Part shown: positions 1 to 64,000 of the stretch, piece after piece | Layout of the letters: each line of letters opens with the position of its first letter | How positions within the stretch are numbered: position 1 is the stretch's first letter | Assembly (NCBI RefSeq): GCF_003790525.1 | Contig: NZ_CP033635.1 | Length of the DNA: 64,000 nt | Direction: 5' to 3' (one strand) | DNA from: Escherichia coli | Lineage (GTDB): Bacteria; Pseudomonadota; Gammaproteobacteria; Enterobacterales; Enterobacteriaceae | Made by a program: the position numbers and the translations under genes | The notes under the pieces: generated by a model | What the model was told of the DNA's origin: nothing | What the model saw: the letters and a program-made list of their open reading frames with translations, nothing else | The model's database searches: none

Positions 1-75
1 GGCGTAAACGCCTTATCTGGCCTACGGGAGCATTTGTAGGCCTGATAAGACGCGGCAAGCGTCGCATCAGGCTTG
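1..75. repeat. REP/BIME-like palindromic repeats (ggcgtaaacgccttatctggcctac ... gacgcggcaagcgtcgcatcaggc)
   Basis: Matches the E. coli REP consensus family (GCCKGATGCGRCG... and ...CGCCTTATCCGGCCTAC types); extragenic, downstream of ubiG. Confidence 0.75.
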
Positions 76-107
76 GCTCGGTCGTCGGATGAATCCAAAC
101 AACAACC

Positions 108-830
108 TCACTTATTCTGCGTATGCAGCATATAGTTCACATCAACGCCGGGGCCGAGCTTAAAGGAATTAGTTATAGGGTTGTAATGCAGCCCGGTCAT
201 ATGCCGTTCTTTAAGACTGGTCTGATCCACCCAGCCCAGCAATTCTGCCGGTTTAATAAACTTCTTCACATCATGTGTACCTTTAGGCACCATGCGCAAA
301 ATATATTCAGCACCAACCACCGCCATCAGCCATGACTTGCCGTTGCGGTTGAGCGTCGAGAAAAAGACATCGCCGCCCGGTTTCACCAGTTGCGCACAGG
401 CTCTGACCACTGACTGAGGATCGGGGACGTGCTCCAGCATCTCCATGCAGGTCACCACATCATACTGCCCGGCATGTTTTGCCGCGTGCTCTTCCACGGT
501 TTCCTGCACGTAATCCACCTGAATGCCGCTTTCCAGTGCGTGCAGTTTTGCCACCTGCAATGGCTCAAAGCCCATATCCAGACCGGTCACCGTCGCACCT
601 TCGCGCGCCATACTCTCGGCCAGAATGCCGCCGCCACAACCGACATCGAGCACCTTTTTGCCAAATAAACCGCCAGCACGCTCGGCAATATAGCCCAGAC
701 GCAGCGGGTTAATACGGTGCAGCGGTTTGAACTCACCTTCCAGATCCCACCAGCGGGAGGCGACGGCTTCAAATTTAGCGATCTCTTCGTGGTCTACGTT
801 ATTGTTTTTAAGGAGATTTTCAGTGTTCAT
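108..830 (-). CDS. ubiG: Bifunctional 3-demethylubiquinone-9 3-O-methyltransferase UbiG (240 aa)
   Basis: Same length as E. coli UbiG and near-identical over residues ~11-240 as I recall it; SAM-binding motif [11 protein letters not shown]; divergent from gyrA as in K-12. Confidence 0.95.
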
Positions 831-907
831 TGTTACATAAGAGTCTATAAAGGTTGTCGGGCAGTATAGCAGGTGAAAAGTGCCAGTGTTATAAACTCAT
901 TCACATT

Positions 908-1606
908 TTACTGTGTAGATAACGAGAGAATTTTTCGTGCGCGCTCGGTAAATCCACTACTTACGTGATGAGTAATAAAATTACAAACACCTTCAACGTT
1001 ATTATTTTTTAGCATATCTAAAATAGTCGCATGGCCACGATTTGAATTGGTGATATATTCCGTAGTGAAATCCAGTCGATAACGGATAGCAAGTAAACGT
1101 GCGGATATCAATTGGTGTGCCTGAGAGATGTATTTATTATCAGCGTATTTAACAAACACATAATGAAAATCATGATCCAGTTTAAGATAAGCCTGAGTAT
1201 CGCGCTCGGCATTAATTTTTGCTGATTTTGATAGTATACTATTTAGTTCAATGATGACATTGTTTGCATTCTTTTCCATTGCTTCACTAATTGCACCCTG
1301 CTCCAGAATTACTCGCATTTTTATGAGGTCATTAATATCTTTATCTGTTACGGAAAAAACGAATGTTCCGCTGCGTGGAATGATATTGATCAGATTTTCA
1401 TTGTGACTAAGTAAAATAAAAGCTTCACGAATAGGTGTTTTACTTACCGCCAGAATATTCGAAAGTTCATTTTCACTTATCGGTTGCCCAAGACTGAGAT
1501 CGCCATGAATTATCATATCCCTGATTTTTTCTTTGATGACCTGTGTTACGGATTTTGGTATCTCAATTGATATGTGACTTAAGTCACGTTTCGCTTTATC
1601 TCTCAT
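908..1606 (-). CDS. GntR-family (FadR/FCD-type) transcriptional regulator, 232 aa
   Basis: N-terminal winged-HTH typical of GntR (ENELSNILAVSKTPIREAF) with a C-terminal helical FCD-like domain; strongly AT-rich codon usage; no equivalent between ubiG and gyrA in K-12 as I recall. Confidence 0.7.
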   Translation of the reverse strand: MRDKAKRDLSHISIEIPKSVTQVIKEKIRDMIIHGDLSLGQPISENELSNILAVSKTPIREAFILLSHNENLINIIPRSGTFVFSVTDKDINDLIKMRVILEQGAISEAMEKNANNVIIELNSILSKSAKINAERDTQAYLKLDHDFHYVFVKYADNKYISQAHQLISARLLAIRYRLDFTTEYITNSNRGHATILDMLKNNNVEGVCNFITHHVSSGFTERARKILSLSTQ

Positions 1607-1670
1607 TCCTTTGCCCCTTATTAAGCTGCTGGTCCATTATATGTAATCATTTTATCAATGAAGGTATCTA

Positions 1671-1753
1671 ATATATCAGATATGACAAAAATGATATATC
1701 TTATTGTTGTAGCTTAGTGTTTCAATCAATGATCAAGCTGATATATCAGATAT
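1671..1753. promoter_or_regulatory. Divergent promoter region with two exact 13-bp direct repeats ATATATCAGATAT (1671-1683 and 1741-1753); candidate operator for the adjacent GntR regulator
   Basis: Exact 13-mer repeated 70 bp apart, with extended ~20-bp similarity (ctaatatatcagatatgaca / ctgatatatcagatataaca), lying between the divergently oriented regulator and transporter genes. Confidence 0.4.
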
Positions 1754-1843
1754 AACACATCACCTTTTGAACTGGATTATTTTTTACGTAATATCCACTT
1801 CGGGCAGTACTCTTATTCATTGAACCACAAAAGGTGAAACAAA

Positions 1844-3172
1844 ATGAGCAGTCCTCAGAAAGATTTGTATGAAGCCATTTCTATTGTGAAAAGGAAGATT
1901 ATTCCGTTAGCATTTATTCTGTATTTTTTTAACTATATGGATCGTGTTAACATCGGATTTGCCGCTTTACGCATGAATGAATCCCTTGGTATTACACCAG
2001 AGGATTTTGCTAATATATCTTCAATATTTTTTGTGTCCTATTTGATTTTTCAAATTCCGAGCAGTATTGGATTGCAAAAGTTAGGTGCAAGAAAATGGAT
2101 TAGCGCCATTATTGTTGGTTGGGGAACAGTAACAACGTTAATTTTCTTTGCCAAAGACACCCAGCATATATTGCTCGCTCGGGTCTTTTTGGGAATATTT
2201 GAAGCGGGGTTTTTCCCTGGCATGGTTTACTACCTGGCATGTTGGTTCCCGGCGCGTGAACGTGGAAAAGTGAATAGCTTTTTTATGTTATCAATCGCAG
2301 TTGCATCTGTGCTGGCGGCACCAATGTCTGGTTGGATTATTGAACATATGAATACCGGTAACTATGAAGGATGGCGCTGGCTTTTTGCTATTGAAGGCAT
2401 TCCTACGGTGTTATTGGGGGCGCTGACCTTTTATTTACTGCCAGATCGTCCGGAAAAAGCCCGCTGGCTTACACCATCGCAAGTCACCGCATTGGTCGAT
2501 AAACTTAATTCTGATAACGAAAAAGCCGCAGCATTAAATAAAAATACAAATGCATCTTTTCTGTCAATCATTAAAAATCCAGTATTACTACAACTCTCAT
2601 TTGCTTATATGTTTATTCAGGCAGCGGCGTTGGCGGCAAATTACTGGTTACCGGGGTTGGTTAAAGGATTTTCATCGGATTTCACAGATACCGATGTCGG
2701 TTTGATTATGAGTATTCCGTTTATTTTCGCGATGTTCAGTATGCCATTATGGGGATGGCATTCCGATAAAAAGAATGAAAGGAAATGGCATGCCGCACTA
2801 CCGATGTTGGTTGCAGGTTGCGGTTTTTTAATGATCGCACTTGTACCTTCGATGACGCTGCGCATGATGGGATTAACATTATACGGTGTAGGCATTCTCA
2901 GTTATTACGGTCCGTACTGGGCTTTACCCTCAGCTTTACTTTCACCATCAGGCCTGGCAATCAGTATTGCGTTTATTAACTCTTGTTCAAGTTTGGGTGG
3001 TTTTCTGATCAATAAATCACTTGGCTATGTTTCTACACATTATGGAGCCACGGGGATATTTATTGTTGAGGCGATTCTTTGCTTTATCGCCGTAGCTATT
3101 TTGTTATCAATGAAAATTGATAATAAAAAAGATAACGCCCAGAAAGACAATGTTATTTCACATGCTAAATAA
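1844..3172 (+). CDS. MFS transporter, anion:cation symporter (ACS) family, sugar-acid permease-like (DgoT/ExuT/GudP-like), 442 aa
   Basis: About 12 predicted hydrophobic segments; N-terminal ACS-type motif NYMDRVNIGFA; AT-rich codon usage. Confidence 0.75.
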   Translation: MSSPQKDLYEAISIVKRKIIPLAFILYFFNYMDRVNIGFAALRMNESLGITPEDFANISSIFFVSYLIFQIPSSIGLQKLGARKWISAIIVGWGTVTTLIFFAKDTQHILLARVFLGIFEAGFFPGMVYYLACWFPARERGKVNSFFMLSIAVASVLAAPMSGWIIEHMNTGNYEGWRWLFAIEGIPTVLLGALTFYLLPDRPEKARWLTPSQVTALVDKLNSDNEKAAALNKNTNASFLSIIKNPVLLQLSFAYMFIQAAALAANYWLPGLVKGFSSDFTDTDVGLIMSIPFIFAMFSMPLWGWHSDKKNERKWHAALPMLVAGCGFLMIALVPSMTLRMMGLTLYGVGILSYYGPYWALPSALLSPSGLAISIAFINSCSSLGGFLINKSLGYVSTHYGATGIFIVEAILCFIAVAILLSMKIDNKKDNAQKDNVISHAK

Positions 3173-3184
3173 ATGAGGTTATTT

Positions 3185-4387
3185 ATGAAGATTACATCTG
3201 TAGAAATTTTTGACTGCGAACTCAAAAAAAGAGATCAAACTATGGCCTCTTATAATCCAGTACTTATTCGGGTTAATACCGATGCTGGAATAAGTGGTGT
3301 TGGCGAAGTAGGATTAGCCTATGGTGCAGGTGCAAAATCTGGTGTTGGTATTATCAGAGATTTAGCCCCTCTCATCATTGGTGAAGATCCGTTGAACATT
3401 GAGAAGATTTGGGAATTCCTCTTCAGGAAAACATTTTGGGGAATGGGCGGTGGTAATGTTTTTTACGCAGGTATGAGCGCTATTGATATTGCCTTATGGG
3501 ATATTAAAGGTAAATATTTAAACGTGCCGGTTTATCAACTACTGGGGGGAAAGACTAACGATAAATTGAGAACTTACGCCAGTCAGTTACAATTTGGTTG
3601 GGGCGAAAAAAGGCAAATATTAGTAACGCCTGAAGAGTATGCAGAGGCAGCGCGTGCCGCTATTGCAGAAGGTTATAATGCGATAAAAGTTGATCCGCTT
3701 GAAATCGATCTGCATGGCGGCGATTGTGTCTTTCAGAACAAAAATAGAAATTACTCTGGCTTATTACTGGCCGAACAATTAAAAATGGGCGAGGCAAGAA
3801 TTGCCGCTATGCGTGAAGCAATGGGCGACGATGCTGATATTATTGTAGAGATTCATTCTCTTCTAGGAACAAATTCAGCGATCCAGTTTGCCAAAGCAAT
3901 AGAGAAATATCGTATTTTTCTCTATGAGGAGCCAATTCATCCATTAAATTCGGATAATATGCAGAAAGTTGCCCGTTCAACATCGATTCCGATAGCAACA
4001 GGTGAGCGTTCTTATACTCGCTGGGGATATCGTGATTTACTGGAAAAACAATCAATTGCGGTAGCTCAACCTGATTTGTGTCTTTGTGGTGGCATTACAG
4101 AGGGAAAGAAAATTTGTGATTATGCCAATATATATGACACAACCGTTCAGGTACATGTTTGTGGCGGGCCTGTTTCAACAGTAGCGGCGCTGCATATGGA
4201 AACTGCAATACCTAACTTTATTATTCATGAACATCATACCAATGCGATGAAAGCATGTATTCGGGAACTTTGTACTTACGATTATCAACCCGAGAATGGC
4301 TATTATGTCGCGCCAGAGTTGCCTGGGCTTGGTCAGGAATTAAACGATGAAATCGTACAACAATATCTTGCCTATGTGATCAAATAA
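3185..4387 (+). CDS. Enolase-superfamily (mandelate racemase/muconate lactonizing enzyme-like) acid-sugar dehydratase, ~400 aa
   Basis: N-terminal capping-domain and barrel motifs typical of the MR/MLE superfamily (AIDIALWDIKGK, PVYQLLGG, later EEP and HxxE-type regions); the ATG at 3185 follows a GAGG Shine-Dalgarno; an alternative ATG at 3173 abuts the transporter stop. Confidence 0.7.
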   Translation: MKITSVEIFDCELKKRDQTMASYNPVLIRVNTDAGISGVGEVGLAYGAGAKSGVGIIRDLAPLIIGEDPLNIEKIWEFLFRKTFWGMGGGNVFYAGMSAIDIALWDIKGKYLNVPVYQLLGGKTNDKLRTYASQLQFGWGEKRQILVTPEEYAEAARAAIAEGYNAIKVDPLEIDLHGGDCVFQNKNRNYSGLLLAEQLKMGEARIAAMREAMGDDADIIVEIHSLLGTNSAIQFAKAIEKYRIFLYEEPIHPLNSDNMQKVARSTSIPIATGERSYTRWGYRDLLEKQSIAVAQPDLCLCGGITEGKKICDYANIYDTTVQVHVCGGPVSTVAALHMETAIPNFIIHEHHTNAMKACIRELCTYDYQPENGYYVAPELPGLGQELNDEIVQQYLAYVIK

Positions 4388-4414
4388 CGGCGATTTATAT
4401 ACTCTAAATAATTC

Positions 4415-4675
4415 GAGTTGCAGGAAGGCGACAAGCGAGTGACAAATTCGTCAGGAACGAATTTGCCCAGCCGCAGGCTGGCCTTCGGTGAGAGACATGG
4501 ATGTCTCTCATTAATCCCCAGGAGCTTACATAAGTAAGTGACTGGGGTGAGCGACAAATCCGCATGGAGCGGATTTGAACGCTGCTTGCAGCGGCCCCGT
4601 AAGGGGTGAGGTCCATGGATGGGCCGAATAACCCGCAGACGCAGCACATGCAACTTGAAGTATGACGAGTATAGC
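4415..4675. repeat. ERIC (enterobacterial repetitive intergenic consensus / IRU) element, long form with internal insertions
   Basis: Contains the ERIC core aatccccaggagcttacataagtaagtgactggggtgagcg and characteristic ends (gagttgcaggaaggcg ... acatgcaacttgaagtatgacgagtata); the ORFs called here (4372-4653, 4404-4649, 4619-4855) are taken as spurious. Confidence 0.8.
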
Positions 4676-4833
4676 CATTATTTCTGGTGTTTATTGAGGC
4701 ACAGGAAGCGTGTTGCGGTCTTTGTTCCTTTGTCGTTCACCGCCAGCGCGATGTGTGCTGGCGGTGGGGTAAAACGCAGTAGATCTACAGCGCCCGGAAG
4801 CCTGCATTACGTTTACCCGTCCGCAAGCGATTG

Positions 4834-4842
4834 TGTTATAAT
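4834..4842 (+). promoter_or_regulatory. Candidate gyrA promoter extended -10 element (TGtTATAAT)
   Basis: TGn + TATAAT hexamer about 45 bp upstream of the gyrA ATG. Confidence 0.5.
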
Positions 4843-4886
4843 CTCCGACCTTTGAATCCGGGATACAGTAGAGGGATAGCGGTTAG

Positions 4887-7514
4887 ATGAGCGACCTTGC
4901 GAGAGAAATTACACCGGTCAACATTGAGGAAGAGCTGAAGAGCTCCTATCTGGATTATGCGATGTCGGTCATTGTTGGCCGTGCGCTGCCGGATGTCCGA
5001 GATGGCCTGAAGCCGGTACACCGTCGCGTACTTTACGCCATGAACGTACTAGGCAATGACTGGAACAAAGCCTATAAAAAATCTGCCCGTGTCGTTGGTG
5101 ACGTAATCGGTAAATACCATCCCCATGGTGACTTGGCGGTTTATAACACGATCGTCCGTATGGCGCAGCCATTCTCGCTGCGTTACATGCTGGTAGACGG
5201 TCAGGGTAACTTCGGTTCCATCGACGGCGACTCTGCGGCGGCAATGCGTTATACGGAAATCCGTCTGGCGAAAATTGCCCATGAACTGATGGCCGATCTC
5301 GAAAAAGAGACGGTCGATTTCGTTGATAACTATGACGGCACGGAAAAAATTCCGGACGTCATGCCAACCAAAATTCCTAACCTGCTGGTGAACGGTTCTT
5401 CCGGTATCGCCGTAGGTATGGCAACCAACATCCCGCCGCACAACCTGACGGAAGTCATCAACGGTTGTCTGGCGTATATCGATGATGAAGACATCAGCAT
5501 TGAAGGGCTGATGGAACACATCCCGGGGCCGGACTTCCCGACGGCGGCAATCATTAACGGTCGTCGCGGTATTGAAGAAGCTTACCGTACCGGTCGTGGC
5601 AAGGTGTATATCCGCGCCCGTGCGGAAGTGGAAGTTGACGCCAAAACCGGGCGTGAAACCATTATCGTCCACGAAATTCCGTATCAGGTGAACAAAGCTC
5701 GCCTGATCGAAAAAATTGCGGAACTGGTAAAAGAAAAACGCGTGGAAGGTATCAGCGCGCTGCGTGACGAGTCTGACAAAGACGGTATGCGCATCGTGAT
5801 TGAAGTGAAACGCGATGCGGTCGGTGAAGTGGTGCTCAACAACCTCTATTCCCAGACCCAGTTGCAGGTTTCTTTCGGTATTAACATGGTGGCATTGCAC
5901 CATGGTCAGCCGAAGATCATGAACCTGAAAGACATCATCGCGGCGTTTGTTCGTCACCGCCGTGAAGTGGTGACCCGTCGTACTATTTTCGAACTGCGTA
6001 AAGCGCGCGATCGTGCTCATATCCTTGAAGCATTAGCCGTCGCGCTGGCAAACATTGACCCGATCATCGAACTGATCCGTCATGCGCCGACGCCTGCAGA
6101 AGCGAAAACGGCGCTGGTTGCTAATCCGTGGCAGCTGGGCAACGTTGCCGCGATGCTGGAACGAGCCGGCGACGATGCTGCGCGTCCGGAATGGCTGGAG
6201 CCAGAGTTCGGCGTGCGTGACGGTCTGTACTACCTGACCGAACAGCAAGCTCAGGCGATTCTGGATCTGCGTTTGCAGAAACTGACCGGCCTTGAGCACG
6301 AAAAACTGCTCGACGAATACAAAGAGCTGCTGGATCAGATCGCGGAACTGTTGCGTATTCTTGGTAGCGCCGATCGTCTGATGGAAGTGATCCGCGAAGA
6401 GCTGGAGCTGGTTCGTGAACAGTTCGGTGACAAACGTCGTACTGAAATCACCGCCAACAGCGCAGACATCAACCTGGAAGATCTGATCACCCAGGAAGAT
6501 GTGGTCGTGACGCTCTCTCACCAGGGCTACGTTAAATATCAGCCGCTTTCTGAATACGAAGCGCAGCGTCGTGGCGGGAAAGGTAAATCTGCCGCACGTA
6601 TTAAAGAAGAAGACTTTATCGACCGACTGCTGGTGGCGAATACCCACGACCATATTCTGTGCTTCTCCAGCCGTGGTCGCGTCTATTCGATGAAGGTTTA
6701 CCAGTTGCCAGAAGCTACTCGTGGCGCGCGCGGTCGTCCGATCGTCAACCTGCTGCCGCTGGAGCAGGACGAACGTATCACCGCGATCCTGCCGGTGACC
6801 GAGTTTGAAGAAGGCGTGAAAGTCTTCATGGCCACCGCTAACGGGACCGTGAAGAAAACCGTCCTCACCGAATTCAACCGTCTGCGTACCGCCGGTAAAG
6901 TGGCGATCAAACTGGTTGATGGCGATGAGCTGATCGGCGTTGACCTGACCAGCGGCGAAGATGAAGTAATGCTGTTCTCCGCCGAAGGTAAAGTGGTGCG
7001 CTTTAAAGAGTCTTCTGTCCGTGCGATGGGCTGCAACACCACCGGTGTTCGCGGTATTCGTTTAGGCGAAGGCGATAAAGTCGTCTCTCTGATCGTACCT
7101 CGTGGTGATGGCGCAATCCTCACCGCAACGCAGAACGGTTATGGTAAACGTACCGCAGTGGCGGAATACCCAACCAAGTCGCGTGCGACGAAAGGGGTTA
7201 TCTCCATCAAGGTTACCGAACGTAACGGTTTAGTGGTTGGCGCGGTGCAGGTAGATGACTGCGACCAGATCATGATGATCACCGATGCCGGTACGCTGGT
7301 ACGTACTCGCGTTTCAGAAATCAGCATCGTGGGCCGTAACACCCAGGGCGTGATCCTCATCCGTACTGCGGAAGATGAAAACGTAGTGGGTCTGCAACGT
7401 GTTGCTGAACCGGTTGACGAGGAAGATCTGGATACCATCGACGGCAGTGCCGCGGAAGGGGACGATGAAATCGCTCCGGAAGTGGACGTTGACGACGAGC
7501 CAGAAGAAGAATAA
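4887..7514 (+). CDS. gyrA: DNA gyrase subunit A (875 aa) carrying QRDR substitutions S83L (TTG, 5133-5135) and D87N (AAC, 5145-5147)
   Basis: Full-length match to E. coli GyrA; QRDR reads [15 protein letters not shown] where wild type is HPHGDSAVYDTIVRM; catalytic Tyr122 context AMRYTE is intact. Confidence 0.97.
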
Positions 7515-7534
7515 TTTTACGTCTTCATGCCAAA

Positions 7535-7556
7535 AGGGAGATATCTCCCTTGTTTG
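7535..7556 (+). terminator. Rho-independent terminator candidate downstream of gyrA
   Basis: Perfect 16-bp palindrome AGGGAGATATCTCCCT followed by a T-rich tract. Confidence 0.55.
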
Positions 7557-7662
7557 AATTGAAAAGTCCAGGCTGCAAAGTCTGGGCTTTTGTCGTATTA
7601 GGGCGCGGTAAAGTTTTGCTGTGCTCGTAAAAAATGGCTGGCTTTACACAAGGAATGTGGCA

Positions 7663-14509
<6,847 letters not shown>

Positions 14510-16159
14510 GTGAACTGGCGCAGAATCGTCTGGCTATTAGCGTTGGTTACTCTGCCAACGCTTGCGGAGGAGACGTCGTTACAACTGGCGCTGCGGGGCG
14601 CGCAGCATGACCAACTGTATCAGTTATCGTCGTCAGGCGTGACCAAAGTCTCGGCATTACCTGACACGCTCACCACGCCGTTAGGGAGTTTGTGGAAACT
14701 GTATGTTTACGCCTGGCTGGAGGATACCCATCAACCGGAGCAGCCCTACCAGTGTCGCGGAAACTCCCCGGAAGAGGTTTATTGTTGTCAGGCTGGGGAG
14801 AGTATAACGCGCGATACCGCGCTGGTACGTTCCTGTGGGCTCTATTTTGCGCCGCAGCGGTTGCATATTGGCGCAGATGTGTGGGGGCAATATTGGCAAC
14901 AGCGTCAGGCACCTGCGTGGTTAGCGTCTCTTACTACGCTGAAGCCAGAAACCTCGGTAACGGTTAAATCGCTGCTTGATTCATTAGCGACGTTACCTGC
15001 GCAAAACAAAGCTCAGGAAGTTTTACTGGATGTGGTGCTGGACGAGGCGAAAATCGGTGTCGCATCCATGCTCGGTAGTCGGGTACGGGTGAAAACCTGG
15101 AGCTGGTTTGCCGATGATAAACAGGAAATCCGTCAGGGTGGTTTTGCCGGCTGGTTAACCGATGGTACACCGCTGTGGGTGACTGGCAGTGGCACCAGCA
15201 AAACGGTACTGACCCGTTATGCGACGGTGCTTAATCGGGTTTTGCCAGTGCCGACGCAGGTTGCCAGTGGGCAATGTGTCCTGGTGGAGCTGTTTGCCCG
15301 CTATCCGCTGAAGAAAATCGCAGCGGAAAAGAGTACGACGGCAGTAAAACCCGGCGTACTTAATGGGCGCTATCGTGTGACGTTCGCCAATGGTAACCAC
15401 ATTACGTTTGTCAGCCACGGTGAGACGACCTTACTGAGCGAAAAGGGCAAACTGAAATTGCAGTCGCATCTCGATCGTGAAGAGTATGTTGCCAGAGTTC
15501 TGGATCGCGAGGCGAAAAGTACGCCCCCTGAGGCAGCGAAAGCCATGACCGTGGCGATACGCACTTTTTTACAGCAAAACGCCAATCGGGAAGGCGATTG
15601 CCTGACCATCTCTGACAGCAGCGCCACACAGCGTGTTTCGGCTTCGCCAGCGACCACGGGGGCGCGAACGATGACCGCCTGGACGCAGGATCTTATCTAT
15701 GCGGGCGATCCGGTTCATTATCACGGCAGTCGCGCTACCGAAGGGACGCTTTCCTGGCGGCAAGCCACGGCCCAGGCGGGGCAGGGAGAGCGTTACGACC
15801 AGATACTCGCGTTTGCTTATCCCGATAACAGCCTTAGCCGCTGGGGAGCGCCACGCTCAACCTGTCAGTTATTACCCAAAGCGAAAGCCTGGCTGGCGAA
15901 AAAAATGCCGCAGTGGCGGCGTATATTGCAAGGCGAGACGGGCTACAACGAACCAGACGTGTTTGCGGTCTGTCGTTTAGTCTCAGGTTTCCCCTATACC
16001 GATCGGCAGCAGAAACGGCTGTTTATTCGTAACTTCTTTACGCTTCAGGATCGGCTGGATTTAACCCATGAGTATCTGCACCTGGCCTTTGATGGTTATC
16101 CCACCGGGCTTGATGAGAACTATATCGAAACGCTGACCCGACAATTATTAATGGACTAA
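14510..16159 (+). CDS. yfaQ: YfaQ, DUF2300-family secreted protein (549 aa)
   Basis: GTG start directly after the yfaS stop; signal peptide VWLLALVTLPTLA; same length as K-12 YfaQ. Confidence 0.85.
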   Translation: MNWRRIVWLLALVTLPTLAEETSLQLALRGAQHDQLYQLSSSGVTKVSALPDTLTTPLGSLWKLYVYAWLEDTHQPEQPYQCRGNSPEEVYCCQAGESITRDTALVRSCGLYFAPQRLHIGADVWGQYWQQRQAPAWLASLTTLKPETSVTVKSLLDSLATLPAQNKAQEVLLDVVLDEAKIGVASMLGSRVRVKTWSWFADDKQEIRQGGFAGWLTDGTPLWVTGSGTSKTVLTRYATVLNRVLPVPTQVASGQCVLVELFARYPLKKIAAEKSTTAVKPGVLNGRYRVTFANGNHITFVSHGETTLLSEKGKLKLQSHLDREEYVARVLDREAKSTPPEAAKAMTVAIRTFLQQNANREGDCLTISDSSATQRVSASPATTGARTMTAWTQDLIYAGDPVHYHGSRATEGTLSWRQATAQAGQGERYDQILAFAYPDNSLSRWGAPRSTCQLLPKAKAWLAKKMPQWRRILQGETGYNEPDVFAVCRLVSGFPYTDRQQKRLFIRNFFTLQDRLDLTHEYLHLAFDGYPTGLDENYIETLTRQLLMD

Positions 16160-16163
16160 TGCT

Positions 16164-16940
16164 ATGCGAAAGATTTTTCTTCCGTTGTTACTGGTGGCGC
16201 TTTCGCCTGTCGCTCACAGTGAAGGTGTGCAGGAAGTCGAGATTGATGCACCGCTCTCTGGCTGGCATCCGGCAGAGGGCGAAGATGCCAGTTTTTCACA
16301 ATCGATCAATTACCCGGCGTCGTCCGTCAACATGGCAGATGATCAAAATATCTCAGCGCAGATCCGCGGCAAAATAAAGAATTATGCTGCGGCGGGTAAA
16401 GTTCAGCAGGGCCGGCTGGTGGTCAACGGTGCCAGTATGCCGCAGAGAATTGAATCCGATGGTTCATTTGCACGCCCTTATATTTTCACGGAAGGCAGCA
16501 ACAGCGTGCAGGTCATCAGCCCGGATGGGCAAAGCCGGCAAAAAATGCAGTTTTACTCAACGCCGGGTGCTGGAGTGATCCGCGCGCGTTTACGACTGGT
16601 TCTCTCGTGGGATACGGACGATACCGACCTCGACCTTCACGTTGTTACGCCCGATGGCGAACACGCCTGGTACGGTAACACCGTGCTGAACAACAGTGGT
16701 GCACTGGATATGGATGTCACGACGGGGTACGGCCCCGAGATTTTCGCCATGCCAGCGCCAGTTCACGGGCGCTATCAGGTGTATATCAACTACTATGGCG
16801 GACGCAGCGAAACGGAATTAACCACCGCCCAACTGACGCTGATCACCGATGAAGGATCGGTCAATGAGAAACAGGAAACATTTATTGTACCGATGCGTAA
16901 TGCTGGCGAGCTGACGCTGGTGAAAAGTTTTGACTGGTGA
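16164..16940 (+). CDS. yfaP: YfaP, DUF2135-family secreted protein (258 aa)
   Basis: Signal peptide LPLLLVALSPVAHS; last gene of the operon; same length as K-12 YfaP. Confidence 0.85.
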   Translation: MRKIFLPLLLVALSPVAHSEGVQEVEIDAPLSGWHPAEGEDASFSQSINYPASSVNMADDQNISAQIRGKIKNYAAAGKVQQGRLVVNGASMPQRIESDGSFARPYIFTEGSNSVQVISPDGQSRQKMQFYSTPGAGVIRARLRLVLSWDTDDTDLDLHVVTPDGEHAWYGNTVLNNSGALDMDVTTGYGPEIFAMPAPVHGRYQVYINYYGGRSETELTTAQLTLITDEGSVNEKQETFIVPMRNAGELTLVKSFDW

Positions 16941-16979
16941 TTAATGGGGTTACCTTCGCCGTCGATGTTCAAGAAAACG

Positions 16980-17008
16980 CCCGATAACTTTCGCTATCGG
17001 GTGTTTTT
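16980..17008. terminator. Bidirectional rho-independent terminator between yfaP and atoB
   Basis: Stem cccgata/tatcggg with a T-run on the + strand and a T-rich tract on the - strand. Confidence 0.6.
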
Positions 17009-17013
17009 ATTGG

Positions 17014-18198
17014 TTAATTCAACCGTTCAATCACCATCGCAATTCCCTGGCCGCCACCAATGCACAGTGTTGCCAGCCCCAGCGTTTTATCGCGTGCCTG
17101 CATGGCATGTAATAGTGTGACCAGAATACGAGCACCACTGGCACCGATAGGATGCCCGAGCGCGATGGCCCCGCCGTTGACATTCACTTTCTCAGAATCA
17201 AAGCCCAGGGTTTTCCCAACGGCAAGGAACTGTGCGGCAAATGCTTCATTAGCCTCAATGAGATCAATATCCGCCAGTTGCAGCCCCGCCAGTTGTAACG
17301 CTTTTTGCGTGGCAGGTACTGGTCCCATACCCATCAATGCGGGGGGCACGCCACCGCTGGCATAACTTTTAATGCGAGCCAGGGGGGTAAGGCCTGCTGC
17401 CAGCGCCGCAGATTCTTCCATAATCACCAGAGCGGCAGCACCGTCATTAATACCAGACGCGTTCCCGGCGGTGACTGTTCCTGCTTTATCGAAGGCCGGG
17501 CGCAATGCACCTAACGCTTCAGCCGTTGAATTCGCTTTCGGGAATTCGTCTTGACTGAAGACGAAGGTTTTCTTCCGGGTGACAATATTTACCGGGACGA
17601 TTTCGGCTGTAAAAGCACCGGACTCAATTGCGGCTGCCGCTTTACGCTGTGAATGTAGCGCCAGTTCATCCTGCATTTCTCGGGTAATTCCGTACTCTTT
17701 GGCCACGTTCTCGGCGGTAATCCCCATATGATAACCATGAGTGGCGCACATCAGACCATCGCGCAGGATTACGTCATAAACCTGTCCGTCTCCAAGACGA
17801 TAACCAGAGCGTGCTTTTGCATCGAGTAAGTAGGGCGCTAAACTCATATTTTCCATACCCCCCGCCACAATGCTTTGCGCCTGACCTGCCTGAATTGCCT
17901 GGGCGGCAAGCGCCACACTTTTAAGACCCGAACCACACACTTTATTGACCGTGAATCCGCACACCGTTTCTGCCAGCCCGCTTTTTAACAGTGCCTGACG
18001 CGCCGGATTTTGCCCCAGCCCGGCTTGCAACACGTTACCCATAATCACTTCATCAATGTGTAGTGAATCGATTTTTGCACGTTCAATGGCGGCTTTAATT
18101 ACTGTCGCCCCCAGGTCGATGGCGCTGGTGGAAGCGAGTGAACCGTTAAAACTACCGATAGCAGTACGTACCGCACTGACGATGACACAATTTTTCAT
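17014..18198 (-). CDS. atoB: Acetyl-CoA acetyltransferase (thiolase II), 394 aa
   Basis: Thiolase active-site motifs ([32 protein letters not shown]); K-12 length and position. Confidence 0.95.
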
Positions 18199-18228
18199 TT
18201 TATATTCCTTCTGTCTGTAGGGTTGCCG

Positions 18229-19551
18229 TCAGAACAGCGTTAAACCAATGACGAAAATGACGCCGGAGAAGAGCAGGGCAGTGATGCAATAGCCCATGAT
18301 GTCGCGGACACCGAGTCCGGCGATTGCCAGTGCTGGCAGCGCCCAGAACGGTTGTGCCATGTTCATCCATTGCTCGCCGTAGGCGATCGCCATTACCGAT
18401 TTACCGAGATCAGCGCCCAGCGCCTGGGCTGCGGGTATCACGAAAGGTCCCTGAATAACCCAGTGACCGCCGCCAGACGGAACGGCGAAGTTAATCAGTG
18501 CAGAACTAAAAAAGGTCATTACCGGGAAGGTGTCTTTGTTCGCAACATTGATGAAGAATTCGGTAATGAGTCCGCCCAGACCGGAATGCTCCATCATCAG
18601 TTGGATCCCAGCGTAGAAGGGGAATTGCACCAGAATACCGGCAGTACTCCGTGCTGCCGCGCTGATAGCACGCATATAAGCCATTGGCGTTTTATGTAGC
18701 AGCAGACCCGCAATCATAAACATCAGGTTGACGGTATTGATGGTGATGTTGAAGCCATGTTCGCTGAAGTACATCGCAAGGTAAGCGATACCGAGTGCGC
18801 CGATGATCAACGTCAGAATGCGGCTTTCTTCCAGTCGCTCGGATGGTGGGGCATCTTTCGGTAGCTGCTTTTGGAAATCAGCCTCTTCCATGAGTAGTTT
18901 CGGATCGATACTCACCACGTCAGACGGTTTTGGCATCATCATGCGGGTGATAAATGGCATCACCACAATCAACGCCACAGTGATGAAAATGTTAAAACCA
19001 CTGAACAGAGTATCGCCCACCGGGATCAGCCCGGCGATATGCTCAACCGGGTTGCCCGGTGTTGCAGCCAACAGAGGCATTGAGCCAGAGAAACCGCCAC
19101 CCCAGGTGAGAAAACTAATGTAGGCGCAGGCAATGAGCAACGGATAATCAGAACCGGGTACTCGGCGGGCGACTTCACGGGCAAACATTGCGCCGACAAC
19201 CAAACCAAATCCCCAGTTGATGACACAAGCGACTGAACCGAAGAAAGTAACCAGCATGACGCCCTGTACGGGCGTCTTTGCGGCGGAGGCGGCAGTACGC
19301 AGCAAACTTTTTACCGGAGCAGAGCTGGCAAGGGCATGACCGGTAACGATGATAAGCGCCATCTGCATACCAAACGCCAGCAAGTTCCAGAAACCGTCAC
19401 CCCACATTTTCACCATGCTGATCGGCGTTTGTGGTGTTAACCAAAGCGCGATCACGAATGTTAGCAATGTCAGCAACATGGCAAAGATCAGTGGATCGGG
19501 AAGCCACCGGCTGACAAAACGCGTCATAAAACGCGATATGCGACCAATCAT
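18229..19551 (-). CDS. atoE: Short-chain fatty acid transporter AtoE, 440 aa
   Basis: Polytopic membrane protein; K-12 length and position. Confidence 0.92.
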   Translation of the reverse strand: MIGRISRFMTRFVSRWLPDPLIFAMLLTLLTFVIALWLTPQTPISMVKMWGDGFWNLLAFGMQMALIIVTGHALASSAPVKSLLRTAASAAKTPVQGVMLVTFFGSVACVINWGFGLVVGAMFAREVARRVPGSDYPLLIACAYISFLTWGGGFSGSMPLLAATPGNPVEHIAGLIPVGDTLFSGFNIFITVALIVVMPFITRMMMPKPSDVVSIDPKLLMEEADFQKQLPKDAPPSERLEESRILTLIIGALGIAYLAMYFSEHGFNITINTVNLMFMIAGLLLHKTPMAYMRAISAAARSTAGILVQFPFYAGIQLMMEHSGLGGLITEFFINVANKDTFPVMTFFSSALINFAVPSGGGHWVIQGPFVIPAAQALGADLGKSVMAIAYGEQWMNMAQPFWALPALAIAGLGVRDIMGYCITALLFSGVIFVIGLTLF

Positions 19552-20198
19552 AAATCACCCCGTTGCGTATTCAGATCGGCAGCTACTTCAAACCGAGCTT
19601 CTGTTTTGGCACGCACGGTGGCTAAATCACACCCGTCGGCAATTTCGGTGAGCCACATTTTGCCGTCAATAAAACGAAAGACAGCCAGTTCAGTAACCAG
19701 CATATGCACCGCATGTTGCGCAGTGAGAGGCATGGTGCAGCGGCGCAAAATTTTTGCTGAACCATCTTTGGCGCAATGTTCCATGGCGATGATCACTTTG
19801 CGCGACCCGGTCACCAGATCCATCGCGCCACCCATACCGGGCACCATTTTCCCAGGCACTACCCAGTTCGCGAGGTTTGCTTCTTCGTCTACTTGCAAAC
19901 CGCCGAGCACGCAGGCATCAATATGACCGCCACGGATTAGCGCAAATGACATGGCGCTATCAAACATGGCTGCACCGGGTAAAACACCGCACGGTTGTCC
20001 GCCAGCGTTCACCAGATCTGGATGCGCTGTCGTGACCGGGCCTAAACCGAGGAAGCCGTTTTCCGATTGCAGAGTGATATGAATACCCTCCGGTAAATAA
20101 TTGGCGACCATTGTGGGTAAACCGATCCCTAAGTTAACGATGTCACCATCACGAAGCTCTTGCGCCACACGGCGCGCAATACGTTGTTTCGCATCCAT
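19548..20198 (-). CDS. atoA: Acetate CoA-transferase beta subunit, 216 aa
   Basis: CoA-transferase family I subunit B; K-12 length; overlaps atoE start. Confidence 0.93.
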   Translation of the reverse strand: MDAKQRIARRVAQELRDGDIVNLGIGLPTMVANYLPEGIHITLQSENGFLGLGPVTTAHPDLVNAGGQPCGVLPGAAMFDSAMSFALIRGGHIDACVLGGLQVDEEANLANWVVPGKMVPGMGGAMDLVTGSRKVIIAMEHCAKDGSAKILRRCTMPLTAQHAVHMLVTELAVFRFIDGKMWLTEIADGCDLATVRAKTEARFEVAADLNTQRGDL

Positions 20199-20860
20199 TA
20201 TTTGCTCTCCTGTGAAACGATGATGTGGTCGATAACGGCACCAGGGGTGACAATATGGTCAGGTTGCAGCTCGCCGGTTTCGACCAGTTCATCTGGCTCT
20301 ACCAGCGTGATATCAGCCGCAAGGGCTATCAGGGGGTTAAAGTTGCGGGCGCTAAGGTGATAGGTCAGGTTGCCAAGTGTGTCGCAACGATGAGCGCGAA
20401 TTAGCGCCAGGTCGGCGCGCAGCGGGCGTTCGAGCAGCCAGGTTTTACCGTCGAGTGTCAGTGTCTGTTTGCCTTCCTCTACGACGGTACCGACACCTGT
20501 TGGGGTGAGAAAACCACCAAGTCCAGCTCCACCACAGCGAATTTGCTCGATTAGCGTACCTTGCGGCACCAGAACGACGTCCATCTCACCAGAAATCATG
20601 CGCCGACCTGTTTCCGGGTTGGTACCGATATGTGAAGCAATCACTTTGCGGACTCGACCATTGACGATGAGCGGACCGATGCCGGTATCAACAAACGCGG
20701 TATCATTGGCTATCAATGTCAGGTCGCGAACACCAGATTCCAGTAATACTTCAACCAGGCGGGATGGAGTGCCAATCCCCATAAATCCGCCCACCATGAT
20801 GGTCATGCCGTCACGAAAGAAGCCGGTGGCGTCTTGTAATGTCATCAATTTTGTTTTCAT
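20198..20860 (-). CDS. atoD: Acetate CoA-transferase alpha subunit, 220 aa
   Basis: CoA-transferase family I subunit A; K-12 length. Confidence 0.93.
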
Positions 20861-20905
20861 TTTTTATCCCTCTTGCATACACCGTTGTGGGTACAGTCAG
20901 GGAAT

Positions 20906-20921
20906 AGCAAGGGGAGTGCCA
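20906..20921 (-). promoter_or_regulatory. Sigma54 (-24/-12) promoter of atoDAEB: TGGCACtccccTTGCT
   Basis: Reverse complement of 20906-20921 is a perfect match to the sigma54 consensus TGGCAC-N5-TTGCW, about 45 bp upstream of the atoD start. Confidence 0.85.
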
Positions 20922-21003
20922 GAATGAGATTATTGGGGGTTGTTATTTAACTAATTGAATAGAAAAGGATAAATTAGATGGGGGTTTATAAGGAGAATGA
21001 GCG

Positions 21004-21044
21004 GCTATGCAGAAAATTGCGCACTGTGCAAATTTCTGCATAGC
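21004..21044. promoter_or_regulatory. AtoC upstream activating sequence (inverted 20-bp repeat gctatgcagaaaattgcgca / tgtgcaaatttctgcatagc)
   Basis: Near-perfect palindrome ~100 bp upstream of the sigma54 promoter, consistent with enhancer-binding-protein sites. Confidence 0.75.
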
Positions 21045-21055
21045 AAGTTTTGGCG

Positions 21056-22441
21056 TTATACATCCGCCGGATCGATACCGTATTCCTGGAGTTTATACAT
21101 CAATGCACGGCGACTGATGCCCAGCATTAACGCAGTGCGGGTTCGGTTTCCTTCTTGTTGTTCCAGCACTTCCATAATGATGCGTTTTTCGACGCGTTTA
21201 ATTTCCTCTTTTAAATTACGCTCACCGACAGGGGCTGTTTTTGCCTCACCAGCATTACAGACTGGCTGACGAATCTGCGGCGGAAGATCCTCAGAGAAAA
21301 TGATCGGGCCTGAGTTCATCACGACGGCGCGTTCAATGACGTTGGAAAGCTCTCGAATATTACCCGGCCATGACCAGGCGGTAAGCAGCGACATTGCCAT
21401 CGGATCGATGTCGATAATATCGCGCTGATTCTCACTACTGAATTTTTGCAAAAAGTGATTAGCTAACAGGGAAATATCTTCCCGGCGATCGCGCAGAGGC
21501 GGTAGTATTAAATGAATAACGTTAAGGCGATAAAAGAGATCTTCACGGAAGGTGCCTTCTTTCACCATTGCCTGCAAGTCGCGGTTGGTGGCAGCAATGA
21601 TGCGGATATCAACTTTTATGGTCTGATGACCGCCAATCCGTTCAAATTCCCGTTCCTGCAGAATGCGTAGTAATTTGGCTTGCAGTACCAGCGGCATTTC
21701 GCCAATTTCGTCGAGGAGCAGAGTACCTTCGTTGGCACGTTCAAATAATCCCTGACGTAAGGTTTGTGCACCAGTAAATGCGCCTTTTTCATGACCAAAC
21801 AGTTCACTTTCGAGCAACGATTCCGGCAGTGCCGCGCAGTTGACTTTAATGAACGGCCCCTTTGCCCTCCGCGAATTGTAGTGAATCGCTCTGGCAATCA
21901 ACTCTTTCCCGGTGCCGCTTTCACCGCTAATCAAGACGCTGGCCTGAGAAAGGGCAATTTTGGCGGTGTCTTTGCAGATGTCCATCATCGCCGGGCTGTT
22001 GGTGAGAATGTGCCCCCATTGCCAGCTGGTGCTCAGTGCCTGGTGCAGATGACGGATCTCTTTTTTCATTGACTGGAGTTGTAAAGTGCGCTGAACGATT
22101 AAATTCAACTCATCGAGATCAAACGGTTTGATAACATAGTCGAAGGCTCCGCAGCGTAGTGCTTCGACGGCGGTTTCCACTTCAGCATAGGCCGTCATCA
22201 GAATAACGGGTGTCCGGGTCTCATGGCTGCGCATCTCCTTGAGTGCCTTGATGCCGTCCATCTCTGGCATGCGGATATCCATCAACACCACGTCAGGGTG
22301 AATATCGGCAAACAGGTGTAATGCTGTGCGCCCGTTGTTCGCACAATGTGTTTCGAATCCTTGTAGTGCAAAAGCGGTGCTCAGCATACGGCGAACATTA
22401 TCTTCATCATCCACAATAAGGATGCGATTAATAGCAGTCAT
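21056..22441 (-). CDS. atoC: Sigma54-dependent response regulator AtoC, 461 aa
   Basis: Receiver domain, AAA+ sigma54-interaction domain (GESGTGKE, GAFTGA) and C-terminal HTH; K-12 length. Confidence 0.95.
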   Translation of the reverse strand: MTAINRILIVDDEDNVRRMLSTAFALQGFETHCANNGRTALHLFADIHPDVVLMDIRMPEMDGIKALKEMRSHETRTPVILMTAYAEVETAVEALRCGAFDYVIKPFDLDELNLIVQRTLQLQSMKKEIRHLHQALSTSWQWGHILTNSPAMMDICKDTAKIALSQASVLISGESGTGKELIARAIHYNSRRAKGPFIKVNCAALPESLLESELFGHEKGAFTGAQTLRQGLFERANEGTLLLDEIGEMPLVLQAKLLRILQEREFERIGGHQTIKVDIRIIAATNRDLQAMVKEGTFREDLFYRLNVIHLILPPLRDRREDISLLANHFLQKFSSENQRDIIDIDPMAMSLLTAWSWPGNIRELSNVIERAVVMNSGPIIFSEDLPPQIRQPVCNAGEAKTAPVGERNLKEEIKRVEKRIIMEVLEQQEGNRTRTALMLGISRRALMYKLQEYGIDPADV

Positions 22442-24264
22442 ACAGTCTGATTTCCCTGCGGGTTGATCGGTAAAATAAGCGTGAAGGTTGCGCCGTAGCC
22501 CGGCAAACTGGCGACGCGAATATCACCCTGATGGGCATTAATGATGCGTTGACTTAACGCCAGACCAAGCCCGGTTCCTGAGGCTTTGGTGGTGAAAAAG
22601 GGATCGAAGATCTTTTTTTGCAGCGAGAGATCAATGCCACAGCCGTTGTCCTCTATCGAAATGGCCTGTTGTGAGTCGCTGTATTGCCAGGTTCGAATGC
22701 GAATTTTCCCTCGTGCACTGATAGCCTGGACGGCATTGATCAGGATATTCAGTAGTACCTGTTTGAGCAGTTCACGATCGGCGTTAATCGGGCTTAATTC
22801 ATTATCCAGTTCGCTTATGAAGTCGACCCGCGCTTGTACGCCGGCGGTTTGTACCAGTACCAGAGTTTCTTCAACCAATGCATTGAGGCTGACTTGTTGC
22901 CATTGACTGTGGCGTGGACGTGAAAATTCGAGCAATTGCTGAATAACTTTGTTAATTGAATCAATTTCTTTGAGTACTACGGACAGATATTCCTGATGTA
23001 TTAGGTCGCTGGTTTGTTGGCGCAAGATCTGTACATAACCACGAATAGCCGTTAGCGGATTACGTACTTCATGCGCCACGCCAGCCATCAGCTCACCCAG
23101 TGTGGCGAGGCGTTCTGCTTGCGCCATGCGGCGCTGGGTTTCTTTGCGGGCAGTTAAATCAGAGAAAATCACCAAAGCACCTATCATTTCACCGTGCGTG
23201 TTATGAATACGACTGGTCGTGACACTGAGTTCAATGGTGCGGTCACGGCCTGGAAAACTGATCTCCAGCGCCACATGTTCGGTGCCATGTTCCAGCGTAT
23301 CCAGTACTGGACTGTAGAACTGAGTATTGTCGAACAACATGGAGTAAGGCTGCCCTACCAGTTCATGACGTTGATAGCCAGTGATGACTTCTGCTGCCGG
23401 GTTCATGGTGGTTACATCACCCTGGCGGTCAATGGCAATGACGCCATCGGCAGCGTTTTCAATAATCAGATCGTTAAGTGTCCGCGTTTCACGCAGTGCC
23501 TGGGCGAGGTTGTTAACACTCTGACTGATTTGCCCCATTTCACCGGGCAATTGTGGTAATCGAGTGGGAATATTTTGTGCCAGAGTCGAGAGGCCATCGG
23601 TGATGATATCTATATTGGCGCTCAGGCGACGGGAGAAAAGGACAATCAACAGCAGGCTTATCAGCAAACCGGCGGTGAGCACAATGATAATCCTCACATC
23701 CATTTTCCAGGCCTGGCGGCGAATATCTTCGGTTAATTCATTGGCCCAGATATAGCCGAGGATTTCACCATTACGCTCAATGGGAATCATTGAATTCAAA
23801 ATATCGCCGCGCACCTGCCTGCCTGAATAAACCAAAGGGGTATTTGTACGCATGACTTCGCGACCAGGGTGATCTGCGGCAATGGTAACGCCGACATTAT
23901 TCTGATATAGCGCTGAAGGCGCGTAGGTGATTATCGCATCCAGCGTTTTGTTGTAATAACCAGCGCCGATGCCAGGGAAGGCGTGAGTGATATTTTCGGT
24001 AATGGGGGCAAGTTCTGCATTTAATGCGCGGATACGCTCCTCACGTGGTAAGTCGATGTAGAGATCATAGCGATCGCCTAGTGCCTGATTAAGCAGGTTG
24101 ACCACGGCAGAAAGTTTTTTCTCTTTTTCAGATAAGACTGCTGAACGTCCTTCCGTTTCTACGATATAACCAATAGTAAGCGTTGGGACAATGACCATCA
24201 GGATTGCCATCAGGATCATTTGATTGCGTAAGCGGCGTGGATAAATCCACTTCATATAATGCAT
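22438..24264 (-). CDS. atoS: Sensor histidine kinase AtoS, 608 aa
   Basis: Two transmembrane segments, PAS, H-box (HEVRNPL) and HATPase motifs; start taken at MHYMKW. Confidence 0.93.
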   Translation of the reverse strand: MHYMKWIYPRRLRNQMILMAILMVIVPTLTIGYIVETEGRSAVLSEKEKKLSAVVNLLNQALGDRYDLYIDLPREERIRALNAELAPITENITHAFPGIGAGYYNKTLDAIITYAPSALYQNNVGVTIAADHPGREVMRTNTPLVYSGRQVRGDILNSMIPIERNGEILGYIWANELTEDIRRQAWKMDVRIIIVLTAGLLISLLLIVLFSRRLSANIDIITDGLSTLAQNIPTRLPQLPGEMGQISQSVNNLAQALRETRTLNDLIIENAADGVIAIDRQGDVTTMNPAAEVITGYQRHELVGQPYSMLFDNTQFYSPVLDTLEHGTEHVALEISFPGRDRTIELSVTTSRIHNTHGEMIGALVIFSDLTARKETQRRMAQAERLATLGELMAGVAHEVRNPLTAIRGYVQILRQQTSDLIHQEYLSVVLKEIDSINKVIQQLLEFSRPRHSQWQQVSLNALVEETLVLVQTAGVQARVDFISELDNELSPINADRELLKQVLLNILINAVQAISARGKIRIRTWQYSDSQQAISIEDNGCGIDLSLQKKIFDPFFTTKASGTGLGLALSQRIINAHQGDIRVASLPGYGATFTLILPINPQGNQTV

Positions 24265-24430
24265 GCTGAAATCCACTAGTCTTGTCCGGTATATGACGAT
24301 TATCAGAGGTTAAGGTGATGATTTCTCGGCGGTGTATCATATTCCAGAGAAGAGAGAACATTGCGGTAACACGCTTTTACCGCTACCTTAACCACACTCC
24401 ATCGGTCACCTGAGGCGGAGCTTCGCCCCT

Positions 24431-27280
24431 TTGAAATACCTTGCTTCTTTTCGTACAACCCTGAAAGCCTCGCGCTACATGTTCAGAGCATTGGCGTTAG
24501 TGCTCTGGCTGTTGATTGCTTTTTCATCCGTTTTTTACATCGTTAATGCGTTACATCAGCGAGAATCGGAAATTCGTCAGGAATTTAATCTGAGTTCCGA
24601 TCAGGCTCAGCGCTTTATTCAACGCACCTCTGATGTGATGAAAGAGCTGAAGTACATCGCCGAAAATCGCTTATCGGCAGAAAACGGTGTGCTTTCCCCG
24701 CGTGGACGAGAAACGCAGACGGATGTGCCTGCGTTTGAACCGCTGTTTGCTGACTCTGATTGTTCCGCAATGAGTAACACCTGGCGAGGTTCTCTGGAGT
24801 CATTGGCGTGGTTTATGCGCTACTGGCGCGATAATTTTTCTGCGGCTTACGATCTCAACCGGGTATTTTTAATCGGCAGCGATAACCTCTGCATGGCCAA
24901 TTTCGGTCTGCGTGATATGCCAGTGGAACGCGATACCGCGCTAAAAGCTTTGCATGAACGCATTAATAAATATCGAAATGCACCACAAGATGATAGTGGC
25001 AGTAACCTCTACTGGATCAGCGAAGGTCCGCGCCCTGGCGTCGGGTATTTTTACGCGTTGACGCCAGTTTATCTGGCGAACCGGTTGCAGGCGCTTTTGG
25101 GTGTCGAGCAGACCATCCGGATGGAGAACTTTTTCTTGCCTGGTACGTTGCCGATGGGGGTTACCATTCTTGATGAAAATGGTCATACCCTGATTTCGCT
25201 TACCGGACCAGAAAGCAAAATTAAGGGCGATCCTCGCTGGATGCAGGAACGCTCCTGGTTTGGCTATACGGAAGGGTTCCGGGAGCTGGTGCTGAAGAAA
25301 AATCTGCCACCCTCATCGCTAAGCATCGTGTATTCGGTGCCGGTTGATAAGGTGCTGGAACGCATTCGCATGTTGATCCTTAACGCAATTTTGCTGAATG
25401 TGCTTGCCGGAGCTGCATTGTTTACTCTCGCGCGGATGTACGAGCGACGTATTTTCATTCCGGCGGAAAGCGACGCCCTGCGACTGGAAGAACATGAGCA
25501 GTTTAATCGCAAGATTGTCGCCTCCGCGCCAGTGGGTATCTGCATTTTGCGTACCGCTGATGGCGTCAATATTTTAAGTAACGAACTGGCGCATACCTAT
25601 CTCAATATGCTTACGCATGAGGATCGCCAACGGCTGACACAAATTATCTGTGGGCAGCAGGTCAATTTTGTTGATGTCCTGACCAGCAACAATACCAATC
25701 TGCAAATCAGCTTCGTCCATTCGCGCTATCGTAATGAAAACGTGGCCATTTGTGTGCTGGTGGATGTTTCTTCGCGCGTGAAGATGGAAGAGTCGTTGCA
25801 GGAGATGGCACAAGCAGCGGAACAGGCGAGTCAGTCAAAATCGATGTTCCTTGCCACCGTCAGTCATGAGCTGCGAACGCCGCTGTATGGCATTATCGGT
25901 AACCTGGATCTATTGCAAACCAAAGAGTTGCCGAAAGGCGTCGATCGTCTGGTGACGGCAATGAACAACTCTTCCAGCCTGTTGTTGAAAATTATCAGCG
26001 ATATTCTCGATTTCTCGAAGATTGAATCAGAACAGTTGAAGATCGAACCGCGTGAGTTTTCACCGCGTGAAGTGATGAACCACATCACCGCCAACTATTT
26101 ACCGCTGGTGGTACGCAAGCAGTTAGGCTTGTACTGCTTTATTGAACCGGATGTGCCAGTGGCCTTAAATGGCGACCCGATGCGTTTACAGCAGGTCATC
26201 TCCAACCTGTTGAGTAACGCCATAAAATTCACCGATACCGGCTGTATAGTTTTGCAAGTTCGCGCTGATGGCGATTATCTCTCTATCCGTGTTCGCGATA
26301 CCGGCGTGGGGATTCCGGCGAAAGAAGTCGTGCGCTTGTTTGATCCCTTCTTCCAGGTCGGAACGGGCGTACAGCGAAACTTCCAGGGGACCGGTCTGGG
26401 TCTGGCGATTTGTGAAAAACTGATCAGCATGATGGACGGCGACATCTCGGTAGATTCAGAACCGGGAATGGGCAGCCAGTTTACCGTGCGTATTCCGTTG
26501 TACGGCGCTCAGTACCCGCAGAAAAAAGGCGTGGAAGGGTTGAGTGGTAAACGCTGCTGGCTGGCGGTCCGCAATGCGTCGCTCTGTCAGTTCCTGGAAA
26601 CCAGTTTGCAGCGCAGCGGCATCGTCGTTACAACATACGAAGGGCAGGAACCGACTCCCGAAGATGTGTTAATTACTGACGAGGTAGTGAGTAAAAAATG
26701 GCAGGGTAGAGCGGTAGTGACCTTCTGTCGTCGCCATATTGGTATTCCGCTGGAGAAAGCGCCAGGGGAGTGGGTACACAGTGTGGCGGCCCCGCATGAG
26801 CTACCGGCATTGTTGGCGCGTATTTATTTGATCGAGATGGAGAGCGATGATCCTGCTAACGCTCTGCCGTCGACGGACAAAGCGGTCAGCGATAACGACG
26901 ATATGATGATTCTGGTCGTGGATGATCATCCGATTAACCGGCGTCTTCTGGCAGATCAGTTGGGATCGTTGGGCTATCAATGTAAAACCGCGAATGATGG
27001 CGTCGATGCGCTTAATGTACTTAGCAAGAATCATATTGATATCGTGCTTAGCGACGTCAACATGCCAAATATGGATGGTTACCGCTTGACGCAACGCATT
27101 CGTCAGTTGGGACTGACGTTGCCGGTAATCGGAGTAACTGCTAATGCGTTGGCTGAAGAGAAGCAGCGGTGTCTGGAGTCCGGTATGGACAGCTGCCTGT
27201 CGAAGCCGGTAACGCTGGATGTGATAAAACAGACGCTGACGGTATATGCCGAGAGGGTCAGGAAATCGCGGGAATCGTAG
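24431..27280 (+). CDS. rcsC: Hybrid sensor kinase RcsC, 949 aa
   Basis: HisKA (HELRTPL), HATPase and C-terminal receiver domains; K-12 length. Confidence 0.96.
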   Translation: MKYLASFRTTLKASRYMFRALALVLWLLIAFSSVFYIVNALHQRESEIRQEFNLSSDQAQRFIQRTSDVMKELKYIAENRLSAENGVLSPRGRETQTDVPAFEPLFADSDCSAMSNTWRGSLESLAWFMRYWRDNFSAAYDLNRVFLIGSDNLCMANFGLRDMPVERDTALKALHERINKYRNAPQDDSGSNLYWISEGPRPGVGYFYALTPVYLANRLQALLGVEQTIRMENFFLPGTLPMGVTILDENGHTLISLTGPESKIKGDPRWMQERSWFGYTEGFRELVLKKNLPPSSLSIVYSVPVDKVLERIRMLILNAILLNVLAGAALFTLARMYERRIFIPAESDALRLEEHEQFNRKIVASAPVGICILRTADGVNILSNELAHTYLNMLTHEDRQRLTQIICGQQVNFVDVLTSNNTNLQISFVHSRYRNENVAICVLVDVSSRVKMEESLQEMAQAAEQASQSKSMFLATVSHELRTPLYGIIGNLDLLQTKELPKGVDRLVTAMNNSSSLLLKIISDILDFSKIESEQLKIEPREFSPREVMNHITANYLPLVVRKQLGLYCFIEPDVPVALNGDPMRLQQVISNLLSNAIKFTDTGCIVLQVRADGDYLSIRVRDTGVGIPAKEVVRLFDPFFQVGTGVQRNFQGTGLGLAICEKLISMMDGDISVDSEPGMGSQFTVRIPLYGAQYPQKKGVEGLSGKRCWLAVRNASLCQFLETSLQRSGIVVTTYEGQEPTPEDVLITDEVVSKKWQGRAVVTFCRRHIGIPLEKAPGEWVHSVAAPHELPALLARIYLIEMESDDPANALPSTDKAVSDNDDMMILVVDDHPINRRLLADQLGSLGYQCKTANDGVDALNVLSKNHIDIVLSDVNMPNMDGYRLTQRIRQLGLTLPVIGVTANALAEEKQRCLESGMDSCLSKPVTLDVIKQTLTVYAERVRKSRES

Positions 27281-27282
27281 GA

Positions 27283-27363
27283 CGGATAAGGCGTTTACGC
27301 CGCATCTGGCATTCAGTGCAAATGCCAGATAAGACACTAACGCGTCTTATCTGGCCTACAGGT
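27283..27363. repeat. REP/BIME palindromic repeat cluster between rcsC and rcsB
   Basis: gacggataaggcgtttacgccgcatctggca ... gtcttatctggcctacagg, REP consensus family. Confidence 0.75.
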
Positions 27364-27365
27364 GA

Positions 27366-28016
27366 TTAGTCTTTATCTGCCGGACTTAACGTCACTGAAG
27401 AGAGATAATTCAGCAGGGCGATATCGTTCTCGACACCCAGCTTCATCATCGCAGATTTCTTCTGGCTACTGATGGTTTTAATACTGCGGTTCAGCTTTTT
27501 AGCGATCTCGGTCACCAGGAAGCCTTCCGCAAACAGGCGCAGAACTTCACTCTCTTTTGGCGAGAGACGCTTGTCACCGTAACCACCGGCACTGATTTTT
27601 TCCAACAGGCGAGAAACGCTTTCCGGGGTAAATTTCTTCCCTTTCTGCAGCGCGGCGAGAGCTTTCGGCAGATCGGTCGGTGCACCTTGTTTCAGCACGA
27701 TCCCTTCGATATCCAGATCCAATACCGCACTAAGAATCGCCGGGTTGTTGTTCATGGTCAGAACAATGATCGACAGGCTTGGGAAATGGCGCTTGATGTA
27801 CTTGATTAAGGTAATGCCATCGCCGTACTTATCGCCAGGCATGGAGAGATCGGTAATCAACACATGCGCATCCAGTTTCGGCAGGTTGTTGATCAGTGCT
27901 GTAGAGTCTTCAAATTCGCCGACAACATTCACCCACTCAATTTGCTCAAGTGATTTGCGAATACCGAACAAGACTATCGGATGGTCATCGGCAATAATTA
28001 CGTTCATATTGTTCAT
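27366..28016 (-). CDS. rcsB: Response regulator RcsB, 216 aa
   Basis: Start taken at MNNMNVIIADDHP; receiver plus LuxR-type HTH. Confidence 0.96.
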   Translation of the reverse strand: MNNMNVIIADDHPIVLFGIRKSLEQIEWVNVVGEFEDSTALINNLPKLDAHVLITDLSMPGDKYGDGITLIKYIKRHFPSLSIIVLTMNNNPAILSAVLDLDIEGIVLKQGAPTDLPKALAALQKGKKFTPESVSRLLEKISAGGYGDKRLSPKESEVLRLFAEGFLVTEIAKKLNRSIKTISSQKKSAMMKLGVENDIALLNYLSSVTLSPADKD

Positions 28017-28032
28017 GTAATAGGCTACCTTG

Positions 28033-30705
28033 CTACAGCAAGCTCTTGACATAACTGTCAATGTCGCTGATGTATTTTTCTATTCCTGGAACATCCTTCT
28101 CACGAATCAGATGTTCCAGCGTTTCACATAACTGCTTGCCGGGTACCAGATTTAGCATGGCAAATACGCCTTTAAGACGATGAGCCGTTTGGGCTAACGC
28201 AGCAAAGTCACTGGTTGCTGCTTCAGTATACAGCCTCTTAACATCATCCGGTACTGTGTCTACAAAGAGCGCATAATAGCCGCTGGCATGGAGTTGCGCA
28301 TTTTCATCTCCGCCCAGAGGCGATTCTGTCACCTCTTCCTGCGCCAGTTGCACTTCAATTAATTGTAAGACCGCTTCCTGCATAGCGTTGCTCATATTGA
28401 AGTTGACGCACAATTGACCAGGCCCAATTTCCCGTACGCCAGACTCATCATCGCTTAAAAGCAAGCCAGAGGCAGTAAGATTAGACGGATTATCCGTTAA
28501 AAAGATATCATAATCTTGACTAATTAATCTTTCATCGGGTGTGATACAGGTTGCACCCCAATTTTCTAACTGGCGAGTGACAATATTCCGAATTTCTGCC
28601 GAAGTAACATCCACCATTACGCAGACATCATCCAGTAATCGCTCTTCTTCCTCTTCAACTTTCGGGTCAGCTGCGAGCATTTTGATATGCACAGAGTAGC
28701 GTGTACCAAGCCCATCCCGCGTTTTGATGTTTAAATGACCGCCCAGTTTACGCGCCAGTTGATCGCTCAGCCAGAATGCCAGCGGGTCCGCCTTGCCATA
28801 GCGATCGTTTTGGGTCTGGTTGATAAACGGGAAGTGCAAATTATCCATTTCATGAATACTTACGCCTTCTCCCGTGTCCAGAATGCGGAACGTCAGGCGG
28901 TCTTCGGAGGACTCATCCTGATCAACCTCAAGGGTGATTTTTCCCAATTGCGTTGAGGTCACGGCATATTGCATCAGTAGCAGCAAAATACGTCGTAAGG
29001 CATCGCGATCGCCGCGGCGCATATCGTGTGCTTTCAGATGATTGTTAATCAGCAGTTGCAGACCTTTACGCTTGATGGCAGGCAACACTGAAGGCACAAC
29101 TTCATCAATTAAATCCTGCACGGAGAACAGCACCGTCTCACTTTTCCAGCTATCGTCCGCAAGCATGTTCGCTAACTGTATTTCATCGACCAGCCGCACC
29201 AGCACATCCGCCTGATTCGTCAGTTGTTTGCCTTCCGGGGCGTTGAGTTTAGCCGCGCTCTCCGCCAGGGACTGTGCGGGTTCTTTCAGCGCATCGCCAA
29301 TGTTTTTCATAAAGGTCATCCGCCCCTGCTGGTTTTTCTCATACAGACGCTGCGCCTGCTTGAGTTTCTTGTTTACCAGCACTTCGCGATCCTGATCGCG
29401 AATAATGAAAATTTGTGTGCGCGGCGCAACCTGGCTGCGGAACATGCGGATCTCATACAGCTCGTTATTGATCGTCGCCTGAATAATCCCCTGATGCTGT
29501 TCCGCCATGGTGGTGATGTTTTGCAGATTCAAATGCGGCAGCAAATGATCGGCAATTTTGTTACTTATGACTGTGCGGTTCGATTCCTGATCGTGAACCA
29601 GCAGGCCGAGCGGCAGCAGTGAGACTATCTCTTCATTAATTGCCCGTAAAATGCGCAATTCGTTATTGACCGCCGTGCTGGGGACGCTTTCTGTACTGCG
29701 GCTGGAGAAATGGCGGAATGTGGTATAGCCAAATAACGCCAGCGCCAGCAAACCGATGTTCAGCAGCAGTGGCAGCAGAATGTTTTGCAACGTATCCAGC
29801 AATAAGGTGCCATAAGGAACCTGCCAGACCAGTCGCATATCGGTAGAGTTGAGTGCCGAGGAGATTTCAATCTTCGTACTGTTAAAGTGGATACTGACGC
29901 TATCCGTCCCTTCTTTCTCATTATCATTGTCTCCCGTTGCCGTCGCGTCTGGCTCAAGGCGGAAACTGTCCAGCGGCATGCCCGGTGGGATCAAATCATT
30001 AATCGGCAGATCAAAAGCCACAACCGTTGCCAGATGTCCCGGCTGGTTAAAGGTGGTACGTAAGGTAAAGTAATGACCGTTCTGCCAGGCCAGGCGGCGC
30101 ATGTTAGAAAAGCTTTCGCGTTCATCGAGGGCGTTGGCCTGTTGCAACATCTCTGCACGACGTGAATCAACAATGTCGCTGACGGTCGATTCTTTAAATC
30201 CGGAGGTGAGATCTTTGAGGGGCAGGGTTGAGATCAGCACCAGACTGTTATCCTGACCATTCAGGTAATACATCGACCACGGTACATTTTCTGCGCCCCA
30301 CAATGTGTCCAGATAGGTGGACATCCGTTGAGTCATCTCAAGCGTTGAGTTGTCGTGAGAGCCAAAGATTAACGCTTCCGTTTTGCGGCGTGGTTTCTCC
30401 AGATAGTAGACATCCTGTTTCAGGCGCGTCTCTTGTAAACCTTCGCCGGAGGAGGGGGAGGTCGTCGCGGCAATGTTGTCGTAGATCTGCCAGGTCACGT
30501 AACGCCAGGTATCGACGCGCTTTTGGATAGCGTGGGTAATGTCGACAATCTGGTAACTTTTATCTTTCAGCCAGGCGTTAACAGCGCTTTGTACCATTAC
30601 TCCCATCGTCACCAGTAACACAATGATCAACAGTAAAAAGAAGCGGGTAATGCTCCCCGGTAGGAGTGAAAAGCGGGTCGTGGCCGTTGTCTCTTTCTGA
30701 CGCAT
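28033..30705 (-). CDS. rcsD: Phosphotransfer intermediate protein RcsD, 890 aa
   Basis: K-12 length; membrane-anchored with C-terminal HPt domain. Confidence 0.95.
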   Translation of the reverse strand: MRQKETTATTRFSLLPGSITRFFLLLIIVLLVTMGVMVQSAVNAWLKDKSYQIVDITHAIQKRVDTWRYVTWQIYDNIAATTSPSSGEGLQETRLKQDVYYLEKPRRKTEALIFGSHDNSTLEMTQRMSTYLDTLWGAENVPWSMYYLNGQDNSLVLISTLPLKDLTSGFKESTVSDIVDSRRAEMLQQANALDERESFSNMRRLAWQNGHYFTLRTTFNQPGHLATVVAFDLPINDLIPPGMPLDSFRLEPDATATGDNDNEKEGTDSVSIHFNSTKIEISSALNSTDMRLVWQVPYGTLLLDTLQNILLPLLLNIGLLALALFGYTTFRHFSSRSTESVPSTAVNNELRILRAINEEIVSLLPLGLLVHDQESNRTVISNKIADHLLPHLNLQNITTMAEQHQGIIQATINNELYEIRMFRSQVAPRTQIFIIRDQDREVLVNKKLKQAQRLYEKNQQGRMTFMKNIGDALKEPAQSLAESAAKLNAPEGKQLTNQADVLVRLVDEIQLANMLADDSWKSETVLFSVQDLIDEVVPSVLPAIKRKGLQLLINNHLKAHDMRRGDRDALRRILLLLMQYAVTSTQLGKITLEVDQDESSEDRLTFRILDTGEGVSIHEMDNLHFPFINQTQNDRYGKADPLAFWLSDQLARKLGGHLNIKTRDGLGTRYSVHIKMLAADPKVEEEEERLLDDVCVMVDVTSAEIRNIVTRQLENWGATCITPDERLISQDYDIFLTDNPSNLTASGLLLSDDESGVREIGPGQLCVNFNMSNAMQEAVLQLIEVQLAQEEVTESPLGGDENAQLHASGYYALFVDTVPDDVKRLYTEAATSDFAALAQTAHRLKGVFAMLNLVPGKQLCETLEHLIREKDVPGIEKYISDIDSYVKSLL

Positions 30706-31015
30706 TCGTGTTTATGACCTGTTAAAACTTCGCGAAGTGATAGGGCAGTATAAAGGGTACAGTGTGAAATTCCAGACTCTTACCTGATTGATGATTCTCT
30801 ATTCTCCCGTGATATTTATCATCCTGCATTGGGGGAAATAGATGTACAAGCGCCATTTTGCTGTACAAATAACCTACAAAAAGCCCAATGAAATTAATTG
30901 CAAATAAACGAAGATTGCTGGAAATTATGCTGATGTTAATTATTTGTGAAATAGTTAACAAGCGTTATAGTTTTTCTGTGGTAGCACAGAATAATGAAAA
31001 GTGTGTAAAGAAGGG

Positions 31016-31108
31016 TAAAAAAAACCGGATGCGAGGCATCCGGTTGAAATAGGGGTAAACAGACATTCAGAAATGAATGACGGTAATAAATAAAGTTAAT
31101 GATGATAG
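31016..31108 (-). ncRNA. micF: MicF antisense sRNA (93 nt)
   Basis: Reverse complement reads gctatcatcattaactttatttattaccgtcattcatttctgaatgtctgtttacccctatttcaaccggatgcctcgcatccggtttttttt; divergent from ompC with an intrinsic terminator. Confidence 0.93.
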
Positions 31109-31264
31109 CGGGAGATATTCTAGTTGCGAGTGAAGGTTTTGTTTTGACATTCAGTGCTGTCAAATACTTAAGAATAAGTTATTGATTTTAACCTTGAATT
31201 ATTATTGCTTGATGTTAGGTGCTTATTTCGCCATTCCGCAATAATCTTAAAAAGTTCCCTTGCA

Positions 31265-31324
31265 TTTACATTTTGAAACATCTATAGCGATAAATGAAAC
31301 ATCTTAAAAGTTTTAGTATCATAT
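31265..31324 (+). promoter_or_regulatory. OmpR-binding region (C1-C3 sites) of the ompC promoter
   Basis: tttacattttgaaacatcta / tagcgataaatgaaacatct / taaaagttttagtatcatat followed by a gagaat -10-like hexamer (31353-31358). Confidence 0.75.
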
Positions 31325-31428
31325 TCGTGTTGGATTATTCTGCATTTTTGGGGAGAATGGACCTGCCGACTGATTAATGAGGGTTAATCAGTATGCAGTG
31401 GCATAAAAAAGCAAATAAAGGCATATAA

Positions 31429-32538
<1,110 letters not shown>

Positions 32539-32557
32539 TCTCGATTTATATCGAACA

Positions 32558-32580
32558 AAGGGCCTGCGGGCCCTTTTTTC
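32558..32580 (+). terminator. Rho-independent terminator of ompC
   Basis: GC stem gggcc-tgc-gggccc followed by TTTTTT. Confidence 0.8.
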
Positions 32581-32649
32581 ATTGTTTTCAGCGTACAAAC
32601 ACAGTTTTTTGGTGTACTCTTGCGACCGTTCGCATGAGGATAATCACGT

Positions 32650-33705
32650 ATGGAAATAAGCTTTACCCGCGTGGCACTGCTGGCTGCCGCGCTCTTCTTT
32701 GTTGGTTGCGATCAAAAACCACAACCCGCCAAAACCCACGCTACTGAAGTTACCGTTCTTGAAGGCAAAACCATGGGTACCTTCTGGCGTGCCAGCATCC
32801 CGGGCATTGATGCCAAACGCAGTGCCGAACTTAAAGAAAAGATTCAGACCCAGCTGGACGCCGACGATCAGCTGCTTTCGACCTATAAAAAAGATTCCGC
32901 GCTGATGCGCTTTAACGACTCGCAAAGTTTGTCGCCGTGGCCGGTAAGTGAAGCGATGGCCGATATCGTCACCACCTCGCTGCGCATTGGCGCAAGGACC
33001 GATGGTGCGATGGATATAACCGTCGGGCCGCTGGTGAATCTGTGGGGCTTTGGCCCGGAACAACAGCCGGTTCAAATTCCGAGTCAGGAACAGATCGATG
33101 CGATGAAAGCCAAAACCGGCTTACAGCACCTGACGGTGATTAATCAGTCCCACCAGCAATATCTGCAAAAAGACCTGCCGGATTTATATGTCGATCTCTC
33201 TACCGTCGGTGAAGGTTATGCGGCGGATCATCTGGCACGCTTGATGGAGCAGGAAGGGATTTCCCGCTATCTGGTGTCGGTGGGCGGCGCGCTGAACAGC
33301 CGTGGTATGAACGGTGAAGGCCAGCCGTGGCGAGTGGCGATTCAAAAACCAACCGATAAAGAAAACGCGGTTCAGGCGGTGGTGGATATCAACGGCCACG
33401 GTATCAGCACCTCCGGCAGCTATCGCAACTATTACGAACTGGACGGCAAACGTCTTTCTCATGTTATCGATCCGCAAACCGGGCGTCCCATTGAACATAA
33501 TCTGGTATCCGTGACGGTGATTGCCCCGACGGCGCTGGAAGCCGACGCCTGGGACACAGGTTTGATGGTGCTCGGGCCGGATAAAGCCAAAGAAGTTGTT
33601 CGCCGGGAAGGGCTGGCGGTCTATATGATCACCAAAGAGGGCGATAGCTTTAAAACCTGGATGTCGCCGCAGTTTAAAAGCTTCCTTATCAGCGAAAAAA
33701 ATTAA
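32650..33705 (+). CDS. apbE: FAD:protein FMN transferase ApbE (lipoprotein), 351 aa
   Basis: Lipobox LFFVGC; ApbE-family motifs; K-12 position downstream of ompC. Confidence 0.93.
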   Translation: MEISFTRVALLAAALFFVGCDQKPQPAKTHATEVTVLEGKTMGTFWRASIPGIDAKRSAELKEKIQTQLDADDQLLSTYKKDSALMRFNDSQSLSPWPVSEAMADIVTTSLRIGARTDGAMDITVGPLVNLWGFGPEQQPVQIPSQEQIDAMKAKTGLQHLTVINQSHQQYLQKDLPDLYVDLSTVGEGYAADHLARLMEQEGISRYLVSVGGALNSRGMNGEGQPWRVAIQKPTDKENAVQAVVDINGHGISTSGSYRNYYELDGKRLSHVIDPQTGRPIEHNLVSVTVIAPTALEADAWDTGLMVLGPDKAKEVVRREGLAVYMITKEGDSFKTWMSPQFKSFLISEKN

Positions 33706-33711
33706 AGCGCA
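33704..33711 (+). promoter_or_regulatory. Ada box (AAAGCGCA) in the ada promoter
   Basis: aaagcgcaagattgttggtttttgcgcga ~70 bp upstream of ada, consistent with the methylated-Ada binding site. Confidence 0.7.
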
Positions 33712-33778
33712 AGATTGTTGGTTTTTGCGCGATGGTGACCGGGCAGACTAAAGGCTATCCTTAACCAGGGAGCTGATT

Positions 33779-34843
33779 ATGAAAAACGCCACATGCTTAA
33801 CAGACGATCAACGCTGGCAATCTGTCTTAGCCCGCGACCCGAATGCCGACGGCGAATTCGTTTTCGCCGTGCGCACCACAGGTATCTTTTGCCGTCCGTC
33901 TTGCCGCGCCAGACATGCCTTGCGGGAAAATGTCTCCTTCTACGCAAATGCCAGCGAGGCACTCGCCGCCGGATTTCGCCCCTGCAAACGTTGTCAGCCA
34001 GACAAAGCCAATGCCCAGCAACATCGCCTTGATAAAATTACCCACGCCTGCCGACTTCTGGAACAGGAAACGCCTGTAACGCTGGAAGCCTTAGCCGACC
34101 ATGTGGCGATGAGTCCGTTCCATCTGCATCGGTTGTTTAAAGCGACTACCGGAATGACGCCTAAAGCCTGGCAACAGGCCTGGCGCGCTCGCCGTTTGCG
34201 CGAATCGCTGGCGAAAGGGGAGAGCGTGACGACGTCTATTCTTAACGCCGGATTCCCCGACAGCAGCAGTTACTACCGCAAAGCTGACGAAACGCTGGGC
34301 ATGACGGCTAAACAATTCCGTCACGGTGGCGAAAATCTGGCGGTGCGTTACGCGCTGGCTGATTGTGAGCTGGGCCGTTGCCTGGTGGCAGAAAGTGAGC
34401 GGGGGATTTGCGCGATATTACTGGGCGATGATGACGCGACACTAATCAGCGAGTTACAGCAGATGTTTCCCGCTGCCGACAGCGCGCCTGCCGATCTGAC
34501 GTTTCAGCAACATGTGCGTGAAGTGATCGCCAGCCTCAATCAACGCGATACGCCGCTGACGTTACCGCTGGACATTCGCGGCACTGCTTTTCAGCAACAA
34601 GTCTGGCAGGCACTGCGCACGATACCTTGCGGTGAAACCGTCAGTTATCAGCAACTGGCTAATGCCATCGGCAAACCGAAAGCGGTACGGGCTGTTGCCA
34701 GCGCCTGTGCCGCCAACAAGCTAGCTATCGTTATACCTTGTCATCGGGTGGTCCGTGGTGATGGCACACTTTCCGGTTACCGCTGGGGCGTGTCGCGCAA
34801 AGCGCAACTGCTGCGCCGCGAAGCTGAGAATGAGGAGAGGTAA
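33779..34843 (+). CDS. ada: Bifunctional transcriptional activator / O6-methylguanine-DNA methyltransferase Ada, 354 aa
   Basis: N-terminal Cys cluster (FCRPSCRA), AraC-type HTH, C-terminal PCHRV active site. Confidence 0.96.
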   Translation: MKNATCLTDDQRWQSVLARDPNADGEFVFAVRTTGIFCRPSCRARHALRENVSFYANASEALAAGFRPCKRCQPDKANAQQHRLDKITHACRLLEQETPVTLEALADHVAMSPFHLHRLFKATTGMTPKAWQQAWRARRLRESLAKGESVTTSILNAGFPDSSSYYRKADETLGMTAKQFRHGGENLAVRYALADCELGRCLVAESERGICAILLGDDDATLISELQQMFPAADSAPADLTFQQHVREVIASLNQRDTPLTLPLDIRGTAFQQQVWQALRTIPCGETVSYQQLANAIGKPKAVRAVASACAANKLAIVIPCHRVVRGDGTLSGYRWGVSRKAQLLRREAENEER

Positions 34844-35493
34844 TGTTGGATCTGTTTGCCGATGCTGAACCGTGGCAAGAGCCACTGGCGGCTGGTGCGG
34901 TAATTTTACGGCGTTTCGCTTTTAACGCTGCGGAGCAACTAATCCGCGATATTAATGACGTTGCCAGCCAGTCGCCGTTTCGCCAGATGGTCACTCCAGG
35001 CGGATATACCATGTCGGTGGCGATGACCAACTGTGGGCATCTGGGCTGGACGACCCATCGGCAAGGTTATCTCTATTCGCCCATTGATCCGCAAACAAAT
35101 AAACCGTGGCCCGCCATGCCGCAGAGTTTTCATCATTTATGTCAACGTGCGGCTACGGCGGGGGGCTATCCAGATTTCCAGCCAGATGCCTGTTTGATCA
35201 ACCGCTACGTTCCTGGCGCGAAACTGTCGCTGCATCAGGATAAAGACGAACCGGATCTGCGCGCGCCAATTGTTTCTGTTTCTCTGGGCTTACCCGCGAT
35301 TTTTCAATTTGGCGGCCTGAAACGAAATGATCCGCTAAAAAGATTGTTGCTGGAACATGGCGATGTGGTGGTATGGGGCGGTGAATCGCGGCTGTTTTAT
35401 CATGGCATTCAACCGTTGAAAGCGGGGTTTCATCCACTCGCCGGCGACTGCCGCTACAACCTGACATTCCGTCAGGCAGGTAAAAAAGAATAA
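34843..35493 (+). CDS. alkB: Alpha-ketoglutarate-dependent dioxygenase AlkB, 216 aa
   Basis: Start overlaps the ada stop (TAATG); HxD...H iron-binding motif (HQDKDE). Confidence 0.96.
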   Translation: MLDLFADAEPWQEPLAAGAVILRRFAFNAAEQLIRDINDVASQSPFRQMVTPGGYTMSVAMTNCGHLGWTTHRQGYLYSPIDPQTNKPWPAMPQSFHHLCQRAATAGGYPDFQPDACLINRYVPGAKLSLHQDKDEPDLRAPIVSVSLGLPAIFQFGGLKRNDPLKRLLLEHGDVVVWGGESRLFYHGIQPLKAGFHPLAGDCRYNLTFRQAGKKE

Positions 35494-35568
35494 AAATAAG
35501 AATTATTATTGCTGTGCGCGCGAAGATGTTTAAACTGCGGGCTGTAATTCATTGTCCGGGTTTTCTGC

Positions 35569-37212
35569 ATGGAACTTCTTGTACTTGTCTGGCGGCAGTA
35601 TCGCTGGCCATTTATCAGTGTGATGGCGCTAAGCCTCGCCAGTGCGGCATTAGGCATTGGCTTAATTGCTTTTATCAATCAGCGCCTTATCGAAACGGCG
35701 GATACCAGTCTGCTGGTGTTGCCGGAGTTTCTGGGATTATTGTTGCTGTTGATGGCAGTCACTCTCGGATCGCAACTGGCGCTCACCACTTTGGGGCATC
35801 ACTTCGTTTACCGACTGCGTAGTGAATTTATCAAGCGGATTCTGGATACCCACGTCGAGCGCATTGAACAACTTGGTAGCGCTTCGTTGCTGGCGGGGTT
35901 AACCAGCGATGTGCGCAATATCACCATTGCTTTTGTGCGTCTGCCGGAACTGGTGCAGGGGATCATTCTCACTATCGGTTCCGCGGCGTATTTGTGGATG
36001 CTGTCGGGCAAAATGTTGCTGGTAACGGCTATCTGGATGGCAGTCACCATCTGGGGCGGTTTTGTGCTGGTGGCGCGGGTGTACAAACATATGGCGACCC
36101 TGCGTGAAACCGAAGATAAGCTGTACACGGATTTTCAAACCGTACTCGAAGGGCGCAAAGAGCTGACTCTGAACCGGGAACGCGCCGAGTATGTGTTTAA
36201 CAACCTCTACATTCCTGATGCGCAAGAGTATCGCCATCATATTATCCGCGCAGACACCTTCCATCTTAGTGCCGTGAACTGGTCAAACATCATGATGCTG
36301 GGCGCTATCGGCCTGGTGTTCTGGATGGCGAACAGTCTCGGTTGGGCTGATACCAACGTTGCCGCGACCTATTCGTTGACGCTGTTGTTCCTGCGTACGC
36401 CGCTGCTTTCGGCGGTTGGCGCATTACCGACGCTGCTGACGGCGCAGGTGGCGTTTAACAAGCTGAACAAATTCGCGCTCGCGCCTTTCAAAGCAGAGTT
36501 TCCGCGTCCGCAGACGTTTCCCAACTGGCAAACGCTGGAGCTGCGCAATGTTACGTTTGCTTATCAGGATAACGCGTTTTCCGTTGGGCCGATTAACCTC
36601 ACCATCAAACGTGGCGAACTGCTGTTTCTGATTGGTGGCAACGGTAGTGGAAAATCGACGCTGGCGATGTTGCTGACGGGCTTGTATCAGCCACAAAGCG
36701 GCGAAATCTTGCTGGATGGCAAACCTGTCAGCGGCGAACAACCGGAAGATTATCGCAAACTGTTTTCGGCAGTGTTTACCGATGTCTGGCTGTTCGATCA
36801 ACTGCTGGGGCCGGAGGGTCAACCCGCTAACCCGCAACTGATTGAGAAGTGGCTGGCGCAACTGAAAATGGCTCATAAGCTTGAGTTAAGCAACGGGCGT
36901 ATTGTTAACCTGAAGTTATCAAAAGGGCAGAAAAAACGCGTCGCGCTGTTGCTGGCGCTGGCAGAAGAACGCGATATTATCCTGCTGGATGAATGGGCGG
37001 CGGATCAGGACCCACACTTCCGCCGTGAGTTTTATCAGGTGCTGCTGCCGCTGATGCAGGAGATGGGTAAAACCATATTCGCCATCAGTCATGATGATCA
37101 TTACTTTATCCACGCTGACCGCCTGCTGGAAATGCGCAACGGGCAACTTAGCGAGCTGACAGGCGAAGAGCGCGATGCTGCTTCGCGTGATGCCGTTGCC
37201 CGGACGGCATAA
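35569..37212 (+). CDS. yojI: ABC transporter ATP-binding/permease protein YojI (microcin J25 efflux), 547 aa
   Basis: N-terminal transmembrane domain plus Walker A (GGNGSGKST) and ABC signature; K-12 length. Confidence 0.93.
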
Positions 37213-37224
37213 TATTTCGACGCT

Positions 37225-37251
37225 GACCTGGCGGACTGCTGCCGCCAGGTC
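37225..37251 (+). terminator. Hairpin downstream of yojI (possible terminator)
   Basis: Stem cctggcgg / ccgccagg; no strong T-run. Confidence 0.35.
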
Positions 37252-37417
37252 AATATGCTAAAAATCCCTTCGTTTCTAATAACCCTATAATTAATCAACG
37301 AAATTATAATGTTTCTAAAATTAGAATATAATTTATAAACATTATTTAAATGTTGTTACTTAAGTGTTACCGTTGGTGCCGCGCAAATCTCACCTGCAAT
37401 AAAGCGACTAAAAGTAA

Positions 37418-39076
<1,659 letters not shown>

Positions 39077-39082
39077 TGATGT

Positions 39083-39215
39083 GCCACATCCGGCATGGTT
39101 TGCCGGATGTGGCGTATGCTAATAAGACGCGTCAGCGTCGCATCAGGCAACCGGCTCGGGCGTTAGATGTCGGATGCGGCGTAACCGCCTTATTCGGCCT
39201 ACAGGTTGCAGCACT
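39083..39215. repeat. REP/BIME cluster between mqo and eco
   Basis: Multiple REP units (gccggatgtggcgtatgctaataagacgcgtcagcgtcgcatcaggc ... gatgcggcgtaaccgccttattcggcctac). Confidence 0.8.
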
Positions 39216-39225
39216 TCACAGCAGT

Positions 39226-39714
39226 TTAGCGGACAACCGCGTTGTCAATTTTCTCTTCCGCCTTCCAGACACGGTACTTCACATCCACATTGTCTGGCGT
39301 ATACACCACGATCGGCAGCTTGCTGTTGTAACGCAGCATTCCAGCATCGCCCAGATACGCGGTGACAAATTTCTTCTCTTTCTTGCCATCCGGGCAAGCC
39401 ATCATCGTGGAAACCGGCGAGCTAACTTTATCAAAGACATAATAATCATAGCCCCAGCCTTCCAGCGTTTTGCTTTCCAGCTTCCCGCCGAGACGATGCA
39501 AATTGCAGTCGACTTCCAGCGTCTGACCGATTAACAGTTCTACTTTCAGGGTAGATTCATCTTCTTGCGGAGTTAACTGAATCACCTGACGCTTCATGCC
39601 TTTTTCAGCTTGTGGATAAGGTGCGATTTTTTCCAGTGGCTGGACGCTTTCTGCCGCCCAGGCGGAAGTGGTGGCGAAAGCGGCAAACAATACTGCAGGT
39701 AGAATGGTCTTCAT
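39226..39714 (-). CDS. eco: Ecotin (periplasmic serine protease inhibitor), 162 aa
   Basis: Start at MKTILPAV; signal peptide; reactive-site region [13 protein letters not shown]. Confidence 0.95.
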
Positions 39715-39992
39715 TTTTTTGCTTTCCTTCTTCATTTATAGGTTTTCACCGATGATGTCGCTGAAGGTTAACATATTCATCAGATTTATTAATTTGCTTT
39801 ATGAATAACTTAAAGAACATTCAGATAATTTTACCTGCTCTTTTAGTGTTAAATTCTGATGAGAAAACAAACCAGCAGAAATATCTCTGGCGAATTAATC
39901 GCTATATAAATATGTTTATAACCATTTGAAATGTGAGCAAAAGCCCGTTTTTGCCACGCTTCCCGCCACTCTTTTGATCCTGCTACAGGTTT

Positions 39993-40008
39993 TACCCCGA
40001 TCGGGGTA
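39993..40008 (+). promoter_or_regulatory. NarP/NarL 7-2-7 heptamer pair (TACCCCGATCGGGGTA) in the napF promoter
   Basis: Perfect inverted heptamers with 2-bp spacer ~115 bp upstream of napF; a weaker FNR-like half-site TTGAT lies at 39974-39978. Confidence 0.75.
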
Positions 40009-40121
40009 TGCATCTTTGACACATCCTTTAATATCTTAGCGGCTATAAAAATGGCTTATTAATTATGCGGTTTATTTGGTCGCTCTCAATTTTCAGAGCG
40101 CGTTAATGATGGAAGGTCAAT

Positions 40122-40616
40122 GTGAAGATTGATGCATCCCGTCGGGGCATACTCACTGGTCGCTGGCGCAAAGCCAGTAACGGTATCCGTCCGCCCTGGT
40201 CCGGTGATGAATCTCATTTTCTGACCCATTGCACCCGCTGTGATGTCTGTATTAATGCTTGTGAAAACAACATTCTGCAACGCGGCGCGGGTGGCTATCC
40301 GAGCGTTAATTTCAAAAATAACGAGTGCAGCTTCTGTTACGCCTGCGCGCAGGCTTGCCCCGAATCGCTATTTTCTCCGCGCCACACCAGGGCCTGGGAT
40401 TTGCAGTTCACCATTGGGGACGCGTGCCTGGCGTATCAGTCAGTTGAATGCCGCCGCTGTCAGGATAGCTGTGAGCCAATGGCAATTATCTTTCGCCCGA
40501 CGCTCTCCGGGATCTACCAGCCGCAACTTAATAGCCAACTTTGCAACGGATGTGGAGCATGTGCAGCCAGCTGTCCGGTATCAGCCATAACTGCGGAGTA
40601 TCTCCATGCACACTAA
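40122..40616 (+). CDS. napF: Ferredoxin-type protein NapF, 164 aa (GTG start)
   Basis: Multiple CxxCxxCxxxC(P) 4Fe-4S motifs; SD ggaagg. Confidence 0.92.
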   Translation: MKIDASRRGILTGRWRKASNGIRPPWSGDESHFLTHCTRCDVCINACENNILQRGAGGYPSVNFKNNECSFCYACAQACPESLFSPRHTRAWDLQFTIGDACLAYQSVECRRCQDSCEPMAIIFRPTLSGIYQPQLNSQLCNGCGACAASCPVSAITAEYLHAH

Positions 40617-40869
40617 CTGGCAAGTTTGCAGCCTGGTCGTGCAGGCCAAAAGCGAACGAATTTCAGACATCAGCACCCAACTGAACGCCTTTACCGGCTG
40701 TGAAGTTGCTGTCAGCGACGCGCCGAGCGGTCAGTTGATTGTGGTGGTGGAAGCAGAAGACAGCGAAACGCTGATCCAAACCATTGAGTCAGTACGCAAC
40801 GTAGAGGGCGTGCTGGCGGTGTCGCTGGTTTATCACCAGCAGGAAGAGCAAGGTGAGGAAACACCATGA
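40606..40869 (+). CDS. napD: NapA chaperone NapD, 87 aa
   Basis: K-12 length; overlaps napF and napA. Confidence 0.92.
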
Positions 40870-43352
40870 AACTCAGTCGTCGTAGCTTTATGAAAGCTAA
40901 CGCCGTTGCGGCCGCTGCGGCGGCTGCCGGTCTCAGCGTGCCGGGCGTTGCCCGCGCCGTTGTTGGTCAGCAGGAAGCCATTAAATGGGATAAAGCGCCG
41001 TGCCGTTTCTGCGGTACGGGTTGCGGCGTTCTGGTCGGAACGCAGCAGGGGCGTGTGGTGGCCTGTCAGGGCGACCCGGACGCACCGGTTAACCGTGGCC
41101 TGAACTGCATTAAGGGCTATTTCCTGCCCAAAATCATGTACGGTAAAGACCGTTTGACGCAGCCGCTGCTGCGTATGAAAAACGGTAAATATGACAAAGA
41201 AGGCGAATTTACCCCAATCACCTGGGATCAGGCCTTCGATGTGATGGAAGAGAAATTTAAGACTGCCCTGAAAGAAAAAGGGCCGGAATCGATCGGTATG
41301 TTCGGTTCTGGTCAGTGGACTATCTGGGAAGGTTATGCCGCGTCCAAGTTGTTCAAAGCGGGCTTCCGTTCGAACAACATCGACCCGAACGCGCGTCACT
41401 GTATGGCGTCGGCAGTAGTTGGCTTTATGCGTACCTTTGGTATGGATGAGCCGATGGGCTGCTACGACGACATCGAGCAGGCTGACGCGTTTGTGCTGTG
41501 GGGCGCAAACATGGCGGAGATGCACCCGATCCTCTGGTCGCGCATCACTAACCGTCGTCTCTCTAACCAGAACGTTACCGTGGCGGTGCTTTCTACCTAC
41601 CAGCATCGTAGCTTCGAGCTGGCGGATAACGGCATCATCTTTACGCCGCAATCTGACCTGGTGATCCTGAACTATATCGCCAACTATATCATTCAAAACA
41701 ATGCGATAAATCAGGACTTCTTCAGCAAACACGTTAACCTGCGCAAAGGGGCGACGGACATCGGCTACGGTTTACGTCCGACCCATCCGCTGGAAAAAGC
41801 AGCGAAGAATCCGGGTTCTGACGCCTCCGAACCGATGAGCTTTGAAGATTACAAAGCCTTCGTTGCTGAATATACGCTGGAAAAAACCGCCGAAATGACC
41901 GGCGTGCCGAAAGACCAGTTAGAACAACTGGCGCAGCTGTATGCCGATCCGAACAAGAAAGTCATCTCCTACTGGACGATGGGCTTCAACCAGCATACCC
42001 GTGGTGTGTGGGCCAACAACCTGGTCTACAACCTGCACCTGCTGACCGGCAAAATTTCCCAGCCGGGTTGCGGTCCGTTCTCCCTGACCGGGCAGCCTTC
42101 CGCGTGTGGTACTGCGCGTGAAGTGGGCACCTTTGCTCACCGTCTGCCTGCGGACATGGTGGTGACTAACGAGAAACATCGTGATATTTGCGAGAAGAAG
42201 TGGAATATCCCGAGTGGCACCATTCCGGCGAAAATCGGTCTGCACGCGGTGGCACAAGACCGTGCGCTGAAAGACGGCAAACTGAATGTTTACTGGACCA
42301 TGTGTACCAATAACATGCAGGCCGGACCGAACATTAATGAAGAGCGTATGCCGGGCTGGCGCGATCCGCGCAACTTTATCATCGTTTCCGATCCGTATCC
42401 GACGGTCAGTGCGCTGGCAGCGGACTTGATCCTGCCGACCGCAATGTGGGTAGAGAAAGAGGGCGCTTACGGTAATGCCGAACGCCGTACTCAGTTCTGG
42501 CGTCAGCAGGTACAGGCACCGGGTGAAGCGAAATCGGATCTCTGGCAGTTAGTTCAGTTCTCCCGCCGCTTCAAAACTGAAGAAGTGTGGCCGGAAGAGT
42601 TGCTGGCGAAGAAACCTGAACTGCGTGGCAAAACGCTGTATGAGGTTCTGTATGCCACTCCGGAAGTGAGCAAATTCCCGCTATCCGAACTGGCGGAAGA
42701 TCAGCTGAACGATGAATCCCGCGAGCTGGGCTTCTATCTGCAAAAAGGGCTGTTCGAAGAGTACGCATGGTTTGGTCGCGGTCACGGTCACGATCTCGCG
42801 CCGTTCGATGACTACCACAAAGCACGCGGTCTGCGCTGGCCGGTGGTGAACGGTAAAGAAACGCAGTGGCGTTACAGCGAAGGTAACGACCCGTACGTGA
42901 AAGCGGGCGAAGGCTACAAGTTCTACGGTAAACCGGATGGCAAAGCGGTGATCTTCGCGCTGCCGTTCGAACCTGCGGCGGAAGCACCGGATGAAGAGTA
43001 CGACCTGTGGCTCTCTACCGGACGCGTCCTGGAGCACTGGCATACCGGCAGTATGACTCGCCGTGTACCGGAACTGCACCGCGCCTTCCCTGAAGCGGTC
43101 CTGTTTATTCACCCGCTGGATGCGAAAGCGCGCGATCTGCGTCGTGGCGACAAAGTGAAAGTGGTTTCTCGCCGTGGCGAAGTGATCTCGATTGTCGAAA
43201 CGCGCGGCCGTAACCGTCCACCGCAGGGCCTGGTGTACATGCCGTTCTTCGACGCCGCACAGCTGGTTAACAAACTGACGCTGGACGCGACCGATCCGCT
43301 CTCGAAAGAGACGGACTTCAAGAAGTGCGCGGTCAAACTGGAGAAGGTGTAA
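40866..43352 (+). CDS. napA: Periplasmic nitrate reductase catalytic subunit NapA, 828 aa
   Basis: Tat signal ([19 protein letters not shown]), 4Fe-4S motif CRFCGTGC, molybdopterin oxidoreductase domains. Confidence 0.97.
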
Positions 43353-43358
43353 GCCATT

Positions 43359-44054
43359 ATGTCCCGGTCAGCGAAACCTCAAAATGGTCGCCGCCGCTTT
43401 CTGCGCGATGTCGTTCGCACAGCAGGCGGGCTGGCTGCCGTGGGTGTGGCGCTGGGGTTACAACAGCAAACCGCACGCGCATCTGGTGTGCGGTTGCGCC
43501 CGCCCGGAGCCATAAACGAGAACGCCTTTGCCAGTGCCTGTGTGCGTTGCGGTCAGTGTGTTCAGGCTTGCCCTTACGACACCTTAAAACTGGCGACGCT
43601 GGCTTCTGGCCTGTCGGCGGGCACGCCATATTTTGTTGCGCGGGATATTCCTTGCGAAATGTGTGAGGACATTCCGTGCGCCAAAGTGTGCCCGAGCGGT
43701 GCGCTGGATCGTGAGATCGAATCGATCGACGACGCGCGGATGGGGCTGGCGGTGCTGGTGGACCAGGAAAACTGTCTCAACTTTCAGGGGCTGCGCTGCG
43801 ATGTTTGTTATCGCGAATGCCCGAAAATTGATGAGGCCATCACCCTGGAGCTGGAGCGCAACACGCGTACCGGTAAGCACGCCCGCTTTCTGCCGACGGT
43901 TCACAGCGACGCCTGTACCGGTTGCGGTAAGTGCGAAAAAGTGTGCGTGCTGGAACAACCGGCAATCAAGGTGTTACCGCTGTCACTAGCGAAAGGGGAG
44001 TTAGGTCACCATTACCGCTTCGGCTGGCTGGAGGGGAACAATGGCAAATCGTAA
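43359..44054 (+). CDS. napG: Ferredoxin-type protein NapG, 231 aa
   Basis: Tat-like N-terminus (RRRFLR) and four Cys clusters. Confidence 0.94.
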
Positions 44055-44904
44055 ACGTGACGCCGGGCGCGAGGCGCTGGAGAAAAAAGGCTGGTGGCGC
44101 AGTCACCGTTGGTTAGTGTTACGTCGCCTTTGTCAGTTCTTCGTGCTGGGGATGTTTTTGAGCGGTCCGTGGTTTGGTGTGTGGATCTTGCACGGCAACT
44201 ACAGCAGTAGCCTGTTATTCGACACCGTTCCGCTGACCGATCCGCTGATGACGCTGCAAAGCCTTGCCAGCGGTCATCTGCCTGCCACGGTAGCACTGAC
44301 TGGTGCGGTAATTATCACCGTGCTCTACGCCCTGGCAGGAAAGCGATTATTTTGCAGCTGGGTCTGCCCGCTGAACCCGATTACCGACTTAGCGAACTGG
44401 TTACGCAGGCGCTTTGACCTCAATCAGTCTGCGACGATCCCTCGCCACATTCGCTACGTGCTGTTGGTGGTCATTCTGCTGGGATCGGCCTTAACCGGCA
44501 CGCTCATCTGGGAATGGATCAACCCCGTTTCCCTGATGGGGCGCAGCCTGGTAATGGGCTTCGGTAGCGGCGCGCTGCTTATTCTCGCGCTGTTTTTATT
44601 TGATCTACTGGTCGTTGAACACGGCTGGTGCGGTCACATTTGTCCGGTTGGCGCGCTGTATGGCGTACTGGGTAGCAAAGGTGTGATTACCGTTGCGGCC
44701 AGCGATCGGCAGAAATGTAACCGCTGTATGGATTGTTTTCATGTTTGCCCGGAACCGCATGTGCTACGTGCCCCGGTGCTGGATGAACAAAGCCCGGTGC
44801 AGGTCACCAGCCGCGATTGCATGACGTGCGGTCGCTGCGTGGATGTCTGTTCTGAGGATGTATTTACAATAACTACACGATGGAGTTCGGGAGCGAAATC
44901 ATGA
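44041..44904 (+). CDS. napH: Membrane-bound ferredoxin-type protein NapH, 287 aa
   Basis: Transmembrane helices plus C-terminal CxxCxxC clusters. Confidence 0.94.
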
Positions 44905-45350
44905 AAAGCCATGACCTGAAGAAAGCGCTGTGTCAATGGACGGCGATGCTGGCCCTGGTGGTGAGCGGCGCGGTTTGGGCGGCTAATGGCGTCGATTTTA
45001 GCCAGTCGCCGGAAGTATCCGGGACGCAGGAAGGGGCCATTCGGATGCCAAAAGAGCAGGAACGGATGCCGCTGAACTATGTGAATCAGCCGCCAATGAT
45101 CCCGCATAGCGTTGAAGGTTATCAGGTAACGACCAATACCAACCGCTGCTTGCAGTGCCACGGTGTCGAAAGCTATCGCACCACTGGCGCGCCGCGCATC
45201 AGTCCTACTCACTTTATGGACAGCGACGGCAAAGTGGGCGCGGAAGTGGCTCCGCGTCGTTATTTCTGTCTGCAATGTCACGTACCGCAGGCCGATACCG
45301 CGCCAATCGTGGGGAATACCTTTACCCCATCAAAAGGTTACGGGAAATAA
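44901..45350 (+). CDS. napB: Periplasmic nitrate reductase di-heme cytochrome c subunit NapB, 149 aa
   Basis: Start at MKSHDLKK overlapping the napH stop; two CxxCH motifs (CLQCH). Confidence 0.94.
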   Translation: MKSHDLKKALCQWTAMLALVVSGAVWAANGVDFSQSPEVSGTQEGAIRMPKEQERMPLNYVNQPPMIPHSVEGYQVTTNTNRCLQCHGVESYRTTGAPRISPTHFMDSDGKVGAEVAPRRYFCLQCHVPQADTAPIVGNTFTPSKGYGK

Positions 45351-45359
45351 GAGGTTATT

Positions 45360-45962
45360 ATGGGAAATTCTGACCGTAAGCCTGGTCTGATTAAGCGCCT
45401 GTGGAAATGGTGGCGTACCCCCAGCCGTTTGGCGCTGGGGACGCTACTGTTGATCGGTTTTGTCGGCGGCATCGTCTTCTGGGGCGGCTTTAACACCGGG
45501 ATGGAAAAAGCCAATACCGAAGAGTTCTGCATTAGCTGCCACGAAATGCGTAACACGGTGTATCAGGAATACATGGATTCCGTGCACTACAACAACCGTA
45601 GCGGCGTTCGTGCGACCTGTCCGGATTGTCACGTTCCGCACGAGTTTGTGCCGAAGATGATACGCAAGCTCAAAGCAAGTAAAGAGCTGTATGGTAAAAT
45701 TTTTGGCGTTATTGACACGCCGCAGAAATTTGAAGCTCATCGCCTGACGATGGCACAGAATGAGTGGCGGCGCATGAAGGACAATAACTCGCAGGAGTGC
45801 CGTAACTGTCACAACTTCGAGTATATGGATACAACCGCCCAGAAATCGGTTGCCGCGAAGATGCATGACCAGGCGGTGAAAGATGGGCAAACCTGTATTG
45901 ATTGCCATAAAGGGATAGCGCACAAGCTGCCCGATATGCGCGAAGTCGAGCCAGGTTTTTAA
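45360..45962 (+). CDS. napC: Tetraheme cytochrome c NapC (NapC/NirT family), 200 aa
   Basis: Four CxxCH motifs (CISCH, CPDCH, CRNCH, CIDCH); N-terminal membrane anchor. Confidence 0.95.
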   Translation: MGNSDRKPGLIKRLWKWWRTPSRLALGTLLLIGFVGGIVFWGGFNTGMEKANTEEFCISCHEMRNTVYQEYMDSVHYNNRSGVRATCPDCHVPHEFVPKMIRKLKASKELYGKIFGVIDTPQKFEAHRLTMAQNEWRRMKDNNSQECRNCHNFEYMDTTAQKSVAAKMHDQAVKDGQTCIDCHKGIAHKLPDMREVEPGF

Positions 45963-45974
45963 CAGGGTTATTGC

Positions 45975-46598
45975 GTGGGTATGCTTGAAGCCAGAGAGTT
46001 ACTTTGCGAGCGGGATGAACGAACCTTATTTAGTGGCTTGTCATTTACGCTGAACGCAGGAGAGTGGGTACAAATCACCGGTAGCAACGGCGCGGGGAAG
46101 ACAACGCTTCTCCGTTTGCTGACGGGGTTGTCTCGCCCTGATGCGGGTGACGTTCTCTGGCAAGGGCAGCCCTTGCATCAGGTACGCGACAGCTACCATC
46201 AAAACCTGTTATGGATAGGCCATCAGCCGGGGATCAAAACCCGGCTGACGGCGTTAGAAAATCTGCACTTTTATCATCGCGATGGCGATACCGCACAATG
46301 TCTGGAAGCCCTGGCGCAGGCTGGGCTTGCCGGATTCGAAGATATTCCGGTAAATCAACTTTCTGCCGGGCAACAACGCCGCGTCGCTTTAGCGCGTCTG
46401 TGGCTGACCCGTGCCACGTTATGGATCCTCGACGAGCCTTTTACCGCGATTGACGTTAACGGCGTCGATCGTCTGACCCAGCGTATGGCGCAGCATACGG
46501 AGCAGGGGGGGACTGTGATTCTGACTACCCACCAGCCGCTCAACGTTGCTGAAAGTAAAATTCGCCGCATTTCACTGACGCAAACGGGGGCCGCATGA
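45975..46598 (+). CDS. ccmA: Heme exporter ATP-binding protein CcmA, 207 aa
   Basis: Walker [13 protein letters not shown] signature LSAGQQRR. Confidence 0.95.
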
Positions 46599-47257
46599 TG
46601 TTCTGGCGCATTTTCCGTCTTGAGCTGCGCGTGGCGTTTCGCCACAGCGCCGAAATCGCCAACCCGCTGTGGTTCTTCCTGATTGTCATTACCCTTTTTC
46701 CGCTCAGTATCGGTCCGGAGCCGCAACTGCTGGCGCGTATTGCACCGGGCATTATCTGGGTTGCCGCGCTGCTTTCATCCTTGCTGGCACTCGAGCGACT
46801 GTTCCGTGACGATTTGCAGGACGGCAGTCTTGAACAATTGATGTTGTTGCCGTTACCCTTGCCCGCCGTTGTGCTGGCGAAGGTGATGGCGCACTGGATG
46901 GTAACCGGTCTGCCGTTACTCATCCTTTCGCCCCTGGTAGCAATGCTACTGGGAATGGATGTTTATGGCTGGCAAGTGATGGCGCTGACGCTGCTGCTGG
47001 GAACGCCTACGCTTGGCTTTCTCGGTGCACCGGGCGTGGCGCTGACAGTGGGACTTAAGCGCGGTGGTGTGCTGCTCAGCATACTGGTGTTACCGCTGAC
47101 TATCCCATTACTCATCTTTGCCACCGCCGCGATGGACGCGGCTTCTATGCATTTGCCCGTTGATGGGTATCTGGCAATTTTAGGCGCGTTGCTGGCAGGC
47201 ACCGCGACATTAAGTCCTTTTGCGACGGCGGCAGCGTTACGAATCAGCATTCAATAA
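46595..47257 (+). CDS. ccmB: Heme exporter membrane protein CcmB, 220 aa
   Basis: K-12 length; polytopic; overlaps ccmA. Confidence 0.94.
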
Positions 47258-47298
47258 CGCTGGATTACTGATTTTTGTTCGAGTCTGGTATCGAAACT

Positions 47299-48036
47299 AT
47301 GTGGAAAACACTGCATCAACTGGCGATCCCACCACGGCTGTATCAAATCTGTGGCTGGTTTATACCGTGGCTGGCAATTGCCAGTGTGGTCGTGCTTACC
47401 GTCGGCTGGATCTGGGGATTCGGCTTTGCTCCGGCTGATTATCAGCAGGGAAATAGCTACCGCATTATCTACCTGCATGTGCCTGCGGCGATCTGGTCGA
47501 TGGGCATTTATGCATCAATGGCGGTGGCGGCGTTTATTGGCCTTGTCTGGCAGATGAAAATGGCCAACCTGGCGGTGGCGGCGATGGCCCCCATTGGTGC
47601 CGTGTTTACCTTTATTGCCCTGGTTACCGGCTCTGCATGGGGAAAACCGATGTGGGGCACCTGGTGGGTATGGGATGCACGTCTGACTTCTGAACTGGTG
47701 CTGCTGTTTTTGTATGTGGGTGTGATTGCCCTGTGGCACGCCTTCGACGACCGCCGTCTGGCGGGCCGTGCGGCAGGTATCCTGGTGCTGATTGGCGTGG
47801 TGAATCTGCCGATTATTCATTACTCCGTGGAGTGGTGGAACACCCTGCACCAGGGATCAACGCGGATGCAGCAAAGTATCGATCCGGCGATGCGTTCGCC
47901 GCTGCGCTGGTCGATTTTTGGCTTCCTGCTCCTGTCTGCCACGCTGACGCTGATGCGGATGCGTAATTTGATTTTGCTGATGGAAAAACGCCGTCCGTGG
48001 GTGAGTGAACTGATACTGAAAAGAGGCCGTAAATGA
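47299..48036 (+). CDS. ccmC: Heme exporter protein CcmC, 245 aa
   Basis: Start at MWKTLHQ; W-rich motif WGxxWxWD. Confidence 0.94.
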   Translation: MWKTLHQLAIPPRLYQICGWFIPWLAIASVVVLTVGWIWGFGFAPADYQQGNSYRIIYLHVPAAIWSMGIYASMAVAAFIGLVWQMKMANLAVAAMAPIGAVFTFIALVTGSAWGKPMWGTWWVWDARLTSELVLLFLYVGVIALWHAFDDRRLAGRAAGILVLIGVVNLPIIHYSVEWWNTLHQGSTRMQQSIDPAMRSPLRWSIFGFLLLSATLTLMRMRNLILLMEKRRPWVSELILKRGRK

Positions 48037-48242
48037 CCCCTGCATTTGCTTCCTGGAATGAATTTTTCGCAATGGGCGGTTACGCCTTTTTTGTCTGGCT
48101 GGCGGTGGTGATGACCGTCATTCCGCTGGTGGTTTTGGTCGTGCACTCGGTGATGCAGCATCGCGCAATTCTGCGTGGCGTGGCGCAACAGCGGGCGCGT
48201 GAGGCGCGTTTACGTGCTGCGCAACAGCAGGAGGCTGCATGA
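48033..48242 (+). CDS. ccmD: Heme exporter protein CcmD, 69 aa
   Basis: Small membrane protein; overlaps ccmC and ccmE. Confidence 0.9.
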
Positions 48243-48718
48243 ATATTCGCCGTAAAAACCGCTTGTGGATTGCCTGTGCCGTGTTGGCGGGGCTGGCGCT
48301 GACTATCGGTCTGGTGCTATATGCGCTGCGCTCGAATATCGATCTCTTTTATACGCCGGGGGAAATTCTCTACGGCAAGCGTGAAACTCAGCAAATGCCG
48401 GAAGTCGGTCAGCGTCTGCGCGTTGGCGGGATGGTGATGCCGGGTAGTGTGCAGCGCGATCCCAATTCGCTAAAAGTAACTTTCACCATTTACGACGCTG
48501 AAGGTTCAGTAGATGTCTCTTACGAAGGCATTTTGCCGGATCTGTTCCGTGAAGGGCAGGGCGTTGTGGTGCAGGGCGAACTGGAAGAAGGCAATCATAT
48601 CCTCGCGAAAGAAGTGCTGGCGAAACACGATGAAAACTACACGCCGCCAGAAGTTGAGAAAGCGATGGAAGCCAATCACCGTCGCCCGGCGAGTGTTTAT
48701 AAGGACCCAGCATCATGA
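48239..48718 (+). CDS. ccmE: Cytochrome c-type biogenesis heme chaperone CcmE, 159 aa
   Basis: K-12 length; N-terminal anchor; conserved heme-binding His region. Confidence 0.94.
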
Positions 48719-50658
48719 TGCCGGAAATTGGTAACGGGCTGCTGTGTCTGGCGCTAGGAATTGCGCTGCTGCTGTCCGTGTATCCGCTATGGGGCGTAGC
48801 GCGCGGAGATGCGCGCATGATGGCATCTTCCCGCTTGTTTGCCTGGCTGCTGTTTATGTCTGTGGCTGGCGCATTTCTGGTACTGGTCAATGCCTTCGTG
48901 GTCAACGACTTCACCGTCACCTATGTTGCCAGCAACTCCAATACCCAGCTTCCGGTGTGGTATCGCGTGGCGGCCACCTGGGGCGCGCATGAAGGCTCGC
49001 TCCTGCTGTGGGTGCTGCTGATGAGCGGCTGGACCTTTGCGGTAGCGATTTTTAGTCAGCGTATTCCGCTGGATATTGTGGCCCGCGTACTGGCGATAAT
49101 GGGGATGGTCAGCGTCGGCTTTTTGCTGTTCATTCTCTTTACCTCTAACCCGTTCTCACGCACGTTGCCGAACTTCCCGATTGAAGGTCGCGATCTTAAC
49201 CCGCTGTTACAGGATCCGGGGCTGATCTTCCATCCGCCTCTGCTTTATATGGGGTACGTCGGCTTCTCGGTGGCGTTTGCTTTTGCCATTGCTTCTTTGT
49301 TGAGCGGGCGTCTGGACAGCACTTATGCGCGTTTTACTCGTCCGTGGACGCTGGCGGCGTGGATCTTCTTGACGCTCGGCATTGTGCTCGGTTCCGCATG
49401 GGCCTATTACGAACTCGGCTGGGGCGGCTGGTGGTTCTGGGATCCGGTAGAAAACGCCTCGTTTATGCCGTGGCTGGTGGGGACTGCGCTGATGCACTCA
49501 CTGGCGGTCACTGAACAACGCGCCAGCTTCAAAGCGTGGACATTACTGCTGGCAATCAGTGCCTTCTCGTTGTGTCTGCTGGGGACTTTCCTGGTGCGTT
49601 CCGGCGTGCTGGTATCGGTACACGCGTTTGCCTCTGATCCGGCACGCGGTATGTTTATCCTCGCCTTTATGGTACTGGTGATTGGTGGTTCGCTGCTGCT
49701 GTTTGCCGCGCGTGGACACAAAGTTCGCTCACGCGTAAACAATGCGCTGTGGTCGCGGGAATCTCTGCTGTTAGCGAACAACGTTTTGCTGGTCGCCGCG
49801 ATGCTGGTGGTGTTGCTGGGGACGCTGCTGCCGCTGGTGCACAAGCAACTGGGACTGGGCAGTATTTCGATTGGCGAACCGTTCTTCAACACCATGTTTA
49901 CCTGGCTGATGGTGCCGTTTGCGCTGCTGCTTGGTGTCGGTCCTCTGGTGCGCTGGGGGCGCGATCGCCCACGTAAAATCCGCAATTTGTTGATTATCGC
50001 CTTCATCTCTACGCTGGTGCTGTCGCTGCTGTTGCCGTGGCTGTTCGAAAGCAAAGTGGTGGCGATGACGGTGCTCGGCCTGGCAATGGCCTGCTGGATT
50101 GCGGTGCTGGCAATTGCGGAAGCTGCGCTGCGTATTTCACGCGGCACGAAAACCACCTTCAGTTATTGGGGAATGGTGGCGGCTCACCTGGGGCTGGCAG
50201 TGACAATTGTTGGTATTGCCTTTAGCCAGAACTATAGCGTTGAGCGTGATGTGCGCATGAAGTCCGGCGATAGTGTCGATATCCATGAATATCGCTTCAC
50301 CTTCCGTGATGTCAAAGAGGTGACTGGCCCGAACTGGCGTGGCGGTGTGGCGACTATCGGCGTAACGCGCGATGGCAAGCCGGAAACGGTGCTGTATGCG
50401 GAAAAACGTTATTACAACACTGCCGGGTCGATGATGACCGAAGCGGCGATTGACGGCGGCATCACGCGTGACCTGTACGCCGCGCTCGGTGAAGAGCTGG
50501 AAAACGGCGCGTGGGCCGTGCGTCTTTACTACAAACCGTTTGTTCGCTGGATTTGGGCGGGCGGGCTGATGATGGCGTTGGGCGGACTGCTGTGTCTGTT
50601 TGATCCTCGCTATCGTAAGCGCGTGAGTCCGCAAAAAACTGCGCCGGAGGCTGTATGA
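48715..50658 (+). CDS. ccmF: Cytochrome c-type biogenesis protein CcmF, 647 aa
   Basis: Large polytopic membrane protein with W-rich motif ([12 protein letters not shown]). Confidence 0.95.
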
Positions 50659-51212
50659 AGCGCAAAGTATTGTTAATTCCGTTGATTATCTTCCTGGCGA
50701 TTGCCGCGGCGCTGCTGTGGCAGCTGGCGCGTAATGCCGAAGGGGATGATCCGACCAATCTGGAATCGGCGCTCATTGGCAAGCCAGTGCCGAAGTTTCG
50801 CCTCGAATCACTGGACAATCCGGGGCAGTTTTATCAGGCGGATGTGCTGACTCAGGGCAAACCTGTGCTGCTTAACGTCTGGGCGACCTGGTGTCCGACC
50901 TGCCGTGCGGAACATCAATATCTGAATCAGCTTTCTGCGCAGGGCATTCGCGTGGTCGGCATGAACTATAAAGACGATCGCCAGAAGGCAATCAGCTGGC
51001 TGAAAGAGCTGGGCAATCCTTACGCACTAAGCCTGTTTGATGGCGACGGCATGTTAGGGCTGGATCTCGGTGTCTATGGCGCGCCAGAAACGTTCCTCAT
51101 CGACGGCAACGGCATCATTCGCTATCGCCATGCGGGCGATCTCAATCCTCGCGTCTGGGAAGAAGAGATCAAGCCGCTGTGGGAGAAATACAGTAAGGAG
51201 GCCGCACAATGA
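50655..51212 (+). CDS. ccmG: Thiol:disulfide interchange protein CcmG/DsbE, 185 aa
   Basis: Thioredoxin motif WCPTC. Confidence 0.95.
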   Translation: MKRKVLLIPLIIFLAIAAALLWQLARNAEGDDPTNLESALIGKPVPKFRLESLDNPGQFYQADVLTQGKPVLLNVWATWCPTCRAEHQYLNQLSAQGIRVVGMNYKDDRQKAISWLKELGNPYALSLFDGDGMLGLDLGVYGAPETFLIDGNGIIRYRHAGDLNPRVWEEEIKPLWEKYSKEAAQ

Positions 51213-52261
51213 GGTTTTTATTGGGCGTGCTGATGCTGATGATCTCCGGCTCAGCGCTGGCGACCATCGACGTGTTGCAGTTTAAGGATGAAGCGCAGGA
51301 GCAGCAGTTCCGCCAACTCACTGAAGAACTACGCTGCCCGAAATGCCAGAACAACAGCATTGCCGATTCCAACTCGATGATTGCCACCGACCTGCGCCAG
51401 AAAGTGTATGAACTGATGCAGGAAGGTAAAAGTAAGAAAGAGATTGTCGATTATATGGTGGCGCGTTACGGCAACTTCGTCACTTACGATCCGCCGTTAA
51501 CGCCGCTGACCGTGCTGCTGTGGGTGCTTCCGGTAGTGGCTATTGGCATTGGCGGTTGGGTCATTTACGCCCGTTCGCGGCGTCGGGTACGCGTGGTGCC
51601 GGACGCGTTTCCTGAACAAAGCGTGCCGGAAGGTAAGCGTGCCGGATATATTGTTTATCTGCCGGGTATTGTGGTGGCGTTAATTGTGGCTGGCGTCAGC
51701 TACTACCAGACGGGCAATTATCAGCAGGTGAAAATCTGGCAGCAGGCCACGGCACAGGCTCCGGCGTTACTGGACAGGGCGCTGGATCCGAAAGCCGATC
51801 CGCTCAACGAAGAAGAGATGTCGCGCCTGGCGCTGGGGATGCGTACTCAACTGCAAAAAAATCCGGGAGATATAGAAGGCTGGATTATGTTGGGCCGCGT
51901 TGGCATGGCGCTGGGTAACGCCAGTATTGCCACCGATGCATACGCTACTGCATATCGCCTCGATCCGAAGAACAGTGATGCGGCGCTCGGATACGCTGAA
52001 GCGTTGACACGTTCATCTGATCCCAACGACAACCGCCTGGGTGGTGAACTGCTACGCCAGTTGGTGAGAACTGACCACAGCAATATCCGTGTGTTAAGCA
52101 TGTATGCGTTTAATGCCTTTGAGCAGCAGCGATTTGGCGAAGCCGTTGCCGCGTGGGAGATGATGTTGAAACTCTTACCTGCCAATGATACTCGCCGTGC
52201 GGTGATTGAACGTAGTATCGCGCAGGCGATGCAACATTTGTCGCCGCAGGAGAGTAAATAA
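51209..52261 (+). CDS. ccmH: Cytochrome c-type biogenesis protein CcmH, 350 aa
   Basis: LRCPKC motif; membrane anchor; C-terminal TPR-like region. Confidence 0.94.
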   Translation: MRFLLGVLMLMISGSALATIDVLQFKDEAQEQQFRQLTEELRCPKCQNNSIADSNSMIATDLRQKVYELMQEGKSKKEIVDYMVARYGNFVTYDPPLTPLTVLLWVLPVVAIGIGGWVIYARSRRRVRVVPDAFPEQSVPEGKRAGYIVYLPGIVVALIVAGVSYYQTGNYQQVKIWQQATAQAPALLDRALDPKADPLNEEEMSRLALGMRTQLQKNPGDIEGWIMLGRVGMALGNASIATDAYATAYRLDPKNSDAALGYAEALTRSSDPNDNRLGGELLRQLVRTDHSNIRVLSMYAFNAFEQQRFGEAVAAWEMMLKLLPANDTRRAVIERSIAQAMQHLSPQESK

Positions 52262-52265
52262 AAAG

Positions 52266-52297
52266 AGGCCCGATGGTGATGCCATCGGGCTATTTTT
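52266..52297. terminator. Bidirectional rho-independent terminator between ccmH and narP
   Basis: Stem gcccgatgg / ccatcgggc followed by tattttt; overlaps the narP stop. Confidence 0.7.
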
Positions 52298-52943
52298 ATT
52301 GTGCCCCGCGTTGTTGCAGGAACAGAATGGTGGCCGCCACGCGTGAGCGGACATTGAGTTTACGCAGCAGATTGCGAATGTGTACTTTTACTGTCTGCTC
52401 GGAAATATTCAACACCGAGGCAATCTGTTTATTTGACAGCCCCTGTGCCAGCTCGTGCAGAACATCCAGCTCGCGCTCCGTCAGCACGCTGAAGGGATCT
52501 TCTTCTGCGCCAAACATTTCACGTTCACGTAAGTACTGATTGACGCGTTCGCTAAAGACTTTGCTGCCTTTCGCTCCGGCACGAATCGCTTCCAGCAACA
52601 CTTCCGGGTCGCTGTCTTTCAACAGATAACCGTCTGCGCCTGCGTCTATCAGCGCAAAGACATCGCTGGAGGCATCTGATACGGTCAGGATAATAATTTG
52701 CGCGGTAACGCCATCCCTGCGCAAGGCATTGAGGGTATCCAGGCCACTCATACCTTTCATATTGAGATCCAGTAAGATCACGTCGATATCCAGCCTATTC
52801 GCCAGATCGATCGCGCTCGCGCCGTCGCCCGCTTCGGCGACCACTTCAAAGCCAGGATCAAGCTCCAGTAACTGACGAACACCGCGTCGCATAAGTGGAT
52901 GATCATCCACAATCATCACCTGAAAAGGCGTTGCTTCAGGCAT
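52296..52943 (-). CDS. narP: Nitrate/nitrite response regulator NarP, 215 aa
   Basis: Start at MPEATPFQ; receiver plus LuxR-type HTH. Confidence 0.95.
   Translation of the reverse strand: MPEATPFQVMIVDDHPLMRRGVRQLLELDPGFEVVAEAGDGASAIDLANRLDIDVILLDLNMKGMSGLDTLNALRRDGVTAQIIILTVSDASSDVFALIDAGADGYLLKDSDPEVLLEAIRAGAKGSKVFSERVNQYLREREMFGAEEDPFSVLTERELDVLHELAQGLSNKQIASVLNISEQTVKVHIRNLLRKLNVRSRVAATILFLQQRGAQ

Positions 52944-64000: not shown

Follow-up and report, generated by a model that had tools for sequence, protein, structure and literature searches.

Accessory loci of Escherichia coli can be gained by homologous recombination in conserved flanking genes, with a piece of the flank hitch-hiking along, as in the mosaics around the O-antigen rfb/gnd genes and at indel hotspots. 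Here we describe a locus of this kind between ubiG and gyrA, found in a 64,000-nt stretch of E. coli DNA (contig NZ_CP033635.1), which as a whole is referred to as the window. The locus resembles rfb/gnd-type mosaics in its presence or absence at a fixed position, in the sharp boundaries inside the flanking genes, and in having neither an integrase nor att sites. In contrast to those mosaics, the hitch-hiking flank amounts to a mere 28 nt of coding sequence and nevertheless rewrites an N-terminus and two promoters.

The closest described arrangement is the gyrA-STM2273-STM2274-STM2275-ubiG locus of Salmonella enterica, with which the window shares genes, order, orientation, position and low GC (36–43%), as well as an identical ubiG −10 region and identical ubiG coding bases 1–14. 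The two loci differ in UbiG codons 5–10, which are completely unlike (EKPSVAH in Salmonella, ENLLKNN in the window), and in the spacer between the dehydratase gene and gyrA, which bears an ERIC element in the window. Our literature search returned neither a description of the locus nor a functional paper, and only incidental mentions of STM2273–STM2275: the respective papers name STM2275 as a transcriptional regulator (PMC3293720), STM2274 as an MFS transporter (PMC8538453) and STM2273 as a dehydratase (PMC5183578).

UbiG itself is known from structures of the K-12 protein (4KDC, 4KDR and 5DPM). The product encoded in the window (RefSeq protein WP_001091058.1) is clearly the same enzyme, with 97% identity to K-12 UbiG and a score of 303 bits against the TIGR01983 equivalog profile (cut-off 103), which covers residues 16–234. 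It departs from the K-12 protein at residues 3, 5–8 and 10 and in the substitutions I211M and T222S, and the gene also has a different promoter and 5′ UTR.

The 5′ end of ubiG

The first-pass annotation of the window had proposed that about ten N-terminal codons of ubiG differ from K-12 while the rest is near-identical. The K-12 start that it gave was correct, as MG1655 (NC_000913.3), our K-12 reference, begins with MNAEKSPVNHNVDHEE (first ten residues MNAEKSPVNH), and the N-terminus in the window is indeed different. The contrast that had been proposed also holds in numbers: six of residues 1–10 are changed against two of the 230 residues beyond, and mismatches to K-12 amount to 12/28 in nt 1–28 against 22/695 in the remainder of the gene (Fisher p = 2.7e-10). 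The differences lie at ubiG nt 6, 7, 9, 15–18, 20–23 and 28 (window 803–825), within the stretch 780–830 to which the first-pass annotation had pointed. Nucleotide alignment and 30-nt sliding windows place a sharp step at nt 28/29, with 18/30 identical positions at nt 1–30 and 30/30 from nt 31. BLAST homology to K-12 is lost at window 807/808 and regained at 4832. Coordinates of this patch and of the other features are given in Table 1.

Table 1. Features of the ubiG–gyrA region in the window, with identity to Salmonella where compared.
Feature	Coordinates	Strand	Identity to Salmonella (nt)	Identity to Salmonella (aa)	Evidence and remarks
ubiG CDS (240 aa)	108..830	-	79.0%	90.1%	ORF; TIGR01983 profile; same coordinates in the RefSeq annotation of E. 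coli strain 165 (NZ_CP020509)
Divergent 5′ patch, ubiG nt 6–28, left end of the alternative block	803..825	-			12 differences fixed between carriers and non-carriers
Block-type ubiG 5′ UTR and core promoter	831..872	-	70%		55% to K-12; left flank kept in WB61
Predicted ubiG promoter, extended −10 TGCTATACT	863..871	-			Promoter scan; −35-like ATAACA at 887–892
GntR/FCD-family regulator (232 aa), orthologue of STM2275	908..1606	-	79.7%	87.1%	88% to the Salmonella protein; same position and orientation
20-mer in the GntR gene encoding LKNNNV	993..1012	-			17/20 to ubiG nt 19–38 (window 793–812)
MFS transporter (442 aa; acid-sugar/anion:cation symporter type), orthologue of STM2274	1844..3172	+	78.8%	88.5%	Profile and Salmonella identity
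Enolase-superfamily (mandelate racemase/muconate lactonizing enzyme) acid-sugar dehydratase (400 aa), orthologue of STM2273	3185..4387	+	82.4%	92.5%	Open frame from 3173
Composite ERIC repeat, within the block between the dehydratase gene and gyrA	4390..4675	.			Multi-copy matches in nearly all E. coli genomes
Right flank of the block	4786..4845	+	64%		57% to K-12; gyrA −10 TATAAT at 4837–4842
gyrA, conserved right-hand anchor of the exchange	4887..7514	+	85.9%	91.1%	ORF; 57 nt differences from K-12, evenly spread

A second mosaic boundary lies within ubiG at window ~417–440 (ubiG nt 390–414). From nt 29 to 413 the gene is K-12-like, with 2 differences, and from nt 414 to 723 it has 20 differences from K-12 and only 2 from the B2 strain LF82. 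This boundary is ordinary within-species recombination.

Beyond this region, the 64 kb contain ordinary core genes of E. coli (yfa, ato, rcs, ompC, nap and ccm), and positions in the window agree with those in E. coli strain 165 (NZ_CP020509). Only two amino acids of GyrA differ from K-12, namely S83L and D87N (window 5134–5147), the classic fluoroquinolone-resistance substitution pair. The alpha-2-macroglobulin gene yfaS (9995–14509) is one intact 4.5-kb gene in the annotation of strain 165 and a pseudogene in K-12.

Extent and linkage of the block

In K-12 MG1655, ubiG and gyrA are divergent neighbours separated by a spacer of 146 nt. Among 5,426 complete E. coli genomes, ~5,282 have this K-12-type spacer, 142 have the ubiG 5′ end seen in the window, and 140 carry the three-gene cluster (2.6% of complete genomes), which was always chromosomal and always located between ubiG and gyrA. 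The locus is thus a presence/absence polymorphism at one fixed core position. In all 59 of the carrier rows sampled, the alignment begins at window 808. The carriers include the phylogroup F strains CE10, which belongs to ST62 (PMC11537424), and IAI39. Copies of the block differ by up to ~2% among E. coli, and in one carrier, TH9F11 (NZ_CP054191), an IS5 element within the cluster splits the dehydratase gene.

Fine-scale linkage was followed with BLAST counts and in seven strains, comprising four carriers (the window, CFSAN061771, CE10 and SI-NP020) and three non-carriers (K-12, LF82 and INSC1002). All four carriers, and none of the three non-carriers, have the same 12 changes at ubiG nt 6–28. 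The carriers are mutually different at many ubiG sites after nt 28, yet their 12 patch changes are identical. Across the seven strains, no site beyond nt 28 is fixed between carriers and non-carriers, and at nt 90 all four combinations of allele and cluster state are present. Given that no site after nt 28 separates the two groups, we place a homologous-recombination boundary at nt 28/29. On the gyrA side, fixed differences occur at −57, −56, −44 and −42, with none nearer to gyrA or inside it.

The outermost fixed differences are thus ubiG nt 28 on one side (window 803) and, on the other, the position 42 nt before gyrA (window 4845); together they delimit an inseparable block of 4,043 nt in place of 133 nt of K-12. 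At ubiG nt 28/29 and at gyrA −42 alike, identity steps abruptly between species-level and divergent values, and sequence outside window 803–4845 reassorts freely with respect to the cluster.

Ancestral form of the spacer

Outgroups, which were placed by sequence distance only, resemble K-12 in this region. A divergent Escherichia-like genome that lies beyond E. coli diversity (gyrA 94.4% and ubiG 93.2% to K-12) matches the K-12 spacer at 143 of 146 nt. A second outgroup enterobacterium (ubiG 81% and gyrA 85% to K-12) also has a 146-nt spacer, which aligns with that of K-12 free of gaps, and in a third the layout is unchanged apart from 13 additional bases. We compared three flank segments, namely ubiG nt 1–28, the region upstream of ubiG, and the region outward of gyrA −42. 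K-12 is 82–100% identical to the outgroups in these segments, and the gap-free outgroup spacer is 82–85% identical to K-12 where the block is 55–66% identical. The block flanks themselves are 64–70% identical to Salmonella and 55–66% to K-12; ubiG nt 1–28 is a tie (66% to each), and the two upstream segments favour Salmonella.

Given that the K-12-type spacer occurs both in the divergent Escherichia genome and in another genus, the short spacer is best read as the native ancestral Escherichia form. Judged from these alignments, the K-12-type spacer is ancestral in the recipient lineage, and the block is an alternative form distantly related to the Salmonella arrangement.

The first-pass annotation had suggested a recombination junction, or a replacement of the ubiG 5′ end, beside inserted DNA. 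The complete linkage of patch and cluster in every genome examined bears this out, as do the lack of fixed sites past nt 28, the four combinations at nt 90, the ancestral state of the K-12 spacer and the grouping of the divergent flanks with the Salmonella locus. The proposal needs refining in that the replaced segment extends past the ubiG start: it also takes in the ubiG 5′ UTR and the extended −10 promoter of ubiG as well as, on the far side, ~60 nt in front of gyrA.

The gene cluster and its Salmonella counterpart

The cluster comprises a GntR regulator gene and, divergently oriented, genes for an MFS transporter and an acid-sugar dehydratase. In Salmonella contigs, the gene order is gyrA, dehydratase, MFS, GntR and ubiG, as in the window and with the orientations unchanged, and a single collinear alignment to the Salmonella locus spans window 121–4386 at 79.5% identity. 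Genes, order, orientation, neighbours and a core-like divergence all identify the three genes as orthologues of STM2273–STM2275. Cluster genes are as far from Salmonella as core genes are (cluster 78.8–82.4% nt, ubiG 79.0%), and their GC content is 36–41% in the window and 38–43% in Salmonella. With a nucleotide identity of only 79–82%, the cluster is not a recent transfer from S. enterica. Another enterobacterium has a 72–73% identical copy of the three genes in a different context, which indicates that the module moved between loci at some point.

The MFS transporter matched the D-galactonate transporter subfamily (E = 4e-80), below the cut-off. The best profile match of the dehydratase was galactonate dehydratase, with 249 bits against a cut-off of 311, and its scores fell below every equivalog cut-off.

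Several genomes in RefSeq have the GntR gene annotated as a frameshifted pseudogene of 743 nt (908–1650). However, the 232-aa frame from 1606 and a 231-aa homologue can be aligned along their full length, the first codon of this frame corresponds to the Met that is conserved in the Salmonella protein, and GenBank lists it as a normal 232-aa protein; the pseudogene call is probably due to an over-long reference. In some S. enterica, the GntR allele lacks 63 residues in frame, over the end of the helix-turn-helix domain, and FCD is the sole domain detected in it. The divergent intergenic region between the GntR and MFS genes has repeated or palindromic motifs, CTAATATATCAGATATGACA and CTGATATATCAGATATAACA, at window 1665–1687 and 1738–1757, which are candidate operator sites for the GntR regulator.

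Origin of the block

We consider it quite probable that the unusual ubiG N-terminus is the left end of a ~4-kb haplotype block that was imported through its conserved flanks by homologous recombination. Most likely, the block would have entered the ancestor of the carrier lineages, phylogroup F included, with the highly conserved bodies of ubiG and gyrA as anchors for recombination. The donor would have belonged to the Salmonella side of the family, in a lineage other than S. enterica itself. Later recombination among E. coli would then have swapped the remaining donor flank for native sequence up to the points where similarity collapses, which are nt 28/29 in ubiG and position −42 before gyrA. 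Trimming that proceeds only to such a collapse of similarity would account for the knife-sharp boundary. Both block ends fall in near-invariant sequence, namely ubiG from nt 29 and the gyrA leader, the latter without any difference between E. coli, Salmonella and the outgroups. The junction seen today is probably where later trimming stopped, and not necessarily the original crossover point. Sharp boundaries, linkage inside them and reassortment outside are a pattern that we observed directly, and it is from this pattern that we infer the process.

The first-pass annotation had called the inserted DNA an island, which is apt insofar as DNA was inserted but does not extend to a classical mobile island. 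ORFs, profiles and annotation show three genes only in the block, with no integrase or recombinase; a tRNA search of window 1–9000 found none; and the repeat search returned no direct repeats that pair the two block ends. Given this lack of integrase, tRNA and flanking direct repeats, the block is not a site-specific integrative island. The event type is well known, and the locus is a fresh example of ordinary mosaic evolution.

A donor with a near-identical block was not found among 5.8 billion proteins, where the nearest GntR relatives outside E. coli were the Salmonella protein (88% aa) and another homologue (72%). Scans of genomes from 100,044 species with the GntR protein, both as a single sequence and as an alignment, returned no relative, which is a weak negative result given that even Salmonella was missed.

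Codons 5–10 and a repeat in the GntR gene

In ubiG nt 1–14, the block is identical to Salmonella and K-12 differs at 3 positions. In nt 15–28, the block is unlike K-12 and Salmonella both: it matches Salmonella at only 2 of 14 positions, whereas K-12 matches Salmonella at 9 of 14. With so little identity to Salmonella, this stretch needs an extra explanation beyond import. Among 120 enterobacterial UbiG cluster representatives, residues 3–10 take ~50 different forms, and ENLLKNN was found in no other genus and only in one truncated Logan entry (230 aa, 95% identical to the query).

A possible addition to the import, compatible with it but rather improbable in our view, is that nt 15–28 were written by a templated event, either ectopic conversion or template switching, with the LKNNNV-encoding stretch of the GntR gene as the template. 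The GntR 20-mer (Table 1) and ubiG nt 19–38 (codons 7–13) lie 200 nt apart on the same strand, with the GntR copy upstream, and both encode LKNNNV. The 17/20 match was absent from 100 shuffles of the 64-kb window, ranked as the top direct repeat in an independent repeat search, and had p = 0.004–0.01 for an equally good match anywhere in the island when the 16 block-specific bases of the patch were shuffled. Moreover, six of the nine block-specific changes in nt 15–28 move toward the GntR sequence, and the motif is conserved in the GntR gene of Salmonella, so that GntR would be the source. On the other hand, the match was noticed post hoc, involves A-rich sequence of low complexity, and is imperfect, falling to 20/26 over an extended stretch. 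Part of the similarity is also native to ubiG (K-12 has 13/20), and the N-terminal tail is hypervariable anyway. A compensated frameshift (−1 then +1) was rejected as the source of codons 5–10, given that it would require two indels and five substitutions, passes a stop, and is no simpler than nine substitutions.

Alternative origins and loss of the cluster

Instead of an import, the two forms of the locus could be an ancient balanced or trans-species polymorphism, in which the cluster was already in place before Escherichia and Salmonella diverged and both forms were inherited vertically with no later import; ubiG nt 28/29 would still be a recombination boundary, but one between two old haplotypes. 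This would fit the match between the block–Salmonella distance and that of core genes, the lack of a closer donor in very large databases, and the divergence among block copies within E. coli, which suggests long residence in the species. We nevertheless regard it as unlikely, given that presence and absence would have to survive from the genus split to today, that the sole divergent Escherichia genome examined has the empty form, that the named members of the GntR cluster that were read are E. coli only, and that the block occurs in so few complete genomes. Slightly less likely still is that presence and absence have coexisted since about the Escherichia–Salmonella split, in which case phylogroup F would have kept its form by vertical descent, as a relic rather than an import.

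The opposite direction, with the K-12 spacer left over after an ancestral locus had lost its cluster by deletion, and the ubiG 5′ difference as the resulting scar, is suggested by the synteny with Salmonella and by a real, recent deletion of just this kind in strain WB61. Compared with the cluster-bearing strain CFSAN061771, WB61 has 2 mismatches in 11.5 kb (99.98% identity) and has lost the cluster in a clean deletion of 3,638 nt, equivalent to window 873–4785, with junctions at 872 and 4786 (WB61 locus 7001–7166). Its left junction lies 1 nt upstream of the ubiG extended −10, and its right junction is inside the near-palindrome CGCAGTAGATCTACAGCG at 4775–4792. However, WB61 retains the block-type flanks and the block-type UbiG N-terminus, so that loss of the cluster did not regenerate a K-12-type spacer, which is a further argument against a deletion as the source of the K-12 form. 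The K-12 spacer moreover aligns over 146 nt without gaps to that of another genus (82–85%) and at 98% to that of the divergent Escherichia genome. A deletion cannot recreate such a gap-free, outgroup-like spacer, and a deletion origin, contradicted by these data, thus appears highly improbable; the view drawn from Salmonella synteny was overturned by the outgroup spacers. WB61 was also considered as an unoccupied insertion site and rejected as such, being a recent deletion in a clone near-identical to CFSAN061771.

The dehydratase–gyrA spacer differs among carriers in its ERIC repeat. In the window, the repeat includes an exact ERIC2 primer site (4532–4553) and two internal insertions of ~70 and ~80 nt; in CE10 the repeat at this place is shorter, as both insertions are missing, and CFSAN061771 has no ERIC at this site. 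Given this variation, the spacer is still evolving among carriers.

We give hardly any credence to a local acceleration of point mutation, or to positive selection, acting on the UbiG N-terminus independently of recombination and of the cluster. Residues 3–10 are admittedly the most variable part of UbiG across Enterobacteriaceae, but the divergence runs unbroken into the upstream non-coding DNA and reappears upstream of gyrA, its linkage with the cluster is complete, nt 1–14 are identical to Salmonella, and a divergence of 43% is impossible at the time depth of E. coli, with synonymous sites elsewhere in ubiG at ~3%. Misassembly, sequencing error or a miscalled start codon has a negligible chance of explaining the patch, given that the identical sequence occurs in 142 independently finished genomes, and is thus no assembly quirk, and that an in-frame ATG stands at the homologous position of a protein of unchanged length with its own RefSeq entry.

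Promoters, leaders and likely effects

The import that we favour would have replaced regulatory sequence on both sides of the cluster. On the ubiG side, the −10 of the predicted promoter is common to all forms: CCTGnTATACT lies at the same distance from the ubiG ATG in K-12, Salmonella and two outgroups, and the extended −10 (TGnTATACT) stands 32–35 nt before the ATG in every form. The leader differs. K-12 and two outgroup genera have a Shine-Dalgarno-like AAGGAG or ACGGAG 11 nt upstream of the ubiG ATG, and the block-type leader (831–856) is without this motif. It has an ATG-TAA start-stop mini-frame 2 nt before the ubiG ATG; in the Salmonella leader, a frame of three codons overlaps the ubiG ATG with its TGA. 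Given the different promoter and ribosome-binding context, ubiG expression may be altered in carriers of the block.

On the gyrA side, the block-specific bases 4843 and 4845 directly follow the −10, where the window reads TATAATCTCC and K-12, Salmonella and the outgroups read TATAATTTGC. The gyrA promoter is supercoiling-sensitive, and the short region just downstream of its −10 governs relaxation-stimulated gyrA transcription.

The UbiG enzyme itself is probably unaffected by its altered N-terminus. An effect on catalysis is unlikely given that residues 3–10 are hypervariable and outside the methyltransferase domain, the TIGR01983 profile starting at residue 16.

Implications

The locus is a clean worked example of a small accessory cluster exchanged through conserved flanks, in which the exchange rewrote the N-terminus, the promoter and the ribosome-binding context of the housekeeping gene ubiG. 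Studies of ubiG and gyrA expression that were calibrated on K-12 may not transfer to carriers, and annotation pipelines as well as allele-typing schemes should expect two UbiG N-termini. The block is also a compact marker for E. coli lineages that include phylogroup F (CE10 and IAI39). Finally, the locus provides an E. coli handle on the uncharacterised STM2273–75 acid-sugar system.

What the first reader, a model, noticed from the sequence alone, without database searches (positions are those of the whole stretch)
831..4886. AT-rich three-gene module (GntR/FCD regulator, ACS-family MFS permease, enolase-superfamily dehydratase) in the gyrA–ubiG divergent intergenic region
In K-12, as I recall, gyrA and ubiG are divergent neighbours separated by only ~150 bp. 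Here they are ~4.05 kb apart. The intervening DNA encodes a divergently arranged regulator (908-1606, -) and a transporter–dehydratase pair (1844-4387, +), with visibly AT-rich codon usage unlike the flanking genes, and an ERIC repeat at the gyrA-proximal edge. The gene set suggests a self-contained acid-sugar (aldonate/aldarate-type) uptake and dehydration unit of unknown substrate. The insertion leaves ubiG only 77 bp downstream of the regulator gene on the same strand, so ubiG expression could be affected by read-through. A -10-like TATACT sits at 863-868 on the minus strand.
Basis: partly seen in the sequence, partly recalled or inferred. Interest (0 to 1): 0.7.

Follow-up and report, generated by a model that had tools for sequence, protein, structure and literature searches.

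The report
Old Salmonella-type acid-uptake gene trio
Between ubiG and gyrA this E. coli carries a regulator, a transporter and a dehydratase for an unidentified organic acid; it is the counterpart of Salmonella genes STM2273-2275 at the same site, occurs in about 2.6% of complete E. coli genomes, and is an ordinary accessory metabolic module rather than a recent foreign insertion.

Summary
The coordinates, gene families, low G+C content (36-41% against 53-54% in the flanks), the ERIC repeat and the TATACT hexamer are all confirmed. K-12 and four other empty sites have a constant 146-bp spacer.

The three genes occur in 141 of 5,426 complete E. coli genomes. In all 140 with an intact locus they lie between ubiG and gyrA.

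The reading as an insertion is only partly right. The segment is colinear with Salmonella ubiG-STM2275-STM2274-STM2273-gyrA. It has diverged about as much as the neighbouring core gene ubiG (proteins 88-92% identical, dN/dS about 0.03). It has no integrase, transposase or flanking repeats. It is therefore an old resident of this locus, and the common empty allele looks like the derived state.

The same trio (GntR/FCD regulator, MFS transporter, enolase-superfamily dehydratase) recurs in unrelated neighbourhoods in Budviciaceae, Morganella, Gilliamella, Enterobacter and Burkholderiales. It usually carries the same palindromic operator, CTGATATATCAG, which is present twice here.

The dehydratase is 92% identical to PDB entries 4E6M and 2GL5, both named only "putative dehydratase", and keeps a complete catalytic residue set. 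The substrate remains unknown, and no NCBIfam equivalog cut-off is reached.

The RefSeq "frameshifted" label on the regulator is most likely an annotation artefact.

Interest is modest.

The parts
808..830 (-). The first 23 nt of ubiG, which are specific to the island allele. UbiG starts [10 protein letters not shown] here and MNAEKSPVNH in K-12.
   Evidence: Similarity to K-12 ends at 807. Carriers and non-carriers differ at 10-11 of these 23 nt. All 5 carrier sequences are identical to each other here. Three-way alignment.
831..907 (-). Spacer between the regulator and ubiG. It holds a ubiG promoter-like site: -35 ATAACA at 892-887 and a TG-extended -10 TATACT at 868-863.
   Evidence: promoter scan; no terminator-like site. 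Conserved in Salmonella. No significant RNA structure.
908..1606 (-). GntR/FCD-family transcription regulator of 232 aa. It is the orthologue of Salmonella STM2275 and the presumed repressor of the module.
   Evidence: Pfam GntR 22-83 (model positions 3-64 of 64) and FCD 93-216 (1-124 of 125). 88% amino-acid identity to Salmonella, dN/dS 0.026. Homologues in other taxa are 220-233 aa. RefSeq labels it 'frameshifted', by comparison with an over-long 294-aa Salmonella model.
1607..1843 (.). Divergent control region with two copies of a palindromic operator-like box (core CTGATATATCAG) at 1668-1687 and 1738-1757.
   Evidence: Direct repeat 70 bp apart. These are the only matches in the 64-kb window: 4 strand hits against 0.16 expected, reached by 0 of 100 shuffles. 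The same motif lies upstream of the homologous cassettes in Salmonella, L042, Budvicia, Limnobaculum, Gilliamella and Enterobacter, and is weaker in Caballeronia and Cupriavidus.
1844..3172 (+). MFS transporter of 442 aa, of the anion:cation-symporter type. It is the orthologue of STM2274 and the presumed importer of the acid substrate.
   Evidence: Pfam MFS_1. The best NCBIfam hits are HpaX and the D-galactonate-transporter subfamily, both below cut-off. The only solved relative is DgoT, 6E9N/6E9O. Relatives at 35-50% identity carry automatic 'ACS family tartrate transporter' names. 89% identity to Salmonella.
3185..4387 (+). Enolase-superfamily dehydratase of 400 aa. It is the orthologue of STM2273.
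   Evidence: Pfam MR_MLE_N and MR_MLE_C. 92% identical over the full length to PDB 4E6M/2GL5, 'putative dehydratase'. K168, D170, E222, H224, E248, E274, D297, H324 and E349 are invariant in 26 homologues of 57-87% identity. Below every NCBIfam equivalog cut-off. GAGG lies 6 nt before the ATG at 3185.
4398..4673 (.). ERIC repeat in a 276-bp long form: a 127-bp core plus internal segments of 71 bp and 78 bp. It is a secondary, polymorphic passenger and not part of the gene module.
   Evidence: Four states occur at this one site among carriers. Copies occur elsewhere in nearly every E. coli genome. Folds at -128.5 kcal/mol, z = -9.6.
4674..4847 (+). Island-allele DNA upstream of gyrA. It contains a GC-rich hairpin (4738-4768), the conserved TTTACC -35-like hexamer and TGTGTTATAAT (4832-4842), and the linked SNPs at 4843 and 4845.
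   Evidence: Similarity to Salmonella begins at 4802.

Best explanation
This is a small inducible catabolic entry module for an organic (sugar-type) acid. It is an old resident of the ubiG-gyrA gap, not a recent arrival.

Proposed mechanism.
1. The GntR/FCD regulator binds the two CTGATATATCAG boxes in the 237-bp divergent control region. It thereby represses its own gene and the transporter-dehydratase operon.
2. Binding of the acid, or of its dehydration product, to the FCD domain releases the regulator from the DNA.
3. The MFS transporter, a proton-coupled anion symporter related to DgoT, imports the acid.
4. The Mg2+-dependent enolase-superfamily enzyme abstracts the proton alpha to the carboxylate and eliminates the beta-hydroxyl. 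The likely base is the His324-Asp297 pair, the likely acid is His224, and the likely metal ligands are Glu222, Glu248 and Glu274.
5. The product is a 2-keto-3-deoxy acid, which host core enzymes finish off.

Evolution. The module is the orthologue of Salmonella STM2273-STM2275 at the same chromosomal position. It has been under purifying selection in both lineages. It survives in a minority of E. coli, including phylogroup F strains such as SMS-3-5, IAI39 and CE10, and a B1 ST300 STEC strain. The common 146-bp empty allele is most likely the derived state.

What is shown and what is inferred. Shown: the families, synteny, divergence, selection, distribution, and the operator motif with its conservation. 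Inferred: repression, the inducer, the direction of transport, the catalytic roles of the residues, and the direction of change (loss rather than gain).
For: - Gene families and complete domains.
- 92% identity to the solved structures 4E6M and 2GL5.
- The catalytic residue set is invariant across 26 homologues.
- DgoT is the only solved relative of the transporter.
- The stop of the MFS gene and the start of the dehydratase gene are 12 nt apart, with a GAGG in between.
- The operator boxes are unique in 64 kb and conserved upstream of homologous cassettes in distant taxa.
- The same trio recurs in different gene orders and unrelated neighbourhoods.
- The same locus exists in Salmonella, with a colinear alignment at 79.5% identity.
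- dN is 0.045-0.072 and dN/dS about 0.03 for the three genes, against dN 0.060 for ubiG.
- The Salmonella copy is also AT-rich.
- Junction-proximal DNA of the island allele is closer to Salmonella than to K-12.
- 141 of 5,426 genomes carry it, always at this locus.
- Carriers have different ubiG haplotypes, 25-30 differences per 700 nt, and some of these (13E0780, the window) lie closer to a non-carrier than to any other carrier.
- Strain backgrounds come from PMC11537424 (SMS-3-5: F, ST354) and PMC7354573 (13E0780: B1, ST300).
Against: - The substrate is not known. No NCBIfam equivalog cut-off is met: galactonate dehydratase scores 249 against 311, and ManD scores 203 against 550.
- No paper in the searchable library assigns a function to STM2273-2275.
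- No downstream kinase or aldolase is linked to the trio in any genome I examined, so the metabolic fate of the product is unexplained.
- RefSeq flags the regulator as frameshifted.
- Two carriers have IS5 or IS1 disruptions.
- The low G+C content makes H-NS silencing plausible. This was not tested.
- Divergence between the island and empty alleles right at the junctions (44% identity over about 90 nt) is far deeper than normal E. coli diversity. Simple loss within the species does not explain this by itself.
- Absence of the orthologue from other genera is not established. The one genome-contig scan missed even Salmonella.
Confidence: 0.7

Rival explanations
1. The segment is a recent horizontal insertion of foreign AT-rich DNA into the E. 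coli ubiG-gyrA intergenic region, and it may disturb ubiG expression.
For: - G+C is 36-41% against 53-54% in the flanks.
- Only 2.6% of E. coli genomes carry it.
- Homologous cassettes elsewhere are clearly mobile. In Morganella the cassette lies next to an integrase, and in Enterobacter it lies among IS fragments.
Against: - The same genes lie in the same order at the same locus in Salmonella.
- Their divergence from Salmonella equals that of ubiG, with saturated synonymous sites.
- Diversity within E. coli reaches 1.2%, and the module sits on different flanking haplotypes and in different phylogroups.
- There is no integrase, transposase, tRNA or flanking repeat.
- The promoter elements of ubiG and gyrA are retained inside the island allele.
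Confidence: 0.07
2. The gene content and function are the same, but the E. coli copy was not retained vertically. It was re-imported by homologous recombination from a diverged Escherichia-like lineage, with crossovers in ubiG near 807 and in the gyrA promoter near 4832-4847. It then spread among E. coli lineages in the same way.
For: - There is a sharp switch from 95-98% identity to about 44% at 807/808, and island-specific SNPs at 4843 and 4845.
- The first 23 nt of ubiG are identical in all carriers although their ubiG bodies differ by 25-30 of 700 nt.
- The module is present in both phylogroup F and phylogroup B1.
Against: - No donor lineage was identified.
- Island diversity within E. coli (up to 1.2%) is already of species depth.
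- Tight linkage of junction-proximal variants to a large insertion/deletion is also expected under long-term vertical persistence, because recombination cannot resolve within the heterology.
Confidence: 0.3
3. The module is a silent or decaying relic in E. coli. On this view the regulator is a pseudogene, the genes are silenced, and the module has no present function.
For: - RefSeq annotates the regulator as 'frameshifted' in every E. coli record inspected.
- Strain TH9F11 has an IS5 in the dehydratase gene, and OZ546943 has an IS1-associated deletion.
- The AT-rich composition is typical of H-NS targets. This point rests on general knowledge and was not tested.
Against: - The 232-aa ORF contains complete GntR and FCD domains and matches the length of homologues, which are 220-233 aa.
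- The frameshift lies only in an N-terminal extension of the 294-aa Salmonella model. That extension would run through both operator boxes.
- GenBank submitters annotate the 232-aa protein as intact.
- dN/dS is about 0.03 for all three genes.
- 139 of 141 carriers have an uninterrupted segment.
Confidence: 0.08
4. The substrate is not a classical C5/C6 sugar acid. It is instead a small hydroxy-acid such as L-threonate or a tartrate isomer, or an amino-acid-derived acid. Its dehydration product would be a central metabolite or one step from one. That would explain why the cassette never carries a kinase or an aldolase.
For: - The trio travels alone in at least 8 unrelated genomic contexts.
- Relatives of the transporter carry automatic 'ACS family tartrate transporter' names.
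- In Oxalobacter the dehydratase lies next to an amino-acid-type ABC transporter and a tautomerase.
- An aminotransferase gene lies nearby in Morganella and a PLP-enzyme gene in Gilliamella.
Against: - The names are automatic and derive from one Agrobacterium protein.
- S. Typhimurium, which carries the module, is reported not to ferment meso-tartrate. Its D- and L-tartrate use is explained by other loci (bioRxiv 10.1101/2023.12.08.570695).
- S. Typhimurium SL1344 respires m-tartrate poorly (PMC4372345).
- The nearest characterised enzyme families are hexonate dehydratases.
Confidence: 0.15

Closest known systems
Salmonella enterica STM2273-STM2274-STM2275. The dehydratase is solved as PDB 2GL5 and 4E6M, both named 'putative dehydratase'.
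   Same: - Same three genes, same order and orientation, and same chromosomal position between ubiG and gyrA.
- Proteins are 88-92% identical.
- Same two operator boxes and same ubiG promoter-like site.
- Also AT-rich.
   Different: - Nucleotide identity is about 80%.
- The Salmonella regulator is annotated as 294 aa.
- The spacer between the dehydratase gene and gyrA differs apart from an independent ERIC-like element.
- The module is common in Salmonella records but occurs in only 2.6% of complete E. coli genomes.
- No function has been published for either copy in the library searched.
- The link between the PDB entries and STM2273 rests on an exact sequence match to Salmonella contigs and on my own recollection of the PDB titles.
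E. coli dgoRKADT, the D-galactonate operon: DgoR (GntR/FCD), DgoT (ACS-family MFS) and DgoD (enolase superfamily)
   Same: - The same three protein families are combined: an FCD-type repressor, a proton-coupled acid-sugar MFS symporter and a Mg2+-dependent dehydratase.
- DgoT is the only solved relative of the transporter.
- Galactonate dehydratase is the best-scoring NCBIfam model for the enzyme.
- From my recollection of the DgoD sequence, its motif pattern (Asp/Glu-x-His, Glu, Glu, Asp...His, Glu) resembles that of this enzyme. This was not aligned here.
   Different: - There is no kinase (DgoK) and no aldolase (DgoA).
- The enzyme scores 249 bits against the 311-bit cut-off, and the transporter scores 270 against 395.
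- The first metal ligand is Glu here rather than Asp (the comparison with DgoD is from my own knowledge).
- The operator sequence is different.
Other acid-sugar dehydratases of the mandelate-racemase subgroup: ManD/RspA, RhmD (YfaW), the archaeal gluconate/galactonate dehydratase and TalrD/GalrD
   Same: - Same fold and superfamily.
- Similarity extends over the full length (E-values 1e-30 to 1e-60).
   Different: - All scores are far below the curated cut-offs.
- The enzyme belongs to a separate cluster together with the uncharacterised structural-genomics targets 2O56, 2OX4 and 2POZ.
ERIC (enterobacterial repetitive intergenic consensus) elements
   Same: - The 127-bp core contains the central inverted repeat GTGAATCCCCAGGAGCTTACAT / AAGTAAGTGACTGGGGTGAGCG. 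I recognise these as the ERIC primer sequences from my own knowledge.
- There are many copies per genome.
- The element is strongly structured when folded as RNA.
   Different: Here the element carries two internal segments of 71 and 78 bp, and it is polymorphic among carriers. It is a passenger and not part of the module.

Membership tests
Enolase superfamily, mandelate-racemase subgroup | An N-terminal capping domain plus a C-terminal barrel domain (Pfam MR_MLE_N and MR_MLE_C) | tested here: met
   MR_MLE_N at residues 19-121 (E = 2.4e-22) and MR_MLE_C at 152-389 (E = 1.5e-58). 92% identical to the solved structures 4E6M and 2GL5.
Enolase superfamily, mandelate-racemase subgroup | Three carboxylate metal ligands, a His-Asp catalytic pair, and a conserved Glu after the last strand | tested here: met
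   E222, E248/E249, E274, D297, H324 and E349, plus K168, D170 and H224, are invariant in 26 homologues of 57-87% identity. Assigning these residues to their structural positions rests on knowledge of the motifs, not on inspection of a structure.
D-galactonate dehydratase DgoD (NCBIfam NF010624, equivalog) | Whole-protein score at or above the curated cut-off of 311 bits | tested here: not met
   249.3 bits.
D-mannonate dehydratase ManD (NF043051), and the D-galactonate dehydratase family subfamily (NF011654) | Score at or above the curated cut-off (550 and 430 bits) | tested here: not met
   203.4 and 196.2 bits.
Any acid-sugar dehydratase | Demonstrated dehydration of a defined substrate | not testable with these tools
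   No activity data were found for STM2273 or its E. coli orthologue.
GntR family, FadR/FCD subfamily of regulators | An N-terminal winged-helix GntR domain followed by a C-terminal FCD ligand-binding domain | tested here: met
   the GntR match covers model positions 3-64 of 64 and the FCD match covers 1-124 of 125. The solved relatives are GntR-family regulators.
GntR family, FadR/FCD subfamily of regulators | A cognate palindromic operator near the regulated promoters | tested here: inconclusive
   Two CTGATATATCAG boxes are unique in 64 kb and conserved across taxa upstream of homologous cassettes. Binding was not tested.
ACS (anion:cation symporter) family of MFS, D-galactonate transporter subfamily TIGR00893 | Score at or above the cut-off of 395 bits | tested here: not met
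   269.7 bits. HpaX scores 270.7 against 615. General MFS_1 membership is met. The alignment to DgoT covers residues 21-420.
Mobile genomic island | An integrase or transposase, a tRNA or att target, and flanking direct repeats | tested here: not met
   No such ORF lies in 831-4886. There are no flanking repeats. No tRNA was noted in the region. The site is the same in every carrier.
Orthologue of Salmonella STM2273-2275 | Conserved gene order and flanks, with divergence comparable to the neighbouring core genes | tested here: met
ERIC repeat | A roughly 127-bp imperfect palindrome with a conserved central inverted repeat, many copies per genome, and an intergenic location | tested here: met
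   The 127-bp form is seen in CE10 and the extended form here. There are 2-16 matching places per E. coli genome. The fold has z = -9.6. The consensus sequence is recalled from my own knowledge.

The most novel reading that the evidence does not exclude
The trio may be a complete, portable one-enzyme pathway. The dehydratase would carry out a reaction not yet described in the enolase superfamily, on a small hydroxy-acid of 2R,3S configuration; L-threonate and a tartrate-like diacid are the candidates I considered. Its product would be a central metabolite or one transamination or cleavage step from one. This would explain why the cassette spreads without any kinase or aldolase across Enterobacterales, Orbales and Burkholderiales, and why the enzyme family has fungal members. 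In addition, the presence/absence polymorphism at ubiG-gyrA, together with its linked variants in the UbiG N-terminus and the gyrA promoter, may have persisted in Escherichia since about the split from Salmonella.
Probability: 0.12. Interest if true: 0.55.

Novelty: new member of a known kind. Interest (0 to 1): 0.3.

Why it matters
The enzyme has had crystal structures for years, yet I found no published function for it in the library searched. The minority of E. coli that carry the module (for example SMS-3-5, IAI39 and CE10) give a second genetic background, besides Salmonella, in which to look for the substrate. The conserved operator and the FCD regulator provide a direct handle for ligand screening.

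If the acid turns out to be available in the gut, or to be generated during inflammation, the module could contribute to niche differences between Salmonella or phylogroup F E. coli and other E. coli.

The locus is also a clean example of a low-G+C 'island' that is not recent.

In addition, carriers have a different UbiG N-terminus and a different sequence around the supercoiling-sensitive gyrA promoter. The effect of these differences on expression is unknown.

None of this would overturn current understanding.

Tried and rejected
- The genome-contig scan with the dehydratase found Budviciaceae and distant relatives but missed Salmonella. It therefore cannot be used to claim absence from other genera. 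The Salmonella locus was recovered instead by exact look-up of the PDB sequence.
- Literature searches for STM2273, STM2274 and STM2275, for the PDB codes, for ubiG + gyrA + mandelate racemase, and for enolase superfamily + GntR + MFS returned only incidental mentions.
- I considered meso-tartrate as the substrate, given the tartrate-transporter-like names and a GalD-like residue set. I marked it down for two reasons. S. Typhimurium is reported not to ferment meso-tartrate, and its D- and L-tartrate use maps to other loci. SL1344 also respires m-tartrate poorly.
- I rejected the 'pseudogene regulator' reading after checking domain completeness and tracing the origin of the 294-aa reference.
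- A search for flanking repeats or mobile-element genes found none.
- The plasmid search found only Salmonella records of about 500 kb labelled as plasmids, plus distant relatives. There is no evidence that a plasmid carries the module.
- Rfam found nothing above threshold in 1-8000.
- I did not predict a structure, because a crystal structure at 92% identity already exists.
- I did not assign phylogroups to all 141 carriers. No tool here does this, so only named reference strains could be placed from papers.

Full report
**1. What is in the sequence**

The ORF list gives the following layout:
- ubiG at 108-830 (-)
- a 232-aa ORF at 908-1606 (-)
- a 442-aa ORF at 1844-3172 (+)
- a 400/404-aa ORF ending at 4387 (+)
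- gyrA at 4887-7514 (+)

Pfam assigns the three inner proteins as follows. The 232-aa protein has GntR and FCD domains, both complete. The 442-aa protein matches MFS_1. The third matches MR_MLE_N and MR_MLE_C.

The dehydratase most likely starts at 3185. The MFS gene stops at 3172, and a GAGG lies 6 nt before that ATG. RefSeq and the Salmonella and PDB sequences start at the same position.

G+C is 35.6%, 40.1% and 40.8% for the three genes, against 52.8% for ubiG and 54.0% for gyrA.

**2. Accessory status and the empty site**

A megablast of 880-4400 against 5,426 complete E. coli genomes finds the segment in 141. There is one chromosomal copy per genome, 98.8-100% identical to the window. With the flanks included, 140 genomes cover at least 80% of 1-5400, so the segment always sits between ubiG and gyrA.

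K-12, Sakai and three other non-carriers all have the same 146-bp spacer.

Similarity between the window and K-12 stops at 807 and resumes at 4832.
- the first 23 nt of ubiG, so that UbiG begins [10 protein letters not shown] instead of MNAEKSPVNH
- everything upstream of the gyrA extended -10, plus two SNPs just after the -10 (4843 and 4845), which separate all five carrier sequences from all five non-carriers

Outside the island the window is colinear with K-12 at 97-97.8% identity.

**3. It is the E. coli counterpart of a Salmonella locus**

The dehydratase is 92% identical over its full length to PDB 4E6M and 2GL5, both named 'putative dehydratase'. Exact look-up of that sequence returns very many contigs with the order nrdB-nrdA-ubiG-GntR/FCD-MFS-dehydratase-gyrA-rcsC. 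An annotated Salmonella enterica record shows the same arrangement. Three papers call STM2273 a dehydratase, STM2274 an MFS transporter and STM2275 a regulator, without giving a function.

Window 121-4386 aligns with Salmonella in one block at 79.5% identity.

| Gene | Amino-acid identity | dN | dN/dS |
|---|---|---|---|
| regulator | 88% | 0.064 | about 0.03 |
| MFS transporter | 89% | 0.072 | about 0.03 |
| dehydratase | 92% | 0.045 | about 0.03 |
| ubiG (neighbour) | 91% | 0.060 | 0.022 |

Synonymous sites are saturated in all four genes. The Salmonella copy is equally AT-rich, at 38-43% against 55-56% in its flanks.

In the short homologous stretches next to the junctions, the island allele is closer to Salmonella than to K-12. 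Identity is 66% against 44% on the ubiG side and 80% against 66% on the gyrA side.

There is no integrase, transposase or flanking repeat, and no evidence of a plasmid carrier.

Together these results say that the module was at this locus at about the time Escherichia and Salmonella separated. The empty allele is more likely the derived state. Low G+C here marks an old acquisition, not a recent one.

**4. Distribution within E. coli**

Carriers include the following strains:
- SMS-3-5, phylogroup F, ST354 (PMC11537424)
- IAI39 and CE10 (IAI39 is ST62; that CE10 is also ST62, and that ST62 falls in phylogroup F of the current scheme, is from my own knowledge)
- the bovine STEC strain 13E0780, phylogroup B1, ST300 (PMC7354573)

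The ubiG bodies of four carriers differ from one another at 25-30 of 700 positions. Those of 13E0780 and the window lie closer to a non-carrier than to any other carrier, while the 23 junction-proximal nucleotides are identical in all carriers.

The island has therefore been in the species long enough for its flanks to be reshuffled, or it has moved between lineages by homologous recombination. I cannot tell these apart. The very deep divergence of the two alleles right at the junctions keeps re-import from a diverged Escherichia lineage open as a rival explanation.

**5. Is the module intact?**

RefSeq marks the regulator 'frameshifted' in every E. coli record I opened. I think this is an annotation artefact, for these reasons:
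- The 232-aa ORF contains complete GntR and FCD domains.
- Homologues elsewhere are 220-233 aa.
- The Salmonella reference is a 294-aa ORF that runs upstream through both operator boxes only because no stop codon happens to occur there.
- GenBank submitters annotate the 232-aa protein as intact.

Only two carriers are disrupted. One has an IS5 in the dehydratase gene, and one has an IS1-associated deletion.

**6. How it probably works**

The 237-bp divergent control region holds two 20-nt boxes 70 bp apart, at 1668-1687 and 1738-1757, with the palindromic core CTGATATATCAG. The motif occurs nowhere else in the 64-kb window: 4 strand hits against 0.16 expected, reached by none of 100 shuffles.

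The same motif lies upstream of the homologous cassettes in Salmonella, a third enterobacterial lineage (L042), Budvicia, Limnobaculum, Gilliamella and Enterobacter. Weaker versions occur in Caballeronia and Cupriavidus.

One box overlaps the predicted start region of the regulator gene (promoter-like site at 1725-1698). The other lies just upstream of a conserved TTGAAC-16 nt-TAATAT upstream of the transporter gene, which I identified by reading the sequence.

I infer a ligand-released FCD repressor that controls both transcription units.

The transporter's only solved relative is the D-galactonate:H+ symporter DgoT.

The enzyme keeps K168, D170, E222, H224, E248, E274, D297, H324 and E349 invariant across 26 homologues. 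That is a full metal-binding and acid/base set of the type seen in galactonate dehydratase. The expected chemistry is Mg2+-assisted abstraction of the alpha-proton followed by elimination of the beta-hydroxyl, which gives a 2-keto-3-deoxy acid.

**7. What the substrate might be**

No curated NCBIfam cut-off is reached. Galactonate dehydratase scores 249 against 311, the gluconate/galactonate enzyme 239 against 750, and ManD 203 against 550. The nearest solved relatives (2O56, 2OX4, 2POZ) are also unnamed.

The trio recurs as a unit, in different gene orders and unrelated neighbourhoods, and never with a kinase or an aldolase:
- between gltIJKL and lnt in Budvicia
- in Caballeronia
- next to an integrase in Morganella
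- in Gilliamella
- in Cupriavidus
- with three tandem dehydratase paralogues in Pleomorphomonas
- among IS fragments in Enterobacter

The product must therefore feed into widespread core enzymes, or it is itself close to central metabolism.

Relatives of the transporter carry automatic 'ACS family tartrate transporter' names. That is a weak lead. Reports that S. Typhimurium does not ferment meso-tartrate, and that it uses other loci for D- and L-tartrate, argue against a tartrate isomer. I leave the substrate open.

**8.

The 77-bp spacer has no terminator-like site and no significant structure, so read-through from the regulator into ubiG is physically possible. However, ubiG has its own TG-extended -10 (TATACT, 868-863) with a -35-like ATAACA. 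This site is conserved in Salmonella, and the -10 is conserved in K-12 as well. Salmonella has kept the same layout. Disturbance of ubiG is therefore unlikely.

On the gyrA side, the -35-like TTTACC and the extended -10 are retained in the island allele, with a different spacer and two linked SNPs.

**9. The ERIC element**

The ERIC element (4398-4673) is a later passenger. Among carriers this one site shows four states:
- no ERIC
- a 127-bp ERIC
- the 127-bp ERIC plus a 78-bp internal segment
- the 127-bp ERIC plus that segment and a further 71-bp segment (this window and 30 other genomes)

**10. Verdict**

It is an old, syntenic orthologue of an uncharacterised Salmonella locus and not a recent insertion.

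It belongs to a familiar kind of system, in which an FCD repressor, an acid transporter and an enolase-superfamily dehydratase work together, as in the dgo operon. Its substrate is unknown.

It is of modest interest. It is useful as a lead for assigning a function to an orphan enzyme, and as an example of an old presence/absence polymorphism.

Noticed in passing
window 5133-5135 and 5145-5147 (gyrA codons 83 and 87): GyrA has Leu83 and Asn87 ([11 protein letters not shown]). This is the classic double substitution linked to fluoroquinolone resistance; the wild type is Ser83/Asp87 by my own knowledge. The K-12 record used for comparison (NZ_CP010444.1) itself has Gly87.
   Followed up: partly
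window 4398-4673; also L006 6509-6650, L048 and L007: Among island carriers, the ERIC site downstream of the dehydratase gene occurs in four nested states: absent, 127 bp, 127 + 78 bp, and 127 + 78 + 71 bp. The last state is the one in this window and is shared with SMS-3-5 and 29 other genomes. It is a stepwise series of internal gains (or losses) at a single locus.
   Followed up: partly
window 4843 and 4845: Two SNPs immediately after the gyrA -10 hexamer (TATAATCTCC against TATAATTTGC) are completely linked to the island in the 10 sequences compared. Salmonella has the K-12 form. This region is known to matter for the supercoiling response of gyrA. The effect of the SNPs was not tested.
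   Followed up: no
window 808-830: Carriers encode a UbiG with a different N-terminus ([10 protein letters not shown] against MNAEKSPVNH). Codons 1-4 match Salmonella, and codons 5-8 carry AT-ward changes.
   Followed up: partly
window 108-807 (ubiG body): ubiG is unusually polymorphic among E. coli, with up to 32 differences in 700 nt (4.6%) between strains. The rest of the window differs from K-12 by about 2.2-2.9%.
   Followed up: no
window 908-1650; RefSeq records NC_017646.1, NZ_CP020106.1, NZ_CP028741.1 and NZ_CP025048.1: RefSeq annotates the regulator as a frameshifted pseudogene of 743 nt. The cause appears to be the Salmonella reference protein WP_000944714.1 (294 aa), whose N-terminal extension runs through the operator region.
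   Followed up: yes
window 4738-4768: A GC-rich hairpin with a 13-bp perfect stem (-28 kcal/mol for the 61-nt stretch folded, z = -3.9) and no U-tract lies between the ERIC and the gyrA promoter. It is present in all carriers. Its role is unknown; it might act as a barrier to read-through into gyrA.
   Followed up: partly
window 39-100 (-): A match to Rfam naRNA4 (a REP-derived nucleoid-associated RNA) lies between yfaL and ubiG. It scores 39.2 bits, below the gathering score of 59.5.
   Followed up: no
L045 7001-10742 (Pleomorphomonas) and L047 (Oxalobacter aliiformigenes): In Pleomorphomonas, three tandem paralogues of the dehydratase lie between the MFS gene and the GntR gene. In Oxalobacter, the dehydratase lies next to an amino-acid-type ABC transporter, a tautomerase and a UxaA/GarD-family dehydratase.
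   Followed up: no
Homologue list, (P0048, P0070, P0071, P0082, P0102): The dehydratase family has fungal members at 60-66% identity (Penicillium, Talaromyces, Knufia, Aspergillus, Kwoniella). This is unusually close for a comparison between bacteria and fungi.
   Followed up: no
L042 (Logan SRR33902047 contig, 3,699 bp): A third lineage of the same trio has the same gene order (dehydratase 87% identical, regulator 71%) and the same operator boxes, but different flanks that are neither ubiG nor gyrA. The organism is unknown.
   Followed up: partly

Follow-up and report, generated by a model that had tools for sequence, protein, structure and literature searches.

A pair of candidate operators for a GntR/FCD regulator upstream of an acid-sugar transporter-dehydratase operon in Escherichia coli

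Most characterized FCD regulators of acid-sugar catabolism are repressors (DgoR, UxuR, ExuR, RspR, and NanR), and FCD-type activators or dual regulators exist as well (GlcC, LgoR/YjjM, CitO, and LldR). The D-galactonate operon of E. coli brings together the FCD repressor DgoR, the MFS transporter DgoT, and the enolase-superfamily dehydratase DgoD. E. coli LldR, an FCD protein that is both repressor and activator, has two operators, the second downstream of the transcription start, with a loop that encloses the promoter; the Enterococcus FCD activator CitO has two sites in a divergent region. For the FadR subfamily, the operator consensus is NyGTM-N0-1-KACNy, double sites occur in divergons of which the regulator gene is part, and additional half-site boxes lie 7 to 12 nt from the dyad center; exceptions to the consensus include NanR and BioR (Suvorova, Korostelev and Gelfand 2015, PMC4494728). 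The E. coli NanR operator consists of direct repeats, (GGTATA)3, 8 to 9 bp apart, to which binding is asymmetric and cooperative, and cooperativity between NanR dimers operates through a 32-residue N-terminal extension (Horne et al. 2021, PMC8012715).

We analyzed the 237-bp intergenic region between divergent regulator and MFS transporter genes of E. coli, in a window of 64 kb (the whole stretch of DNA that was studied), together with related loci. The locus is like the DgoR system in combining an FCD regulator with a D-galactonate-related MFS transporter and an enolase-superfamily acid-sugar dehydratase; it is unlike that system in that the island holds no kinase or aldolase gene and the putative operator is unrelated to the GT..AC type. 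With its two separated putative operators it resembles LldR and CitO, which act at least partly from upstream of the promoter, and it differs from LldR in that both sites lie upstream of the predicted MFS promoter. As in FadR-subfamily divergons, a regulator composed of a GntR winged helix and an FCD domain is encoded divergently from a catabolic operon, with two intergenic sites, and, as in many of the described groups, a palindromic core is accompanied by a half-site-like box ∼8 to 9 nt from the dyad center (PMC4494728). Unlike the operators of that subfamily, the core here, CTGATATATCAG, is without GT..AC, and its geometry is conserved toward the structural-gene promoter only. Neither the locus nor the motif appears in the accessible portion of the supplementary text of PMC4494728, and a literature search found no publication on the function or regulation of the locus, on the regulator, or on the motif.

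The three-gene island

The island is flanked by ubiG (108-830, minus strand) and gyrA (4887-7514) in the ORF list of the E. coli window. Its GC content is 33 to 42% across ∼840-4400 versus 51 to 57% in the flanks (GC scan), and it contains three genes.

908-1606, minus strand: GntR/FCD (FadR-subfamily) regulator, 232 aa (ORF; ortholog of STM2275)
1844-3172, plus strand: MFS transporter, 442 aa, first gene of the operon (ORF, RefSeq "MFS transporter"; ortholog of STM2274)
3185-4387, plus strand: enolase-superfamily (MR/MLE) acid-sugar dehydratase, 400 aa (RefSeq coordinates; ortholog of STM2273)

An earlier note on this DNA had assumed divergent regulator and transporter genes, and this was confirmed: the GntR/FCD regulator is encoded on the minus strand, the MFS transporter on the plus strand. 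Published names exist for STM2274 (MFS transporter) and STM2275 (putative regulator), from which the three genes can be equated with STM2273-2275. Among complete E. coli genomes, 140 of 5,426 (2.6%) carry the island, single copy and chromosomal in all of them; in Salmonella, where it is common, it occupies the same ubiG-gyrA site.

The regulator matches Pfam GntR over residues 22 to 83 (E value of 1.5e-13) and FCD over residues 93 to 216 (E value of 1.5e-20). Its NCBIfam matches are all sub-threshold (phnR_burk, NanR, GlcC, and CsiR), and the closest solved structures are the FCD-type GntR proteins 3SXY and 3FMS. RefSeq/PGAP calls the gene frameshifted in all six E. coli records examined and extends it to 1650 (908-1650). 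The 699-bp ORF is nevertheless intact in six of six E. coli alleles, with 12 to 14 nucleotide differences that lead to just 1 to 4 amino acid changes, and in alignment its start codon and Shine-Dalgarno sequence coincide with the Salmonella ones and with those of a related enterobacterial locus (P0005, described below); a 2-nt indel lies further upstream. Given an intact ORF with mostly synonymous differences and a preserved start and Shine-Dalgarno sequence, we read the frameshift flag as probably an annotation artifact, due to a reference protein that is probably over-extended at its N terminus. Judged by its sequence, the regulator is a genuine GntR+FCD protein, and it is under purifying selection.

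The transporter belongs to the TIGR00893 D-galactonate transporter subfamily with an E value of 4e-80, under the curated cutoff. The dehydratase is near-identical to PDB entries 4E6M and 2GL5 (E value of 1e-259), both titled only "putative dehydratase protein." Its NCBIfam matches all fall under the curated cutoffs, and the best of them, galactonate dehydratase (249 versus 311 bits), sets it apart from DgoD.

Signs of island decay are present in some strains (related E. coli and Salmonella loci H1, L097, L098, and P0006/L008). IS5 sits inside the dehydratase gene of strain TH9F11, strains MS 21-1 and AF3 have a frameshift in the MFS gene, and one Salmonella regulator allele has an internal deletion that takes out part of the DNA-binding domain. 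At the island edge, the segment from the dehydratase stop to gyrA (∼4398-4673) has several matches (median of 6) in essentially every E. coli genome and looks like REP/BIME-type repeats. Rfam gave no match in 1600-1850 at E values up to 1 and two sub-threshold matches elsewhere in 800-4900; a weak sub-threshold match to AaHKsRNA22 lies at 4546-4666.

The repeat pair, its footprint, and its symmetry

The earlier note had proposed that two identical 13-mers between the regulator and transporter genes form the operator of the adjacent GntR/FCD regulator. By direct reading and pattern search, ATATATCAGATAT is indeed found at 1671-1683 and 1741-1753 on the plus strand with 0 mismatches, and there is no further exact copy in the 64 kb. 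Allowing up to 2 mismatches gave 4 matches in the same 64 kb versus 0.93 expected, and all 4 overlap the two sites. A repeat search lengthened the pair to 20 nt (1668-1687 and 1738-1757, 90% identical, 70 bp start to start), in agreement with the ∼20-bp near-identical blocks 70 bp apart that had been described. The 12-mer CTGATATATCAG, with at most 1 mismatch allowed, is confined to 1668-1679 and 1738-1749 (0.07 expected), and two such matches were reached in none of 100 shuffles. The elements are as follows.

1668-1683, plus strand: site 1, distal to the MFS promoter, CTAATATATCAGATAT; conserved block 1667-1687; contains the 13-mer at 1671-1683
1738-1753, plus strand: site 2, proximal to the MFS promoter, CTGATATATCAGATAT; conserved block to 1757; contains the 13-mer at 1741-1753
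1693-1700, plus strand: third partial copy, GATATATC, overlapping the −10 element of one candidate regulator promoter

Intergenic regions were aligned from six E. coli alleles, Salmonella, and the P0005 locus. The last belongs to a Kosakonia/Phytobacter-like enterobacterium (its flanking proteins cluster with those of Kosakonia and Phytobacter) and encodes a regulator 72% identical to that of E. coli in another gene context. Identities over the three lineages were distributed along the region as follows.

Site 1 (1667-1683): 94 to 100% (Salmonella, 100%; P0005 locus, 94%)
Site 2 (1738-1753): 81 to 100% (Salmonella, 100%; P0005 locus, 81%)
54-bp spacer between the sites: 26 to 59%
Regulator-side flank: 33 to 56%

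In E. coli, Salmonella, and the P0005 locus alike, the two sites start exactly 70 bp apart. Eleven intergenic positions vary among the six E. coli alleles; none falls inside either site, and two of them, 1666 and 1736, fall immediately outside. Absence of the motif from orthologous loci had been named as a finding that would count against the operator proposal, and the motif is kept there at identical spacing. The third copy fared otherwise: GATATATC is present at 1693-1700 as claimed, but positions 1693 and 1696 vary among E. coli alleles and Salmonella has TTACATAC there. Because it is variable in E. coli and not kept in Salmonella, we do not count it as a site, and it is probably not functional.

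Other short repeats surround the pair. ATCAATGA is found at 1654-1661 and 1725-1732, 13 to 14 nt upstream of each site, and these copies are not kept in Salmonella. TCATTGA, the complement of ATCAATGA, occurs at 1817-1823 within the strongly conserved leader block CTTATTCATTGAA, immediately ahead of the MFS ribosome-binding site; conservation of the leader block (1795-1843) is 62 to 80%.

In site 2, the 12-bp palindrome CTGATATATCAG is perfect and is followed by an ATAT box. Site 1 reads CTAATATATCAG in E. coli and Salmonella and forms the perfect dyad CTAATATATTAG in the P0005 locus; in the aligned sequences, the step from CTAATATATCAG to CTAATATATTAG is a compensatory change. Over the lineages described below, the invariant part is T-n-ATATATCAG, and the core reads CTGATATATCAG in the E. 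coli group, L102, and L106. The ATAT box lies on the MFS side in most lineages and is absent in Budvicia and L108; core and box together give GATAT-N4-GATAT, for which site 2 of the P0005 locus has GACAT-N4-GACAT. The alternating AT run (ATATAT) is complementary to itself in several registers and thereby leaves the dyad axis ambiguous. Each of three axes suits some of the lineages, and a single firm axis was rejected; in L016 and L106, for instance, the best dyad is centered on the C of ATCAG. For the E. coli group, we favor CTGATA|TATCAG, followed by the extra ATAT box, as the best-fitting axis because of the G/C positions and the compensatory CTAATATATTAG in the P0005 locus. The palindrome ATATC-a-GATAT put forward in the earlier note is present in both E. 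coli copies, but it is not the best-supported axis, the conserved core being CTGATATATCAG plus ATAT.

The internal pseudo-palindrome had been called what is expected for dimeric GntR/FCD repressors. The FadR-subfamily consensus NyGTM-N0-1-KACNy (PMC4494728) does not fit the motif and cannot be aligned with it, as a GT..AC pair is missing from the conserved core (TnATATATCAG / CTGATATATCAG). The misfit lowers the typicality of the motif and does not exclude the regulator from the protein family, as PMC4494728 itself lists exceptions. An arginine-to-lysine replacement where the recognition helix begins (SKTPIREA) was considered as a cause of the odd motif and proved uninformative, since among the 150 nearest representatives lysine is found in 51 versus arginine in 55.

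One such exception, NanR, invites comparison at the level of the operator, as its GGTATA repeat is the sequence that the motif resembles most. E. coli site 2 can be written GATATA-TCA-GATATA-ACA, each hexamer one base from GGTATA, and GATATA-N3-GATATA, exact in this site, has its two units changed in parallel in the P0005 locus, where site 2 reads GACATA-N3-GACATA. NanR is also the second-best NCBIfam match of the regulator, far under the cutoff and over the FCD part only. Unlike the NanR operator, there are two repeats rather than three, and several lineages have a degenerate second hexamer or none (site 1 has a degenerate second GATATA unit, and Budvicia and L108 lack that unit). Unlike the NanR extension, ∼20 residues precede the winged helix in the E. 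coli regulator, a segment shorter and not conserved in Budvicia, L015, and L016. Direct and inverted readings of the sites are inseparable because the sequence is also a dyad, and we treat the resemblance to the NanR operator as a lead.

Recurrence in distant lineages and promoter geometry

Beyond the E. coli, Salmonella, and P0005 regulators, an exhaustive search found relatives only ∼43% identical. A profile scan of genome contigs with the regulator alignment matched 290 stretches, none encoding a relative; the >70%-identity group appears to be confined to E. coli, Salmonella, and the P0005 enterobacterium, or the scan missed Salmonella. A scan with the dehydratase alignment gave, among the matches listed, mostly distant paralogues, and related regulators among the matches listed were only those of Budvicia, Caballeronia, Cupriavidus, and Pseudomonas, the last three with other motifs.

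The module of MFS transporter, dehydratase, and FCD-GntR regulator recurs, with regulators 40 to 60% identical, in six further lineages: Budvicia diplopodorum (L014 and its close relative L104), a Rhodocyclaceae MAG (L106), L015, L016, L102, and L108. Regulator and operon are divergent in L102 and L106, codirectional in L014, L016, L104, and L108, and convergent in L015. In every such locus (5 to 11 kb), the best match to the E. coli 16-mer lies 90 to 300 bp upstream of the MFS start, so that the comparative search suggested in the earlier note does find the motif upstream of homologous transporter/dehydratase pairs in distant lineages. L016 has the exact 13-mer in a background of 57% GC, L102 has GCTGATATATCAGATAC, L106 has GTGATGTATCAGACAT and CTGATATTCCAGATGC 80 bp apart, and in Budvicia CTGATATATGAT and ATCATATATCAG are inverted relative to each other at a distance of 22 bp. 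The orientation of the motif relative to the MFS gene is alike in most lineages. As an unbiased check, all 10-mers with up to 1 mismatch were compared across the MFS-upstream regions of seven lineages and against 200 shuffles. The only 10-mers common to seven of seven lineages were CTGATATATC, TGATATATCA, TATCAGATAT, and GATATCTGAT; in the shuffled sequences, the maximum was usually 4 lineages, and 7 was reached in 0 of 200.

More distant regulators are accompanied by different two-copy palindromes, as expected if each operator coevolves with its own regulator. The regulator closest to the ortholog group from outside it (43% identical) is encoded on a metagenome contig (L011:13-6708), where a single MFS gene is clustered with three enolase-superfamily dehydratase paralogues in tandem and a tandem pair of FCD-GntR regulators; the motif is absent from this cluster. 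Pseudomonas fluorescens PS900 (L020) has the palindrome CTGTGAAATTTCACAG / TGTGAAATTTCACAG at 4239-4251 and 4352-4364, 113 bp apart, upstream of a 63%-identical dehydratase and beside a related FCD regulator; these copies also fit the LexA-box pattern CTGT-N8-ACAG. Beside related dehydratase operons, a Veillonellaceae MAG (L028:3029-3069) has the long perfect AT-rich palindrome GGACACTGTTGATTATATAT-A-ATATATAATCAACAGTGTCC, and Budvicia aquatica (L030:4408-4427) has the perfect AT-rich palindrome ATATATTATATATAATATAT. Both show a related ATATAT theme and probably serve other regulators as operators.

Promoter candidates were obtained by weight-matrix scan.

1767-1794, plus strand: predicted sigma-70 promoter of the MFS-dehydratase operon (−35 TTGAAC at 1767-1772, 16-nt spacer, −10 TAATAT at 1789-1794)
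1698-1725, minus strand: candidate regulator promoter between the sites (−35 TTGAAA, −10 TAAGAT; weak)
1636-1641, minus strand: second candidate regulator promoter (positionally conserved −10 TATAAT)

The site-linked MFS candidate ranks top in E. coli, the P0005 locus, L015, L102, and L106 and second in Salmonella. In all six, the −35 hexamer begins exactly 13 nt after the end of the 16-mer site. In the order E. coli, Salmonella, P0005, L015, L102, and L106, the −35 hexamers are TTGAAC, TTGAAT, TTGTCT, TTGACT, TTGACG, and TTGACG, and the −10 hexamers are TAATAT, TAACAT, TAACAT, TATACT, TAACGT, and TAACTT. The distance from the distal to the proximal site is 70 bp in the E. coli group and 79 to 80 bp in L102 and L106; 70 and 80 bp differ by about one helical turn, and neither is a whole number of 10.5-bp turns. 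L015 has a single site, at the upstream position, and L016 has a strong site 93 nt from a TTGACT hexamer, which resembles the distal sites of L102 and L106.

We infer an MFS transcription start near 1801. With this predicted start, site 2 would span about −63 to −48 (center near −57) and site 1 about −133 to −118. The sole start near the locus in a Salmonella primary-transcriptome paper is internal to STM2275, with 1 to 2 reads, and the locus is absent from the accessible portion of the supplementary data of a second transcription-start paper.

The regulator side behaves differently from the MFS side. Three promoter candidates exist there in E. coli, and none holds jointly in Salmonella, the P0005 locus, L102, and L106. 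The claim that the repeats are positioned to control both divergent promoters therefore finds no counterpart across lineages: only the MFS-side geometry is conserved, and the two-site layout is also present where the regulator is not divergent. Together, the conserved geometry and these nondivergent two-site loci argue for control of the transporter operon.

Inside regulator codons 7 to 12, at 1573-1588, there is a CRP-like palindrome, CGTGA-N6-TCACA in the minus-strand reading, which Salmonella retains and which in the P0005 locus has the perfect form TGTGA-N6-TCACA. The same segment also scored as a terminator-like hairpin with a T-rich tail on the plus strand. The CRP-like pattern has 2 matches versus 1.75 expected in the window, which is not significant, and coding constraint could explain its conservation.

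Identity of the sites and sign of control

The evidence on the identity of the sites comprises the exact and unique repeats, the footprint, the co-occurrence with the regulator family, the shuffles, the compensatory change, the fixed distance to the predicted promoter, the GntR+FCD make-up of the regulator, and the double sites and extra boxes described for its subfamily. On these grounds, we consider it highly probable that the two sites are cognate operators of the island's GntR/FCD regulator and control the MFS promoter. The fuller explanation, that they form an operator pair through which the island's own regulator governs the MFS-dehydratase operon, is likewise probable. The proposal of a candidate operator for the adjacent regulator is thereby strengthened, by conserved spacing and by recurrence with the regulator family. 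In the mechanism we propose, the 12-bp dyad CTGATA|TATCAG of each site would take one winged-helix dimer, and the half-site-like ATAT box on its promoter side would complete a composite site. Regulator dimers would fill both sites cooperatively, and an acid-sugar ligand on the FCD domain would alter DNA binding and switch the operon.

As to the sign of control, ligand-relieved repression is our tentative choice, held with slightly less than even confidence, because the family prior favors a ligand-relieved repressor. Both sites fall outside the predicted core promoter, an unusual arrangement for a simple repressor, and positions upstream of the −35 element are equally compatible with activation. 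An alternative that keeps the same sites and the same binder is therefore a serious possibility, if short of a likely one: the regulator may be a ligand-dependent activator or dual regulator. Bound ∼57 bp upstream of the start, it could quite conceivably contact RNA polymerase in a class I-like manner, with cooperativity contributed by the distal site. The two sites are entirely upstream of the −35 element, the 13-nt gap is strict in six lineages despite regulators only ∼40% identical, the orientation of the motif toward the MFS gene is constant in most lineages, and the one site of L015 occupies that upstream position. FCD activators and dual regulators are moreover known (GlcC, LgoR/YjjM, CitO, and LldR), although the characterized acid-sugar FCD regulators are mostly repressors. 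The promoter elements point in two directions, weak −10 hexamers (TAACGT, TAACTT, TAACAT, and TAATAT) standing beside good −35 hexamers so near to consensus that the promoter may need no activation, and the promoter assignment is itself a prediction. A more specific version, which we regard as rather unlikely, is that the locus represents an FCD-GntR subgroup not described before, marked by a non-GT/AC composite site (dyad plus oriented box) in a stereospecific position (13 nt upstream of the −35 element, with the distal site plus or minus one helical turn) and acting as a ligand-dependent activator or dual switch.

That another protein binds the repeats, for example H-NS silencing a low-GC acquired island, or some other global regulator, is improbable. 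The island is AT-rich (33 to 42% GC versus ∼51 to 57% in the flanks), as is the motif, with TpA steps, and the CRP-like palindrome at 1573-1588 is nearby. The motif nonetheless retains specific G/C positions and stays with the three-gene module in other orders and in genomes of high GC content (L016, with 57% GC; L102; and L106, from Rhodocyclaceae), and distant regulators have two-copy palindromes of their own, as operator-regulator coevolution would lead one to expect. Nor is it a LexA (SOS) box, which is a 16-bp palindrome, CTG-N10-CAG; the motif, CTG-N6-CAG over 12 bp, rules this out. Least probable is that the repeats are a functionless remnant of a ∼33-bp local duplication or a chance repeat in low-complexity, AT-rich DNA: such a background makes repeats likelier and the E. 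coli similarity reaches ATCAATGA as a duplication would leave it, but this extension is not kept in Salmonella, the sites are kept while their flanks diverge, they recur in seven lineages, 0 of 200 shuffles match, and the divergent flanks speak against contamination or recent transfer at the distant-lineage matches.

Read as the operator pair of its own regulator, the locus is an ordinary kind of genetic switch, a local GntR-family regulator-operator pair, which was not described before and has an atypical operator. Such pairs are commonplace, and the value of this one is practical. The motif is a clear exception to the GT..AC rule of FadR-subfamily operators, and the strictness of the promoter geometry among regulators that share just 40% identity can inform models of FCD regulator action. 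A defined operator with its cognate FCD regulator offers a direct assay for the effector, which could point to the substrate of the dehydratase pathway. The STM2273-type dehydratase family has had crystal structures for many years and no assigned substrate, and if the subgroup reading is true, the operator could provide a handle on it.

Follow-up and report, generated by a model that had tools for sequence, protein, structure and literature searches.

Repeats of the ERIC/IRU (RU-1) family were reportedly described in 1990–91, by Sharples and Lloyd in 1990 and by Hulton, Higgins and Sharp in 1991. Shorter deletion forms, as well as longer forms with ~70-bp insertions at specific sites, are said to have been added in 1996–97 by Sharp and Leach, by Sharp and by Cromie and coworkers, the long ERIC forms being reportedly the subject of Sharp's 'Insertions within ERIC sequences' of 1997. 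The presence and absence of ERICs from strain to strain in E. coli is likewise said to have been covered by Wilson and Sharp in 2006. ERICs resemble the bacterial MITEs, such as Correia/NEMIS of Neisseria, RUP of the pneumococcus and YPAL/RU-2 of Yersinia, in being small and non-coding and in having terminal inverted repeats, TA-associated ends and a strain-variable presence; they differ in that copies at orthologous sites vary internally in steps of one module (0, 1, or 2), which is not typical of MITEs. To our knowledge, no parent insertion sequence or transposase has been assigned to ERIC. The copy number of ERIC in K-12 has been reported as 21–30. The 127-nt consensus sequences of the E. 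coli and Salmonella ERICs are available for comparison (Table 1a of Delihas, 2007; PMC2759123). Hairpins co-transcribed from MITEs can affect the fate of mRNA, as summarized in PMC2229807 and PMC10969869.

The window analyzed here is a stretch of 64,000 nucleotides from Escherichia coli (GCF_003790525.1, NZ_CP033635.1), and positions are counted from its first letter. Upstream of gyrA, it harbors an element that belongs to a known kind in a known variant form. The element is very probably a long-form, non-coding, and non-autonomous ERIC/IRU, which inserted once into an existing ubiG–gyrA island, changed in length in place, would form part of a 3' UTR, and is likely to be near-neutral.

Anatomy, internal modules, and predicted fold

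The element comprises 276 bp on the + strand, starting with TATACTCTAAAT and ending with GACGAGTATA (Table 1), the + strand being the orientation in which the core reads ...AAGTAAGTGACTGGGGTGAGCG. The 41-nt ERIC core was found at 4513–4553 (+) as an exact match (41/41), with a single occurrence in the 64-kb window and 0 expected from 100 shuffles. The ends form a terminal inverted repeat, in which positions 4398–4422 pair with 4649–4673 and the 25-nt arms are 80% complementary. On removal of 71 bp (4442–4512) and 78 bp (4555–4632), exactly 127 bp are left; this skeleton is identical to the Salmonella ERIC consensus at 118 of 127 positions (93%) and to the E. coli 127-nt consensus in 115 of 130 aligned columns. 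The initial annotation had recognized the ERIC core and typical termini and had described the element as roughly twice the canonical length owing to internal insertions; both descriptions are borne out by the exact core, the inverted repeat, the two modules, and the alignment to the consensus sequences (276 vs. 127 bp). The extent that it gave, 4415–4675, is corrected to 4398–4673, the element being somewhat larger. The element is thus confirmed as a long-form repeat of the ERIC/IRU (RU-1) family. In addition to the skeleton, the core, and the TATA-ended terminal inverted repeat, it shares with that family its location between genes, immediately 3' of one of them, its occurrence in many copies in a genome, and a predicted stable RNA hairpin.

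Table 1. Features of the window around the ERIC element, with the basis of each assignment.
Feature	Position	Strand	Basis
ubiG	108-830	-	RefSeq
GntR/FCD-family regulator, frameshifted pseudogene	908-1650	-	RefSeq; Pfam GntR+FCD
MFS transporter	1844-3172		RefSeq; Pfam MFS_1
Mandelate racemase/muconate lactonizing enzyme (MR/MLE) family gene, 400 aa, last of three island genes	3185..4387	+	RefSeq
Whole long-form ERIC/IRU	4398..4673	+	Core, terminal repeat, consensus alignment, allele alignment
ERIC left arm, 44 bp, TATACTCTAAATAATTCGAGTTGCAGGAAGGCGACAAGCGAGTG	4398..4441	+	Consensus alignment; pairs with right arm in predicted fold
Module 1, 71 bp, small hairpins	4442..4512	+	Missing from the 205-bp and 127-bp alleles of the locus
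ERIC central core with inverted repeat CCCCAGGAGCTTAC / GTAAGTGACTGGGG	4513..4554	+	Exact match; inverted repeat
Module 2, 78 bp, four small hairpins	4555..4632	+	In the 205-bp allele, not in the 127-bp allele
ERIC right arm, 41 bp, end = GACGAGTATA	4633..4673	+	Consensus alignment, fold
12-pair G+C-rich hairpin, CACCGCCAGCGC-gatgt-GTGCTGGCGGTG, no U tail	4738-4766	+	In all island alleles, ERIC-less included
gyrA promoter region common with K-12: GTTTACC 4811-4817, extended -10 TGtTATAAT 4834-4842	4811..4842	+	Alignments to K-12
gyrA	4887..7514	+	RefSeq

The two-insert anatomy is proven by the natural 127-bp alleles of IAI39 and CE10, in which the ERIC lies at the identical position and the window is matched in all 362 remaining aligned columns; in the same alignment, SMS-3-5 does not differ from the window at any position. 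Of 5,426 complete E. coli genomes, all but one (5,425) gave ERIC-like matches, at a median of 5–6 places per genome by megablast, and matches were also found on plasmids of Salmonella, Klebsiella, Citrobacter, and Yersinia. With the 276-bp sequence as query, at least 80% of it was present in one place in 49 of the 5,426 genomes, 31 at this locus and 18 elsewhere. Nothing essential separates the element from ERIC/IRU/RU-1; it differs in carrying both modules, a state seen in only these 49 genomes at any locus, and in a 2-nt irregularity at the empty site in place of a clean TA duplication.

The two modules repeat each other in direct orientation (76% and 82% identity in the seed matches) and contain short perfect hairpins. 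They are inserted in the same orientation, the left-half one following GAGTG and the right-half one GAGCG, and in the ERICs at panC, yehK, rpiA, yeiS, ybhM, mnmH, and the ybtP–ybtA spacer, modules are found at these two internal positions as well; the third site of three-module ERICs is in the left arm, after GCAGGA. These sites are called standard on the basis of the comparisons made here. Insertion of ~70 bp at specific sites inside the repeat, with a well-folded structure retained, is likewise a reported feature of long-form ERICs (Sharp, 1997; Cromie et al., 1997). Module 1 alone was found, 100% identical, in the ERIC downstream of panC in O157:H7, and module 2 alone, 97% identical, in the ERIC after yehK in strain S88. 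Three-module ERICs of ~340 bp are present at ybhM in RM9088 (locus L036, 2413–2754) and at mnmH in MFDS1022581 (locus L038, about 2413–2738). The ybtP–ybtA spacer of the yersiniabactin locus on the Salmonella Heidelberg IncC plasmid p3 (locus L051, 151–353) contains an ERIC with a module-2-type insert, which is 86% identical and has hairpins with compensatory changes.

Module-like sequence is rare, being present in 615 and 648 of the 5,426 genomes at ~1 copy each, and all the inspected copies lie within ERICs. When nine modules of types 1, 2, and 3 from six loci were aligned, four consensus hairpins emerged, with compensatory changes in 13 of 25 pairs. This retention of hairpins is in agreement with the claim made in the title of Cromie, Collins & Leach (1997), cited in PMC3696847. 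Identification of the modules with the 'RU-3' of Delihas was rejected, RU-3 being REP/BIME-like.

The + strand of the 276-nt form was predicted to fold at −128.5 kcal/mol (shuffled mean −81.2, z −9.6) and the − strand at −119.5 kcal/mol (shuffled mean −76.0, z −8.8), while the value for the + strand of the 127-nt allele was −52.9 kcal/mol (shuffled mean −26.3, z −7.7). In the predicted fold of the long form, both the terminal stem and the core hairpin seen with 127 nt are preserved, and the modules contribute extra side hairpins. The stable stem-loops anticipated in the initial annotation are hence predicted for either strand.

Rfam holds no ERIC family, and its scan over 4300–4950 returned sub-threshold matches only, to isrH (13.9 bits) and to RF02902 (AaHKsRNA22, 'Aggregatibacter sRNA 22'; 27.1 bits, E 0.006). 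The latter covers 4546–4666, i.e., module 2 and the right arm. The same model scored 36.5 bits (type-3 module) and 23.6 bits against the modules of the ybhM ERIC, all three scores being below the gathering score of 39.8. The hairpin/linker chain of RF02902 (..ACaaaacgC..GcguuuuGAAC.. hairpin, hairpin ..GAg.. hairpin ..GAgua) can be aligned over its full length with the ERIC modules plus flanking sequence. However, its host family is Pasteurellaceae, and the sequence here is part of a repeat, with no demonstrated sRNA gene. The alignment suggests a related repeat in Pasteurellaceae and is to be taken as a lead, not as Rfam membership. It is conceivable, though unlikely, that the 70–80-nt multi-hairpin modules are a family of their own, common to Enterobacteriaceae and Pasteurellaceae, which is added and removed at fixed ERIC sites and in one orientation by a dedicated mechanism, giving ERICs with 0, 1, 2, or 3 modules, and whose structure is functional, for example in RNA processing or in propagation of the element. 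If so, the MR/MLE–gyrA and yeiS–preT sites, where all four allele states occur on flanks that are nearly identical, would be a natural experiment for finding that mechanism.

The ubiG–gyrA island and its junctions

The RefSeq annotation was that of strain 165, which is 100% identical to the window here, as is SMS-3-5. As the initial annotation had stated, the element is positioned between an island gene, termed a dehydratase there, and gyrA; the upstream gene belongs to the MR/MLE family (Pfam MR_MLE_N, 1.2e-22; MR_MLE_C, 1.1e-58). Its stop codon, TAA, is at 4385–4387, the ERIC begins 10 nt later, and the whole interval from this stop to the gyrA start is 499 bp of non-coding DNA. In K-12, ubiG and gyrA are divergent neighbors only 146 bp apart, and the three intervening genes therefore represent a strain-specific island of ~4 kb. 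The MR/MLE gene is present in 141 of the 5,426 genomes, including those of the phylogroup-F strains IAI39, CE10, and SMS-3-5, and was found in none of the representatives of other Escherichia species (one genome per species). The closest non-E. coli relatives of the island enzyme, again with one genome per species, are in the Budviciaceae (Limnobaculum and Budvicia; 77–78% at the amino acid level). The ERIC core is absent from the loci of Budviciaceae-type relatives examined, so that a Budviciaceae-like donor did not bring the ERIC along with the island.

The GntR/FCD regulator is annotated as frameshifted in every island-bearing genome examined, with or without the ERIC, and the transporter/enzyme operon may be unregulated by this protein. 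In strain 2013C-3264, which has an ERIC-less island, yfaP and rcsC are not separated by the ato operon, and elements of the IS621 and IS3-family types are located near ubiG and glpQ; the rest of the neighborhood is collinear with the window.

On the gyrA side, identity with K-12 is continuous from TGTGTTATAAT (4832–4842) into gyrA, and there is no convincing K-12 similarity upstream of the conserved GTTTACC block. The region from this block to the extended −10 is taken, by comparison with the K-12 gyrA promoter, to be the gyrA promoter. The DNA between the ERIC end (4673) and the restart of K-12 homology (about 4811–4833) is island-specific and ~137–160 bp long; the extended −10 starts 160 nt, and the −10 hexamer 163 nt, past the ERIC end. 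The hairpin in this stretch (Table 1) may be the 3' structure of the operon. Strain A32 has a 3-bp deletion at the loop and 3' stem edge of this hairpin. Relative to K-12, the DNA preceding the gyrA −35-like block (4674–4832) has been exchanged in the island allele, as have, on the ubiG side (about 800–880), the first ~9 codons of ubiG, where no ERIC is present. Judged from these alignments, the island is a replacement with three added genes and not a mere insertion into the 146-bp spacer.

The initial annotation had described the ERIC as abutting the gyrA promoter and had suggested it as a mark of the recombination boundary of the island. The element does lie within the last 500 bp of the ~4-kb island-specific segment, as would be expected if it marked or created the junction. 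Nevertheless, island alleles that have the same genes and junctions but no ERIC have already refuted this explanation; they account for an estimated 40 of the 142 island genomes. The island-specific DNA with its conserved hairpin between the ERIC and the K-12 homology, the distance to the −10, and the ERIC-free end of the replacement at ubiG are also against it, so that it is now hardly credible for the junction and for the promoter alike. A 9-nt sequence, ACGAGTATA, in the ubiG–gyrA spacer of K-12 was considered as an ERIC end and dismissed as a coincidence; it aligns with the ubiG-proximal part of the island and has no further similarity to ERIC.

Allele states and changes in length

A flanks-only query was prepared by joining 400 bp from the left and 157 bp from the right of the ERIC, such that the span of a match gives the insert size, and 142 of the 5,426 genomes matched it. 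Four states were observed, with spans of 833 bp (flanks plus 276 bp), 762 bp (flanks plus 205 bp), 684 bp (flanks plus 127 bp), and 558–559 bp (no ERIC). Among the best matches to 4300–4900, the 276-bp form was found at the locus in 31 genomes and the 205-bp form in two (2014C-3075 and SCU-301). An evenly spaced sample of the 142 genomes led to estimates of ~65–70 with 127 bp and ~40 empty. The arms and the core are identical in the 276- and 127-bp alleles. The 205-bp allele retains module 2 only. It carries two substitutions, one of them restoring a perfect GGCCCAT/ATGGGCC hairpin; one substitution in this allele lies in the core.

The ERIC-less alleles have the flanks most diverged from the window (97.1–99.3% identical) and the same gene order and junctions. 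Since these diverged island alleles with the same junctions carry no ERIC, the ERIC entered an island already in place. The empty site reads GATTTA-AG-GCCATT and the filled one GATTTA-[TATAC...GTATA]-GCCATT, with the AG missing (window 4396–4399 and 4670–4675 compared with the empty loci L039–L041); a clean TA target duplication is not seen at this locus, which shows the 2-nt irregularity instead. Haplotypes of nine alleles were compared across 4.3 kb of left and 12 kb of right flank. The ERIC-bearing alleles were found to share one haplotype from ~2300 to ~5130 (~2.8 kb), with private singleton SNPs only, outside which the flanks are reshuffled or recombined. Over this core haplotype, the empty alleles are more diverged than the ERIC-filled alleles. 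The pattern fits a single ERIC insertion followed by length change in place. The flanking SNPs of the nine alleles, being private only, gave no polarity for the length changes.

Copies of the 276-bp form that are 98.6–98.9% identical over 276 bp were found with unrelated flanks upstream of rpiA (E2348/69) and between yeiS and preT (strain A25). At rpiA, the 276-bp form is present in the E2348/69 lineage, whereas all other genomes sampled evenly from the 5,425 that matched have an empty site; the 276-bp form was therefore inserted there as a unit. TATA occurs once in the empty rpiA site and on both sides of the insert, leaving the target duplication ambiguous (TATA). The four states of the gyrA site recur at yeiS–preT (spans of 602, 727, 805, and 876 bp), and here also the 205-bp intermediate has module 2 only. 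The length variants at yeiS–preT share locus-specific SNPs, namely a T in the left arm and, in the 276- and 205-bp forms, C and A variants in module 2. Its empty site indicates a clean TA duplication.

At the gyrA site, it would have been the 276-bp form that inserted, as the whole 276-bp unit is seen in the otherwise empty rpiA site of the E2348/69 lineage. Templated conversion, with canonical ERIC copies at other sites of the same genome as donors, may then have produced the shorter alleles. Two considerations favor conversion to the short form: a genome offers many canonical ERIC donors (21–30 reported for K-12) and usually no long one, and the indels are accompanied by substitutions adjacent to the junctions, which clean excision would not yield (GCGA-A-CGCAG vs. 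...TAAC-C-CGCAG at both loci; AGTCCCC vs. AATCCCC at yeiS). Slipped-strand deletion between short direct repeats was dropped in favor of templated conversion, since the borders, inspected by eye, have microhomology of ≤1 nt and the module-2 junction needs an extra substitution. We infer that the long form came first and was converted to the canonical form, and this order is favored. The 127-bp allele is the commoner and occurs on more backgrounds, so that the short form could equally have come first.

Gain and loss of the modules might, alternatively, be independent of ERIC–ERIC conversion, if the modules were small mobile elements nested in the ERIC with site- and orientation-specific insertion and precise loss. 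Such behavior would account for their single architecture and orientation, for the sites after GAGYG in both halves and after GCAGGA, for the existence of ERICs with 0, 1, 2, and 3 modules, and for the related Pasteurellaceae model, whose best score is just under threshold. However, modules are confined to ~1 copy in each of the 615 and 648 genomes that have them and, in the copies inspected, to ERICs, and the substitutions beside the junctions suit templated conversion better. Moreover, we know of no enzyme that goes with ERIC modules. Nested mobility is accordingly regarded as doubtful, and conversion between ERIC copies as the preferred explanation of the length changes.

Transcription, coding potential, and effect on the host

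Scanning of 4300–4950, on both strands for terminators, revealed no terminator-like or sigma-70 consensus site. The terminal stem of the ERIC is A+U-rich, and no stem with a U tract occurs in the same interval. The ERIC plausibly lies, in line with the initial annotation, in the 3' UTR of the MFS–MR/MLE operon, provided that transcription runs past the stop codon; this is likely, since the element follows the stop by 10 nt and has the same orientation as both flanking genes, with no terminator predicted. It would then be co-transcribed as a 3' UTR with a long terminal stem, from which the core and module hairpins would protrude as side branches.

Mechanical ORFs of 50–93 aa overlap the element, and the initial annotation had judged the ORFs inside it to be artefacts. 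This is supported by the absence of any Pfam match to the internal ORFs and of any CDS annotated there in RefSeq, and by the 71- and 78-bp length differences between strains, which are not multiples of three and would shift reading frames. These ORFs and the match to RF02902 are what could be adduced for a small protein or a small RNA gene encoded by the element. With a score well under the gathering threshold and no promoter- or terminator-like site found in 4300–4950, such a gene is extremely improbable, and the non-coding reading is retained.

In Yersinia, co-transcribed ERICs alter the stability of the upstream mRNA in an orientation-dependent manner, through an RNase E site (De Gregorio et al., 2005, as summarized in PMC2229807 and PMC10969869). 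The element here could thus be imagined as a selected cis-regulatory element, either a stabilizer or destabilizer in the 3' UTR or an insulator limiting read-through of the island operon into the supercoiling-sensitive gyrA promoter, with the number of modules tuning the effect. Besides the Yersinia precedent, its orientation relative to both genes without a predicted terminator between them, the very stable predicted fold, and the structure-preserving compensatory changes in the modules would agree with such a role. However, the coexistence of four length states among close relatives, here and at yeiS–preT, speaks against strong constraint, and the compensatory changes could reflect the propagation of the element itself and not a benefit to the host. 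Selection for cis-regulation is therefore considered quite unlikely. The ERIC is probably near-neutral for the host, and any effect should be small, given that, at each of two loci, close relatives differ in having an empty site or an allele of 127, 205, or 276 bp. At most, it might modulate the stability of the 3' end of the MFS–MR/MLE mRNA or read-through toward gyrA.

For annotation, the ORFs in 4398–4673 can be disregarded, and the gyrA-side junction of the island belongs near 4811–4833. The element is not a gene, not an island edge, and not a regulator shown to act on gyrA, and little hangs on it for the window itself. For typing, it is of note that strains otherwise near-identical here differ by 0, 127, 205, or 276 bp. 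In the long form, the ERIC1R primer site is interrupted by module 1, ~three nucleotides from the 3' end of the primer. Owing to the module length variants and this interruption, ERIC-PCR patterns can change with no other genomic change. For repeat biology, the four-state series at two loci and the whole-unit insertion at rpiA are clean data on how ERICs change, which probably extend the descriptions by Sharp (1997) and Wilson & Sharp (2006). Compared with the older analysis of nine genomes, modest additions may be the recurrence of this series at both sites in a set of 5,426 genomes, the insertion of the 276-bp form as a whole, the three-module copies, and the near-threshold link to the Aggregatibacter Rfam model.

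Downstream of the element, the gyrA codons 83 and 87 (window 5133–5147) encode Leu83 and Asn87, the residues in K-12 being Ser83 and Asp87 (HPHGDSAVYD). S83L and D87N in gyrA are the classic substitutions of fluoroquinolone resistance.

Follow-up and report, generated by a model that had tools for sequence, protein, structure and literature searches.

gyrA, encoding the A subunit of DNA gyrase, is located downstream of a 4-kb gene module that separates it from ubiG in the window, the whole 64,000-nt stretch of Escherichia coli DNA analysed here (Table 1). The gene order, ubiG-(4-kb module)-gyrA-yfaA, corresponds to yfaA-gyrA-ubiG in K-12, and gyrA is annotated at the identical position in strain SMS-3-5. 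The reading frame is uninterrupted and retains Tyr122, and the N-terminal 525 residues of its product match solved E. coli GyrA chains in the PDB (3nuh, 6rks and others) at ~1150 bits. Homology comparison revealed that the 55 nt before the start codon, with TGTGTTATAAT among them, are conserved with K-12, and this stretch putatively holds the gyrA promoter. An alteration of gyrA regulation by the upstream module was considered and set aside.

Table 1. Features of the window and its differences from SMS-3-5 (positions counted from the first base of the window)
Feature	Position	Strand	Basis or remark
ubiG, conserved left-hand neighbour of gyrA	108-830	-	
Lineage-restricted 4-kb sugar-acid gene module between ubiG and gyrA	808-4831	.	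BLAST against the K-12 intergenic region
GntR-family regulator, frameshifted (pseudogene)	908-1650	-	
MFS transporter	1844-3172	+	NCBIfam best: 4-hydroxyphenylacetate permease and galactonate-transporter families
Enolase-superfamily sugar-acid dehydratase	3185-4387	+	NCBIfam best: galactonate dehydratase
ERIC/IRU-type intergenic repeat, between the dehydratase gene and gyrA	about 4390-4673		
gyrA promoter-proximal region and leader (putative)	4832-4886	+	K-12 homology 98.3%, resuming at 4832
gyrA CDS, DNA gyrase subunit A, 875 aa	4887-7514	+	ORF and translation; 873/875 aa identical to K-12
QRDR, codons 67-106	5085-5204	+	Counted from the start codon at 4887
Codon 83, TTG (Leu); wild type TCG (Ser)	5133-5135	+	C>T at 5134
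Codon 87, AAC (Asn); wild type GAC (Asp)	5145-5147	+	G>A at 5145
Codon 122, TAT, catalytic tyrosine, intact	5250-5252	+	Residue 122 is Y
Difference from SMS-3-5	10595		G>T, G201C in alpha-2-macroglobulin-family gene
Difference from SMS-3-5	19116		C>T, G146S in atoE
naRNA4	27280-27356	+	Rfam scan
MicF, next to ompC	31017-31110	-	Rfam scan
Difference from SMS-3-5	55152		C>T, synonymous, yejO
tRNA (tRNA-Pro in the SMS-3-5 annotation)	55960-56033	-	Rfam scan
L25 ribosomal-protein leader	59749-59774	-	Rfam scan

The module, composed of a regulator pseudogene, a transporter gene and a dehydratase gene, occupies the interval in which K-12 homology is interrupted, ending at ~807 and resuming at 4832, with ~4 kb in place of ~114 nt of K-12 intergenic DNA. 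It is complete in 140 of the 5,426 complete E. coli genomes searched. In AR_0077 the transporter is also frameshifted, and in TH9F11 an IS5 element lies within the dehydratase gene. The NCBIfam matches of the module genes all fall below the curated cut-offs. Annotation and family matches identified no mobility genes in the module (no integrase, transposase or tRNA attachment site), and a repeat search covering 4380-4890 found none there. The frameshift in the GntR-family regulator is common to the annotations of SMS-3-5, IAI39, AR_0077, SCU-301 and E7-1N7; the transporter and dehydratase may be unregulated or decaying.

The intergenic repeat at the gyrA-proximal end of the module contains AAGTAAGTGACTGGGGTGAGCG at 4533-4554, read directly, which we take to be the exact ERIC2 primer sequence and the ERIC/IRU core. 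A REP/BIME identity was considered for the repeat and discarded, a REP-consensus pattern search and a repeat search having found nothing and the ERIC/IRU core having been read instead. Almost all E. coli genomes have several scattered matches to the repeat. Relatives lacking two internal segments, of 71 bp (4442-4512) and 78 bp (4555-4632), indicate that it varies by internal insertions.

Direct reading of positions 5124-5150 gives CAT GGT GAC TTG GCG GTT TAT AAC ACG, translated as H80 G81 D82 L83 A84 V85 Y86 N87 T88. This stretch lies within the QRDR, delimited here as codons 67-106, which we take to be the conventional definition. Codon-by-codon alignment with gyrA of K-12 MG1655 revealed 57 differing codons carrying 57 base differences, 55 of them synonymous. 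The only two non-synonymous changes are S83L (TCG>TTG) and D87N (GAC>AAC), and the computed probability that two random amino-acid changes among 875 codons would fall exactly on codons 83 and 87 is ~2.6e-6. The initial annotation had reported this pair, placing TTG at 5133-5135 and AAC at 5145-5147 and naming Ser83 (TCG) and Asp87 (GAC) as wild type; the alignment confirms both codons, the bases read at these coordinates agree exactly, and K-12, four relatives and 2,653 complete genomes carry the wild-type residues. A sequencing error is rejected because the identical whole-gene allele is present in 28 independent complete assemblies. The window gyrA is the E. coli GyrA orthologue with S83L and D87N. 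It shares with the known E. coli double mutant the gene, the codons, the nucleotide changes and an otherwise unchanged enzyme, showing no mechanistic difference from that allele; only its synonymous background is lineage-specific.

The distribution of QRDR variants was determined by megablast of 33-nt queries spanning codons 80-90 against the 5,426 complete genomes, a query of this length matching only if essentially exact because of the 28-base megablast word. The L83/N87 QRDR with GTT at codon 85, the version present in the window, was found in 1,370 genomes and that with the synonymous GTC in 331, amounting to at least 1,701 of 5,426 (31%). The wild-type S83/D87 QRDR was found in 2,014 genomes with GTT and 639 with GTC, a total of 2,653 (49%). 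With Ser83/Asp87 in 2,653 genomes against 1,701 for L83/N87, Ser/Asp is therefore the species norm. The gyrA double mutant is very common in sequenced E. coli collections. At the level of the whole gene, the exact allele is present in 28 of the 5,426 genomes, SMS-3-5 included, and only 34 genomes reach at least 99% identity across gyrA. One gyrA match with the L83/N87 QRDR, outside the window, sits on an E. coli record bearing a plasmid label, a replicon that is probably mislabelled or wrongly assembled.

Comparison of the whole window with SMS-3-5 (NC_010498, positions 2,363,904-2,427,903) revealed identity at 63,997 of 64,000 bases, with gyrA, the ubiG-gyrA module and the gene order shared between the two. 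All three differing sites (10595, 19116 and 55152) read T in the window. The top fourteen genomes by score in the first 25 kb, a set that includes SMS-3-5, all tie at a bit score of 46,156, and this equality suggests that the differences at 10595 and 19116 are private to the source strain of the window. SMS-3-5, an environmental multidrug-resistant strain among the genomes carrying the exact gyrA allele, serves as a reference for ST354 (PMC9174282), a phylogroup F type with gyrA S83L/D87N, parC S80I/E84G and parE I355T (PMC11183298). The genes annotated in the window include no MLST or Clermont typing locus; judged by its near-identity to SMS-3-5, rather than by typing, the source is an ST354-type, phylogroup F E. 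coli.

The topoisomerase IV genes parC and parE lie outside the window, ~1 Mb off, and were read in SMS-3-5, three SNPs away from the window. Relative to K-12, SMS-3-5 carries S80I, E84G and D475E in parC and V136I, V153I and I355T in parE, of which parC S80I/E84G and parE I355T match the ST354 profile (PMC11183298). As read from its genes, SMS-3-5, a near-identical genome that may not be the same isolate, shows the full high-level resistance genotype. The initial annotation had taken the gyrA pair as the mark of a fluoroquinolone-resistant lineage and had proposed inspecting parC codons 80 and 84 elsewhere in the genome; the presence of S80I and E84G in SMS-3-5, together with parE I355T and the near-identity of the window to this ST354 strain, supports that assignment. 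The accompanying claim of a clinical or selected origin holds as regards a resistant lineage, but "clinical" is not required, since the sources of the genomes with this exact allele extend beyond humans to chickens, dogs, fish, a pangolin and river water.

Quinolones enter gyrase-cleaved DNA and contact GyrA mainly via a Mg2+ ion chelated by the C3/C4 keto acid of the drug.(PMC9917921) Two of the four waters around this ion hydrogen-bond Ser83 and Asp87, both residues serving as anchors of a water-metal ion bridge in E. coli gyrase that mainly positions the drug (PMC9917921). Situated on the GyrA helix facing the cleaved DNA, Ser83 and Asp87 would anchor the waters of the quinolone Mg2+, and Leu83 and Asn87, by their residue identities and the published bridge (PMC9917921), would be unable to do so. 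Without this anchor, the quinolone would not be properly bound or positioned in the gyrase-DNA cleavage complex and gyrase would no longer be poisoned, while catalysis is expected to be preserved, with Tyr122 intact and no further amino-acid changes. Acting with topoisomerase IV mutations (parC S80I/E84G and parE I355T in SMS-3-5), the gyrA pair would confer clinical high-level fluoroquinolone resistance.

In isogenic MG1655 constructs, the ciprofloxacin MIC is 0.016 ug/ml for the wild type, 0.38 ug/ml for S83L and 0.25 ug/ml for D87N, each single gyrA mutation raising it 16- to 24-fold (PMC2714960). Combining S83L and D87N leaves the MIC at 0.38 ug/ml, equal to that of S83L alone, and addition of parC S80I brings it to 32 ug/ml with no measurable fitness cost in the triple mutant (PMC2714960). 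The gyrA pair, at only 0.38 ug/ml against 32 ug/ml with parC S80I, is therefore necessary but not sufficient for high-level resistance. The initial annotation had called it the canonical high-level genotype: it is a resistance pair, but high-level resistance does not follow from the gyrA pair alone. Its marker value comes from a near-constant association with parC mutations. Taking the bridge mechanism and the MIC effects from the literature, we infer a resistant phenotype for the source strain.

Investigation of the region around the QRDR bears on how the resistant allele arose. Wild-type IAI39 and the window have the same base at all but three positions (4633, 5134 and 5145) of the 3.5-kb block 2124-5605, which takes in most of the ubiG-gyrA module together with gyrA codons 1-240. 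IAI39, AR_0077, SCU-301 and E7-1N7 share the gene order and the upstream module and have a wild-type QRDR. In AR_0013, whose 5' gyrA background is the same, S83L is present without D87N, and the first 719 nt of gyrA differ from the window only at 5145. IAI39 thus holds none, AR_0013 one and the window both of the resistance substitutions; 3' of codon 240, the gyrA genes of IAI39 and AR_0013 diverge from that of the window by 20-40 synonymous sites. Six gyrA sites carry a window base absent from four phylogroup-F relatives and K-12, 5134 and 5145 among them. Because the block 2124-5605 equals IAI39 except at three sites, two of which are the resistance bases, an in-place origin of the mutations is most likely. 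The gyrA native to the lineage would most likely have gained S83L and D87N stepwise while under quinolone selection. We hold with high confidence that the best overall explanation is an ST354-type chromosomal gyrA with two stepwise, in-place substitutions under quinolone selection, conferring resistance jointly with topoisomerase IV mutations.

Homologous recombination could instead have imported the resistant QRDR from another fluoroquinolone-resistant E. coli, possibly along with the ubiG-gyrA module, an origin that we consider improbable. There are reports of other E. coli clones gaining resistant gyrA alleles through recombination, and the first 25 kb of the window, with a SNP density against phylogroup-F relatives ranging from 0 to 35 per kb, reads as an ordinary E. 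coli recombination mosaic. Flanking markers are few at the 5' end of gyrA because 4,484 of 5,425 genomes share its first 719 nt at 99% identity or more, so a short patch carrying the QRDR alone might have entered; in the double mutants Z30, MS20675 and TK3887, the 5' gyrA segment is one synonymous base from the window, and hardly any sign of a short donor tract would thus remain. However, such a tract would have had to bring only the resistance bases and 4633, as 2124-5605 is otherwise that of wild-type IAI39, and the whole-gene allele is confined to ~30 genomes. Arrival together with the module is further opposed by four relatives (IAI39, AR_0077, SCU-301 and E7-1N7) in which the module, its regulator carrying the same frameshift, accompanies a wild-type gyrA, by the module's occurrence in 140 genomes against 28 with the allele, and by its lack of an integrase, a transposase and a tRNA attachment site. 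Its presence in these four wild-type relatives means that the module predates resistance. The module is real, lineage-restricted, older than resistance and not tied to it. The earlier proposal that resistance and the adjacent island could hitch-hike together lacks support in view of the missing mobility genes and the wild-type relatives, leaving only trivial physical linkage. A joint transfer of the resistant ST354 gyrA segment and its neighbouring module to other E. coli lineages, in a single homologous-recombination tract, is, in our estimate, highly improbable; if it did occur, horizontal spread of fluoroquinolone resistance would be physically marked by the module.

A different reading, in which Leu83/Asn87 is a neutral phylogroup polymorphism, or stems from misassembly or misreading, and is without effect on susceptibility, has next to no likelihood and was rejected. 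Nothing was found in its support, and it is refuted by the relatives, the genome counts and the isogenic MICs: the four nearest relatives and K-12 are all Ser/Asp, the wild-type 33-mer is present in 2,653 complete genomes, the two substitutions are the sole amino-acid differences among 57 differing codons, the same bases recur in 28 independent assemblies, and either mutation by itself raises the MIC 16- to 24-fold (PMC2714960).

The gyrA pair, its mechanism and its epidemiology are already known and textbook, representing a known genotype in a known resistant lineage. The pair rightly marks the source as belonging to a fluoroquinolone-resistant, ST354-like E. coli lineage of phylogroup F, in circulation among poultry, dogs, people and surface water. 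The finding is useful for annotation, for surveillance and for predicting treatment failure, and adds no new biology.

Residue 678 of GyrA (codon at 6918-6920) is Asp in both the window (GAT) and K-12 (GAC), and IAI39, SCU-301 and E7-1N7, all of phylogroup F, carry Glu678 (GAA); this C-terminal difference is a natural polymorphism and belongs to the mosaic 3' half of gyrA. The alpha-2-macroglobulin-family gene yfaS (9995-14509, + strand) is intact in the window; in K-12 it exists as a pseudogene, and in IAI39 it is interrupted by an internal stop. The Rfam matches (MicF, naRNA4, the tRNA and the L25 leader) are expected core non-coding RNAs, with nothing unusual among them.

Follow-up and report, generated by a model that had tools for sequence, protein, structure and literature searches.

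The atoDAEB control region of an Escherichia coli genome carries the sigma-54 promoter and AtoC enhancer described for K-12

Introduction

The sigma-54 promoter and the AtoC enhancer of the atoDAEB operon, which together form the switch for the genes of acetoacetate and short-chain fatty-acid breakdown, are already known from Escherichia coli K-12. A K-12 17-mer, CTGGCACTCCCCTTGCT, has been listed as the sigma-54 ChIP-seq peak OS21, with atoD as the associated gene and a distance of 35 (Bonocora et al. 2015, PMC4591121, Table 1). In the same work, OS21 is flagged as an experimentally confirmed promoter in EcoCyc, and the published PSSM score of the site, 9.39, lies towards the low end of the table (PMC4591121). 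The atoC/atoD spacer was also selected in vitro by RpoN holoenzyme (gSELEX; Shimada et al. 2021, PMC8743547), and a GFP reporter of the atoD promoter was induced by acetoacetate and was unresponsive in atoS, atoC, and atoSC mutant strains (PMC7618054). Two ChIP-positive AtoC sites have been published, namely GCTATGCAGAAATTTGCACA at -184 to -165 and GCTATGCAGAAAATTGCGCA at -163 to -144 from the atoD ATG (Pilalis et al., PMC3118216, Table 5), and the 40-bp palindrome governs both inducibility and AtoC binding (PMC3118216). At the post-transcriptional level, atoD is found among the targets of the Spot42-A1 zone, together with gltA, nanC, paaK, galK, and xylF (PMC6127932).

Here, we describe the corresponding region of an E. 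coli genome, contained in a stretch of 64,000 nucleotides (hereafter the window). Positions 20861-21055 of the window are a 195-bp gap separating two minus-strand ORFs, atoC and atoD. This gap is the known atoDAEB control region with its functional parts unchanged, and both the sigma-54 promoter and the AtoC enhancer are ordinary here. We estimate a probability of roughly 95% that the region works as described for K-12. The sequences and positions of its elements, their identity to K-12, their conservation across genera, and the domain set of AtoC were observed directly and are presented in the following sections.

Gene organization of the ato locus

The features identified in and around the gap are listed in Table 1. 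The gene identities are backed by Pfam and by the RefSeq annotation of two strains, E. coli AR_0013, whose gap is 100% identical to that of the window, and K-12 MG1655. In both strains, the annotated order is rcsC / atoS-atoC / atoD-atoA-atoE-atoB / yfaP-yfaQ.

Table 1. Genes and regulatory features of the ato locus in the 64-kb window
Feature	Position	Strand	Basis
atoS, sensor histidine kinase, partner of AtoC, 608 aa	22438-24264	-	Pfam PAS, HisKA, HATPase_c
atoC, sigma-54 enhancer-binding response regulator, 461 aa	21056-22441	-	ORF list, Pfam
AtoC enhancer (UAS), two inverted 20-bp sites, centre 21024	21004-21044	.	Same as published AtoC sites
Putative IHF-like block ATTCAATTAGTTA, 1 mismatch to WATCAANNNNTTR	20948-20960	-	Midway between enhancer and promoter
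Sigma-54 promoter TGGCAC-tcccc-TTGCT	20906-20921	-	0 mismatches to TGGCAC-N5-TTGCW; same as K-12 ChIP-seq motif OS21
Predicted transcription start zone	20895-20898	-	Canonical spacing and listed distance
Spot 42-complementary leader segment CUGUACCCAC	20887-20896	-	Complementary to Spot 42 nt 1-11 (GUAGGGUACAG)
Possible 5' leader hairpin GUACCC-acaac-GG(u)GUAU	20877-20894	-	Weak evidence; overlaps Spot 42 site
atoDAEB operon, driven by the sigma-54 promoter	17014-20860	-	ORFs, Pfam, RefSeq annotation of matching strains
atoD, CoA transferase, 220 aa	20198-20860	-	ORF, Pfam
atoA, CoA transferase	19548-20198	-	ORF, Pfam
atoE, short-chain fatty-acid transporter	18229-19551	-	ORF, Pfam
atoB, thiolase	17014-18198	-	ORF, Pfam

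AtoC contains the Pfam domains Response_reg, Sigma54_activat (E 1.5e-75), AAA_lid_14, and HTH_8, with a GAFTGA motif at residue 220 and the receiver aspartate D55 within DVVLMDIRMPE. Only two substitutions, A119T and V400A, distinguish it from the K-12 protein, and the HTH_8 region (residues 415-454) is identical. AtoS has the K-12 length and differs from its K-12 counterpart by 4 substitutions. The original prediction had described the ato system as intact, a description that is justified at the sequence level because all six ato proteins have exactly the K-12 length, contain no internal stops, and carry 0-4 substitutions each. AtoD differs by one residue between the window and AR_0013. Elsewhere in the window, a gene of the alpha-2-macroglobulin family (a yfaS homologue; 9890-14509, plus strand) forms an open ORF of 1539 aa, whereas the AR_0013 annotation gives its homologue (locus L001, 14547-16195) as a pseudogene interrupted by an internal stop. 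The window accordingly does not come from AR_0013.

The sigma-54 promoter

The promoter motif TGGCAC-tcccc-TTGCT had been predicted on the minus strand at 20921-20906, about 45 bp before atoD, and this assignment is exact to the base. In the motif, TGGCACTCCCCTTGCT, the GG is located at 20920-20919 and the GC at 20908-20907, with 10 bp between them, and a stretch of 45 nt lies between the end of the motif and the atoD ATG at 20860. Being inside the 195-bp gap, the motif is intergenic, and it lies on the same strand as atoD. Re-inspection by pattern search gave no mismatch to TGGCAC-N5-TTGCW. The term 'perfect', which had been applied to this promoter, is appropriate for the 11 specified core positions but not for the extended consensus, in which TGGCAC is followed by a G that is replaced by T here. 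A pattern search of the whole 64-kb window with TGGCACNNNNNTTGCW returned this single match, even when up to one mismatch was allowed; the expectations per window are 0.16 exact matches and 3.67 matches with one mismatch, and at least one exact match was obtained in 15 of 100 shuffles. Because the motif match is only mildly improbable at the scale of the window, the weight of the promoter call rests on position, strand, and conservation.

Conservation was assessed with 80 loci containing close AtoD relatives, fetched from species-representative genomes. An atoC homologue ending no more than 700 bp upstream of atoD is present in 49 of these loci, as it is in the window. A GG-N10-GC motif of the sigma-54 type was found upstream of atoD in all 49 atoC-atoD loci, and in 46 of them it has at most one mismatch to TGGCAC-N5-TTGCW and lies 40-48 nt before the ATG, with the N5 spacer bases varying freely among loci. 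The 46 loci cover Escherichia, Citrobacter, Edwardsiella, Atlantibacter, Raoultella, Serratia, Morganella, Yersinia, Leminorella, Buttiauxella, and one Bacillota MAG. Of the remaining three, a Nitrospiraceae MAG has the motif with 1 mismatch but 115 nt away from the ATG, and the motifs of a betaproteobacterium and of another Bacillota MAG have 3 mismatches each. The combination of the atoC-atoD order and the GG-N10-GC motif reaches well beyond Enterobacterales, being found in Nitrospiraceae, Bacillota, and betaproteobacterial contigs (L057, L066, L076, and L079).

These data bear on the alternative that the -24/-12 match is a non-promoter sigma-54 site or a chance occurrence and that atoDAEB transcription has a different origin, either another promoter or read-through from atoSC. 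Exact core matches do arise by chance, as the 15 positive shuffled windows indicate, and many sigma-54 sites of E. coli are intragenic and have no known transcript (PMC4591121). The site described here, however, is intergenic, co-oriented with atoD, and 45 nt from its ATG, a distance kept in 46 of the 49 loci over several orders in spite of the variable N5, and in K-12 the site is ChIP-bound and EcoCyc-confirmed (PMC4591121). Moreover, no sigma-70-like -35/-10 pair was detected in 20700-21300 (0 found, 1.2 expected), and the atoD-promoter reporter did not respond to acetoacetate in the atoS, atoC, and atoSC mutants (PMC7618054). Transcription from elsewhere thus appears extremely improbable. 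The sigma-54 promoter reading, by comparison, is supported by K-12 identity, ChIP-seq, gSELEX, and conservation, and occupancy of this promoter by the sigma-54 holoenzyme would be expected from the K-12 data on the identical 17-mer.

Canonical spacing from the GC of the -12 element would place the transcription start at approximately 20895. A palindrome position of -146 to -107, as reportedly given by Matta et al. in 2007, would instead correspond to a +1 at 20897-20898. The 'distance 35' listed for OS21 was taken as the distance from the predicted start to the start of atoD and therefore also points to 20895 (PMC4591121). Both estimates, 20895 and 20897-20898, are compatible with the sigma-54 promoter.

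The AtoC enhancer

The second element of the original prediction was a 20-bp inverted repeat at 21004-21044, located about 100 bp further upstream and suited to binding AtoC. A repeat search detected one inverted repeat in the gap, with exactly these coordinates. Its arms of 20 nt each (21004-21023 and 21025-21044) stand 1 nt apart and are 18/20 (90%) complementary, with T.T and A.C mismatches, and are thus not literally identical. The proximal edge of the repeat is separated by 82 bp from the T of TGGCAC, and 105 bp lie between the repeat centre and the -24 GG, so that 'about 100 bp' was an accurate description. The repeat starts 11 nt past the stop of atoC, the gene that had been placed immediately beyond it. 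Every coordinate given earlier is correct, because the sequence read, the pattern search, and the repeat search agree.

The published site GCTATGCAGAAATTTGCACA corresponds to positions 21044-21025 of the window and GCTATGCAGAAAATTGCGCA to positions 21004-21023, in both cases with exact agreement of sequence and position. The two 20-mers of the repeat are therefore identical to the ChIP-positive K-12 sites (PMC3118216), which upholds its assignment to AtoC. Acetoacetate-inducible binding of AtoC to 21004-21044, known from the K-12 literature (PMC3118216), would be expected here by virtue of this identity.

Most enterobacterial gaps have a counterpart of the E. coli palindrome as their best inverted repeat. 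Its core, TTGCRCA-N-TGYGCAA, is kept across Enterobacterales, and changes in the outer arms occur symmetrically on the two sides, as in the Serratia palindrome with altered arms, TGAGAAGGAATTTGCGCA-c-TGTGCAAATTCCTTCTCA. The core was found with 0-1 mismatch in 42 of the 49 loci. In these 42 loci, the core centre lies 97.5-141 bp (mostly 104-108 bp) from the -24 element, whereas the separation of the core from the atoC stop varies between 17 and 116. Three Edwardsiella species have a gap extended by 24-95 bp, and this extra sequence, apart from 10 bp, is located between atoC and the palindrome. Because the distance between the core and the promoter is kept and that between the core and atoC varies, the palindrome belongs to the promoter and not to the end of atoC. 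The E. coli-type core is absent or has 2 mismatches in the Nitrospiraceae, Bacillota, and betaproteobacterial contigs.

This distance relationship is also relevant to the possibility that the palindrome is mainly, or additionally, an RNA element, that is, a 3' hairpin of the atoSC transcript that starts 11 nt after the atoC stop and acts as a terminator or stabiliser. When read in the ato sense, the palindrome folds into a hairpin of -23.3 kcal/mol with a z-score of -5.0, and none of 200 shuffles was as stable; the symmetric co-variation of the outer arms fits an RNA stem equally well as a dimer-binding site. However, no T-run follows the palindrome and the terminator scan made no call, the mismatches on the sense strand are U.U and A.C with no G.U wobbles, and conservation of the central 15 bp extends to the sequence itself and not only to its pairing. 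In Edwardsiella, the palindrome lies as far as 55-116 nt from the atoC stop, yet 97.5-107.5 bp from the promoter. Given also that AtoC binding to these exact 20-mers has been published (PMC3118216), an RNA role for the palindrome is very unlikely, although a secondary function as a hairpin at the 3' end of atoSC may exist, and we retain its interpretation as the AtoC enhancer.

Two finer models of the palindrome were considered, of which the first was rejected and the second found no support. An obligatory asymmetry at the centre, with one TTGCACA half and one TTGCGCA half in an orientation that flips between genera, is contradicted by two loci (L019 and L034) with perfectly symmetric cores. 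In the other model, each 20-bp arm forms its own TGCA-N6-TGCA site for an AtoC dimer, but the outer TGCA is replaced in Serratia, Atlantibacter, and Buttiauxella with the dyad symmetry kept.

Sequence variation within E. coli and the enhancer-promoter spacer

Among 5426 complete E. coli genomes, 3923 contain a match to the gap. Since the other 1503 show no match to the ato intergenic region, this region is missing in over a quarter of the complete genomes. The 41-mer containing the palindrome is identical in 3542 of the 3923 genomes carrying the locus and has 1 mismatch in the rest, and the 41-mer containing the promoter is identical in 1846 genomes and has 1 mismatch in 2075 (3921 in total). 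A 41-mer from the spacer was detectable in only 1872 genomes, many of them at 80-90% identity. Enhancer and promoter are thus near-invariant in E. coli, whereas the spacer between them varies. The spacer at 20932-21003 is unusually variable within the species, and only 177 of the 3923 genomes reach 99% identity to the window over the full 195-bp gap.

Compared with K-12, the gap contains 10 substitutions, and both the palindrome and the 16-nt promoter motif are free of them. Eight of the substitutions fall between enhancer and promoter. The other two are located 2 nt past the atoC stop and at 20902, where the window has C and K-12 has G, 4 nt beyond the TTGCT of the -12 element. The C/G difference at 20902 is probably a common E. 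coli polymorphism that underlies the split of the promoter 41-mer into 1846 and 2075 genomes. In E. coli CUVM53 (NZ_CP116976.1, 3001-3141), the match to the gap ends within the -12 element, and the annotation gives atoD as a partial pseudogene without its N-terminus; the sigma-54 promoter of this strain has probably been destroyed.

Midway between the enhancer and the promoter lies an A/T-rich block that resembles an IHF site. Matches to the IHF pattern with 1 mismatch occur 62 times in the window against 54 expected, that is, at chance frequency, and the assignment of this block is therefore backed only by its position and by partial conservation: in a 35-sequence alignment, a TTCAAT-N-TTAA block is partly conserved where the surrounding spacer is not. 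The segment at 20948-20960 may accordingly be regarded as a putative IHF site. A requirement for IHF was reportedly found by Matta et al. in 2007. The original prediction was right about the promoter and the repeat but incomplete, as it omitted the IHF-like block and the conserved leader segment with its complementarity to Spot 42.

The atoD leader

A conserved block, GTACCC-ACAAC-GGTGTAT, occupies positions 20894-20877 near the predicted 5' end of the atoD mRNA. In the 35-sequence alignment, GTACCC is conserved in Escherichia, Citrobacter, Raoultella, Atlantibacter, and Serratia. Spot 42, the sequence of which was read from K-12, is complementary to this part of the leader; RNAduplex gave -16.1 kcal/mol for the pairing of Spot 42 nt 1-16 with the leader, a value equalled in 3 of 1000 shuffled leaders. 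The exact register of the pairing shown in Table 1 should be read as a prediction. As atoD is a listed target (PMC6127932), Spot 42- and Hfq-dependent repression may operate here through the predicted pairing.

The same block could fold into a hairpin. As a single sequence, the leader hairpin has a folding energy of -3.8 kcal/mol in the window, and values down to -11 kcal/mol were obtained in Citrobacter. Across the alignment, 83% of the cells of its 6 chosen pairs are paired, 3 pairs show double changes, and none of 500 shuffles reached the covariation score. RNAalifold, run on 25 leaders, predicted no consensus structure. We rate the hairpin as weak because RNAalifold predicts none and the support comes only from a structure that we named ourselves. 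An Rfam scan of 20700-21200 at E<=10 returned only noise (11-17 bits versus gathering scores of 47-160).

It is conceivable that the leader block at 20877-20896 is a stabilising 5' stem-loop or a protein-binding site and that its complementarity to Spot 42 is incidental. Both halves of the hairpin are conserved, including GGAGTAT, which is not needed for pairing with Spot 42; distant genera have other sequences but still form a hairpin at the same place, and the pair counts exceed those of shuffles. On the other hand, the stem in E. coli is short and weak (-3.8 kcal/mol), RNAalifold finds no consensus structure, and the covariation depends on a few distant sequences that are hard to align. In addition, a perfect 8-bp duplex with 2 more pairs to the seed of Spot 42 is seldom equalled (3 of 1000 shuffles), and atoD is a listed target of precisely this zone of Spot 42; the stem-loop and Spot 42 roles can also coexist. 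We therefore consider an incidental complementarity possible but clearly the less favoured explanation, and we keep pairing with Spot 42 as the preferred reading of the block.

A more speculative proposal, to which we assign a still lower likelihood, is that the first ~20 nt of the atoD mRNA form a dual-purpose element across Enterobacteriaceae, namely a 5' stem-loop whose 5' arm is also the seed-binding site of Spot 42. If this were true, the hairpin and the pairing with Spot 42 would compete and thereby set the strength of catabolite repression on a sigma-54 promoter that is not directly activatable by CRP. The link between Spot 42 and atoD has already been published, and no description of a conserved competing hairpin or of its phylogenetic spread was found in the accessible literature.

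A pairing between the TTCCCT that follows the -12 element and the AGGGAA of the ribosome-binding site in read-through transcripts was also considered and was set aside: TTCCCT lies upstream of the predicted start, and such pairing is disrupted by the G that K-12 commonly shares at 20902.

Proposed mechanism and comparison with related systems

Sigma-54 binding, AtoC binding, induction by acetoacetate, and the status of atoD as a Spot 42 target are drawn from the K-12 literature and would apply to this strain through sequence identity. In the mechanism that we envisage, the sigma-54 RNA polymerase would wait as a closed complex on the -24/-12 element at 20921-20906. AtoS would sense acetoacetate and phosphorylate AtoC, which would then bind the 40-bp palindrome (21004-21044), approximately 105 bp upstream of the -24 element, and form an active AAA+ oligomer. 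Contact between AtoC and the polymerase would be made by DNA looping, probably aided by IHF-induced bending at the A/T-rich block at approximately 20948-20960. ATP hydrolysis and the GAFTGA loop would open the promoter, and atoD-atoA-atoE-atoB would be transcribed from approximately 20895-20898. Finally, the first ~10 nt of the leader may base-pair with Spot 42 at its 5' end, and a post-transcriptional layer of catabolite repression would result.

The strain carries a complete and apparently functional switch for acetoacetate and short-chain fatty acids, the working parts of which are those of the K-12 paradigm. The comparison also provides a footprint across Enterobacterales that consists of the enhancer core, the IHF-like block, the -24/-12 element, and the leader block. 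This footprint could serve in the engineering of AtoSC-based acetoacetate biosensors and in the annotation of sigma-54 regulons.

The closest described system is the K-12 atoD promoter itself. The two share the length of the intergenic region (195 bp), with no indels between them, as well as the sequence of the 17-nt sigma-54 motif, that of the 41-bp palindrome, and the distances of both elements from the atoD ATG. The order of genes (rcsC / atoS-atoC / atoD-A-E-B / yfaP) is also shared, as is the HTH region of AtoC. With respect to the Spot 42 regulon, the atoD leader contains an 8-nt perfect complement, CUGUACCC, to the 5' single-stranded region of Spot 42, as expected for a member. The atoD case differs in that pairing is predicted at the extreme mRNA 5' end, 25 nt before the ATG, and leaves the Shine-Dalgarno sequence uncovered.

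More broadly, the region resembles NtrC-activated glnAp2, PrpR-prpBCDE, and ZraR-zraP in combining a -24/-12 promoter with a palindromic enhancer approximately 100 bp upstream. With the systems of NtrC-family bEBPs it further shares a response-regulator-type AAA+ activator, the GAFTGA motif, a Fis-type HTH, and an A/T-rich putative bending site. Unlike these relatives, the ato system receives its signal, acetoacetate, through AtoS and has the core TTGCRCA-N-TGYGCAA within a 40-bp dyad, and its enhancer directly follows the activator's own gene.

Follow-up and report, generated by a model that had tools for sequence, protein, structure and literature searches.

The micF–ompC locus of an Escherichia coli genome: conserved regulatory elements beside a porin gene with reassorted surface loops

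The closest described counterpart of the locus reported here is the micF–ompC region of Escherichia coli K-12. The small RNA MicF represses the translation of OmpF, and is activated by OmpR and by MarA/SoxS/Rob (PMC3617542). The micF robbox is of class II, with an A site GCAC and a B site CAAA that overlaps the -35 element, and is part of cryo-EM structures of Rob-RNAP (PMC9178005). Variation of the porin on the other side of the spacer has also been described. OmpC variation was found to be concentrated in loops L4, L5 and L7, which occur in many combinations, and to affect recognition by CdiA (Beck et al. 2016, PMC5056734). Porins were likewise reported to recombine as mosaics whose hypervariable regions, in L1, L2, L4, L5 and L7, map to the sites bound by phages (Chen et al., bioRxiv 10.1101/2021.09.21.461324, where earlier positive-selection scans are cited). 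According to these two papers, whether CdiA and phages recognise OmpC depends on L4 and L5. The present locus shares with them the hypervariable L1/L2/L4/L5/L7, the combinatorial reassortment and the conserved barrel; a comparison with the adjacent micF/OmpR regulatory DNA is not part of either paper and is added here, with the outcome that would be expected. The conclusion on loop variation is already published in these papers, and the biology of the locus is textbook, with no departure from the known.

The locus lies in a 64,000-nucleotide stretch of an E. coli genome (NZ_CP033635.1), hereafter the window. Its gene order is rcsC (+), rcsB (-), rcsD (-), a 738-nt spacer at 30706-31443, ompC (+), apbE/ftp, ada and alkB, and over 24 kb around the locus its identity to E. 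coli SMS-3-5 (NC_010498) and to several other genomes is 100%. The features that frame the spacer are the following.

28033-30705, (-) strand: rcsD, an ORF of 890 aa, annotated in K-12 and other genomes, serving as the diversity baseline.
31444-32538, (+) strand: ompC coding sequence, an ORF for a 364-aa precursor of a 16-strand porin with a 21-aa signal peptide.
32557-32576, (+) strand: ompC terminator hairpin from a terminator scan, eight pairs followed by a T-run.

Elsewhere in the window, the Rfam scan detected naRNA4, a REP-derived nucleoid-associated RNA, directly after the rcsC stop codon (27280-27356 (+), 65.5 bits), a tRNA gene (55960-56033 (-), 54.9 bits) and an L25 ribosomal-protein leader (59749-59774 (-), 46.9 bits). 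Across enterobacteria, micF was observed to adjoin a divergent porin gene in 112 of the 112 loci with enough sequence. Forty cross-genus loci gave no regular-expression match to ompC, and tblastn found a porin in all 32 of the 32 with enough upstream DNA, leaving no exception to the micF–porin linkage. The porin beside micF in Enterobacter sp. EA-1 (CP025776; locus L083) matches OmpC only weakly, in two pieces of 38% and 50% identity, where the remaining loci examined by that tblastn reached 64-88%, and could be frameshifted or replaced.

The window very probably (we put the probability at about 0.93) holds the standard enterobacterial micF–ompC divergent locus, in which conserved regulatory elements stand beside recombining porin loops. 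If OmpR and Rob binding, expression and the selective agents are taken from the literature, leftward transcription of micF would start at a weak promoter whose -35 element is overlain by a MarA/SoxS/Rob box, and MicF would be completed by a stem-loop and a Rho-independent terminator. ompC would be transcribed rightward from a weak promoter that needs phosphorylated OmpR on sites C1-C3 just upstream of its -35 element. The regulatory elements would change little because their partners (OmpR, RNA polymerase, the ompF leader and other sRNAs) are invariant. The outward loops L1, L2, L4, L5, L7 and part of L8 would be used as receptors by phages and contact-dependent toxins, and would exist as many divergent cassettes shuffled between strains by recombination, while the barrel, L3 and L6 would stay constant.

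31017-31109, (-) strand: micF, encoding the 93-nt MicF sRNA, recognised by RF00033 and 92/93 identical to K-12 b4439; 5' end at 31109, U-run at 31017-31024.

The identity and position of MicF are firmly established. The Rfam covariance model RF00033, with a curated gathering score of 79 bits, covers 31017-31110 (-) with 116.8 bits (E 9.5e-18) over model positions 1-94 of 94, and the annotated K-12 MicF (b4439) aligns over 93 nt from 31109 to 31017 (-). A sequence-only reading of this DNA had placed a 93-nt MicF with its terminator at 31016-31108 (-); the RNA and its terminator are real and a full-model search recovers them, but the range is one base off by the K-12 alignment, omitting the 5' G and taking in one extra base beyond the U-run. 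The window and K-12 RNAs have the same length, position, 5' antisense region, stem-loop and terminator, and in both genomes micF is divergent from ompC, with 334 nt between the micF TSS and the ompC ATG. The description of MicF as matching the canonical sequence holds for 92 of 93 bases of MG1655. The sole mismatch is RNA position 82 (window 31028), which lies within the terminator stem and is C here and U in K-12. The window sequence was found exactly in 3231 of the 5374 complete E. coli genomes with micF and is the majority allele; the K-12 sequence occurs exactly in 2030, and other sequences in 113.

31023-31045, (-) strand: MicF Rho-independent terminator hairpin from a terminator scan, 10 pairs and a T-run, containing the C82/U82 base at 31028.

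The terminator was recovered by the terminator scan (31045 to 31023 (-)) independently of Rfam. The U of K-12 at position 82 forms a G.U pair and the C of the window a G-C pair, the commoner allele in E. coli (3231 vs 2030); the exchange accounts for the gain of about 2.9 kcal/mol in predicted folding energy (-21.4 kcal/mol for the window MicF vs -18.5 for K-12). Scanning about 120 enterobacterial species with the 5' 28 nt yielded 100 distinct MicF sequences; among these the position-82 pair is G-C in 50, A-U in 32 and G-U in 18, which is covariation, and all terminator pairs form in 99-100% of these sequences with GC/AU/GU exchange. Cross-genus conservation of nt 1-28 follows by construction from the search pattern and is uninformative. 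The "canonical" K-12 MicF is a minority allele in an intermediate G.U state. U82 was considered as the ancestral "canonical" base and rejected, both states being common and both keeping the pair, as seen from the population counts and the cross-genus covariation. A decayed or non-functional MicF copy in the window is a reading of negligible probability. No support for it was found, beyond the one base that differs from the K-12 reference; that base turns G.U into G-C in the terminator stem of a more stable fold and belongs to the majority allele, the pair covaries across genera, and the micF promoter elements are intact.

In none of the non-reference E. coli genomes displayed was a RefSeq feature listed at the micF match. 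The gene, usually omitted by RefSeq annotation, is confirmed as present and intact in the lineage of the window. About 50 of 5426 complete E. coli genomes are without a micF or spacer match, though nearly all of them have ompC; these may be deletions or insertions like that of EC18, a Hangzhou urine isolate (NZ_CP060914; L002:1995-2762) with an IS1 between micF and the OmpR sites of ompC. The IS1 is flanked by a 9-bp target duplication corresponding to window 31206-31214 and splits micF from the OmpR array, and expression of micF and ompC may be altered as a result.

31076-31109, (-) strand: 5' part of MicF (nt 1-34) predicted by RNAduplex to pair with ompF; no polymorphism in the 17-allele sample.

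The complementarity of MicF to its target was computed with the K-12 ompF leader, the strain's own ompF lying outside the window; of 5420 E. coli genomes, 5079 have this leader stretch at 99% identity or more. MicF 1-34 was found to form a duplex of -27.4 kcal/mol with ompF -17 to +11, compared with -13.5 +/- 3.0 kcal/mol for shuffled MicF (z about -4.6), and the duplex spans the Shine-Dalgarno sequence and the AUG of ompF.

31117-31122, (-) strand: putative micF -10 hexamer TAGAAT, read from the sequence, 7 nt upstream of the TSS and conserved across genera.
31142-31160, (-) strand: candidate MarA/SoxS/Rob box of a class II micF promoter, one mismatch to the marbox consensus, with GCAC ... 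CAAA over the -35 element.

TAGAAT is assigned as the probable micF -10 element from its spacing. The marbox consensus is not significant in the window by itself, giving 3 matches vs 1.5 expected. The block at 31142-31160 (-) fits a class II MarA/SoxS/Rob-activated promoter by its position and its A and B sites, with Rob binding presumed from the literature, and the marbox/robbox block is near-invariant among 81 enterobacterial spacers. A perfect palindrome, TTGACA-N8-TGTCAA (31144-31163), overlaps this block upstream of micF and is highly conserved across genera; its outer TGTCAA half reaches past the 20-bp box. A generic sigma-70 scan missed both the micF and the ompC promoter, which is not counted against either because both are weak and activator-dependent.

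31265-31284, (+) strand: OmpR site C1 (TTTACATTTTGAAACATCTA), as in K-12; cross-genus identity 0.87; one polymorphic site, 31273.
31285-31304, (+) strand: OmpR site C2 (TAGCGATAAATGAAACATCT), as in K-12; cross-genus identity 0.76; polymorphic at 31291 and 31298.
31305-31324, (+) strand: OmpR site C3 (TAAAAGTTTTAGTATCATAT), as in K-12; cross-genus identity 0.91; no polymorphism in the sample.
31330-31358, (+) strand: putative ompC core promoter, read from the sequence, with -35 TTGGAT at 31330-31335, a 17-nt spacer and -10 GAGAAT at 31353-31358.
31363-31443, (+) strand: ompC 5'UTR, 81 nt; pi 0.0038; one polymorphic site, 31363.

The names and limits of C1, C2 and C3 are those we take from the ompC promoter literature, and 31363 is presumably the ompC TSS, as in the K-12 annotation. 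The three sites are contiguous, 20 bp each, and end about 5 bp upstream of the weak -35 element; half-site motifs of the form (T/G)xxAC were read as TTTAC/GAAAC in C1, GAAAC in C2b and GTATC in C3b. All 60 of their 60 bases (31265-31324) are identical to K-12, which bears out the earlier claim of three tandem canonical 20-bp OmpR sites. The stretch has the layout of an OmpR-dependent ompC promoter, to which phospho-OmpR would bind as described in the literature. The -35 and -10 elements are also identical to those of K-12, and the only change in the K-12 ompC promoter relative to the window is at 31363. That base is C here and in two other sampled alleles (L004 and L017) and T in K-12 and 14 of the 17 sampled alleles, and is the sole polymorphism of the leader. 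The core promoter is invariant in the 17-allele E. coli sample and conserved across genera, the C2 b half-site GAAACAT is near-invariant across genera, and so are the last 30 or so nucleotides of the 5'UTR. Just upstream of C1, the block AAAAGTTCC (31250-31258) is near-invariant in 81 enterobacterial spacers and may be a CpxR site or an extended OmpR contact.

How strongly is this regulatory DNA conserved? Over its 738 nt the rcsD–ompC spacer differs from K-12 at eight positions (30889, 30890, 30894, 30910, 30931, 31028, 31115 and 31363), with none between 31116 and 31362. A search of 5426 complete E. coli genomes gave 5376 with a match, in all of which the spacer is at least 95% identical, and in 2516 at least 99%. 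Diversity was measured in 17 alleles, namely the window and 16 further loci, a non-random sample stratified by ompC divergence from the window allele. The mean pairwise difference in this sample is 0.012 for rcsD, 0.013 for the spacer, 0.0047 for micF, 0.0038 for the 5'UTR, 0.016 for the region from micF to the ompC promoter, 0.055 for ompC and 0.030 for apbE. Synonymous divergence (Nei-Gojobori) is 0.047 for rcsD, 0.16 for ompC as a whole and 0.126 for its barrel, 0.12 for apbE, 0.12 for ada and 0.10 for alkB.

One explanation of these numbers is that the spacer is not specially conserved and has ordinary E. coli diversity, the contrast arising only from a recombination hot spot at ompC that imports divergent alleles. 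In raw diversity the spacer in fact does not fall below an ordinary gene and about equals the rcsD coding sequence; the dS of ompC and of apbE/ada/alkB (0.10-0.12) is 2-3 times that of rcsD; the loop cassettes of ompC are reassorted; and within E. coli the OmpR array is as polymorphic as its surroundings, with 3 of 60 sites (T9C in C1 at 31273, T7C in C2 at 31291 and A14T in C2 at 31298) compared with 38 of 678 in the rest of the spacer (p=1). The 60-bp array is unchanged in 4538 of 5365 E. coli genomes and carries one to three changes in 827. However, a neutral spacer would be expected near the local synonymous divergence of 0.047-0.13, and the observed 0.013, about one quarter of the lowest neighbouring synonymous rate, indicates constraint. 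The 41 polymorphic spacer sites are further depleted, 6-fold, in micF (1/93) and the 5'UTR (1/81), together 2/174 vs 39/564 elsewhere (p=0.002). In addition, cross-genus conservation forms a footprint whose maxima coincide precisely with C1-C3, the core promoter, the robbox and the 5'UTR: among 81 distinct micF–ompC spacers, the window base is shared at a fraction of 0.87 in C1, 0.76 in C2, 0.91 in C3, 0.83 in the core promoter and 0.81 in the 5'UTR, compared with 0.57 for 31126-31264 between micF and C1. A spacer of merely ordinary diversity is therefore an unlikely account, although the main nuance of the analysis comes from it. The contrast owes more to exceptional variability of ompC than to exceptional conservation of the spacer, given that spacer and rcsD are equal in raw diversity. 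Purifying selection on regulation, as the sequence-only reading had it, is supported by micF, the 5'UTR and the cross-genus footprint, but does not extend to extra conservation of the OmpR array within E. coli; there, extra conservation is confined to micF and the ompC 5'UTR, and the array is distinct only between genera.

A low-diversity block of about 200 nt (pi about 0.003) was observed at about 31344-31578, comprising the ompC core promoter, the 5'UTR and the coding sequence of the signal peptide and first strand (about 34 codons). In ompC codons 1-45, synonymous third positions are polymorphic at 3 of 44 sites, compared with 49 of 184 in the remaining barrel codons (p=0.004). Synonymous divergence is also asymmetric about ompC (28033-35493), at 0.047 upstream in rcsD and 0.10-0.12 downstream in apbE/ada/alkB, which suggests a recombination or hitchhiking tract extending only downstream of ompC. 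It is possible, though we are doubtful, that the most conserved stretch of the locus is this block of about 200 nt, from the core promoter to the first 45 or so codons, and not micF or the OmpR array, under either mRNA-level constraint or a role as a homology anchor. In the former case, mRNA-level regulation (sRNA pairing, translation initiation and signal-peptide coding) would constrain the 5' coding region of ompC; in the latter, the block would be a fixed upstream anchor for the exchange of loop cassettes, with hitchhiking downstream only.

The variable partner in the contrast is OmpC. The window protein has 364 aa compared with 367 in K-12, with 90.3% nucleotide and 91% protein identity, and matches Pfam Porin_1 (PF00267) with 470 bits against a cutoff of 23.7. 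Such divergence is the rule in the species: identity to the window ompC is at least 99% in 518 E. coli records, 95-99% in 57, 90-95% in 2295 and 80-90% in 2551, and falls at 80-95% in 4846 of 5430 records (about 90%). None of the sequence matches (MicF, the OmpR sites, the ompC divergence) is due to chance. The long loops of porins face outward. An AlphaFold (AF2) model of OmpC (pLDDT 91.8, pTM 0.87) comprises 16 strands connected in alternation by short turns and long loops; its input was 122 sequences, made up of orthologues beside micF in other genera and 50%-identity cluster representatives, a model from 17 E. coli alleles (pLDDT 25.9) having been dropped in its favour. The loops were delimited from this model, in precursor numbering, as follows.

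L1, residues 46-55.
L2, residues 83-91.
L3, residues 116-144.
L4, residues 172-196.
L5, residues 220-234.
L6, residues 261-272.
L7, residues 302-309.
L8, residues 338-354.

Mapped on this topology, variable columns make up 58 of 146 in the loops vs 11 of 218 in strands and turns (odds ratio 12, p=1e-16). The window and K-12 proteins differ by 37 residue differences or indels, of which 32 fall in loops (13 in L4, 7 in L5, 5 in L2, 4 in L1, 2 in L8 and 1 in L3), in agreement with the earlier claim that the coding region has diverged in its loops. Conservation of L3, the constriction loop, and of L6 matches that of the barrel. Residue 137 in L3 (31852-31854) is Asp here, in two other sampled alleles (L002 and L017) and in PDB 2XE2, and Gly in all other sampled alleles; it adds a negative charge to the pore eyelet within an otherwise invariant loop. 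PDB 2XE2, OmpC from a clinical multidrug-resistant E. coli (see also 2XE3, 2XE5 and 2XG6), is identical to the window at 341 of 343 mature residues and has the same loop cassettes. The two proteins differ by two substitutions in L8, Q343R and A347D (precursor numbering, PDB chain relative to the window).

The loop sequences are discrete cassettes that have been reassorted among alleles. One 12-residue L5 type was found with three L7 types, and the L5 DAQNTAAYIGNG likewise with three; for two L5 and two L7 types all four combinations are present, passing the four-gamete test. Relaxed constraint, with neutral drift and indels in place of diversifying selection by phages, toxins or immunity, might be invoked for the loop divergence, since the mean loop dN/dS of 0.30 is below 1 (barrel, 0.05), as are the values for L4 (0.17) and L1 (0.32). 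This alternative is quite improbable: dN/dS exceeds 1 in L2 (1.77) and L7 (1.57), and only there; the variation consists of a few discrete multi-residue cassettes at appreciable frequency, recombined and forming no continuum; L3 and L6, conserved like the barrel, imply that loops are not free in general; and L4 and L5 determine CdiA and phage recognition (PMC5056734; bioRxiv 10.1101/2021.09.21.461324). The dS is very high in L4 (0.61) and L5 (0.57), values that uncertain loop alignments may inflate. The best description of the ompC loops is a mosaic of old, divergent cassettes exchanged by recombination. This pattern is compatible with diversifying or balancing selection, of which the mean dN/dS is no proof. 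Phages, contact-dependent inhibition toxins and antibody, agents known from the literature, would maintain the mosaic through frequency-dependent pressure. The proposal of diversifying selection on surface epitopes fits the concentration of differences in loops and the cassettes, with the caveat of a mean loop dN/dS below 1. Both halves of the sequence-only reading, on regulation and on loops, are thus supported in outline.

What does the locus add? Little beyond annotation, though it illustrates neatly how a conserved regulatory module can stand beside a hypervariable receptor gene. In practical terms, the ompC allele of the window is nearly identical to the clinical allele crystallised as 2XE2, and the cassette types are relevant to susceptibility to phages and CDI.

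Follow-up and report, generated by a model that had tools for sequence, protein, structure and literature searches.

The four intergenic sites flagged by the original prediction almost certainly belong to the REP (palindromic unit) family of E. coli as ordinary representatives and comprise three BIME-2-like Y/Z2 doublets and one solitary Y unit. Neither the type of element nor its occurrence at these loci is new. They lie in a stretch of 64,000 nucleotides of E. coli DNA (the window), and all positions below are window ORF coordinates. A scan of the whole window for the 17-nt tail motif of REPs, CGYCTTATCMGGCCTAC, with as many as three mismatches tolerated, returned six matches against an expectation of 0.34, taken as the mean of 100 dinucleotide-preserving shuffles. 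None of the 100 shuffles reached six matches, and no match in the window fell outside the four flagged sites. The head motif, which is shorter, discriminates less well, with 20 matches against 8.1 expected; its best matches are likewise at the flagged sites.

When the whole window was scanned with a fuzzy regex, the units between mqo and eco were missed, and semi-global alignment of the four spacers to the Y, Z1 and Z2 consensus sequences (as printed in PMC11208160) was used around the sites instead. This resolved seven REP units scoring 22-32 of 34-36 against the Y or Z2 consensus (Table 1); Z1 was the best-scoring type for none of the seven units in the four spacers. The count of seven applies to the 64-kb window only; K-12 carries 355 annotated REP elements (PMC4550694). 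The GTAG (CTAC) foot is kept in five of the seven units and is absent from those ending at 39114-39117 (GTAT) and 59354-59357 (CTGC). With the motif scan and the alignments in agreement, the prediction of REP-type palindromes at four intergenic sites is borne out.

Table 1. REP units, linkers, neighbouring genes and REP-crossing open reading frames in the window.
Feature	Position	Strand	Evidence or remark
Site 1 Y-type REP, 5' part (~8 nt) lost at window start	1-25	+	tail match 9-25, 1 mismatch
Site 1 tail-to-tail linker GGGAGCATTT	26-35		read from sequence
Site 1 Z2-type REP	36-72	-	32/36 vs Z2; tail match 36-52, 0 mismatches
rcsC ORF	24431-27280		
Site 2 Y-type REP	27277-27310	-	28-30/34 vs Y; tail match 27277-27293
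Site 2 head-to-head linker ATTCAGTGCAAAT, 13 nt	27311-27323		within naRNA4 match
Site 2 Z2-like REP	27324-27359	+	22/36 vs Z2; tail match 27343-27359, 1 mismatch
mqo	37430-39076	+	annotation
Site 3 perfect hairpin, 13-bp arms GCCACATCCGGCA / TGCCGGATGTGGC, 5-nt loop	39083-39113		inverted repeat, 100% complementary
Site 3 Z2-type REP, eroded foot GTATGCTAAT for GTAGGCCTGAT	39114-39148	-	27/36 vs Z2; head-motif match 39136-39148, 0 mismatches
Site 3 head-to-head linker Z2/Y, 20 nt	39149-39168		read from sequence
Site 3 Y-type REP, two stem changes	39169-39202	+	26/34 vs Y; tail match 39186-39202, 1 mismatch
Site 3 tail-side linker of 113-bp BIME unit, 23 nt, to eco stop codon	39203-39225		homologous to K-12 inter-unit linker
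eco	39226-39714	-	annotation; stop codon 39226-39228
Site 4 solitary Y-type REP, foot CTGC not CTAC	59324-59357	+	28/34 vs Y; tail match 59341-59357, 2 mismatches
ORF across REP, 152 aa	39076-39534	+	
ORF across REP, 34 aa	39046-39150	-	
ORF across REP, 63 aa	39174-39365	+	
ORF across REP, 66 aa	27169-27369	+	
ORF across REP, 143 aa	59311-59742	+	
ORF across REP, 67 aa	59197-59400	-	

Annotation places the sites between yfaL and ubiG (site 1), rcsC and rcsB (site 2), mqo and eco (site 3), and yejK and rplY (site 4). All four gene pairs are convergent, as had been predicted, and the gene names mqo and eco given in the prediction match the annotation. REPs occupy four of the seven convergent junctions of the window and none of its tandem or divergent junctions. 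All units are extragenic, the sole overlap with a gene being the rcsC stop codon, which falls within a GTAG foot. Genome-wide, convergent gene pairs account for the location of about 60% of E. coli REPs, and about 30% of convergent spacers contain a REP (bioRxiv 10.64898/2026.03.23.713779). The junction counts of the window, a small sample, agree with these published figures.

Over 40000-64000, E. coli SMS-3-5 and several further strains match the window with 100% identity. Strain 165 is identical to it at 38700-39700 and differs by 1-bp indels near either window end. In this strain the Y unit of site 1 is present in full as GCCGGATGCGGCGTAAACGCCTTATCTGGCCTAC (L008 1993-2026) and scores 32/34 against Y. 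REPs are indeed present in the predicted span of site 1 (1-75), but about 8 nt of the site lie before the first position of the window. The Z2 unit of this site reproduces exactly, at 36-46 on the minus strand, the natural IS621 target ATCAGGCCTAC, of which the window has no other exact copy; REP units are a documented natural target of IS621 (PMC11208160). The yfaL-ubiG spacer measures 138-140, 127 or 60 bp in different strains, and the 60-bp allele carries one degenerate Y. The GntR-family regulator gene by ubiG (909-1651) is frameshifted according to the strain 165 annotation.

At site 2, the Y unit matches the REP oligonucleotide co-crystallised with TnpA-REP at 31 of 32 positions (PMC3479197). 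The rcsC stop codon TAG (27278-27280) lies within the GTAG foot of this unit, in the window as in K-12, so that the coding sequence terminates within the repeat. The span predicted for this site, 27283-27363, does hold REPs; its start has to be moved to 27277. The head of the Z2-like partner is complementary to its tail (GCCAGATAAGAC...GTCTTATCTGGC), making it a near-perfect palindrome without a bulge, and it stops 6 nt short of the rcsB stop codon (27366-27368). An identical bulge-less variant forms the final unit of the four-REP array between rcsC and rcsB in K-12. The spacer measures 85 bp in the window and in 9 of 40 listed genomes; in most of the remainder, K-12 among them, it measures 199 bp, and K-12 contains two Y-Z2 doublets. 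The length step equals a 114-bp doublet; the window holds one doublet, corresponding to the first Y and the last Z2 of the K-12 array.

Site 4 consists of a solitary Y and hence is not a BIME. The unit is 19 nt past the yejK stop codon and folds at -20.4 and -19.4 kcal/mol on the two strands, with z of about -5 for both. The length of the yejK-rplY spacer is constant across E. coli. Taken over sites 1, 2 and 4, folds of the units or doublets have z scores from about -5 to -6.4.

The 149-bp spacer between mqo and eco is nearly all repeat. It had been predicted to be the largest cluster, with several units, and it is the largest in the window; its content, however, is two eroded REPs and one atypical hairpin, a minimal one-unit allele. 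The predicted start of the site at 39083 holds, but the BIME with its linker reaches the eco stop codon rather than ending at 39215. The perfect hairpin at 39083-39113 begins 6 nt past the stop codon of mqo. The two arms resemble a head-to-head pair of Y-REP heads, and the head motif matches on both strands. As RNA, the hairpin is predicted to fold at -28.1 kcal/mol (z -6.1). Of 5426 complete E. coli genomes, 5414 carry the hairpin, each as a single copy, and its arms do not vary across most of seven aligned strains. It is a locus-specific, atypical, REP-derived element. Two further strains have a GG insertion in the 3' arm, and in the O9:H10 strain NZ_CP062851.1 (L014 31-71) an internal deletion joins the 3' arm to the Z2 head end (TTATCAGGC).

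The two REPs that follow this hairpin fold less well. The Z2 unit by itself forms a weak hairpin (z -1.4). The two stem changes of the Y unit give G-U pairs in the plus-strand (mqo-strand) RNA only and mismatches on the eco strand, and the corresponding z scores are -2.4 and +0.08. Because of this weakness as lone hairpins, the Z2 and Y units here may be decaying relics. The whole spacer folds at -71.5 kcal/mol as RNA of either strand, with z scores of -3.9 and -4.6, and on the eco strand Y and Z2 pair into one long REPIN-like hairpin. The strongest structure at mqo-eco in this strain is the hairpin at 39083-39113, not the two eroded REPs.

Comparison with other genomes revealed that the mqo-eco spacer of the window is the one-unit allele of a variable-number tandem array with a 113-bp unit (Z2-linker-Y-linker). 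Tandem Repeats Finder reported no repeat at this site in the window because a single unit is present, and the array becomes visible only by comparison with K-12 and other strains. The K-12 MG1655 spacer is 714 bp, in which the anchor hairpin is followed by 5.9 tandem copies of the 113-bp unit; another strain with a long spacer has 6.9 copies. For a census, a spread sample of 60 genomes was queried with the 3' ends of mqo and eco only, the match span reporting the spacer length. One unit was found in 37 of the 60 genomes, three units in 1, four in 3, five in 7 and six in 9, and in the remaining 3 the spacer was larger or interrupted, too long for the two ends to be joined. The one-unit allele matched end to end in 3449 of 5423 complete E. 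coli genomes (~63%). The comparison of copy number with other E. coli genomes that had been proposed alongside the prediction thus showed three sites to be polymorphic and the fourth, yejK/rplY, to be fixed.

Strain 2017-02-2CC (NZ_AP027764.1; L006 1110-2391) carries IS621, an IS110-family element with a bridge-RNA recombinase, within a Z2 of its mqo-eco array. The insertion is exactly at GTAG|GCCTGAT and is flanked on each side by the AG (CT) core. In the K-12 array (L002 1401-2066), Y units read GTCGG...CCGAC and GTTGG...CCAAC where the consensus has GCCGG/CCGGC; these paired stem changes are compensatory substitutions by which the hairpin is kept. The mqo-eco cluster may be the one named REP161 in EcoCyc. 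REP161 has been described, in two papers that give neither coordinates nor neighbouring genes, as a large REP region expanding between K-12 laboratory derivatives. A speculative and rather doubtful reading of the locus is that the 39083-39113 hairpin is a domesticated REP fragment serving as a fixed mqo 3'-end structure, and that the number of 113-bp units (1 to 7 or more) might be a heritable dial on eco/mqo expression or on local supercoiling.

The window sites share with the E. coli REP/BIME-2 system the imperfect Y/Z2 palindromes of about 35 nt, their alternating inverted arrangement, their extragenic position at 3' ends and a variable tandem number of Y-Z2 units. The alternation is Y(+)/Z2(-) at site 1, Y(-)/Z2-like(+) at site 2 and Z2(-)/Y(+) at site 3. 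The tandem number varies from 1 to about 7 units at mqo-eco and between 1 and 2 doublets at rcsC-rcsB. Nothing essential differs; the mqo-eco units of the window are eroded (the GTAT foot and the two stem changes) and the array is down to one unit. As a class, BIME-2 elements are bound and cleaved by DNA gyrase (PMC2817692). The sites also resemble the REPIN/RAYT system in that an inverted REP pair folds into one long hairpin, which is the minimum-energy fold on both strands at site 1 and on the minus strand at sites 2 and 3, and in that most units have a GTAG foot. Mutagenesis has established that the GTAG foot and the bulge are required for TnpA-REP binding or cleavage (PMC3479197). In contrast to REPIN/RAYT, three of the window units are without these features, two through the altered foot and the 27324 unit through its missing bulge. 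No RAYT gene (tnpA-REP / yafM) is annotated within the 64-kb window.

An alternative assignment is that the doublets are genes for naRNA4-type nucleoid-associated small RNAs that act with HU in chromosome condensation. The Rfam naRNA4 model (RF02564) matched 27280-27356 on the plus strand with 65.5 bits, above the gathering score of 59.5, and matched 39117-39199 with 48.5 bits, below that threshold, the linker having a 7-nt insertion relative to the model. The architecture is also alike, since REP325 of K-12 (yjdM-yjdN) is composed of six Y-Z2 repeats, each a Y-linker-Z2 doublet, and the K-12 mqo-eco array likewise has six doublets (REP325: PMC4550694). However, the Rfam model amounts to a generic Y-Z2 doublet, and a match to it restates REP membership. 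REP325 sits between tandem genes of one operon, whereas the window sites are between convergent genes. A scan of the REP spacers found no promoter-like site. Moreover, a 2026 preprint reports that REP325/naRNA4 has no measurable effect on nucleoid compaction and acts locally in the 3'UTR (bioRxiv 10.64898/2026.03.23.713779). We consider the small-RNA assignment improbable and retain membership of the ordinary REP family for the doublets.

The palindromes could instead be intrinsic (Rho-independent) bidirectional terminators that merely resemble REPs, being G+C-rich hairpins placed right after stop codons between convergent genes. Against this, no REP hairpin is followed by a T-run, and a scan of the spacers of sites 1-3 for a G+C-rich stem-loop with a T-run found nothing terminator-like. 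The sequences fit the consensus of a dispersed repeat and are not unique to their loci, and yejK/rplY has a separate classical terminator about 45 nt past its REP. The terminator reading is thus very unlikely. The classical hairpin, itself at about 59404-59416, is between an A-run and a T-run (59398-59427; AAAAAACCCCGCCGGAGCGGGGTTTTTT); it probably serves as the terminator of rplY and may act in both directions. Terminator-like sites are also present at the REP-less convergent junctions yfaP/atoB and ccmH/narP: the former has a one-sided site at 16980-17001, and the 34-bp spacer of the latter holds a bidirectional intrinsic-terminator-like hairpin at 52267-52291, with no REP.

The possibility that the sites are IHF-binding BIME-1 elements (RIP/RIB), in which Y and Z1 flank an L motif with an IHF site, bears on the IHF binding named among the roles in the original prediction. 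BIME-1 elements, too, are found at the 3' ends of transcription units (PMC2817692). Such elements have their own Z1 unit and an IHF consensus, and the window sites have neither: no unit is typed best as Z1, and the IHF consensus WATCAANNNNTTR is unmatched in all four spacers. The head-to-head linkers of 13 and 20 nt are short compared with the L motif of BIME-1, which is about 30 nt. BIME-1 membership is highly improbable on these grounds, and a role in IHF binding is unlikely here. Chance palindromes in G+C-rich intergenic DNA, which the modest enrichment of the head motif by itself would allow, can be dismissed with near certainty given the tail-motif excess over the shuffles, full-length alignments of up to 26-32 of 34-36 points and fold z scores down to -6. 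The IHF/BIME-1, intrinsic-terminator and chance readings were accordingly rejected, for want of Z1 and an IHF consensus, for want of a T-run, and on motif enrichment, respectively.

The roles listed in the original prediction are generic to the REP family, and we infer function at each window site from the literature on that family. As ordinary REPs, the units would form, at the 3' end of each converging transcript, RNA hairpins that block 3'-5' exonucleases and protect the upstream mRNA, and these hairpins would also attenuate read-through, partly via Rho. REP325 is a precedent, being both a partly Rho-dependent terminator and an mRNA stabiliser (bioRxiv 10.64898/2026.03.23.713779). That the three doublet sites have no intrinsic terminators agrees with the role in 3'-end stabilisation and attenuation published for REPs, if that role extends to these sites. 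At the DNA level, the alternating Y/Z2 arrays would belong to the gyrase-bound class, and the units would be expected to serve as substrates for TnpA-REP (RAYT) where the GTAG foot and the bulge are kept, and as IS621 targets. Direct copies would allow copy number to shift through slippage or unequal recombination, and at mqo-eco the conserved single-copy REP-derived hairpin beside the mqo stop codon would anchor the tandem array. REPs positioned no more than about 15 nt from a stop codon reportedly cause ribosome stalling and trans-translation (Liang, Rudd and Deutscher, 2015). Such stop-proximal stalling would concern rcsC, whose stop codon lies in the REP foot, rcsB, at a distance of 6 nt, and perhaps mqo, which is 6 nt from its hairpin.

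The original prediction also held that REPs generate spurious ORF calls. Six ORFs of the window cross a REP (Table 1); RefSeq annotates none of them, and no Pfam family was found in the five that were scanned, that is, all except the 34-aa ORF at 39046-39150. These ORFs are spurious calls, in line with the prediction. Marking the spacers as REP/BIME averts calls of this kind, such as the 152-aa ORF at 39076-39534, and accounts for three convergent junctions that have no classical terminator. Length differences corresponding to the 113-bp array at mqo-eco and to the 114-bp doublet at rcsC-rcsB are to be expected in assemblies and strain comparisons. The IS621 target in site 1, together with the IS621-hit mqo-eco array of another strain, is a reminder that REPs are insertion hotspots. 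Beyond correct annotation the importance of the sites is small; the strain-variable 113-bp array with its conserved anchor hairpin is mildly interesting.

Two Rfam matches lie upstream of neighbouring genes. The MicF antisense RNA is at 31017-31110 on the minus strand, upstream of ompC (116.8 bits), and the ribosomal protein L25 leader is at 59749-59774 on the minus strand, upstream of rplY (46.9 bits). The yejO gene (53263-55854) is annotated as intact in SMS-3-5 and as a pseudogene with an internal stop in the near-identical strain 165.

Follow-up and report, generated by a model that had tools for sequence, protein, structure and literature searches.

The napF control region of an Escherichia coli chromosome: a NarP/NarL 7-2-7 site with conserved heptamer cores beside a degenerate FNR site

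The napF promoter of Escherichia coli is induced by FNR together with phospho-NarP, while phospho-NarL competes for the NarP site and expression peaks at low nitrate (PMC9262595). This site is of the 7-2-7 type, the only arrangement of heptamers that is bound by NarP (PMC2718512; PMC4549865), and napF is one of four genes with a reported NarL/NarP site of this kind (PMC2718512), which has been placed at positions -40 to -49 of its promoter (PMC4549865). In common with the other 7-2-7 sites, such as those of nirB, nrfA, fdnG and yeaR, it is formed by an inverted pair of TACYYMT-type heptamers with a separation of 2 bp. At napF it is NarP that activates and NarL that mainly antagonises (PMC9262595), whereas nirB, fdnG and yeaR are activated by NarL. 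Occupancy by FNR is documented by a ChIP-seq/ChIP-chip peak at napF/yojO (2301669-2301675 in U00096.2; PMC3688515, Table S5), the PWM score of which is weak, ranking with the lowest of the ChIP peaks (ln p = -5.37 vs. -10 to -16 for strong sites), and napF has been classed as needing co-activation by NarP (PMC3688515). The nap genes are also activated by ModE and repressed by IscR (PMC8139620).

Here we compare with these systems the napF control region contained in a stretch of 64,000 nucleotides from an E. coli chromosome (contig NZ_CP033635.1 of assembly GCF_003790525.1), hereafter called the window. The napF promoter was mapped in K-12 MG1655. Its FNR site reportedly lies at -64.5 and its NarP/NarL 7-2-7 site at -44.5, with a ModE site at -133.5 and a Crp site further upstream than those of Fnr and NarP. 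Papers of 1995-1998 on napF reportedly showed that phospho-NarP binds the 7-2-7 site in vitro and that mutation of the heptamers abolishes this binding.

The divergent intergenic region between eco and napF spans 386 bp in the window (39736-40121) and is bounded by a minus-strand ORF that ends at 39735 (eco) and a plus-strand ORF with a GTG start at 40122 (napF). It was matched in 5421 of 5426 complete E. coli genomes, each time as a single chromosomal copy, and the best match, with 100% identity, was found in strain SK1144. The gene order in this strain is rcsC-rcsB-rcsD-ompC-apbE-ada-alkB-yojI-mqo-eco on one side, with eco on the minus strand, followed by napFDAGHBC-ccmABCDEFGH on the plus strand and then narP on the minus strand. 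The flanking genes of the window, namely eco, yojO, napFDAGHBC, ccmA-H and narP, are shared also with K-12, the napF (aeg-46.5) control region of which represents the same locus. When aligned with K-12 MG1655 (NC_000913.3), the window has the same base at every position from 39915, upstream of the Crp-like block, through the napF start codon. Seven substitutions separate the two sequences, all of them between 39826 and 39914, in the distal portion of the intergenic region; recognised half-sites are unaffected, and a single substitution falls between the half-sites of the ModE-like site. Since the core promoter equals that of K-12 base for base, the experimental results obtained with the latter carry over to the window without adjustment. 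A search of Rfam with the segment 39600-40300 returned no match. We consider, with a probability of about 95%, that the E. coli napFDAGHBC(-ccm) operon is controlled from this region in the well-characterised manner, with activation by FNR and NarP and with NarL as competitor. The napF promoter present here is thus an already known, textbook region in its wild-type E. coli allele. The coordinates of its features and of the neighbouring genes are collected in table 1.

Table 1. Features of the napF control region and of the downstream genes, in coordinates of the window; promoter positions are relative to the predicted +1.
Feature	Coordinates	Strand	Description
yojO	39849-40013	-	small ORF of 54 codons ('hypothetical protein' in some records); overlaps the FNR and NarP sites
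ModE-like site	39900-39923	+	CGCTATATAAATATGTTTATAACC; centre 39911.5 (-133.5)
Conserved block	39926-39947	+	TTGAAATGTGAGCAAAAGC; holds a Crp-like TGTGA half-site (39932-39936); kept in Escherichia and Citrobacter
FNR site, degenerate, 14 bp	39974-39987	+	TTGATcctgCTACA (also given as TTGATCCTGCTACA); centre 39980.5, equal to -64.5 if +1 is 40045
NarP/NarL 7-2-7 site	39993-40008	+	TACCCCG-AT-CGGGGTA, TACCCCGATCGGGGTA; perfect 16-bp palindrome; centre 40000.5 (-44.5)
Core promoter	40029-40045	+	-10-like TAATAT (40029-40034) inside the invariant AATATCTTA block; predicted start(s) near 40042-40045
napFDAGHBC	40122-45962	+	operon for periplasmic nitrate reductase; GTG start of napF at 40122; annotation of matching record
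ccmABCDEFGH	45975-52261	+	cytochrome c maturation; co-oriented with and directly downstream of napC
narP	52296-52943	-	response regulator of 215 aa that binds the 7-2-7 site; convergent with ccmH

The names of the nap and ccm genes were transferred to window coordinates from the annotation of NZ_AP018784.2. All 15 ORFs are present, co-oriented and without internal stops, and at 10 of their 14 junctions neighbouring genes overlap by 4-14 nt, the remaining four junctions being gaps of 6-41 nt. The initial annotation of this DNA was therefore right in describing the nap-ccm block as complete and extensively overlapping, as it was in stating that narP is encoded about 12 kb downstream in the same window, where the gene lies on the opposite strand at 12.3 kb from the 7-2-7 site. 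The intergenic region that precedes narP contains a 7-2-7-like element, TACCCCATTTTATGTA (53019-53034), and two perfect 16-bp palindromes are found nearby, one in the 5' coding region of narP (52895-52910) and the other in the same intergenic region (53170-53185); all of these may be due to chance. The longest palindrome of the window is a perfect one of 18 bp, AAGGGAGATATCTCCCTT, at 7534-7551 (0.24 expected).

The NarP/NarL site of the window consists of two inverted heptamers with exactly 2 bp between them (39993-40008). It had been located precisely, as TACCCCGATCGGGGTA at these positions, by the initial annotation, which described it as a perfect heptamer pair of the TACYYMT type. The palindrome is indeed perfect, but each of its heptamers, TACCCCG, mismatches TACYYMT at position 7. 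The site departs from the full pattern TACYYMT-NN-AKRRGTA at two bases, position 7 of either heptamer being G/C where the pattern has T/A; this substitution and its exact palindromic form distinguish it from the other 7-2-7 sites mentioned above. At two mismatches the full pattern has three matches in the 64-kb window, vs. 2.84 expected. With the core pattern TACYYM-N4-KRRGTA, which covers heptamer positions 1-6, the napF site is the sole match in the 64 kb where 0.10 are expected, and at least one match to the same pattern appeared in 9 of 100 shuffles; judged in this way, the core match is modestly unlikely to arise by chance in the window. The site is made convincing only by its place inside the 386-bp region upstream of napF and by its conservation. 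A generic inverted-repeat finder, with the settings used, did not report the 16-bp palindrome. As for the regulators, the literature leads to a correction of the initial annotation, which had named the site after NarP: NarL shares the same site as an antagonist. Full-text searches retrieved, from the collection of papers covered, none giving the position of the napF FNR site or the literal sequence of the site, and napF is absent from the MotifAdjuster supplements. The centre of the 7-2-7 site contains a Dam GATC sequence (39999-40002). Three of the four Citrobacter loci lack it, having CAATTG or CGATTG instead, and so does Leclercia, with CCATTG.

The pentamer TTGAT that was initially proposed as possible part of an FNR site is found exactly at 39974-39978 and matches the 5' half of the FNR consensus; it belongs, however, to a full-length degenerate site of 14 bp rather than constituting a lone half-site. 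(The start at 39977 that the initial annotation gave for its feature falls inside this pentamer, a trivial point). In comparison with TTGAT-N4-ATCAA the site matches at 7 of 10 positions, with a perfect 5' half and all three mismatches in the 3' half, where 2 of 5 positions agree. Sites with three mismatches or better number 350 in the window, vs. 253 expected, and by consensus matching on sequence alone the FNR site is indistinguishable from chance. The case for the regulatory sites is made here by their position and conservation, and not by their motif scores. If the coordinates of U00096.2 and U00096.3 are assumed to be shifted by about 1,977 bp, the FNR ChIP peak at napF/yojO would fall at approximately 39967-39973, no more than about 15 bp from the FNR site. 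A Dam GATC sequence is contained also in the FNR half-site (39976-39979) and is kept in all eight of the cross-genus sequences considered below. Another FNR ChIP peak, labelled 'napC' at 2296259 (U00096.2), is among those removed from analysis (Myers et al. 2013, Table S5); it maps to about 45380, at the start of napC, near the napB/napC junction and upstream of ccmA.

The geometry of the promoter was derived by setting the centre of the 7-2-7 site (40000.5) at -44.5, which places +1 at A40045. With this +1, the centres of the FNR site and of the ModE-like site fall at -64.5 and -133.5, respectively, both reportedly the published values, and the fit of all three positions to a single +1 provides a useful internal check. 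A scan of the napF strand for sigma-70 consensus elements found no -35/-10 pair, which we do not count against the presence of a promoter because this is what is expected when transcription depends on activators. The block ACACATCCT (40020-40028, about -25 to -17), downstream of the NarP site and upstream of the -10 region, is invariant in the eight cross-genus sequences and is replaced by ACACAACCT in E. coli strain MFDS1006657; it could be an operator of IscR or be contacted by RNA polymerase. From conservation alone, there would be a slim chance that constraint on the core promoter beyond that due to the regulators placed here, be it on ACACATCCT or on the GATC of the FNR half-site, marks an undescribed input, for example an IscR operator or Dam-sensitive binding of FNR. 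For the 5' UTR no conserved structure is supported (RNAalifold consensus energy of -1.05 kcal/mol, single-sequence z-score of -0.95), and a terminator-like hairpin at 40067-40083 was dismissed for this reason.

To compare the region between species, we used a NapF-based scan with one genome per species, which yielded seven usable enterobacterial loci, namely those of E. albertii, one divergent E. coli, four Citrobacter and Leclercia adecarboxylata (12 distant ferredoxin-like matches were left out). In the alignment of eight napF-upstream sequences, the elements TTGATC, TTTACC.C.AT.GGGGTATGC, which spans the 7-2-7 site, ACACATCCT and AATATCTTA are invariant and the flanks diverge. The napF promoters of Citrobacter, Leclercia and E. 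albertii present the same order and spacing as that of the window, with TTGATC, the 7-2-7 centre 20 bp further on, then ACACATCCT and AATATCTTA. The distance of 20 bp between the centres of the FNR and 7-2-7 sites is the same in all eight sequences from three genera, and the distance between the 7-2-7 centre and the napF start, 121.5 bp in the window, ranges from 120.5 to 122.5 bp in all species. The FNR site of these relatives differs from that of the window in its 3' half (CAACA vs. CTACA). Positions 1-6 of the heptamers are kept in Escherichia, Citrobacter and Leclercia, with variation at position 7 and its mirror, which are G/C in E. coli, A/T in Citrobacter and C/T in Leclercia. The complete site accordingly reads TACCCCA-AT-TGGGGTA in Citrobacter and TACCTCC-AT-TGGGGTA in Leclercia, both unlike the window. 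The deviation of the napF site from the consensus thus falls at position 7, which on these alignments is the least constrained of the heptamer.

Within the species, a 91-bp core (39960-40050) is identical to that of the window in 4917 of 5421 E. coli genomes (91%), and about 9% of the complete genomes differ from it. A control segment of the same length, 160 bp upstream (39800-39890), is identical in 1218 of 5350 genomes (23%) and has less than 95% identity in 994. The only common variant in the site has TACCTCG as its left heptamer, unlike the window; it was seen in both single-mismatch genomes that were inspected, those of strain E105 and of an O157 strain, and E. albertii shares it. The change, at the equivalent of position 39997, breaks the palindrome, and TACYYMT is still satisfied at the changed position.

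These data bear on the question whether the 16-bp palindrome might have arisen by chance or might be the target of another factor, for example one related to restriction or methylation and recognising CGATCG or GATC, with NarP acting elsewhere in the region. Perfect palindromes of this length are not rare, since a direct script found four in the window vs. about one expected, and the score of the napF site against the full 7-2-7 consensus is no better than that of two clearly non-functional sites; a Dam GATC at the centre of the palindrome could moreover fit another factor. Yet the napF site is alone in the window in matching the 6-4-6 core, and its heptamer cores are invariant in three genera in which the centre, GATC included, changes to CAATTG in Citrobacter. 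Invariant cores around a changing centre indicate selection on TACCYC/GGGGTA and not on the centre. Nor does the 386-bp region offer NarP another place to act, for no further 7-2-7-like element was found in it, and published work puts the NarP site at -40 to -49, in agreement with its location here, and not elsewhere (PMC4549865). We therefore regard this explanation as exceedingly improbable in comparison with a NarP/NarL site. A different origin of the conservation could be sought in yojO, which is annotated across the motifs in K-12 and many E. coli genomes and remains an intact ORF in the window, where 3 of its 54 residues differ from K-12. If coding constraint on yojO, rather than binding of transcription factors, had preserved the motifs, the frame should accompany them, but it is not kept in E. 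albertii, Citrobacter and Leclercia (the longest stop-free stretches lie in other frames or have diverged), where the DNA motifs are invariant. Conservation runs also beyond the start codon of yojO at 40013, through ACACATCCT and AATATCTTA to about 40038, whereas the distal two-thirds of the ORF vary more than any other part of the region between eco and napF. With its frame not maintained, its distal part polymorphic and conservation extending past its start codon, yojO is probably not a conserved gene, and we have rejected coding constraint as an explanation that is barely credible.

A functional change of the window promoter with respect to K-12, for instance in the response to molybdate via ModE, would have to come from the seven upstream substitutions, and one of these, G39914 (A in K-12), does fall within the ModE-like site. 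This single base belongs, however, to the spacer, which is variable, and not to the flanking half-sites CGnTATATA and TATATAAC, which are conserved in Citrobacter; E. albertii has G at the equivalent position, like the window, and the A of K-12 may then be the derived state. No difference from K-12 affects the ModE half-sites, the Crp-like block, either of the FNR and NarP sites or the -10 region, and the same 386-bp sequence occurs at 100% identity in other E. coli genomes. An altered promoter is consequently very unlikely, and the wild-type control region remains our preferred reading.

The present analysis shows which locus this is and that its promoter equals that of K-12, where the motifs lie and how they are spaced, how far they are conserved between and within species, and that the operon and narP are intact; binding, the transcription start and the logic of activation and antagonism are taken from the literature. 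Combined, they suggest the following mechanism. In anaerobiosis the oxygen sensor FNR would bind to its weak degenerate site, TTGATcctgCTACA, at about -64.5, and in the presence of nitrate or nitrite a dimer of phospho-NarP would bind to TACCCCG-AT-CGGGGTA at -44.5. With centres separated by 20 bp, or about two helical turns, FNR and NarP would jointly recruit RNA polymerase to a promoter without a usable -35, from which transcription would start near 40042-40045. At high nitrate, phospho-NarL would take the 7-2-7 site and displace NarP, so that expression of napF would peak at low nitrate. The ModE- and Crp-like sites lying upstream would add molybdate and carbon-source inputs.

The region has little discovery value, as the napF promoter is the textbook case of NarP and NarL competing for one site beside FNR. 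What its comparison across genera shows is that the heptamer cores, rather than the centre of the site or position 7, are what selection preserves.
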